Shown here piece by piece: positions 1 to 25,282 of a stretch of DNA of 25,282 nucleotides. Source of the stretch: a virus (lineage: Duplodnaviria > Caudoviricetes). The stretch covers positions 1 to 25,282 of the IMG/VR virus record IMGVR_UViG_3300037855_000080. The stretch is one strand, 5' to 3'. Each line of letters starts with the position of its first letter. Position 1 is the first letter of the stretch. The position numbers were made by a program, and so were the translations under genes. The notes below the pieces were generated by a model. It did no database searches. It worked only from the letters and a program-made list of their open reading frames with translations, and was not told the origin of the DNA.

Positions 1-531
1 ATGATCGGCCTGGGCAAAAAAGACGAAGACGGCAAGCAGGTGCGCATCGAGCACCGGGGCAAATACACGCGTGCCTCGCGCACTGGCGGTGTTGCGGTTC
101 GCGGCGAGAAGAAGGTCGGCTCGGTCAATCTGACCGCCAATTCGTCCAAGGGCCTGCGTGCCTCGACGCGCATCGCCAACGGAACACGCGTTGCGCTGCA
201 AAATGGCCGGTTTCAGCTGATTGGCCGTTGGCGTTCGGGCCCTGTTGGTTTCAACCTGTCCAAGACCCGTGTCAGCGCATCTGTGAAGAACAAGGCGGGC
301 ACCTTTAACTTCCTCAAACCGCAGTATTCATCCTTTAAACTTGCCGGAATCCAGCTGCGCGGACGGAAGGCCGCAGAACTACAAATGATCTATATGCTGA
401 TCATGACCGTGGTGTTTGCGGTCATCTTCGGCGTAAAACTGTTTGTGTTTCTGGCTTGGCTCTTATCGTTGCCTGTCTTGTTTATATGGGACTTGATCGT
501 CGGGTTTGTGCAAGGCGTGCGCAGCAGCTGA
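1..531 (+). CDS. Hypothetical membrane-anchored basic protein, DUF4236-like
   Basis: 176 aa ORF; K/R-rich beta-type N-terminal region with a GPVGFNLSKTRVSASV motif resembling DUF4236; long hydrophobic C-terminal stretch; upstream context lies outside the window. Confidence 0.65.
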   Translation: MIGLGKKDEDGKQVRIEHRGKYTRASRTGGVAVRGEKKVGSVNLTANSSKGLRASTRIANGTRVALQNGRFQLIGRWRSGPVGFNLSKTRVSASVKNKAGTFNFLKPQYSSFKLAGIQLRGRKAAELQMIYMLIMTVVFAVIFGVKLFVFLAWLLSLPVLFIWDLIVGFVQGVRSS

Positions 532-585
532 TCTTACCAGGTAGAACTGCCAACGTATTGTCTGCCCAGCCATCAGGACACCCAG

Positions 586-1245
586 TCACCTTTCCGCCCT
601 CGGCACCCAAACAGAGAATACCCCACTTTCGTCTGTGATCCTTTGCTCGATCCGCGCCGCGGCTTCTGCGGCATCAATCGCATCAAGGATCTTGGCCTGC
701 GCGGCATTGAACGCCACGGCATCAGCAATGCTGTCGGTCCGATGGTTCAGCCCCGTGGTGCTGTCATGCCAGATGAAGGCATCAAAGCCCGCGAGATCAT
801 CGCGTGCGGGATCGACCAGTTCCCAAGTCTCCGCACCGTCATCGCCGATGCGCACACCGTTTATCACGCGCGCCGCGGCATGATCCTGCTTTAACGCGGC
901 GAAGCGGCGTCGATCGTAATCCCGAGCAGCGACCAGGCTTTCATGGATCTGCCCATCGGCGGTGCGGAAGACGTTTTCTGCAATGTGATCACCAAAATAC
1001 ATGATGGCCTCGGGGCGCGTGCGCAGATCGTAACACCATTTCAGCCACCCTTCGGCTGTCGCGTGGTCGGGGTCCGCACTTTGGGCTGCATCAACTTCAA
1101 TTGTCTCCATCATGCCCAGCATGACCTCATACCCTTGCGCATAGTCGAACTCCGTCACACCCGCCGCGTCAAAGACCCGCTGCAATGTCTGATATGCGCC
1201 GTCGCACACGCCCATGTCTTTGAAGAATTGCAATGTGGTTTTCAT
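586..1245 (-). CDS. Hypothetical protein, possible fibre/adhesin assembly factor
   Basis: 219 aa from ATG at 1245 (MKTTLQFF), ATGA overlap with the stop of 1242..1727; acidic; last gene of the fibre cassette. Confidence 0.7.
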   Translation of the reverse strand: MKTTLQFFKDMGVCDGAYQTLQRVFDAAGVTEFDYAQGYEVMLGMMETIEVDAAQSADPDHATAEGWLKWCYDLRTRPEAIMYFGDHIAENVFRTADGQIHESLVAARDYDRRRFAALKQDHAAARVINGVRIGDDGAETWELVDPARDDLAGFDAFIWHDSTTGLNHRTDSIADAVAFNAAQAKILDAIDAAEAAARIEQRITDESGVFSVWVPRAER

Positions 1246-1727
1246 CCGACTGCTCCATATGTGCGAGCTGATCCGGCCAGCCATGTGACGGCATGCCCGT
1301 TGGTGTTGATGGCTTTGCCGCCGGCAGCGCCGGGGTTGCCGCCAGCCACGACTTCAAGGGCGACCGACGAAGGCCCTAGCCCGGTTCCGCCTGCTGCTCC
1401 CCACCCGCCCCCACCACCAGCAGCGCCTGTTCGTTCGGCAACCGCGGTAGTGTTGCCATCTGTGCCGACATAAACCGCAAATAAATCTCCTTTGCCGGAT
1501 TGCCCCGGCCCGCCGCCTGGCGCTGCGAAGACTGTCTGAAAAGTAGCGCCGTAAGGCGGGGTCGGTCGGTAATCGGGATAACCGGGCGAAAGGGTTGGTT
1601 GTAACCGGGGGCTGGTCATAATCAGCTCCCCAACGCCACCGCCAGTCCCCGGCAAAATACGCCCACCGCCCTGACCTGATATTCCGCCAATTTTGAACGG
1701 TCCAGGATTACCGCTTCCTCCACCCAT
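1242..1727 (-). CDS. Glycine-rich adhesin, C-terminal part (T-even gp38-like)
   Basis: 161 aa; polyglycine motifs; ends GAAGGKAINTNGHAVTWLAGSARTYGAVG, resembling the gp38 C-terminus; AGGAGG 7 nt upstream of the ATG. Confidence 0.75.
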   Translation of the reverse strand: MGGGSGNPGPFKIGGISGQGGGRILPGTGGGVGELIMTSPRLQPTLSPGYPDYRPTPPYGATFQTVFAAPGGGPGQSGKGDLFAVYVGTDGNTTAVAERTGAAGGGGGWGAAGGTGLGPSSVALEVVAGGNPGAAGGKAINTNGHAVTWLAGSARTYGAVG

Positions 1728-1738
1728 CTCGTTTCCTC

Positions 1739-2518
1739 CTAAAGACCGCCGCCCTGTTGGGCGCCAGCGCCGCCTGCACCACCCGCGCCCCCATGGCTTG
1801 CAATGGTTGCTCCGGCCCAGTTGTTTGAATCCGTGGCTACTGATCCTGGCTGGCCGATTGCACCACCCGCACCAAAGGAGCCCAGTACAGTGCCATCTGT
1901 ATTGCCGTAAGGCATAGCCCCGCCGCGGCCACCACCAGCACCGCCGCCACCGGGACTGTGTGCAGGTACGTTCAAGATCGCTAAAAGCTCGCCAGATTGT
2001 CCAGCACCGCCACCACCGCCACCACCAATATAGCCGCCCGCATTATCAATGCTGATCGGACCGGTCAGGGCGATGGCTGGCCCACCAGGTGTTGGCGCGA
2101 CGTAAGTGACACGGTCGCCTTGCATAAAGCCACCGTCTCCCCCCTTGCCCATGATGAAGCCGTTGTTGATCAGTGTGAGCCCGCCGGGGAAGGCGCCACC
2201 CATATCGAGGGCGGGAGTCGAGGTATTGTCTGACCAGATGTAAACGCCGGACGCGATTGTGACCCTCGCGGCGGAGGCCCCATCCCAGCCTTGGCCCAAA
2301 AGATAGTTGCGCAAGTTCAGATGCAGCTGATGCGCGGAGATTGTGTGCGAGAACTGCGCAGACTTGCCCCTGAGGCTGAGTTTGCCGATGGGCCCAGTCG
2401 GCACGCCTGCAAGCGCGCGCACGGCAGCTTCCCCAAGCGAGATGGTTGCGGTGGCAGGGCGCCCAAGCTCGGTATTAACGGCCGAGAGTGAGAGCGGCCC
2501 TGTGGTAGGAAGCGGCAT
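1739..2518 (-). CDS. Glycine-rich adhesin, N-terminal part (T-even gp38-like receptor-recognition protein)
   Basis: 259 aa; helical adaptor-like N-terminus ending LRGKS, then LINNGFIMGKGGDGG and IDNAGGYIGGGGGGG motifs typical of gp38-like adhesins. Confidence 0.8.
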   Translation of the reverse strand: MPLPTTGPLSLSAVNTELGRPATATISLGEAAVRALAGVPTGPIGKLSLRGKSAQFSHTISAHQLHLNLRNYLLGQGWDGASAARVTIASGVYIWSDNTSTPALDMGGAFPGGLTLINNGFIMGKGGDGGFMQGDRVTYVAPTPGGPAIALTGPISIDNAGGYIGGGGGGGAGQSGELLAILNVPAHSPGGGGAGGGRGGAMPYGNTDGTVLGSFGAGGAIGQPGSVATDSNNWAGATIASHGGAGGAGGAGAQQGGGL

Positions 2519-2521
2519 GGG

Positions 2522-2812
2522 TTACGGGCTCCCAAAGGCTATGACATTGCCCAGCACAGTCAGATTGCCCGAGGCGTCGAGCACCATGATATTGGTGCCG
2601 TTGTGGCGAAAGGTCAGGGTCGTGCCGCTGGCATGTGCCGTGAAGGCACCCCAGCGGGCCCCCACCTCGACGATCTGCTCTGTGCCATCGGCGCGCTTGA
2701 GAAAGAGCTTTCCATCGCGGGTGTTGATTGCGAGCTCGCCCAGATCAAGCTGAGCCGTGGTTGGCACCTTGGTGGCAACCGAAGAGCGTTTCATACGAAT
2801 GATACTGGCCAT
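2522..2812 (-). CDS. Short tail-fibre tip/adaptor protein with Mtd-N-like N-terminal domain
   Basis: 96 aa; IRMKRS..VP....LDLGELAINTRDGKLF motif; C-terminal LDASGNLTVLGNVIAF fibre-tip motif; AGGAGG RBS. Confidence 0.75.
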   Translation of the reverse strand: MASIIRMKRSSVATKVPTTAQLDLGELAINTRDGKLFLKRADGTEQIVEVGARWGAFTAHASGTTLTFRHNGTNIMVLDASGNLTVLGNVIAFGSP

Positions 2813-2859
2813 GTGGCCTCCTGCGGTTCAGCCTCATGTGAGGCAAGGATCAAGGCGGA

Positions 2860-3975
2860 TCAGAACGTACCGCCGTCAAGGGTGATGCCGGTGATGCTGC
2901 CACCGGTAATGGCCACAGCATCGGCCGCTTGGGTGGCAAGAGAGCCAAGCCCAAGGTTACTGCGTGCCGTGGTCTTGTTTGGCAGATCCGCGAGGTTGGA
3001 GGCTGCAGCCAGCTTGCCGGCCAGCCCATTGGTCACCGTGCTGGCAAAGTTCGGATCATCGCCTAGGGCTGCGGCAAGTTCATTCAGCGTATCAAGCGCA
3101 CCGGGGGCGGCATCGACCAGCGCGCCAATCGCGCTCGCAACAAAGGCCGTGGTCGCAAGCTGGGTTGTGTTGGTCCCGGCAGCAGGTGTCGGCGCGGTGG
3201 GCGTGCCGCTCAGCGCCGGCGAGGCAAGTGCTGCCTTGGCATCAAGCGCCGCCTGCAGCCCGGTGACCTGCGCGATCGCGTGGCTGTGGGTTGCGGGCGT
3301 AAAGCTCGTGGGCTTGCCCGTCACCCCTGTCCAGGGCACGCTGTCAGCGGCCTCTGCCGCATCCACCTTACCATTGTTGTTGGTGTCATAGGTCGCTTTT
3401 GCCATGTCGCCTGCGCCAAAGCCCGTCAGCGCGGCTTGCACAAAGGCAGTGGTGGCAATCTGGGTTGTGTTGGTCCCGCCGGTCGCTGTGGGGGCCGTTG
3501 GCGTACCGGTCAAGCCAGGCGAGGCGAGTGCGGCCTTGGCGTTCAGCGCCGTCTGCAGCCCCGTCACATCTGCAATGGCATGGCTGTGGGAAGTTGCGGC
3601 TTTACTATCAAGTGCTGTCTGCAAACCGCTCACCTGCGCGATCGAATGCGTATGCGCGCTGTTGGCCTTGCCTGCGAGCCCGGTATCGAACTGCGACTTA
3701 CGCACAAGATCGGTACTGGCGCTCGCGTCCTGGCTCGATTTGGGCACCACCGCGAAGGTCTTGGCGCCCGCAATGCTCTGGGCCCCGGTCAGATCTACAA
3801 AAGCCCCGCGTCCGGCCAGCGGCAAGATGGCTGTGGCATTACCTGCGCCGTCATCGCCCTTGCCAATATAAAGGGTGTCATCGACTTCGTTATGAGCGAC
3901 CTCACCGGATTTCAGGGCGGCGGGCGCGCCGGCATTGCCGGCCTGGCGGCGTTTGAACTGGATCGTATTGGCCAT
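2860..3975 (-). CDS. Tail fibre protein
   Basis: 371 aa from ATG at 3975 (MANTIQFKRR, TGATG overlap); HxHxIAxVxGLQxAL repeats x3; SPxLxGTPTAPT..NTTQxATTAFV repeats x2; APGALDTLNELAAALGDDPNFA motif. Confidence 0.9.
   Translation of the reverse strand: MANTIQFKRRQAGNAGAPAALKSGEVAHNEVDDTLYIGKGDDGAGNATAILPLAGRGAFVDLTGAQSIAGAKTFAVVPKSSQDASASTDLVRKSQFDTGLAGKANSAHTHSIAQVSGLQTALDSKAATSHSHAIADVTGLQTALNAKAALASPGLTGTPTAPTATGGTNTTQIATTAFVQAALTGFGAGDMAKATYDTNNNGKVDAAEAADSVPWTGVTGKPTSFTPATHSHAIAQVTGLQAALDAKAALASPALSGTPTAPTPAAGTNTTQLATTAFVASAIGALVDAAPGALDTLNELAAALGDDPNFASTVTNGLAGKLAAASNLADLPNKTTARSNLGLGSLATQAADAVAITGGSITGITLDGGTF
3141..3599. repeat. Diverged ~150 bp intragenic direct repeat, copies at ~3141-3290 and ~3441-3590
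   Basis: The copies align at an exact 300 bp offset, e.g. caaaggc.gtggt.gcaa.ctgggttgtgttggtcccg and tggctgtggg in both. Confidence 0.85.
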
Positions 3976-4181
3976 CAGAAGAAGCCTCCGTTGATAGGTG
4001 TGTCGGTGGGTAGGATGGTGATGCCGGGATCGCCTTGGTCGCCCTTGTCGCCTTGCGGACCAATCGCACCTTGCGGCCCGGGCTGGCCGCCGATCCGGAT
4101 GCGGTAAGGACCACTCGCGACCCGTAGGCGCACAGGTGCTGTGAGGGTGATGGGACCCATCTGGGGTAAAACGTAGCTCAT
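3975..4181 (-). CDS. Small collagen-like virion protein
   Basis: 68 aa; Gly-X-Y run GQPGPQGAIGPQGDKGDQGDPG; coupled to both neighbours; ends INGGFF. Confidence 0.8.
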   Translation of the reverse strand: MSYVLPQMGPITLTAPVRLRVASGPYRIRIGGQPGPQGAIGPQGDKGDQGDPGITILPTDTPINGGFF

Positions 4182-4531
4182 GTTGCAAGCCCGCGCGTCA
4201 CCGGCAGGATGACCGGCAGTTCCAAGAGAAAGCCCAGATGCAGATCGGGCGCGAGATCGGTGCGCACGAGATCAAGCATGACGCGTCCGGGCGGGAGGCC
4301 TACAGTTTGCTCGGGACGTAGCGCCAGTTCCAGAACCGTATCGCTGATCCGTATGATCCCGTGATCGACACTGGTGAGCGTGGCCAAAACCTCGGCGGCA
4401 TTCTGTCGCTCGCGGATTTGCCCCGCATAGCTTGCACCTTCGGCAAAGACCGGCGCTTCCGCCTCAATCTGCAGCCGCCACGCGTATCCGATCAGAACAG
4501 CCGGGCCCTCCGTCACAGTAGTGGTCGTCAT
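4178..4531 (-). CDS. Putative fibre-attachment adaptor (BppU-N-like beta-sandwich)
   Basis: 117 aa from ATG at 4531 (MTTTTVTEG) with GGAG RBS; GQIRE..AAEVLATL..LELALRPEQT..L..MLDL pattern recalls phage Ig-like adaptors; fold is inference. Confidence 0.6.
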   Translation of the reverse strand: MTTTTVTEGPAVLIGYAWRLQIEAEAPVFAEGASYAGQIRERQNAAEVLATLTSVDHGIIRISDTVLELALRPEQTVGLPPGRVMLDLVRTDLAPDLHLGFLLELPVILPVTRGLAT

Positions 4532-4562
4532 GTTTTGCTCCAAATGCCGGGATTGCGCCGGA

Positions 4563-4591
4563 TTGCGACTTGGCAAACGCGAGGATAGAAA
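4563..4591 (+). promoter_or_regulatory. Candidate sigma70 promoter for the UPF0149 gene
   Basis: TTGCGA (4563-4568), 17 nt spacer, TAGAAA (4586-4591); GGGAG RBS before the ATG at 4619. Confidence 0.4.
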
Positions 4592-4618
4592 ACACCCGGA
4601 AATGCCGGGAGAATTTAC

Positions 4619-5302
4619 ATGGGACAATCCGATCAAGACCTCGATCACCTGAGCGAGTTGCTGCATGCGCTGCCCACTCAGAACATGCCCATGACGCTCA
4701 GCGAACTGGACGGATATGTGACCGGCGTTCTGGCCTGTCCGGACATGATCCCACCATCGGAATGGTTGCCCCTTGTCTGGGGAGAAACCGGCGATGCCGC
4801 GTTTGCTAACCAGCAGACGGCAGAAGAAACCATTGGTGCCGTCATGGCACATTACAATTCCGTTGCCGACGCGATAACCCGCAGCCTCTGGGTTGAACCT
4901 ATCTATGAGATTGACCCCAACAGCGACGAGACGATGTGGGAGCCTTGGATCGATGGCTTCACCCGCGCGATGGGCCTCAGACCGGATGCCTGGTCAAACC
5001 TGCTCGACGCTGCCGATGAAGAAACAAAGGCCACACTGATTTTCATGATGGCGCTGCAAGACATTTATACTGGAAATAGCAAATTCACGGAGGAGGAGAT
5101 CGACGAGATCGACCTCGAGGCACCTGATTTGATCCCAAATTGCGTGGCAACAATCCTTCACCAGTCTCGCCCCGAACTCGCGGGACAGGCTCCAGCCAAC
5201 CTGCCGGGGCAGCCGTTTCAGGCAGGCCTGCGACCCGGCCGAAACGATCCATGTAGCTGCGGGTCGGGTCGCAAATACAAGCAGTGCTGCGGCCGCAACT
5301 GA
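4619..5302 (+). CDS. yecA: UPF0149/YecA-family protein with C-terminal SEC-C metal-binding motif
   Basis: 227 aa; [31 protein letters not shown] and WIDGFTRAM motifs; ends [22 protein letters not shown]. Confidence 0.9.
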
Positions 5303-5318
5303 AAGCTATAGATCAATT

Positions 5319-5522
5319 TCAGGACCGCCACCCGCATAGGCGCGCGCCGACCTCGTTGTGTGCCACAATCTGCGCAAGCGTCACGTCACTCAAAACATCA
5401 TGGCGCGACGGCTGAATAGGCTCTGCCCAATCGCAATCGTCCCGCAAGCCTCGGGGATCAATCCCGCATCCAGCGGTGAGCGCGGCGCTCAAGATCAGCG
5501 CGGTCAGCGTTTTGCACGGCAT
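5319..5522 (-). CDS. Outer-membrane spanin (o-spanin, Rz1-like lipoprotein)
   Basis: 67 aa from ATG at 5522 with AAAGGA RBS; signal peptide and lipobox LTAG-C; starts within the i-spanin gene in the +1 frame. Confidence 0.8.
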   Translation of the reverse strand: MPCKTLTALILSAALTAGCGIDPRGLRDDCDWAEPIQPSRHDVLSDVTLAQIVAHNEVGARLCGWRS

Positions 5523-5715
5523 GGCGAATGTCCTTTGAGGTTTGCATTGATCTGACCCGCGCATCGGCACGGCGGATGGCCAATTCGGCCTCGGCTGCTT
5601 GGCGCCCCTGGCGGAAGGCGATCCAGAGGGCGGCAAAGACGGCCAAAGCCATGGCGCCGTAGAACGCAGCCCGCCTACCAAAGCCACTCAGGAATACGCG
5701 GACAACGCCGATCAT
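5458..5715 (-). CDS. Inner-membrane spanin (i-spanin, Rz-like)
   Basis: 85 aa; single N-terminal TM helix followed by an Ala/Arg-rich helical domain; directly after the endolysin. Confidence 0.75.
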   Translation of the reverse strand: MIGVVRVFLSGFGRRAAFYGAMALAVFAALWIAFRQGRQAAEAELAIRRADARVRSMQTSKDIRHAVQNADRADLERRAHRWMRD

Positions 5716-6644
5716 GGCGTGCGTCCTGCCCGGTGATCTTCAATGCGGGCGGACCGTGCCTTCAGCGCATAGAGAATGACACCAACAAACATCACCACCC
5801 CGATCCATGGCAAGGCCACGGTCAGCCACGCCTCAAGACCTGCGAGCGCGAAGATCCGGGAGGCTGTATCCCGGGCCTGTTCGGCCTCAATCAATGCCGG
5901 TGCGATCTGAGAGGTGATGGAGCCTGCGGCCCCCAGAACCCCAAGCCCGATTTGCGCATTCGCCGCCGTCACGATGCGGCTGTCCTCTGGTGCACCCGCC
6001 GCCCGTTTAGGCGCAACGTTGCGCGGGTTCGCTAATTTCAGAGCCTCCTCGAACACCACATCAATGATCGGCACCAGCGGCAGCGCATGGTCATCACGGA
6101 AGGCGAGGATTGCGGCCCGGGTGCGGGGGCCGATCATACCGTCAACCGCTCCCACCTCGTGATAGCCAAGCGCGCGCAGGCGGGTCTGCACATCGCGAAC
6201 GGTCAACGTGGCAGCAGGAGCCACATTGCCCGCCCGTCGGACGCCCAAGAGCTTGGAGGCGGGATAGCGCTTTATATTGACCGCATCGGACTGGTTGCCG
6301 CCTAAGCCCCAAACCCATGGCCCGTCGATCCGGTCAATGAAGAACACATGTCCCTGCCAGCTGGAGGTCCCGCGCGGGATTACAGCAATATCGCCGGGCT
6401 GCGCGTCTGCGATCTCGACCGGAATGCCCCAGTCCAGATAGGACCGCGCGGTGAGCTTTCGCGTTGACCGGATGCCCGCCCGCTCAAGGCAGTGCCCCAC
6501 AAAGGCCGCGCACCAAGCCACGCTGTCATGCTCAACCCAATCGTGCCCGACCGAGGCGTACATCGCCACGATGGCAGGGTTGTTCTCAGGGCCGGGGCCC
6601 TCGGTCGTGCCGATATAGCCGCGGGCAATCTCAAATGGTGTCAT
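5712..6644 (-). CDS. Endolysin: TIGR02594/NlpC-P60-like peptidase, peptidoglycan-binding domain and C-terminal hydrophobic helices
   Basis: 310 aa; AWCAAFV (Cys), QGHVFF (His), LGGNQSDAV; VQTRLRALGY..VDGMIGPRTRAAILAF PG-binding motif. Confidence 0.9.
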   Translation of the reverse strand: MTPFEIARGYIGTTEGPGPENNPAIVAMYASVGHDWVEHDSVAWCAAFVGHCLERAGIRSTRKLTARSYLDWGIPVEIADAQPGDIAVIPRGTSSWQGHVFFIDRIDGPWVWGLGGNQSDAVNIKRYPASKLLGVRRAGNVAPAATLTVRDVQTRLRALGYHEVGAVDGMIGPRTRAAILAFRDDHALPLVPIIDVVFEEALKLANPRNVAPKRAAGAPEDSRIVTAANAQIGLGVLGAAGSITSQIAPALIEAEQARDTASRIFALAGLEAWLTVALPWIGVVMFVGVILYALKARSARIEDHRAGRTP

Positions 6645-6660
6645 GGTCGTCTCCCCATGG

Positions 6661-6689
6661 AAAAGAAAACGCCGCCTTGAGGGGCGGCG
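6661..6689 (-). terminator. Intrinsic terminator-like hairpin between holin and endolysin
   Basis: Minus strand CGCCGCC-cctcaa-GGCGGCG followed by TTTTCTTTT. Confidence 0.65.
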
Positions 6690-6719
6690 GTGTGCAATTT
6701 CGGTCGTGTCAAAGAAAGG

Positions 6720-7031
6720 TTATTTCTTTTTGCCCAGCCAAGCCGCGAGCAGTGTTTCAGCACCCCGCGGCCCAAGATACGCCAGCGTCGCCACAAACCC
6801 CGTGCTGACTGGCTGGGTCAGGCCCATATAGCTGGCCGCCGCATCACCAATGAGCGCCATGCCGACGGCTACAGGGATTTCCCACAAAAGCTCTTTGCCA
6901 AAAAAGCGTCGCTTGCCCAATTTCACCTCCCCTGAATGATACATCAGCCGCCCCGTGAATGCCCCGATCAGCGTGGTGACTGCGCCGCCAAACAGGTTGT
7001 TGATCATTTCGATAAAGCTCTGGTCCTGCAT
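6720..7031 (-). CDS. Holin
   Basis: 103 aa; about three hydrophobic segments; basic C-terminus (GKKK); immediately upstream of the endolysin. Confidence 0.8.
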   Translation of the reverse strand: MQDQSFIEMINNLFGGAVTTLIGAFTGRLMYHSGEVKLGKRRFFGKELLWEIPVAVGMALIGDAAASYMGLTQPVSTGFVATLAYLGPRGAETLLAAWLGKKK

Positions 7032-7081
7032 GGCCGCCGTCTTTCGTATTGGATGGTCTCGGGCCGATGTCGCGGCCCGGC

Positions 7082-7312
7082 TTAATAGTCCCCGCCGTCG
7101 AGCAACGCCTCAAAGGCACTGTCGGCACCATTGCGGATCTTGAGGGTTGGCGGTGTGGTGCTTGTATCGACCCAAAGCATCCCCGGCGCGGTCGCTGTTG
7201 GGGCAGTCGCGCCGCTGCTGGTCGATCTCAGCGCTGCGATGATCTGGTTGATCTGCGCGCGCACCGCCGCGCCATTGTCGTTGATGATCACAAAGCTGGG
7301 TGCTTGAGACAC
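7082..7312 (-). CDS. Stand-alone tail-fibre anchor domain
   Basis: 76 aa; GTG start overlapping the upstream TAG; I.NDNGAAVRAQIN..AL.S.SSGATAP..GMLWVDT..LKIRN resembles the N-terminus of long phage fibres; ends LLDGGDY. Confidence 0.7.
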   Translation of the reverse strand: MSQAPSFVIINDNGAAVRAQINQIIAALRSTSSGATAPTATAPGMLWVDTSTTPPTLKIRNGADSAFEALLDGGDY

Positions 7313-9903
7313 TATGCCACCTCATCCGCTATGAGCCGCAATTCCGAGACGATCGGCGTAAAAGCCGGATCACTGGTTCTGAGCCAGGCCCGCGCCTCGA
7401 CCGCGCGCGCTTCGATCTCGCTGTTGTCGATCCTGCCCCATGGACCCCAGACGGGGTTGGCCGCTGGATCGTCATCGGTTTCCCGGACCTCGAGGACGAC
7501 ATCGATATCAGCTCCTTCCGAGCCATCGAAGTCGGCCCAGCTGTCGATCGGGGTCATGCGGTCGTCGATGTAATCAGAGAGCGCCGAGGCGCCGACCAAG
7601 ATGTCCGAGCGTAGGCGCACGCGCCGCAGCGCTCCGAAGTCGAGGCGTGTCCCGAACTGATAAAGCCCCTCCGTCGCCAGCACGACTGGGCTGCCCGCGG
7701 CATCTGTCCCCGTCTCGAGCTTAAGTGTGCCAGCCGTTGCCAAGAGACCGGTTTTGGGACCCGGAAAGGACGGGTCCGCCGCAAGCGTGTTCAGTTGCGC
7801 AAAGCTCAGGATTTGCACACCCTTGGTCGTTACCGTGCTGACGGGACCAATCCGACCTTCGCTATCCTCGGCCCGCAGCAAGTAGGTCCCGGGCTTCAGC
7901 GGCACGACCGCGATAGCCTCCCCGCCCGAGACACGGTCCATCAGCGTTGAGTTCGCCCAAGAGGCATTTGCATCCTTGCTGTGACGTATAATGACGCTGC
8001 CACCCACCCGCACATCGACGTCGACCGCTCGCTGCCATTTCAGCACCGCAAGACCACCGGCCGACTGGATGGTCAGACCTTCCAAGGCAGCCGGCGGGGC
8101 TGTCAGCCCCACCACCTCACGCGTTCCCTCGCGCCAGGGCGAGGAGACACCCAGCACAGAGAGTGCTTTGACGCGGAAGTCCCATTGACCCGGCGCAATG
8201 TCGCGCAGCTCGATCAGCGTACCGCTCGTCCGCCCGTAATCTTGCCAATCGCCGCCATCGCGGCGCGCCTCGAACTGATAGCTCTCAACAAAGCCGCTTT
8301 GGGCTGCAGTCCAACGCACCCGCAACAGCACCTTTACCGCCGAGCCGTCCCGCGTGACGTAGAGCTCTTCTTCCCCCTGCGGCGCACCAGGCGGTGCAAT
8401 GTCAAAGGCCGAGGGCAGCGTGGTGCGCGGGGCGGCCGCATAGATCTGTTCCTCAGAGGCGTCCCAGTCATAGACCAAGGGCGAGGTCTCACGCAGCAAA
8501 AGCTCTGGCGCGATCCGCGGGCCAGACTCGAGCTGGGTCAGGTCCAGTCGGACGGCCTCCACCTCAAAAGGTTTGCCATCATTTGGATCCGCCCCACCAA
8601 AGCCCCAGCGGGAATAGCGCAAGAGCGTCGTATCGCCGGCTGCCACACGCCAGGCCTTGAGCTTGCCGGAGAGACGCACGCTCATCTGCCGCCGCGCGCG
8701 CTCCAGCTCGATCTTGGCCAGACGCTGCGCCATTGCCGCTGAGATCGTGAAGGGTAGCGCAATGTCGCGCCAAACCTGCTCGCCGCCATCCTCGACCCGG
8801 TAAGCCTCAGAGGCATAGGCCGGGAAGTCATCGGGCTGCCAGTTATTCTGCGGGCTCACGAACTGGCCGCGCACCGCGTTGAAGTTTGCAGCGCGGGTTT
8901 GGCGCGTGGTCAGCGTCATACCACCCTCGCGCGCATCATCCGCGGTAAGCAGGCTCGATGGTATTCGGTAGGCGCCTGCACGCATGCGCCACTGACCCGC
9001 CTGCCAGATGCAGCGCCCGGCCATGGCGGTCAACATCGCCTCGATGATGGTCTTGGGGGTTTCCGAGAGCGAGACCACCCCATTGCAGCTGTAGCGTGGC
9101 TCAAAGCCCCCACCTGCAAGCGCGATCTGTTCATCGCAGATATTGGCGGCCTCAATCAGGCTGTCGGTCTCGATCCCATCCGGCGCGCCGATGCCCGCCC
9201 CGATACCAAAGATGGGATGCGCCATATAATCTGCCACGCAGAGGGCTGCGTTTTCGGAATAGCTGCGCGCGCCCGTGCGTGGATCAAAGATATCGTCCTT
9301 GCCCTTCATATCGACCGTGATGTTCGGGATCCCGCTCGGGAAGACGTCCGGATCATAGGTCAGGCGCAGATAGATTGCAGCACAGCCCGCCAGTCGATGG
9401 GCTGCCGTCCAGAGATCAGGTGCTGCTGTGATCAGCCCCGCAAATGCGCTTTGATCGTCATGCCCGAGGCGTTTCTCAACCGCGAGCTTACCTGCCCATC
9501 TGCCTTGGGCCGTTCCGGCGGCATCGAGCGCCATCTCGCCCTCAAAATAGACAGCCCCGATGGATTGCACGCGATGGGCGGCCAGCACCACGATGAGGTG
9601 CAGGTCTTTGTCCTTGTCCCCTGTGGCATGCAGGAAGGTGATCACACCTCCTTTGCGCGTCCTGCCATACACCATCTGGCGCGGCATCACCGGCTCGCGC
9701 ACGGTCACCGTGCGGGCCTGCAAGGCGATCTGGCCCACCGAGGGCTTGGGCATCATCGATTGCGCCGCCGCTGAGAGTAGCATCGACGCGCCGAAGTTTG
9801 CGGCAAAGCCGATCAGACCCGTCGCTGCAAAAGCGGCCGCCACGCCGCCCGCCGCGATCGCCGCACCGCCAAGGGCCACGGCGCCAAGAATAATGGGTGG
9901 CAT
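7312..9903 (-). CDS. Central tail-tip / host-specificity protein (gpJ-like) with FN3-like domains
   Basis: 863 aa; PRQMVYGRTR, YSENAALCVADY, AANICDE, RYSCNG, AQRLAKIELERAR motifs; FN3-like GQWDFRVKALSVLG. Confidence 0.85.
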   Translation of the reverse strand: MPPIILGAVALGGAAIAAGGVAAAFAATGLIGFAANFGASMLLSAAAQSMMPKPSVGQIALQARTVTVREPVMPRQMVYGRTRKGGVITFLHATGDKDKDLHLIVVLAAHRVQSIGAVYFEGEMALDAAGTAQGRWAGKLAVEKRLGHDDQSAFAGLITAAPDLWTAAHRLAGCAAIYLRLTYDPDVFPSGIPNITVDMKGKDDIFDPRTGARSYSENAALCVADYMAHPIFGIGAGIGAPDGIETDSLIEAANICDEQIALAGGGFEPRYSCNGVVSLSETPKTIIEAMLTAMAGRCIWQAGQWRMRAGAYRIPSSLLTADDAREGGMTLTTRQTRAANFNAVRGQFVSPQNNWQPDDFPAYASEAYRVEDGGEQVWRDIALPFTISAAMAQRLAKIELERARRQMSVRLSGKLKAWRVAAGDTTLLRYSRWGFGGADPNDGKPFEVEAVRLDLTQLESGPRIAPELLLRETSPLVYDWDASEEQIYAAAPRTTLPSAFDIAPPGAPQGEEELYVTRDGSAVKVLLRVRWTAAQSGFVESYQFEARRDGGDWQDYGRTSGTLIELRDIAPGQWDFRVKALSVLGVSSPWREGTREVVGLTAPPAALEGLTIQSAGGLAVLKWQRAVDVDVRVGGSVIIRHSKDANASWANSTLMDRVSGGEAIAVVPLKPGTYLLRAEDSEGRIGPVSTVTTKGVQILSFAQLNTLAADPSFPGPKTGLLATAGTLKLETGTDAAGSPVVLATEGLYQFGTRLDFGALRRVRLRSDILVGASALSDYIDDRMTPIDSWADFDGSEGADIDVVLEVRETDDDPAANPVWGPWGRIDNSEIEARAVEARAWLRTSDPAFTPIVSELRLIADEVA

Positions 9904-9906
9904 GGA

Positions 9907-10347
9907 TCAGGTTCTCCAAGCAAGACGGCAAGAGTTGAGCGGCAGGGTCACCAGTCCGTCAGGCGAGACAAAGGCAGCCCGCGCGCCGATGCCAACGCCA
10001 AAGGCCTCAGGCTCTCCGCCCAGAACCAGATCACCACGTTGGGATAGGCGTGGGTCAGCCAATGGTTCGCCCAAGAGCGCCAGCCCACCTTCTTCGAGCG
10101 TCTTCCAGCCCAGCCGGCGCAGCACTCGCTGGCAGCCGCCGGGCGTGCGGTACCGCCCCCGCCAAAGCGCGGCATGGTCCGGGCCACCCGTCAGATCCCG
10201 GCGCAGATCAAAGGCCCAAGTCGCGCAATCATGCTGGCCCCATGCGAAGGGGCGCGTGTGGGCCTCTGTGATGGCTGTGGCAAACAGCTGTTCCCAATGC
10301 GGGATGCGGTCGGCGATGTGGGTGGCAACGCTGTTCCGTTCCATCAT
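9907..10347 (-). CDS. Tail-tip protein, NlpC/P60-like fold (lambda gpK position)
   Basis: 146 aa; PFAWGQHDCATW and QRGDLV motifs; synteny. Confidence 0.75.
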   Translation of the reverse strand: MMERNSVATHIADRIPHWEQLFATAITEAHTRPFAWGQHDCATWAFDLRRDLTGGPDHAALWRGRYRTPGGCQRVLRRLGWKTLEEGGLALLGEPLADPRLSQRGDLVLGGEPEAFGVGIGARAAFVSPDGLVTLPLNSCRLAWRT

Positions 10348-10907
10348 CCACGCCCCCAGGTGATCTCTTGGTCCTGGATGGCCGTGACATGCGCAAAGCC
10401 CAGATCGCCCGGGAAGAGCACTTGCTGGCTTTCATGGGTGTAGCGCCAGTTGCGCGGCACATTCAGATCAATGAGCCGGCTTTCATAGCTGATCGTGATC
10501 CGGCAGCTTTGCGCATCTTCCTGGATCTCCGGCACATCAAGGCGGCCCGAGAAGGCCCGCACGGGATCAGCGATGATCTGACGATCCTCGGTCAGAAGGG
10601 CGAGCCAGATGCGCCCCGGCTGACCCTGGCGCGCCTCATCAATCGCAAGCCCCACAAGATCAAGCGGCACGCCTGAGAGCGAGACCGTTGTCCCGGTAGC
10701 CACAACATCCGAGGTCTCTTCCAGCGCACCAAGCCCCAGAAGCACACCGACGCCGGTCCAGGTCTTGCCGTCCCATTCCACAGAGCCAGCCCCTGTCCAG
10801 ATCCGCACCATGCCGGAGGGAAAGGCGCCTTCAAACAAGATGGCTGGTCTGAGATCTGCCGCGTCAAGCGCATCGGCCAATGCCGCTGTGAGGTCGCGGC
10901 TCATCAA
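10344..10907 (-). CDS. Baseplate hub / minor tail protein (gpL position)
   Basis: 187 aa; WDGKTWTGVG, FSGRLD, RYTHESQQVLFPGDLGF..ITWG motifs; synteny. Confidence 0.75.
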   Translation of the reverse strand: MMSRDLTAALADALDAADLRPAILFEGAFPSGMVRIWTGAGSVEWDGKTWTGVGVLLGLGALEETSDVVATGTTVSLSGVPLDLVGLAIDEARQGQPGRIWLALLTEDRQIIADPVRAFSGRLDVPEIQEDAQSCRITISYESRLIDLNVPRNWRYTHESQQVLFPGDLGFAHVTAIQDQEITWGRG

Positions 10908-11503
10908 ATGGCCTCGCGTGCTGAGAGGGTAAACTGGTGACGCGCTGCACGCGCGATGCGGGTGGGAACCGACGTCGTAGGACGCAATAGCACCTGCGGT
11001 CTGTTCACCTCTAAAGCTGTGTTGGCGGGCAGCGCGCTGCGAATGGCTGGAAAGATCGTCAGGGTCGCCAATCCATTGATGTCCGCTGTTACATCAAAGG
11101 CGATCTGGTGCAGGCGGGTGTCGCGCGCTGTGCCCATGGAGAGAAAGTCACCCGAGGCAACGGCCGGCAGGCCAGAAGGCCAGCCCAGTGTTTGGACAAC
11201 GTTGCCGCCTGAGACAGGTGCCGCAAGCGTGATGGGATGCGCCAGAGCCTTCGGCTCAATTGCGGGATCGGTAAAAAGCAGCAGGCCTCTGCCCGATCCA
11301 AGCGCCGTCAGGGCAGCACCAACCGAGCGTGCGAGGGGTCCGGATTGTGCGGCAAATTCGATATCATATTCCCACCATTCCCCGCCCCAGTCCTGCACCT
11401 CCATGCTGCCTGTAAACGGGGACGGTGTCTGGCTGGTGGCTGTCACCAAGCGCCGCTCGAGGCTTGCGACCCAAGTACGGGGCAGCTCCACAATCACGCT
11501 CAT
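10904..11503 (-). CDS. Distal tail protein (Dit-like)
   Basis: 199 aa directly after the tape measure gene; SPFTG..VQDWGGEWW motif. Confidence 0.7.
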   Translation of the reverse strand: MSVIVELPRTWVASLERRLVTATSQTPSPFTGSMEVQDWGGEWWEYDIEFAAQSGPLARSVGAALTALGSGRGLLLFTDPAIEPKALAHPITLAAPVSGGNVVQTLGWPSGLPAVASGDFLSMGTARDTRLHQIAFDVTADINGLATLTIFPAIRSALPANTALEVNRPQVLLRPTTSVPTRIARAARHQFTLSAREAI

Positions 11504-13962
11504 GCCAGCCGCCCCCGGCGCATGGCGTTGCCTACAGCGGCCAGCGCAATCCGCTCGAACTCGGGCTGTGCGCTGCGCATCGCCGCCGCAATCTGTTCAG
11601 CCACCCCCATCTGCGCACCGCGGGCATCGACATTGAGATTTACGGCCACAGGAATGGCGCTACCTCCGCCGCGGGCGACCTCTGCGCGCGACAAAACCCG
11701 TTCACCCCGCTGCAGAATGGTGGGGACCTCGTCAGGGCGGAGCCCGGCCCAGGAGCCAACCGGCCCCACGGTGCCACCGCTATGCATCCGTGGCGCACCG
11801 GCAAACACCGCTGCGGGAACGGCGCGCGTATGGCCGGAGAGCCCCACCATGCCGCCGTTGTGGGAGACCACGGCTGCAACAGACCCACCACCGCCAAAGA
11901 CACCCCCAAGCGCATTCGCGATCGGTCCCAGGACGGCGCGACGAAAGGCCAGCACCGCCAGATCCGACAAGATCGAACGCACCAGGCTTTTGAAGTCGAG
12001 CTTGCCCGTCTCGACAAAGCTGCGGAACGCGCTTTCGGCGCCAGAGAAGGCGCGCGATAAGGTCTCTCCAAGGCCCTTGCCCCAGTTCAGCGCATCCGCA
12101 GCATAGGACTTCAAAGCATCAGAGACCGCGCGCCAGCCGGTGAGAATCTGTGCTCCTGCGCCAGCAGATGCGCCGCCTGCTGCGCTGACGGCTTGGTTCA
12201 GCCTGTCGGAAGAGGCTGTGGCCTCGTCAATAGCGGCAGCGCCGTCCTCGCCTGCACCCGCAACAGCATCGCGCAGTGCGGTCCAAGAGGTTAGCGGGAC
12301 TGTCGCACCATTCGCAAGATCAGTTGCGGCCTGCCGGTAGGTATTGGCCGTGGCCAGCGCTTCGGCTGCAATCTCATCAAGGCCAAGATCCGGAACGGTC
12401 AGGGGGTTGTCGGCGAAAGCGCGGCGGAAGGCATCAGCGGCAGCGCTCCCTACATTCGCTGAGGCGCCCGCAAAGGGGTTGGCGATATCCCCGAGGCTGA
12501 TTGCGCCAATCTCGCCAAAGGCGGTTTCAATGCCGACCGCTGCAAGCGCATCGCGAATGCGGCCTGTGAAGGTATCAATCCGCGCAATCGCACCGTTGAG
12601 CATCGCCTCGATCCCGTCGAGCATGCGGTTTGCAGCAGAGAAGACCAGATCGCCAATCACATCGGGCAGGCGCGACCAGATTTCCCGGATGGCGAGAAGT
12701 GCCCCCTCAAAGGTATTCGCCGTAGCGTTACCAAAGGCGACCACACTTTCAATCGCTCCCGCTATGCCGGTGGCAGCATCGGATTTTAGATCAAAGAACA
12801 TCGCCGTGGCGCGTGCCCCAGCAGCCGAGGCGCCCATCTTGATCCGGTCCCAAACCTCAACAGCGACGTCCTTCAACAGGCGCATCGCCTCACCAAAACC
12901 GCCTGCGCCGGACGCGAGGCGCGTGAACCAGTAGACTAACTCGCCCGCGCCAACGATTAGGGCCCCAATCCCAGTTCGGATCAACGCGCCGCGCAGAACC
13001 ACCAGCGTTGTGGCCAACCCGCGGACTGAGAGCGCAGCAACGGCCATTGCCGCCACCCAGCGTCCGGCGATAAAGGTGGCGAAGGTCCCCGCATAGATCG
13101 CCAACCGGTCAAGGTTGGAAAGGACCACATCAAAGGCCCGGCTCATTGGGCTCGTGGCAGAGGCCAGCGCGACAAAGGCATTGGCTGCAGCCTCAAGCGT
13201 GGGCGCCAGAGCAACAGCGATCCGGTTGCGGACGCCCGTGAAGACCTGACCAATGCTAACCAGTGCCAGTTCTGAGCGGCGCATGGCCGCGATGGCATCC
13301 GCATCAAGTACCGCCCCAAGCGCCTGCGCCTGCGCCCCAAGCCGGGTCATTTCGGCGCCACCGTTCTGCAGAAGCGGGATCAGCCGGGTGGTATCGGACG
13401 CCATCGCCTCGAGATAGAAAGTCATCTCTTGTTGGCTGACACCTGCTTTCTCCAGGCTTGAGACGTAAAGCTGCAGTGCTTCAGGACCAGAAAGCCGCGC
13501 AAACTGGTCCGCTGTCACGCCAACGCGCGGCGCGATGTTCTCGAAAAAATCCGCCATCGGCCCGCCGCCCGTTTGCAGAAAATCCCCCACGCGGTCATTC
13601 ACGTCCTTCAGGATATCGGCGAGCTTTTCTTGTTCGATCCCCACAGTGGCCGAGGCTGCCGCCCAGCGTTGGAACAGCTCCGGGTTGGCATTGGCCACCT
13701 GGGAGAGCTGGCCAATCTCATTTGCCGCAGCCACGGTCGAGCGGGTCATCGCAACGACAGCACCCGCCAGCGCTGTGGCCGCAGCAGTCGCCGCAATCTT
13801 GGTCCGGCGCGCAAAGGCAGCCATCCGCGCATTGGCTTGGTCCAGCTCGCGCGACAATCGCCCCATGCCGCGAGTGCCTGCCTCGCCCACACCTTCCAAC
13901 TCGGCGCGCACCTGGCGCCCGCCAGTCGCGGAGAGGCGGACGGAGACACGTTTTTCAGCCAT
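11500..13962 (-). CDS. Tail tape measure protein
   Basis: 820 aa from ATG at 13962 (MAEKRVSVRL); Ala-rich helical; C-terminal HSGGTVG..DEVPTILQRGERVL. Confidence 0.92.
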   Translation of the reverse strand: MAEKRVSVRLSATGGRQVRAELEGVGEAGTRGMGRLSRELDQANARMAAFARRTKIAATAAATALAGAVVAMTRSTVAAANEIGQLSQVANANPELFQRWAAASATVGIEQEKLADILKDVNDRVGDFLQTGGGPMADFFENIAPRVGVTADQFARLSGPEALQLYVSSLEKAGVSQQEMTFYLEAMASDTTRLIPLLQNGGAEMTRLGAQAQALGAVLDADAIAAMRRSELALVSIGQVFTGVRNRIAVALAPTLEAAANAFVALASATSPMSRAFDVVLSNLDRLAIYAGTFATFIAGRWVAAMAVAALSVRGLATTLVVLRGALIRTGIGALIVGAGELVYWFTRLASGAGGFGEAMRLLKDVAVEVWDRIKMGASAAGARATAMFFDLKSDAATGIAGAIESVVAFGNATANTFEGALLAIREIWSRLPDVIGDLVFSAANRMLDGIEAMLNGAIARIDTFTGRIRDALAAVGIETAFGEIGAISLGDIANPFAGASANVGSAAADAFRRAFADNPLTVPDLGLDEIAAEALATANTYRQAATDLANGATVPLTSWTALRDAVAGAGEDGAAAIDEATASSDRLNQAVSAAGGASAGAGAQILTGWRAVSDALKSYAADALNWGKGLGETLSRAFSGAESAFRSFVETGKLDFKSLVRSILSDLAVLAFRRAVLGPIANALGGVFGGGGSVAAVVSHNGGMVGLSGHTRAVPAAVFAGAPRMHSGGTVGPVGSWAGLRPDEVPTILQRGERVLSRAEVARGGGSAIPVAVNLNVDARGAQMGVAEQIAAAMRSAQPEFERIALAAVGNAMRRGRLA

Positions 13963-14643
13963 GGTTGTGTTCAATCTCTTGATTGGTTTTGCGCACCATC
14001 ACCGCCTCGATCGGTGGCAAGAGTTCTGCGATGATGAGAGGAGAAAGCCCGAGGGCCGCCCCGAGTTGCAGGGCAGCAGCCATATCCCAGCCGAGCACAG
14101 CGCCGCCGCTCATGCCACCTGCAACGCGGATCTGTCCGCCGAGGCGCTGAACCAGATCCCAGATCTGCCAGCCCTCGAGAGTGCGTGGCGCATGCAGGCT
14201 GCGCGGGCATTCCGCGCAAACAGAGGGACACGCCGCACAATACTCACCGCCCCCGCCGAACTCCCAGTCGGCGAGAGCGGTCAGGCGTTTTTTTCTGCAT
14301 CCAGTATCAGGGCGCCTGCGATGTATGTGGTCTGGAAGGCCTCAAAGATCGGCCAGAGCTCCAGTAGGGCATCGATGCCGTCATGCGTCAGAGACAGAGG
14401 CTCGCCGTCCTCGTCGCCAACGCCCTCCCAGTCCTTCACGACGATGCGCGCCACGGCTTTGGCCACGATACGCGCGAGATCATCATTGGAGGCACTACCT
14501 TCAGCATCCGCTGCCGCGGCGATGATCGCCGGATCACTCCGCGCGGCCAACATGATGGCGGTGGTCAGTGGCTCCACCAGTAGGCGGACGCCATGGCCAA
14601 GGTCGAGCCAGCGTGGCTCAGTAGAGAGATTCAAGCGTAGCAT
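13955..14643 (-). CDS. Tail assembly chaperone GT fusion made by -1 ribosomal frameshift (~229 aa)
   Basis: The -1 frame is open from the A AAA AAC site (14287-14293) to TGA at 13955-13957, reading KRLTALADWEFGGGGEYCAACPSVCAECP...IEHNHG; not shown in the ORF track. Confidence 0.85.
14246..14293 (-). promoter_or_regulatory. Programmed -1 frameshift signal (slippery heptamer plus stimulatory hairpin)
   Basis: A AAA AAC, 5 nt spacer GCCTG, then a 14 bp stem ACCGCTCTCGCCGA/TCGGCGGGGGCGGT (two G-U pairs) with an 8 nt loop. Confidence 0.85.
14281..14643 (-). CDS. Tail assembly chaperone (gpG-like)
   Basis: 120 aa between tail tube and tape measure; VKDWEGVGDEDGEP motif; ends EKNA. Confidence 0.85.
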   Translation of the reverse strand: MLRLNLSTEPRWLDLGHGVRLLVEPLTTAIMLAARSDPAIIAAAADAEGSASNDDLARIVAKAVARIVVKDWEGVGDEDGEPLSLTHDGIDALLELWPIFEAFQTTYIAGALILDAEKNA

Positions 14644-14645
14644 GG

Positions 14646-15587
14646 TCAGTACACCTCGCGGTCATTTGTAATGGTCACGGTGCACATGCGGCCAAGAACT
14701 GGATCGCTGGCGGCCTGCCAATCAAAGGTGGCCTGCACGCCTTGTGGGCCGGAGATTTCTATTCGCGGCCTTGGCAGATAGACGGCATGGGCGGTGACGG
14801 TCAGGTTTTCACCGGTGGGCAGTGTGTACGAGAACGCCAACTCGCAGGCCGCGCCGTTGATCGCCTGGGTCACCAGCGTTTGATCGGCAAAGCGCACGAC
14901 AACATTACCCGTCAGGGCGGCAATAGACGGGTCCGCGCCGTCGATCTTGCCGTCTGCCCGGATGGTCTCGATGCGATCGAGATTGTTGGCATAGGTCAGG
15001 TCTGCGGACACGACGTTGCCGATATTTGCGCCGTTTCGCGTGATTGCCCCGTTGAAATGACCGAACCGCTTCAGCGCGATATTGGCGGGCGTCCCTGCAG
15101 CACTGCTCGTGGCGATCTCCTCGCCCTGGGCCACAACGCTTGTCGTGGCTGTCAGCAAGCCTGATCGCGCCATCTGCCAGTTGAGGCTGTCGACCATGCA
15201 GCCGGCATACATCGCAAAGCGGGGCACCTCGGGCATGCCTGTCTCGACCGAGAACGACGGCAGAGCCCAACTTCCAGAACGGAACTCGTGCGTGTAGGGG
15301 GCATCGGCGCCCGTGGTTGTCGGCGCTCCAAAAGCTGCCTTCAGCCAGAAGCCGAAAGCTTCCGTGTCGATAGGCATGATGACATTGCCGTCCGCCGTCA
15401 CCGCATCCTTGATCGGCGCCTGCGGATCGCGCCCATAGCCAAGCAGTTCCGAGGTCTGCAGCGGTTGTTCAGCCCCCAGCGACGCGCTTGCAAAGGGCAT
15501 CTTGGTATAGCCGCTCGTTGGCGGCGTGCCATAAATTGTCTCGAACGCAAGCGCCATCTGCGCCCGCGCCCCTTGGGCTCGTGCCAT
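14646..15587 (-). CDS. Tail tube (major tail) protein
   Basis: 313 aa; MARAQGARAQMALAFET..YG start; AAGGAG RBS; synteny. Confidence 0.88.
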   Translation of the reverse strand: MARAQGARAQMALAFETIYGTPPTSGYTKMPFASASLGAEQPLQTSELLGYGRDPQAPIKDAVTADGNVIMPIDTEAFGFWLKAAFGAPTTTGADAPYTHEFRSGSWALPSFSVETGMPEVPRFAMYAGCMVDSLNWQMARSGLLTATTSVVAQGEEIATSSAAGTPANIALKRFGHFNGAITRNGANIGNVVSADLTYANNLDRIETIRADGKIDGADPSIAALTGNVVVRFADQTLVTQAINGAACELAFSYTLPTGENLTVTAHAVYLPRPRIEISGPQGVQATFDWQAASDPVLGRMCTVTITNDREVY

Positions 15588-15617
15588 GGTGTCTCTCCTT
15601 GAATGTCAGGAATGTCG

Positions 15618-16040
15618 TCAGGCCAGCGCTTCGCTGGTGGCGTAATGCAAAATGATCGGAACGATCCCGGCTTTGAGGGATGCGGCCCCTTCTACCGGAA
15701 GATCGACGGGCTCGGGTGCTTCGGCCTCGACCCAGTCACACAACCCGCGCAATGTTTGGTCAGCCGCTATTACAGCGCCGATTTGCGCCAAGAGTGCGTC
15801 GAAGATGGCGTCTCGATCTGTCGCCGATTGCACAATGACCTCAAGCTCGGAGCGATGCTGGAAGTGATAGGTCAGCGGCGACAATGTCACGCCGGGCTCA
15901 CCCGGGTTGCCATCACGCAGGATCATCAGCCCCGCGGGCGGAATGCGTTCCGGCAGAACTTCTCCACGCAGCACAGGCACATGCGGGATCGTGCTGAGCA
16001 GGTCCGCCAAGGCGGTCAGGATGGACTCGCGTACACTCAT
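15618..16040 (-). CDS. Tail terminator / completion protein (gpU-like)
   Basis: 140 aa from ATG at 16040 (MSVRESIL), ATGA overlap; directly upstream of the tail tube gene. Confidence 0.75.
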   Translation of the reverse strand: MSVRESILTALADLLSTIPHVPVLRGEVLPERIPPAGLMILRDGNPGEPGVTLSPLTYHFQHRSELEVIVQSATDRDAIFDALLAQIGAVIAADQTLRGLCDWVEAEAPEPVDLPVEGAASLKAGIVPIILHYATSEALA

Positions 16041-16666
16041 GTTTTTGCGTCCAGCCATTTTGCCACGATCAGTCCCGGAACCGCCGCCTGGGCGCGCTCA
16101 GCGTCGCGCGCCAGATTGAGCCGTTTCGTGAGCTTCACCTGTGGGACCAGGAGAAAGATCGGCACAGTACTCTGCCCGCGTCCAGTTTTCGACCGTGACG
16201 CCACTCCCAGCCCGCGACTGTTTAACCGACCATCTGCGACCAGCAGGCTCGGACCCCTCCGTCGATAGATAAACCGCAAGCGCAGACCACGCCGCCTCTC
16301 CCATTCGCCGGGCGTGAGCGCCTTGCCGCGGGCGCCTTTGCCTGCCGCTGGCGTCGGGATCGCCAACCAGAACCCGTCCTTTGACCGGATCAACGGGCCC
16401 GTGTCATGCGCCCCGATGATCTGAGGCGCGTTGGACCAGACCAGTGCTGCAGCATCAAAGCTTTCGCCCGCCGCCGGATAGGTCTTGGACCGGATCGTGT
16501 TTGCGAGCCGTTGTCCAAGACGGGCGCGCGTGATCTGGGTGCGCCAGTTGGATTTGAGATCGCCGCCCGCCGCGCGCATGGCAGCAGTGACTGCCTTTTC
16601 GCCTGCGAGGATTTCGGCTTGCATTGCGATGACGATGGCGCCCGCGACAGAGAGGTCGAGCTTCAT
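16037..16666 (-). CDS. Basic tail-completion / neck protein (DUF6441-like)
   Basis: 209 aa; very Arg-rich; GFWLAIPT motif; synteny. Confidence 0.7.
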   Translation of the reverse strand: MKLDLSVAGAIVIAMQAEILAGEKAVTAAMRAAGGDLKSNWRTQITRARLGQRLANTIRSKTYPAAGESFDAAALVWSNAPQIIGAHDTGPLIRSKDGFWLAIPTPAAGKGARGKALTPGEWERRRGLRLRFIYRRRGPSLLVADGRLNSRGLGVASRSKTGRGQSTVPIFLLVPQVKLTKRLNLARDAERAQAAVPGLIVAKWLDAKT

Positions 16667-16974
16667 GCCGGTGTTGCCTCAATGGTCCAGATCAGCCGCT
16701 CGCGATCACGCAGGGGTTCGCCTTGGATCAAGAAGGTTTCTTCGCCAAAGAGGATCTGTTCATCGGGGCGGGGCGCGGGTAGCTCGGAGACGCGTACATC
16801 AAAGCGCATCGTTTCCGAGACCAGACGCGCGGCTCCGAACGTGGTCACATCATCATGGCGACGCGGGATAATGCGGATACGGCTGAACTGCCCTTCGCTG
16901 TCACGATACCAAGCATCATGGGCAAGGTTCGGATCAGCGAAGAGAAGTTCAAGGGCTGCAAGGAATGCCGTCAT
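16663..16974 (-). CDS. Head-tail joining protein (gpFII-like)
   Basis: 103 aa directly after the capsid gene; P.PDEQI..GEETFLIQGEP.RD..W pattern. Confidence 0.75.
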   Translation of the reverse strand: MTAFLAALELLFADPNLAHDAWYRDSEGQFSRIRIIPRRHDDVTTFGAARLVSETMRFDVRVSELPAPRPDEQILFGEETFLIQGEPLRDRERLIWTIEATPA

Positions 16975-16986
16975 ACCCGTTCAACC

Positions 16987-18009
16987 TCAGTTGCCTGATT
17001 GCAGGCGGATCGCCATGCGCGGCCGCTTGTTGACCGGCAGGATCGAGCTTTCCGTCATCAGATCAATCCAGCGGCCTTTAGCGTCGATCATCTGGCGGGC
17101 ATAGAGCGGCAGGCCGATGGTGTTGGCAGTCTCGAGTAGGTTGGCAGGGCCGCCATAGGTGGTGAAAGTGTCAAAGGTGCCAAGCGGAAAAGCGATCCCT
17201 TCGCCAGCGGGGATCAGCCGTTCTGATGTGCCGTTCGAGAGTGTGACGGAGCCATTATATTCCTCAAACAGCATGCCGGCGAAGGGGAAGGCGCGGCGCA
17301 TATCTTCGCGCAGCGGCTGGCCACCGGTGGCAGAGAAGAACTTGTAGGCCTCTTCGGTCTTGGGATGACTGATCAGCTTGTCGAAGAACTCCGAGCTGAC
17401 CAGTGCATGCGCGGTGGTCATTGTCTCGCCCAGCAGGTTGTCTTCCATGGCGCGCAGAACGCTGCGGACCTTCCCCTGCACATTGGTGCCGGCGGTGCCG
17501 AACACGAAGTCGACCGAGATCTTCTCCAGACCGAACTCACTGAAATAGTCGTAAAGCGTGGTGCCGGCACCGTCCTTCACGATGCCACGCAGCGCATTCA
17601 TCTCCATGTATTCGCGGGTCTGGGCATGTTTGCGGCGCATGAGCGTCAGCTTGCGGTTCATCACCTCGACCAGCGGGTCGGCCGCGTCCGACAAACCCAG
17701 CGCGGGCATGCCCTGGATATCAGCGGGCAAAATCACATCGTCATGTGGGATCCACGGCAGGGCGAAGCTGCGCATCGAACGTTGCTCGCGGTTCCCAACG
17801 GTGGCGGGTGCGCCCAGTGGGACGGAGGGCAGAAGGCTCAGGACGCCTTCGCGCTGTTCGATCACGATGGAGCGTTGCGTGACGCCCTCAAAGCGGAACA
17901 GGCCGATCTGGCCCAGCCGGGTGTAGAGATTGGGCAGGATATTGATGGCCTGCGTCATCTCGGCGAGCGAATAGCCGCCCGCGTCAAACGGGTTGCGGGT
18001 GATGGTCAT
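16987..18009 (-). CDS. Major capsid protein (lambda gpE family)
   Basis: 340 aa from ATG at 18009 (MTITRNPF) with GGAG RBS; TREYMEMNALRG and TESSILPVNKRP motifs. Confidence 0.92.
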   Translation of the reverse strand: MTITRNPFDAGGYSLAEMTQAINILPNLYTRLGQIGLFRFEGVTQRSIVIEQREGVLSLLPSVPLGAPATVGNREQRSMRSFALPWIPHDDVILPADIQGMPALGLSDAADPLVEVMNRKLTLMRRKHAQTREYMEMNALRGIVKDGAGTTLYDYFSEFGLEKISVDFVFGTAGTNVQGKVRSVLRAMEDNLLGETMTTAHALVSSEFFDKLISHPKTEEAYKFFSATGGQPLREDMRRAFPFAGMLFEEYNGSVTLSNGTSERLIPAGEGIAFPLGTFDTFTTYGGPANLLETANTIGLPLYARQMIDAKGRWIDLMTESSILPVNKRPRMAIRLQSGN

Positions 18010-18076
18010 GGGGAAACTCCGGAGAATGAGGGGGTGATATGCGCAAGCGCAATGATGAGAAGGGAGATCTGCCGGA

Positions 18077-18457
18077 TCAGGCGGTCTCGCGCGGGATGAT
18101 GCCCAGCGCAGCGAGCTGGCCGTGCTTGGTGGCAATCTTCGCTGCGTCATCGACGGTGGCGTCAAACACAAGCGCCGATTTTGAGACGATGGCGGGTCCT
18201 CGCACGATAACCAATCCTGCCGCGTCAGCGGACGTGGCATCAGCTGCGTAGAGCAGAACAGCCGCTGCGGTTTGCGCGCCATCCGTGCCACCCGAGGTCG
18301 CAAGTTTGTATTTGCCACTGGCGGTAATCCGGCCGAGCACGGCGCCAACGGGATAGGCGGCGCCTGCCAGCAGGGTGATCGTTTCGCGGGTGAAGTTTGG
18401 GTTGAGCTCGTATTTGAGGACATCGCCCATGGAGGGCGGTTGGGTCAGCACGGACAT
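18077..18457 (-). CDS. Head decoration protein (gpD-like)
   Basis: 126 aa; GAVLGRITASGKY..DGAQTAAAVL..LAALGII motifs; GGAG RBS. Confidence 0.88.
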   Translation of the reverse strand: MSVLTQPPSMGDVLKYELNPNFTRETITLLAGAAYPVGAVLGRITASGKYKLATSGGTDGAQTAAAVLLYAADATSADAAGLVIVRGPAIVSKSALVFDATVDDAAKIATKHGQLAALGIIPRETA

Positions 18458-18483
18458 GGGGTATCTCCGAAGATATGGGGGAC

Positions 18484-18521
18484 AAAAAGAAATCCCCCGC
18501 CGGGGAGGAGCAGCGGGGGAT
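18484..18521 (-). terminator. Terminator-like hairpin between the protease/scaffold and decoration genes
   Basis: Minus strand ATCCCCCGC-12 nt-GCGGGGGAT followed by TTCTTTTT. Confidence 0.55.
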
Positions 18522-18556
18522 CAGGTGGGCGGTCAGGTATCAGGGTGGTAAGCGCT

Positions 18557-19024
18557 TCAGTGCCGACTGCCGGCTGAGGCAGCTTTCTTTGCGGCAGCCA
18601 CAATCGGGCTCTCTGCGTTTTTTGGGATAATCGGCGAAGGTGATGCTGCGACGATATCGCGGGCATCGGCTGCGGCGCTGGCGCGCTCCAGAACTAGCCG
18701 ACGTAAGGCTTCTGGGGCGGTGCCTTCGCGGAGTGCTTTCGCAGCATCAATTGCAATGCCGAGGCGACCGGCCTGTGCTGCGATGTCCGTGATTTCTGCT
18801 GCCGCTTCGCGCAGTTGCGCCGATAGCTCTGCCAGATTGCTCGGTTGCTTTGCCGTTGGCGTCTGCGTGGGCGCCGCAGCTGTTGGTGCGGGTTCCAATT
18901 GTTGCTGGGGCTCCGCGCCGGGATCAGGCAGTGGGTCTGATGTTTCATCTGGGTTTTCCTGTGCGAAGTCTTTGGTCTCGGTGAAGTCTTCGCTGTCCTG
19001 TGCGGTATTTGTGTTGGCGCTCAT
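18557..19024 (-). CDS. Nested scaffolding protein (Nu3-like), in-frame internal start
   Basis: AAAGGAG RBS then ATG at 19024 (MSANTNTAQ), in frame with the protease; 155 aa, acidic/Pro-rich then helical. Confidence 0.7.
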   Translation of the reverse strand: MSANTNTAQDSEDFTETKDFAQENPDETSDPLPDPGAEPQQQLEPAPTAAAPTQTPTAKQPSNLAELSAQLREAAAEITDIAAQAGRLGIAIDAAKALREGTAPEALRRLVLERASAAADARDIVAASPSPIIPKNAESPIVAAAKKAASAGSRH

Positions 19025-19987
19025 GGCGGTCTCCTTTGGTCGGGGATGAGTTGCGCGGGGCAGCCGCGCGGTCGACGATGGGCTCGACAGGCTTTCTCGG
19101 AAGCGGACGAAGCCGCGTGTGAGATCGATAACTTCATCGGCCAAGCCAGCGCTGATGGCCTCCACCCCGCGAAAGGTCGCGGCTTCGGTTGCAAGCGCAG
19201 CCTCCTGGCTCAGACGTCCAGCGCGGCCGGCGGCAACGGTCTCGGAAAAGAGAAACCGCAGCACATCGATCTCGCGCTGGATGTCGGCACGAACCCCGTC
19301 TGGCAGCGGCGTGTAGGGATTGCCATCAACCTTGTGCACACCGGAGTGGATCAGCGTGACGCGCATGCCATCCTGATCAAGCTGGCCACTCATATCGGCA
19401 TGCATCACAACAACACCGATGCTTCCGACAGCGCCAGTGCGCGGTAGCAAGATCCGATCAGCCTGACTGGCCAGCGCGTAGCCCGCCGAGAAAGCGTGTT
19501 CAGCCACAAAGGCCCAGACCGGTTTGGTCGCGCGGAGGGCACGAATGCGATCTGCCAGATCAAAAACACCAGCGACTTCGCCGCCAAAACTATCAATTTC
19601 CAAGGCGACGCCGCGCACCGCCGGATCACCTGCTGCCTCATCAATCTGGGCCGCGATCCCCTCATAGCTGGTCTGGCCCGACGACTGCCCGATCCAGCTG
19701 CCCCGGTGAATCAGCACGCCCGCGATCTCGATCACGGCGATGCCATCCACAACCGGGTAGGGCGTGTCGCTATGTTGGCGCAGGCGCTCGGTGAGGTTCC
19801 CTGCGAGAATGCTTGCGCGAGCGGGTAGGGCGGCGGTACCGGGCGCATCGGTCACATCACTGCCTGACAGCTCAACCTGTCGTCCAAGGATGCGCGGCCC
19901 AAGGCCTGACAGAAACGCCATCGCTTTGGAGGGTTCAACCAGCAGCGGCGTGTTGAACGCGCGCGCGGCAATGCGGGCATGAAGCAT
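18557..19987 (-). CDS. Prohead protease, S49 family (lambda gpC-like)
   Basis: 476 aa; IDSFGGEV, AFSAGYALASQAD, GSIGVV, HKVDGNPY motifs. Confidence 0.92.
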   Translation of the reverse strand: MLHARIAARAFNTPLLVEPSKAMAFLSGLGPRILGRQVELSGSDVTDAPGTAALPARASILAGNLTERLRQHSDTPYPVVDGIAVIEIAGVLIHRGSWIGQSSGQTSYEGIAAQIDEAAGDPAVRGVALEIDSFGGEVAGVFDLADRIRALRATKPVWAFVAEHAFSAGYALASQADRILLPRTGAVGSIGVVVMHADMSGQLDQDGMRVTLIHSGVHKVDGNPYTPLPDGVRADIQREIDVLRFLFSETVAAGRAGRLSQEAALATEAATFRGVEAISAGLADEVIDLTRGFVRFRESLSSPSSTARLPRATHPRPKETAMSANTNTAQDSEDFTETKDFAQENPDETSDPLPDPGAEPQQQLEPAPTAAAPTQTPTAKQPSNLAELSAQLREAAAEITDIAAQAGRLGIAIDAAKALREGTAPEALRRLVLERASAAADARDIVAASPSPIIPKNAESPIVAAAKKAASAGSRH

Positions 19988-21507
19988 CAGGATTGGTCCT
20001 CTTCGGTGCGAGAACGCGCTGTCACGTCATCGGCTGTGTGATCGCTGCCATCATCATCATCTTCGCTGTCGCTGTCGTTGTCGTTGACCGGCACTGCCTG
20101 CACGCCCTGCGCAGGAGAGCCCGGGCGGCGGAAATCGAGGCCGAGCGCGCGCTCGCGGGCCCTTTCGGCCGCGATTTCGCGGTCGACCTGCTCGGCGTCG
20201 TAGCCGCGCTCGGCGATGGCTTGGGTTCGGGATTTGAGGCCCGCCTCGATCGAGGCGATTTCGGCATTGGCGTCCTTGAGCGGATCGACCCAATCCCATT
20301 TCGTGGGCAGCCAATCCGCAGTGAGTAGCCCCGCGCGGTTAGCTTCATAGCCGGGCAGGGTCAGCGCGCCTGATAGCACGGCGGCATCCATCCAGCGCGC
20401 ATAGACGGGGCGGCAGAGTTGATACACCATCACCGAATGCTGCCAGGCAGAAACACGCCGTCGGAACTCGATGAGGGCGAGCCGCGAGTTCGAGAAATTC
20501 CCCTTTACCATATCATTGGCGATGTAGGGGTAGGGGATGCCAAGTGCAGCTGAGATTTGCAGCAAGGTCCGATATTGGAATGGCTCATAGGTTCCACCGC
20601 TGTCGGCAGGCTGTCCGACGGTGACATCTTCGCCTGGATCCAGCCGCACGATCTGGCCCGGGCTGATTTCGACCCCGGCAGGCATCTCATCATCGTCGGC
20701 AGGGGTAAGGGGGTTCTCCGGCGCAGGCGAGGTGACAAACATTGCATACATCGCCGCAACCTTTTTACGGTCCAGTTCAGCATCGTCATACTGATCAAGC
20801 AGGAACAGCTTCACGATGGCTGGCGCCAGTTTCGATACACCGCGCAGCTGGCCGCCCTCGACGGGGTCGATTACGTGGATGACCTCAGATGCAGGCACGC
20901 GGACAATCTCACCTGCCAGTCCCGGATCGGTGCTGTCACCCGGGTGACGACGTAAGAAGTGATAGGCCACGCGCCGTCCAATCCGGTCGAACTCGATGCC
21001 CTGCCGGATGGCATTGCCGTTGGCAGCGATCCCCGTCTGTTCCAGCGGTAACATCTCCGCGGGTAGCATCTGCAGCTGCAAAGCCACGCTCAGCCCATCG
21101 CTTGGGCGGCGCATGCGGATGCGGAAAAACACTTCACCCGCCAGAAACACCTCGCGTGCTGCGCGGCGCTGCAATCCGTAGAAATCGGTCAGCCCCTCCG
21201 CATCAGCCTCGTCGGTCCATGCAAGCCAGAGGCGCTGCAGCTCTTCCTTGCGCGCGGCGTCCCCTATTTTTGATATCGGCTTGATCCCGTCGCCCACGGT
21301 ATTCGCGGCCCAGCTTTCCACAGCGTTCACCGCATAGCCGTTATTGCGCACCAGCCAGCGCGCGCGGGCGGTGATGTCAGGACCAGAGGCTGCGATCAGC
21401 GCGTTGACATGGGCCCGTGTTGCCTGGAACCCGCGCAGGCGCCGATGATGCTGGCCGGCATCGAACCCACCGATGAAAGCGCCAAGGCGCTGCCGCCAGT
21501 TCATCAC
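19987..21507 (-). CDS. Portal protein, lambda family
   Basis: 506 aa; RARWLVRNNGYA, GIEFDRIGRRVAYH, GQLRGVS, NFSNSR, WVDPLKD motifs. Confidence 0.95.
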   Translation of the reverse strand: MMNWRQRLGAFIGGFDAGQHHRRLRGFQATRAHVNALIAASGPDITARARWLVRNNGYAVNAVESWAANTVGDGIKPISKIGDAARKEELQRLWLAWTDEADAEGLTDFYGLQRRAAREVFLAGEVFFRIRMRRPSDGLSVALQLQMLPAEMLPLEQTGIAANGNAIRQGIEFDRIGRRVAYHFLRRHPGDSTDPGLAGEIVRVPASEVIHVIDPVEGGQLRGVSKLAPAIVKLFLLDQYDDAELDRKKVAAMYAMFVTSPAPENPLTPADDDEMPAGVEISPGQIVRLDPGEDVTVGQPADSGGTYEPFQYRTLLQISAALGIPYPYIANDMVKGNFSNSRLALIEFRRRVSAWQHSVMVYQLCRPVYARWMDAAVLSGALTLPGYEANRAGLLTADWLPTKWDWVDPLKDANAEIASIEAGLKSRTQAIAERGYDAEQVDREIAAERARERALGLDFRRPGSPAQGVQAVPVNDNDSDSEDDDDGSDHTADDVTARSRTEEDQS

Positions 21508-21728
21508 AGATCCTTCACGGCATATGGGCGCATGATGCGCCCGGCGCCGCGTTCCAGTTTTGCGATGCGGCGCTCAACATCGCCAATTGCGGCTGCCAAC
21601 TCGGCATCAGTGCCATAGGTCACGGTCTTGCCGTCATAGCTGACAGAACGCGTGCCGCTGTAGCGCGCAGCCAGCAGCGCGCCGTGTCGAGATTTGAGAT
21701 CATCGAGGGTCATGAGAGTTCCGGTCAT
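21504..21728 (-). CDS. Head-tail joining protein (gpW-like)
   Basis: 74 aa between TerL and portal; G.RSVSYDGKTVTY..EL..AI motif; the start may instead be the later MTLDD ATG. Confidence 0.85.
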   Translation of the reverse strand: MTGTLMTLDDLKSRHGALLAARYSGTRSVSYDGKTVTYGTDAELAAAIGDVERRIAKLERGAGRIMRPYAVKDL

Positions 21729-23770
21729 TCCATGTATCGGGGTGTGCTGATCTTCCAGCCGCGCCGTCTTGGCGTTGTCACTTGCCCGGCTTGGGGGCTG
21801 TTTGATCTCTCAGGTTCGCTGGTGGGTGCGACAGTCACGGTCTCAACACCTGCTTGCTTCTCGAGCTGCCGCCACATCCGCTCGTCGAAGCGATCTGCCC
21901 CAAGGATCCATGCGGCAGCCCGCGCATAAACGCGGGTATCCAGCGCCTCGTTGCGCTCGCGCAGCTTTTGCCATTCCTGACGGGCAAAGCCGCGCTTGTT
22001 GCGGATTGTTACGAGCTGTTCGCCCACCAGCTGTTTGAGCCATTCGCTGTCGACCCAGTCGGGCAGGTGGATCGTGCCTGCAGGATCAGCCACGCCCAGC
22101 GCACGATCTTCATTGCTCGGGCGCTCGATGCGCAGATACCGATAGGTCTCGGCCTTGAAGGTGGCTGTGGCCACCGTCCAGAGCCGCACGCCGCGCTTGA
22201 GCTTGCGGCCATTCACTGTGGCATCAACAAAGGTCGGCCCTGATACAGGCGTGGCGCGGTTGAACCCTTCCAAGCCTTTCACGGGCGCCACCTGTGCGAT
22301 CCCCTGCTTGCGCGCCCAGGCATAGACGGCTGCGGATTCGTAGCCGGTATCGATCGCCAGCTTTGCCAGCGTCATGATCGCACCGTTCTGGTGCGTCCAG
22401 GACCGGCCCAGCAGCGCGGTCAGCTTGTTCCAGCAAACCGGATCATCGGGCCCGCCCGGGATCATGATGTGATCTACCAGCCAGCTTTCCAGCCCGCGGC
22501 CCCAGGCCCAGACATCGACCTCGATCCGGTCTTTTTGCACATCGGCCCCGGCGGTCAGGAATAGCCCGCCCATCGGAACCTGCGCGGCAAACACCTCGCG
22601 CCGATCGGCCAGCCGCTGCCACTCGGGTGCCTCACCACTCTCCACCCAGGTCTCGCCCAACAGCGTGTTGCGCGCGGCGCGCAGCATCTCGTCTGAGCCT
22701 TGGGCCGCGAGCCAGTCCCGCGCGATCTGCTCCCAGCTTTTCCAGCCGATCGGAGAATAAAGCGCTGAGAGGTGGAACCCGATGGCATGCGGGTTGTCAG
22801 ACACGGCCGTCGCCCGCCATTCACCGCGCGCTAGCATGTCGGTTTTGTGGTGCTCGACGATGGGCTTCTCACAACCTTCACAATGGTACGCCGCCGTTTC
22901 TGGCTTCTCCTTTGCCCAGTGCAGCCGTTCGAACTGCAGCCACTGCATCGCACCACAATGCGGGCAGGGCACGAAATACCGCCGCTGGTCGCTGGCCTCG
23001 AACTCCCGCTCTATCCGGCTGAGCCCCCGGATCGTAGGCGTCGAGACCATGAACACCTTGCGTCTGTGCGCAAAGGTCGTTGTGCGAGCCTCGGCCAAGC
23101 TGACTGGATCACCCTCTTCATCGGCTGAAGCCGGATAGGCATCAACCTCATCCAGAAACACATAGCGCGCGGGCATTGACCGCAGGCCGGTTGCCGAGTT
23201 CGCACCGGTCAGCACAAGGATCCCGCCGGGGAATTCCTTCGACAACATCGAGTTGCCCGCATCTCGGGACCGCGCGGGCTGGACGCGCTCTTTCAGCGCG
23301 GGGCTGTCCTCAATCAGCGGATCAATCCGGCCGCGCGATGTGCGCTTGGCCATCTCAACAGTGGGCAGCACGGCCAGCATGGGCCCCGGCGCGTGGTGGA
23401 TAACAAAGCCGATCCAGTTGTTACCGGCCTCTGTGGCCCCAACCTGAGCAGCCTTCATGAACGTGATGCGCTGCGCCGGATGCCCGGGCGACAGCGCATC
23501 CATGATCGCGCGCAGGTATGGCGTTCGTGATGTGCGGTATTGTCCGGGTTCGGCCGAGGCCCGCGATGACAGTTTGCGATGCGCATCCGCCCATTGCGAC
23601 ACCGTCAGGTCCGGATCTGGCCGTATGCCACGCCGCCAGACACGCAGGATGTCCTCGGCGCCGTCAAAGCCGAGGTCGAGACCGTCGGTCAGGTCGTGGT
23701 CGTCTTCTCCATCTGTGTTATTCAAGCGAGACGCGGAGGTCTGCCAGGGCGTTGAGCTGCTCTCGGACAT
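21725..23770 (-). CDS. Terminase large subunit (GpA family)
   Basis: Walker A-like MKAAQVGATE, Walker B VFLDEVD, STPT motif, CPHC..HCEGC, GADVQ, RNEALD; start uncertain (a TTG at 23725 is an alternative). Confidence 0.95.
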   Translation of the reverse strand: MSESSSTPWQTSASRLNNTDGEDDHDLTDGLDLGFDGAEDILRVWRRGIRPDPDLTVSQWADAHRKLSSRASAEPGQYRTSRTPYLRAIMDALSPGHPAQRITFMKAAQVGATEAGNNWIGFVIHHAPGPMLAVLPTVEMAKRTSRGRIDPLIEDSPALKERVQPARSRDAGNSMLSKEFPGGILVLTGANSATGLRSMPARYVFLDEVDAYPASADEEGDPVSLAEARTTTFAHRRKVFMVSTPTIRGLSRIEREFEASDQRRYFVPCPHCGAMQWLQFERLHWAKEKPETAAYHCEGCEKPIVEHHKTDMLARGEWRATAVSDNPHAIGFHLSALYSPIGWKSWEQIARDWLAAQGSDEMLRAARNTLLGETWVESGEAPEWQRLADRREVFAAQVPMGGLFLTAGADVQKDRIEVDVWAWGRGLESWLVDHIMIPGGPDDPVCWNKLTALLGRSWTHQNGAIMTLAKLAIDTGYESAAVYAWARKQGIAQVAPVKGLEGFNRATPVSGPTFVDATVNGRKLKRGVRLWTVATATFKAETYRYLRIERPSNEDRALGVADPAGTIHLPDWVDSEWLKQLVGEQLVTIRNKRGFARQEWQKLRERNEALDTRVYARAAAWILGADRFDERMWRQLEKQAGVETVTVAPTSEPERSNSPQAGQVTTPRRRGWKISTPRYME

Positions 23771-24287
23771 GGGTTTCCAGCACCCTTTGCAGGATCGCAG
23801 TCTCGATTGTCACGGGCACCCCCGATACCTTCTCCATCTCTGCGGATAATTGCGCGGCCATCAGGGCGGATACGCGGGTGGGCCAAGTGACCCAAGTATC
23901 GCGCTCCTGGCGCGCCAGTCGAAACACCAGCGTTTCCGCCCGTGCGCGGTCAACCAGCACGCCTTTCTTGCGCTGGATCGACAGTTGCCGCTCCTGGGCT
24001 TGGTAAACCGTCAGCGCAGTGCGCGCCTTCAGATAGGACGTGCTCTCGCCTGGGCCGGAGACGCTGCCGCCCCCGATCACTCCACCATCGCCCCCAGCGC
24101 CCAACCCACCCCGCGAGCGCATCTGCTGGTCAGGATCGGTCATCTCGCCACGGCGTGCATCCGAGGCCTGCGCATTGATCGATCCGTCTGCAAACAGCAC
24201 CAACCGGCCGTTCTTACGAGCCTTCTGCACGGCCCCGCGCGAGAGGCCCGTGTGCTCGGCATAGGCGCGTTCAGACAGTCCTTCCAT
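23718..24287 (-). CDS. Terminase small subunit (Nu1-like)
   Basis: 189 aa; N-terminal HTH LSERAYAEHTGLSRGAVQKARKNGRL; helical region with KKGVLVDRA; directly upstream of TerL. Confidence 0.8.
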   Translation of the reverse strand: MEGLSERAYAEHTGLSRGAVQKARKNGRLVLFADGSINAQASDARRGEMTDPDQQMRSRGGLGAGGDGGVIGGGSVSGPGESTSYLKARTALTVYQAQERQLSIQRKKGVLVDRARAETLVFRLARQERDTWVTWPTRVSALMAAQLSAEMEKVSGVPVTIETAILQRVLETHVREQLNALADLRVSLE

Positions 24288-24344
24288 GGCGATTGGTTTG
24301 ACCTCAACACATTGTAAATAAACAGGAATAACGATCTAATTGAG

Positions 24345-24373
24345 TTGATTACACTCCGCGATAGAGCGATTCT
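24345..24373 (+). promoter_or_regulatory. Candidate sigma70 promoter for the rightward small-gene operon
   Basis: TTGATT, 17 nt spacer, GATTCT, preceded by an AT-rich tract; GGAG RBS before the ATG at 24410. Confidence 0.45.
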
Positions 24374-24409
24374 AGTCTCACGCAGACACGCTTTACCGGA
24401 GACAAAAAA

Positions 24410-24592
24410 ATGACCCTTGCAGAACGCTACAACGCTGAAGCCCAACGCCTGATGCCACACATGGCAGAGGATCTCGCAGTTGACGCTGGGATCGATAATG
24501 CGGGGCACATCGACGAGATTGTTTTCCGCCGCAGCGAATATCTCGGCGGTATGGCGGCGGTTCTCCTTGCGCTGCTCGACCAGCACAAGTGA
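24410..24592 (+). CDS. Hypothetical protein
   Basis: 60 aa; GGAG RBS; acidic and helical. Confidence 0.75.
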   Translation: MTLAERYNAEAQRLMPHMAEDLAVDAGIDNAGHIDEIVFRRSEYLGGMAAVLLALLDQHK

Positions 24593-24602
24593 GGGCGATC
24601 CA

Positions 24603-24884
24603 ATGAGCACCCGCGCACAAATCGCCATCCAGACCGGGCCCAACGTATGGGCTCATATATACTGCCACTTCGACGGCTATCCCTCTCACATGCTGCCAGC
24701 GCTGGCCCGTTGGACGCCTGAGGACATTCTTGCCGCCCGCGAAATCCGCCACGTCAGCACTGACGCGCTCGATTGTTTCGCTCCGCCCCGCGCGCCGGTG
24801 ATCTATCCCGAACCGCGCTGCGACTTCTGCCACACCTATGTCTTCTCGCAGGGCCGCTGGATTCAATGGGGAGCCGGCCGATGA
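24603..24884 (+). CDS. Hypothetical phage protein with IYCHxDGYP motif
   Basis: 93 aa from ATG at 24603 (MSTRAQIAI) with GAGG RBS; the MSTR..IYCHFDGYP pattern is recalled from small phage proteins. Confidence 0.75.
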   Translation: MSTRAQIAIQTGPNVWAHIYCHFDGYPSHMLPALARWTPEDILAAREIRHVSTDALDCFAPPRAPVIYPEPRCDFCHTYVFSQGRWIQWGAGR

Positions 24885-25282
24885 CCGCCCCAGACATTCT
24901 GCCCAGCCGCAACGAGGATTACGGCTTCTTTCGCGCCATGACTGTTTGCCCTTTGCGCGACTGCCGCAGCGCCGAGGTCTGGGCGCTCGCTTCTACCATG
25001 ATCGCAGTGGCCATCCGCGCCGCTAGCGAGGACGAGATGATTGGCATTCGCGACTTTCTCGATAGCCGCATGGGCCGCCACTTTGCGGACGATCTGGTCG
25101 GCAACATGATGGGCTGCAACATTGGGCTCGAGCCCGTCATAACGTCCACAATCCGCCGCTGGCAGGACTGGCGCATCAGCCGCCAGACCGAGCATGAGGA
25201 GGGGATCCCCACAGGGCTGCCCTACCTGGCAGGCTGGGTTCAACACTTCGCAATCACCGCCGCCATGGCCGAGCCTGACTGA
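24881..25282 (+). CDS. Hypothetical protein
   Basis: 133 aa from ATG at 24881 (MTAPDILPSRNEDYGFF), ATGA overlap; IRDFLDSRMGRHFAD motif. Confidence 0.75.
   Translation: MTAPDILPSRNEDYGFFRAMTVCPLRDCRSAEVWALASTMIAVAIRAASEDEMIGIRDFLDSRMGRHFADDLVGNMMGCNIGLEPVITSTIRRWQDWRISRQTEHEEGIPTGLPYLAGWVQHFAITAAMAEPD

What the first reader, a model, noticed from the sequence alone, without database searches (positions are those of the whole stretch)
1242..7312. Candidate plug-and-socket fibre system: shared C-terminal DGG peptides paired with shared N-terminal Mtd-N-like domains
Seen: three unrelated structural proteins end in the same peptide: LLDGGDY* (7082-7105), INGGFF* (3975-3995) and LDGGTF* (2860-2880). 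Two proteins begin with homologous domains: MANTIQFKRRQAGNAGAPAALKSGEVAHNEVDDTLYIG (3975) and MASIIRMKRSSVATKVPTTAQLDLGELAINTRDGKLFLK (2812). Each of those two genes lies directly after a gene ending in the peptide. Established: this N-terminal pattern resembles the N-terminal domain of Bordetella phage Mtd and related fibres. Inference: the peptide is a plug and the domain a socket, so the fibre is built as a chain of separate polypeptides (anchor, 371 aa shaft, 96 aa tip adaptor, gp38-like adhesin). That would allow mixed long and short fibres, or exchange of single modules.
Basis: partly seen in the sequence, partly recalled or inferred. Interest (0 to 1): 0.85.

Follow-up and report, generated by a model that had tools for sequence, protein, structure and literature searches.

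The report
Coded peptide joints chaining phage fibres
Three fibre-region proteins of this prophage end in the same short D/N-G-G-x-F/Y peptide, and two are followed by a gene starting with a small cap domain like that of phage T4 gp37; the peptides likely clip into the caps to chain separate proteins into one fibre, and a matching pattern between peptide and cap types in many unrelated phages suggests that assembly order could be read from sequence.

Summary
All three peptides and both gene junctions are real, conserved and far above chance.

The two N-terminal domains are homologous (profile match 97%). They are T4 gp37-N-like and only remotely Mtd_N-like. T4 gp36 and 5 other Straboviridae gp36-position proteins end D-[FY]-G-x-[FY] directly before gp37.

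In IMG/VR, IDGGxF-stop occurs in about 2100 stretches against 103-140 for three variant patterns. 62 of 119 matches precede such a cap, against 0 of 118 and 0 of 120 for two controls. Cap subtypes pair with peptide subtypes across 36 protein families (A: GG-N/F/H/Q-F; B: GG-T/S-F/Y).

Likely chain: collar, 68-aa anchor, 371-aa shaft, 96-aa mini-gp37, gp38-like adhesin split over two genes. The 76-aa 'orphan plug' alternates in relatives with a fused fibre and may carry a short second fibre.

The scan noted this peptide/cap system before on other DNA (8 notes listed). I found no paper describing the motif.

The parts
7312..9903 (-). gpJ-like central tail-tip protein, 863 aa (context; its stop abuts the start of the 76-aa gene)
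   Evidence: PF13550; phrog_31 E 4e-69
7082..7312 (-). 76-aa fibre-anchor-like protein ending LLDGGDY (orphan plug); in relatives the same anchor either ends in DGGxY or continues into its own S74-chaperone fibre
   Evidence: PHROG matches to tail-fibre/collar-fibre proteins; 68 plug-form vs 36 fused-form of 104 loci; S74 in the fused form
4178..4531 (-). 117-aa T5 p132/LtfC-like Ig-fold protein, likely the collar ring that anchors the chain
   Evidence: profile hits 7qg9 p132 E 3.5e-6 and 8hqz E 4.6e-6; Pfam LtfC in 15 of 63 aligned members but not the window protein itself; model pLDDT 92; Foldseek 7qg9/8hqz TMq 0.6 among other Ig folds
3975..4181 (-). 68-aa anchor: N-terminal segment with alternating hydrophobic residues, short collagen stretch, A-type plug INGGFF
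   Evidence: Collagen E 6e-4; a plug gene ends within 60 nt upstream of the shaft in 36 of 38 genome loci
2860..3975 (-). 371-aa shaft: A-type cap (about residues 1-57), PTR fibre repeats, B-type plug LDGGTF; plays the role of T4 gp36
   Evidence: PF12789 E 3e-18; plug in 36 of 38 loci; D, G and F invariant in 56 aligned C-termini selected for having a plug
2522..2812 (-). 96-aa tip adaptor ('mini-gp37'): B-type cap (1-52) plus a short all-beta C-terminal part
   Evidence: T4 gp37-N 40% over 47 aa; PHROG long-tail-fibre distal subunits; model pLDDT 86
1739..2518 (-). 259-aa gp38-like glycine-rich adhesin, N-terminal part
   Evidence: PF05268 E 9e-4, below cut-off; phrog_2056 E 1e-4
1242..1727 (-). 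161-aa glycine-rich protein, likely the second half of a gp38-like adhesin encoded as a separate gene (own GGAGG, other frame)
   Evidence: separate ORF in 30 of 30 relatives with both hits; Atlas cluster with GP38 in 13% of members, a lead only
586..1284 (-). 232-aa conserved downstream protein, no family; possibly a fibre-assembly helper (untested)
   Evidence: no Pfam or PHROG hit; follows the adhesin genes in most relatives

Best explanation
The C-terminal D/N/E-x-G-x-F/Y peptides likely dock into the N-terminal gp37-N-type cap of the next, probably trimeric, fibre protein, so that this lambda-like prophage would build a side fibre from separate chains: LtfC-like collar (117 aa), 68-aa anchor, 371-aa shaft, 96-aa mini-gp37, gp38-like adhesin. 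The penultimate residue and the cap subtype likely form a specificity code that fixes the order (GG-F/N-F to an A cap, GG-T/S-F/Y to a B cap). The 76-aa protein behind the gpJ-like gene likely offers a second B-type plug, which would put the same tip on a short stalk. Shown: sequences, order, conservation, enrichment, subtype pairing, homology to gp37-N and p132. From the literature: T4 gp36 trimers bind the N-terminal region of gp37; LtfC rings hold fibre N-termini. Inferred: peptide-in-cap binding, trimer stoichiometry, position on the virion, partner of the 76-aa plug, adhesin binding to the 96-aa tip.
For: (1) T4 gp36 ends DFGYY 8 nt before gp37; 5 of 5 further Straboviridae checked end D-[FY]-G-[TS]-[FY] before gp37. 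(2) PMC3004832 (passages): trimeric gp36 binds the N-terminal region of gp37. (3) IDGGxF-TAA: about 2100 IMG/VR stretches (estimate) vs about 130 IGDGxF, 103 IEGGxF, about 140 IDGGxK. (4) Cap within 300 nt downstream: 62 of 119 (67 with a broader profile partly built from these loci) vs 0 of 118 and 0 of 120; IEGGxF gave 24 of 97, so E is a tolerated variant. (5) Reverse test: plug upstream of 61 of 75 B caps and 77 of 80 A caps vs 0 of 5776 ORF ends in control loci. (6) Plug-bearing proteins fall into 36 BLAST families; family votes for penultimate N/F/H/Q/Y vs T/S are A 15:3 and B 2:18, p 9e-6. (7) Held-out IEGGxF set: 0 of 8 A caps and 14 of 17 B caps follow T/S. (8) In one shaft family, all 4 shafts followed by a D-type cap end DCGTF/DAGTF and none of 89 DGG-ending shafts is. 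(9) An LtfC-like gene lies within 900 nt upstream of 140 of 162 A caps and 0 of 249 other caps. (10) The 76-aa plug replaces a fused fibre at the same point, and 6 closely related loci carry an extra B cap with no plug gene in front of it.
Against: No complex was modelled or measured. 48-53 of 115 IDGGxF-ending ORFs have no detected cap next door, and 14 of 75 B caps had no plug by my rule (two end DGGTFS); Burkholderia phage BcepSaruman and the P-SSM2 cap have none. The tree test of plug/cap swaps had only 2-4 independent pairs and was not significant; DFGTF precedes both B and D caps. Plug and cap are neighbours on the DNA, so co-inheritance can inflate the pairing, and A vs B is a single split on the cap side. 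In the window the INGGFF codons also give a GGAGG 9 nt before the shaft ATG. E at the penultimate position (36 of 68 homologues of the 76-aa protein) precedes both A-like and B caps, so its partner is not fixed. No T5 tail-tip middle protein partner for the collar was identified.
Confidence: 0.75

Rival explanations
1. The peptide is a C-terminal folding or capping element of its own trimer; the next fibre binds a broader end surface, and adjacency only reflects gene order.
For: About 45% of IDGGxF-ending ORFs have no detected cap next door; no complex model is available.
Against: 36 unrelated families carry it on different scaffolds; its sequence tracks the subtype of the following cap; terminal tips such as the 96-aa protein and S74-ending fibres lack it.
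Confidence: 0.12
2. The motif is a DNA-level feature: a Shine-Dalgarno sequence for the overlapping next gene, or a conserved recombination block inherited with the cap.
For: The 68-aa plug codons give GGAGG 9 nt before the shaft ATG; 22 of 48 cap-less matches combine GGAGG with an ATG within 5 nt.
Against: 46 of 67 cap-followed plugs have neither GGAGG nor a near ATG, and all four Gly codons are used; IDGGxK-stop keeps the GG codons but is about 15-fold rarer and precedes 0 of 120 caps; the other two window plugs use GGC-GGG and GGC-GGT; the 76-aa plug is kept about 3 kb from any cap gene.
Confidence: 0.04
3. Sub-rival: the main chain is right, but the 76-aa DGGxY end is a relic of truncation of the fused fibre or binds the A cap or another partner, so there is no short fibre sharing the 96-aa tip.
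For: The fused form reads LLDAAG at the same place; the penultimate residue is variable (E36, S11, T7, G6, D3, V2, A2, Q1); the window has three plugs but two caps.
Against: All 68 short forms end DGGx[YF] at 76 aa; none has N/F/H, 18 have S/T; one lineage has a spare B cap.
Confidence: 0.3
4. Sub-rival: the LtfC-like ring sits at the neck or along the tail rather than at the tail tip, so the chain is a whisker- or collar-type fibre.
For: The module lies beyond the lysis genes and also occurs in a myovirus-like Ralstonia phage and in marine phages; fold hits include a P74-26 neck chain and baseplate Ig domains.
Against: The best annotated sequence matches are T5/DT57C tail-tip collars; the chain ends in a gp38-like adhesin.
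Confidence: 0.3

Closest known systems
T4 long tail fibre distal half, gp36-gp37 joint (with the T2/S16-type gp38 adhesin)
   Same: Cap homologous to gp37 residues 7-51; upstream gene ends D-x-G-x-aromatic; gp36 is known to bind the gp37 N-terminal region (PMC3004832 passages); gp38-like gene follows the tip.
   Different: Lambda-like prophage; the joint is used twice in series with two cap subtypes, plus a third plug; the tip is only 96 aa; no gp34, gp35 or gp36 Pfam family among the scanned genes; adhesin split over two genes. The peptide's role is not described in the passages I read.
T5/DT57C lateral fibre attachment (p132/LtfC dodecamer plus Ltf/LtfA N-termini)
   Same: The 117-aa protein matches p132/LtfC and is followed by a protein with a short N-terminal segment that could donate strands, as LtfA does (PMC10713586 passages).
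   Different: The anchored chain is a 68-aa collagen stub ending in a plug, not a long fibre; its homology to LtfA-N was not tested; no tail-tip middle protein was identified.
Bordetella phage BPP-1 Mtd (Pfam Mtd_N PF18454)
   Same: Remote profile likeness. True Mtd_N caps occur in related loci inside the same chains, after DYGSI-type ends. BPP-1 Bbp9, upstream of mtd, has an internal IDYGDL and ends DLGGIA; two Mtd trimers per fibre are reported (PMC2408619 passage).
   Different: The window caps do not match Mtd_N; no reverse transcriptase or other DGR gene was seen among the window's ORFs.
Cyanophage A-1(L) neck fibre gp82-gp81-gp80
   Same: A fibre experimentally shown to be a head-to-tail chain of separate trimers (PMC10966104, section 8 read).
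   Different: None of the three proteins ends in the plug or starts like a cap (by eye): an analogue in design only.

Membership tests
T4 gp36-gp37 type joint | Downstream protein starts with a gp37-N homologous domain | tested here: met
   96 aa: 40% over 47 aa, E 2e-7; 371 aa through profile match to the 96-aa family, 97%
T4 gp36-gp37 type joint | Upstream protein ends D-x-G-x-F/Y as Straboviridae gp36 does | tested here: met
   window; T4 plus 5 of 5 Straboviridae
T4 gp36-gp37 type joint | Physical trimer-to-trimer binding | not testable with these tools
T4 long tail fibre (whole) | gp34, gp35 and a PF03903 gp36 body | tested here: not met
   no such Pfam or PHROG family among the tail-region genes scanned; PF03903 does hit T4 gp36
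Pfam Mtd_N (PF18454) | Score above the 26.3-bit cut-off | tested here: not met
   no hit at E<=0.1 for either window protein, while related-locus caps score 56-59 bits
Mtd-N / beta-prism cap fold | Shared fold or remote homology | tested here: inconclusive
   hhalign 84% and 44%; monomer fold searches gave only weak rows (best Z 5.0; collagen XV/XVIII trimerisation domains Z about 4)
T5 p132/LtfC collar | Sequence and fold match | tested here: met
   profile E 3.5e-6; PF23926 in 15 of 63 members; TMq 0.6; generic Ig folds score similarly by fold alone
T5 p132/LtfC collar | Dodecameric ring round the tail tip holding fibre N-terminal strands | not testable with these tools
   no virion structure
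gp38 adhesin (PF05268) | Score above cut-off in one polypeptide | tested here: inconclusive
   19.6 bits vs cut-off 25, profile 17-183 of 218; glycine-rich remainder in a second gene

The most novel reading that the evidence does not exclude
Phage fibres across Caudoviricetes are wired by a small orthogonal peptide-cap code (at least four subtypes, from T4 gp37-N to Bordetella Mtd_N) that lets assembly order and branching be read from sequence. This prophage uses it to join a T5-type collar to a T-even-type distal half-fibre, and to display one shared adhesin tip on both a long and a short stalk.
Probability: 0.4. Interest if true: 0.8.

Novelty: new variant of a known kind. Interest (0 to 1): 0.62.

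Why it matters
It would give a residue-level account of the T4 gp36-gp37 joint and a testable idea for how two Mtd trimers attach to each BPP-1 fibre. It would give a sequence rule for ordering the many unannotated fibre genes of environmental phages. It would explain how tips, shafts and 65-83-aa extender modules are exchanged as whole genes, and would offer natural orthogonal trimer connectors for protein assembly. The predictions need only short peptides and 50-residue domains to test.

Tried and rejected
Complex prediction (96-aa x3 with shaft C-terminus x3) was not available, so there is no verdict.

PDB sequence searches with the 96-aa protein, its profile, the A cap, the 76-aa and the 259-aa proteins found no relevant structure. 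A joint cap profile hit Mtd at E 0.04, but 9 of its 67 rows were Mtd-like, so this is circular. Fold searches of the 96-aa monomer gave nothing clear, and Mtd was not among the listed rows.

tblastn of the 76-aa and 161-aa proteins against GenBank phages found no match. The tree-based independent-pair test was underpowered. A-1(L) neck fibres were checked as a possible solved example and lack the motif.

A frameshift artefact between the 259- and 161-aa genes was rejected: the split is conserved. A Shine-Dalgarno origin was rejected as the general cause.

Paper searches: motif words returned 14 unrelated papers; 'Mtd_N' collapsed to mtDNA papers and was useless; one search returned none; searches listed no paper on this joint.
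Full report
CONTEXT. The window is one whole 25,282-nt contig holding the late region of a lambda-like prophage on the - strand. Tail tube, tape measure, gpJ-like tip, holin, endolysin and spanins are named by Pfam/PHROG; terminase, portal and capsid I recognised from the translations only. Close relatives lie in Rhodobacteraceae and other alphaproteobacterial genomes (78 loci, of which L001-L039 match from the N-terminus and the rest only through internal repeats).

OBSERVATION. The three C-termini and two junctions are as reported. A composition estimate for 3 such ends among 29 genes gives P about 2.5e-10 (motif chosen after the fact). Of the 39 genome loci, 38 had a scorable shaft start. 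Of these, 36 have a plug gene ending within 60 nt upstream (L016 and L025 have it about 500 nt upstream) and 36 end the shaft in a plug (L030 ends differently, L037 is cut off). The two N-termini are homologous by profile though not by BLASTP.

WHAT THE CAP IS. The 96-aa N-terminus found 1083 GenBank phage records at E<=1, mostly T-even gp37 starts; it is 40% identical to T4 gp37 7-51. Pfam Mtd_N does not hit the window proteins but hits caps in related loci; profile likeness to those is 84% and 44%. I therefore distinguish four subtypes: A (371-aa type), B (gp37-N type), C (Mtd_N proper) and D (weak Mtd_N). T4 gp36 ends DFGYY just before gp37. Of six further hits checked, the five Straboviridae end D-[FY]-G-[TS]-[FY] and Burkholderia phage BcepSaruman does not. 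A review states that trimeric gp36 binds the N-terminal region of gp37 (PMC3004832, passages). A 2026 T4 cryo-EM preprint fits the distal rod at low resolution and does not describe this interface in the passages and section 6 that I read (10.64898/2026.03.06.709160).

SURVEY. IDGGxF-TAA occurs in about 2100 IMG/VR stretches (estimated from 4 of 64 parts), against about 130, 103 and about 140 for IGDGxF, IEGGxF and IDGGxK. A cap started within 300 nt downstream in 62 of 119 usable matches, against 0 of 118 (IGDGxF) and 0 of 120 (IDGGxK); these counts use profiles built from other loci. IEGGxF, meant as a control, gave 24 of 97, so it is a variant of the plug. In reverse, among the best 80 of 579 B-cap loci, 61 of 75 with enough upstream DNA had a plug within 350 nt; among the best 80 of 198 A-cap loci (mostly close relatives of the window), 77 of 80 did. 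None of 5776 ORF ends in control loci matched.

CODE. After removing near-duplicate caps, 12 of 16 plugs before A caps have N/F/Q/Y at the penultimate position, against 0 of 42 before B caps. Clustering 404 plug-bearing proteins without their last 8 residues gave 36 single-linkage families, with votes A 15:3 and B 2:18 (p 9e-6). In the held-out IEGGxF set, 0 of 8 A caps and 14 of 17 B caps follow T/S (some rows are duplicates, and 4 rows were unassigned). Within one shaft family (98 rows), the four shafts followed by D caps end DCGTF/DAGTF, 89 DGG-ending shafts are followed by B, 2 DFGTF by B, and 3 had no cap found; the tree test was not significant. C caps follow DYGSI-type ends. Some relatives insert 65-83-aa proteins that are just a cap plus a plug (L011, L035, L036, L418), as expected of extender modules. 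Caveat: neighbouring DNA is co-inherited, and A vs B is one split among caps.

ANCHOR. The top profile hit, 26dk_M, is labelled only 'Structural protein' and was not followed up. In DT57C a dodecameric LtfC ring holds LtfA N-terminal strands (PMC10713586, passages). Such a gene lies within 900 nt upstream of 140 of 162 A caps and 0 of 249 other caps (the profile came from these loci, and B caps usually lie a shaft's length further on). The order collar-like gene, small plug gene, A shaft, B tip is also seen in Ralstonia phage PY059YO380 (collar-like by eye only); S-CBS2 shows the A-then-B chain with FSGGSF before A.

ORPHAN PLUG. The 76-aa gene follows the gpJ-like gene. In 104 loci with a homologue, 68 end at 76 aa in DGGx[YF] and 36 run on into a 218-228-aa fibre, which carries an S74 chaperone in the one scanned. 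So the plug stands where a fused fibre stands in sister loci. Its penultimate residues fit B better than A, but not decisively. Six closely related loci have a second B-cap gene without a preceding plug. I put a short fibre sharing the 96-aa tip at about 0.6 given the main model.

TIP. The 259-aa protein is gp38-like below cut-off. The glycine-rich 161-aa gene behind it has its own GGAGG and is a separate ORF in all 30 relatives with both hits; 9 further relatives had no 161-aa hit. That the 96-aa C-terminus binds the adhesin as S16 gp37 binds gp38 is inference; the fold row for 6f45 was only Z 3.1.

RIVALS. A Shine-Dalgarno origin fits the 68-aa plug and some cap-less cases but not the bulk. 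A self-capping role cannot be excluded without a structure. The A-1(L) bead-chain neck fibre (PMC10966104, passages and section 8) shows that chained trimers exist but lacks these motifs. BPP-1 Bbp9 has two plug-like motifs, and two Mtd trimers per fibre are reported (PMC2408619, passage); linking the two is my speculation.

NOVELTY. No paper on the motif surfaced. PMC12143355, PMC13252515 and the Klebsiella RBP preprint 10.64898/2026.05.12.724579 were seen as passages only and do not describe it there. The library lacks most subscription papers, and I read no supplements. The scan's own notes list this system on eight other DNAs; I had reached the T4 reading before that call, and they are not independent support. 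A word search for the LtfC-collar link and a sequence search with the 96-aa protein found nothing earlier. Verdict: a real, widespread, apparently undescribed generalisation of the T4 gp36-gp37 joint, here with a collar anchor, a subtype code and an orphan plug; binding remains untested.

Noticed in passing
window 1242-2518 (-): gp38-like glycine-rich adhesin apparently split over two genes (259 + 161 aa), separate in 30 of 30 relatives with both hits; may be a two-chain polyglycine sandwich.
   Followed up: partly
window 4619-5302 (+): UPF0149 + SEC-C gene inserted on the opposite strand between the spanins and the collar gene; absent at this position in the relatives mapped, so likely a moron.
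   Followed up: partly
L484 (BPP-1) 4599-6125: Bbp9, upstream of mtd, has an internal IDYGDL and a terminal DLGGIA, both like the DYGSI ends before Mtd_N caps; could account for two Mtd trimers per fibre.
   Followed up: partly
L035 7890-8335; L036 8287-8729; L418 7287 onward; L011 8258-9045: 65-83-aa proteins made only of a cap and a plug extend the chain to five or six links.
   Followed up: partly
L086, L097, L109, L112, L121, L143, L145, L152 and others: Many cap-less IDGGxF ends directly overlap a roughly 275-aa gene that I recall as T4 gp13 neck-like (not tested by a call), i.e. the fibritin position; their caps may be encoded elsewhere.
   Followed up: no
PDB 26dk chain M: Best profile hit of the 117-aa family, an unnamed 197-aa 'Structural protein'; that entry might show the collar and perhaps the joint.
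   Followed up: no
window 586-1284 (-): 232-aa protein with no family, conserved behind the adhesin genes.
   Followed up: no
window 1-531 (+): 176-aa basic protein with a hydrophobic C-terminal stretch and no Pfam family, at the contig edge.
   Followed up: no
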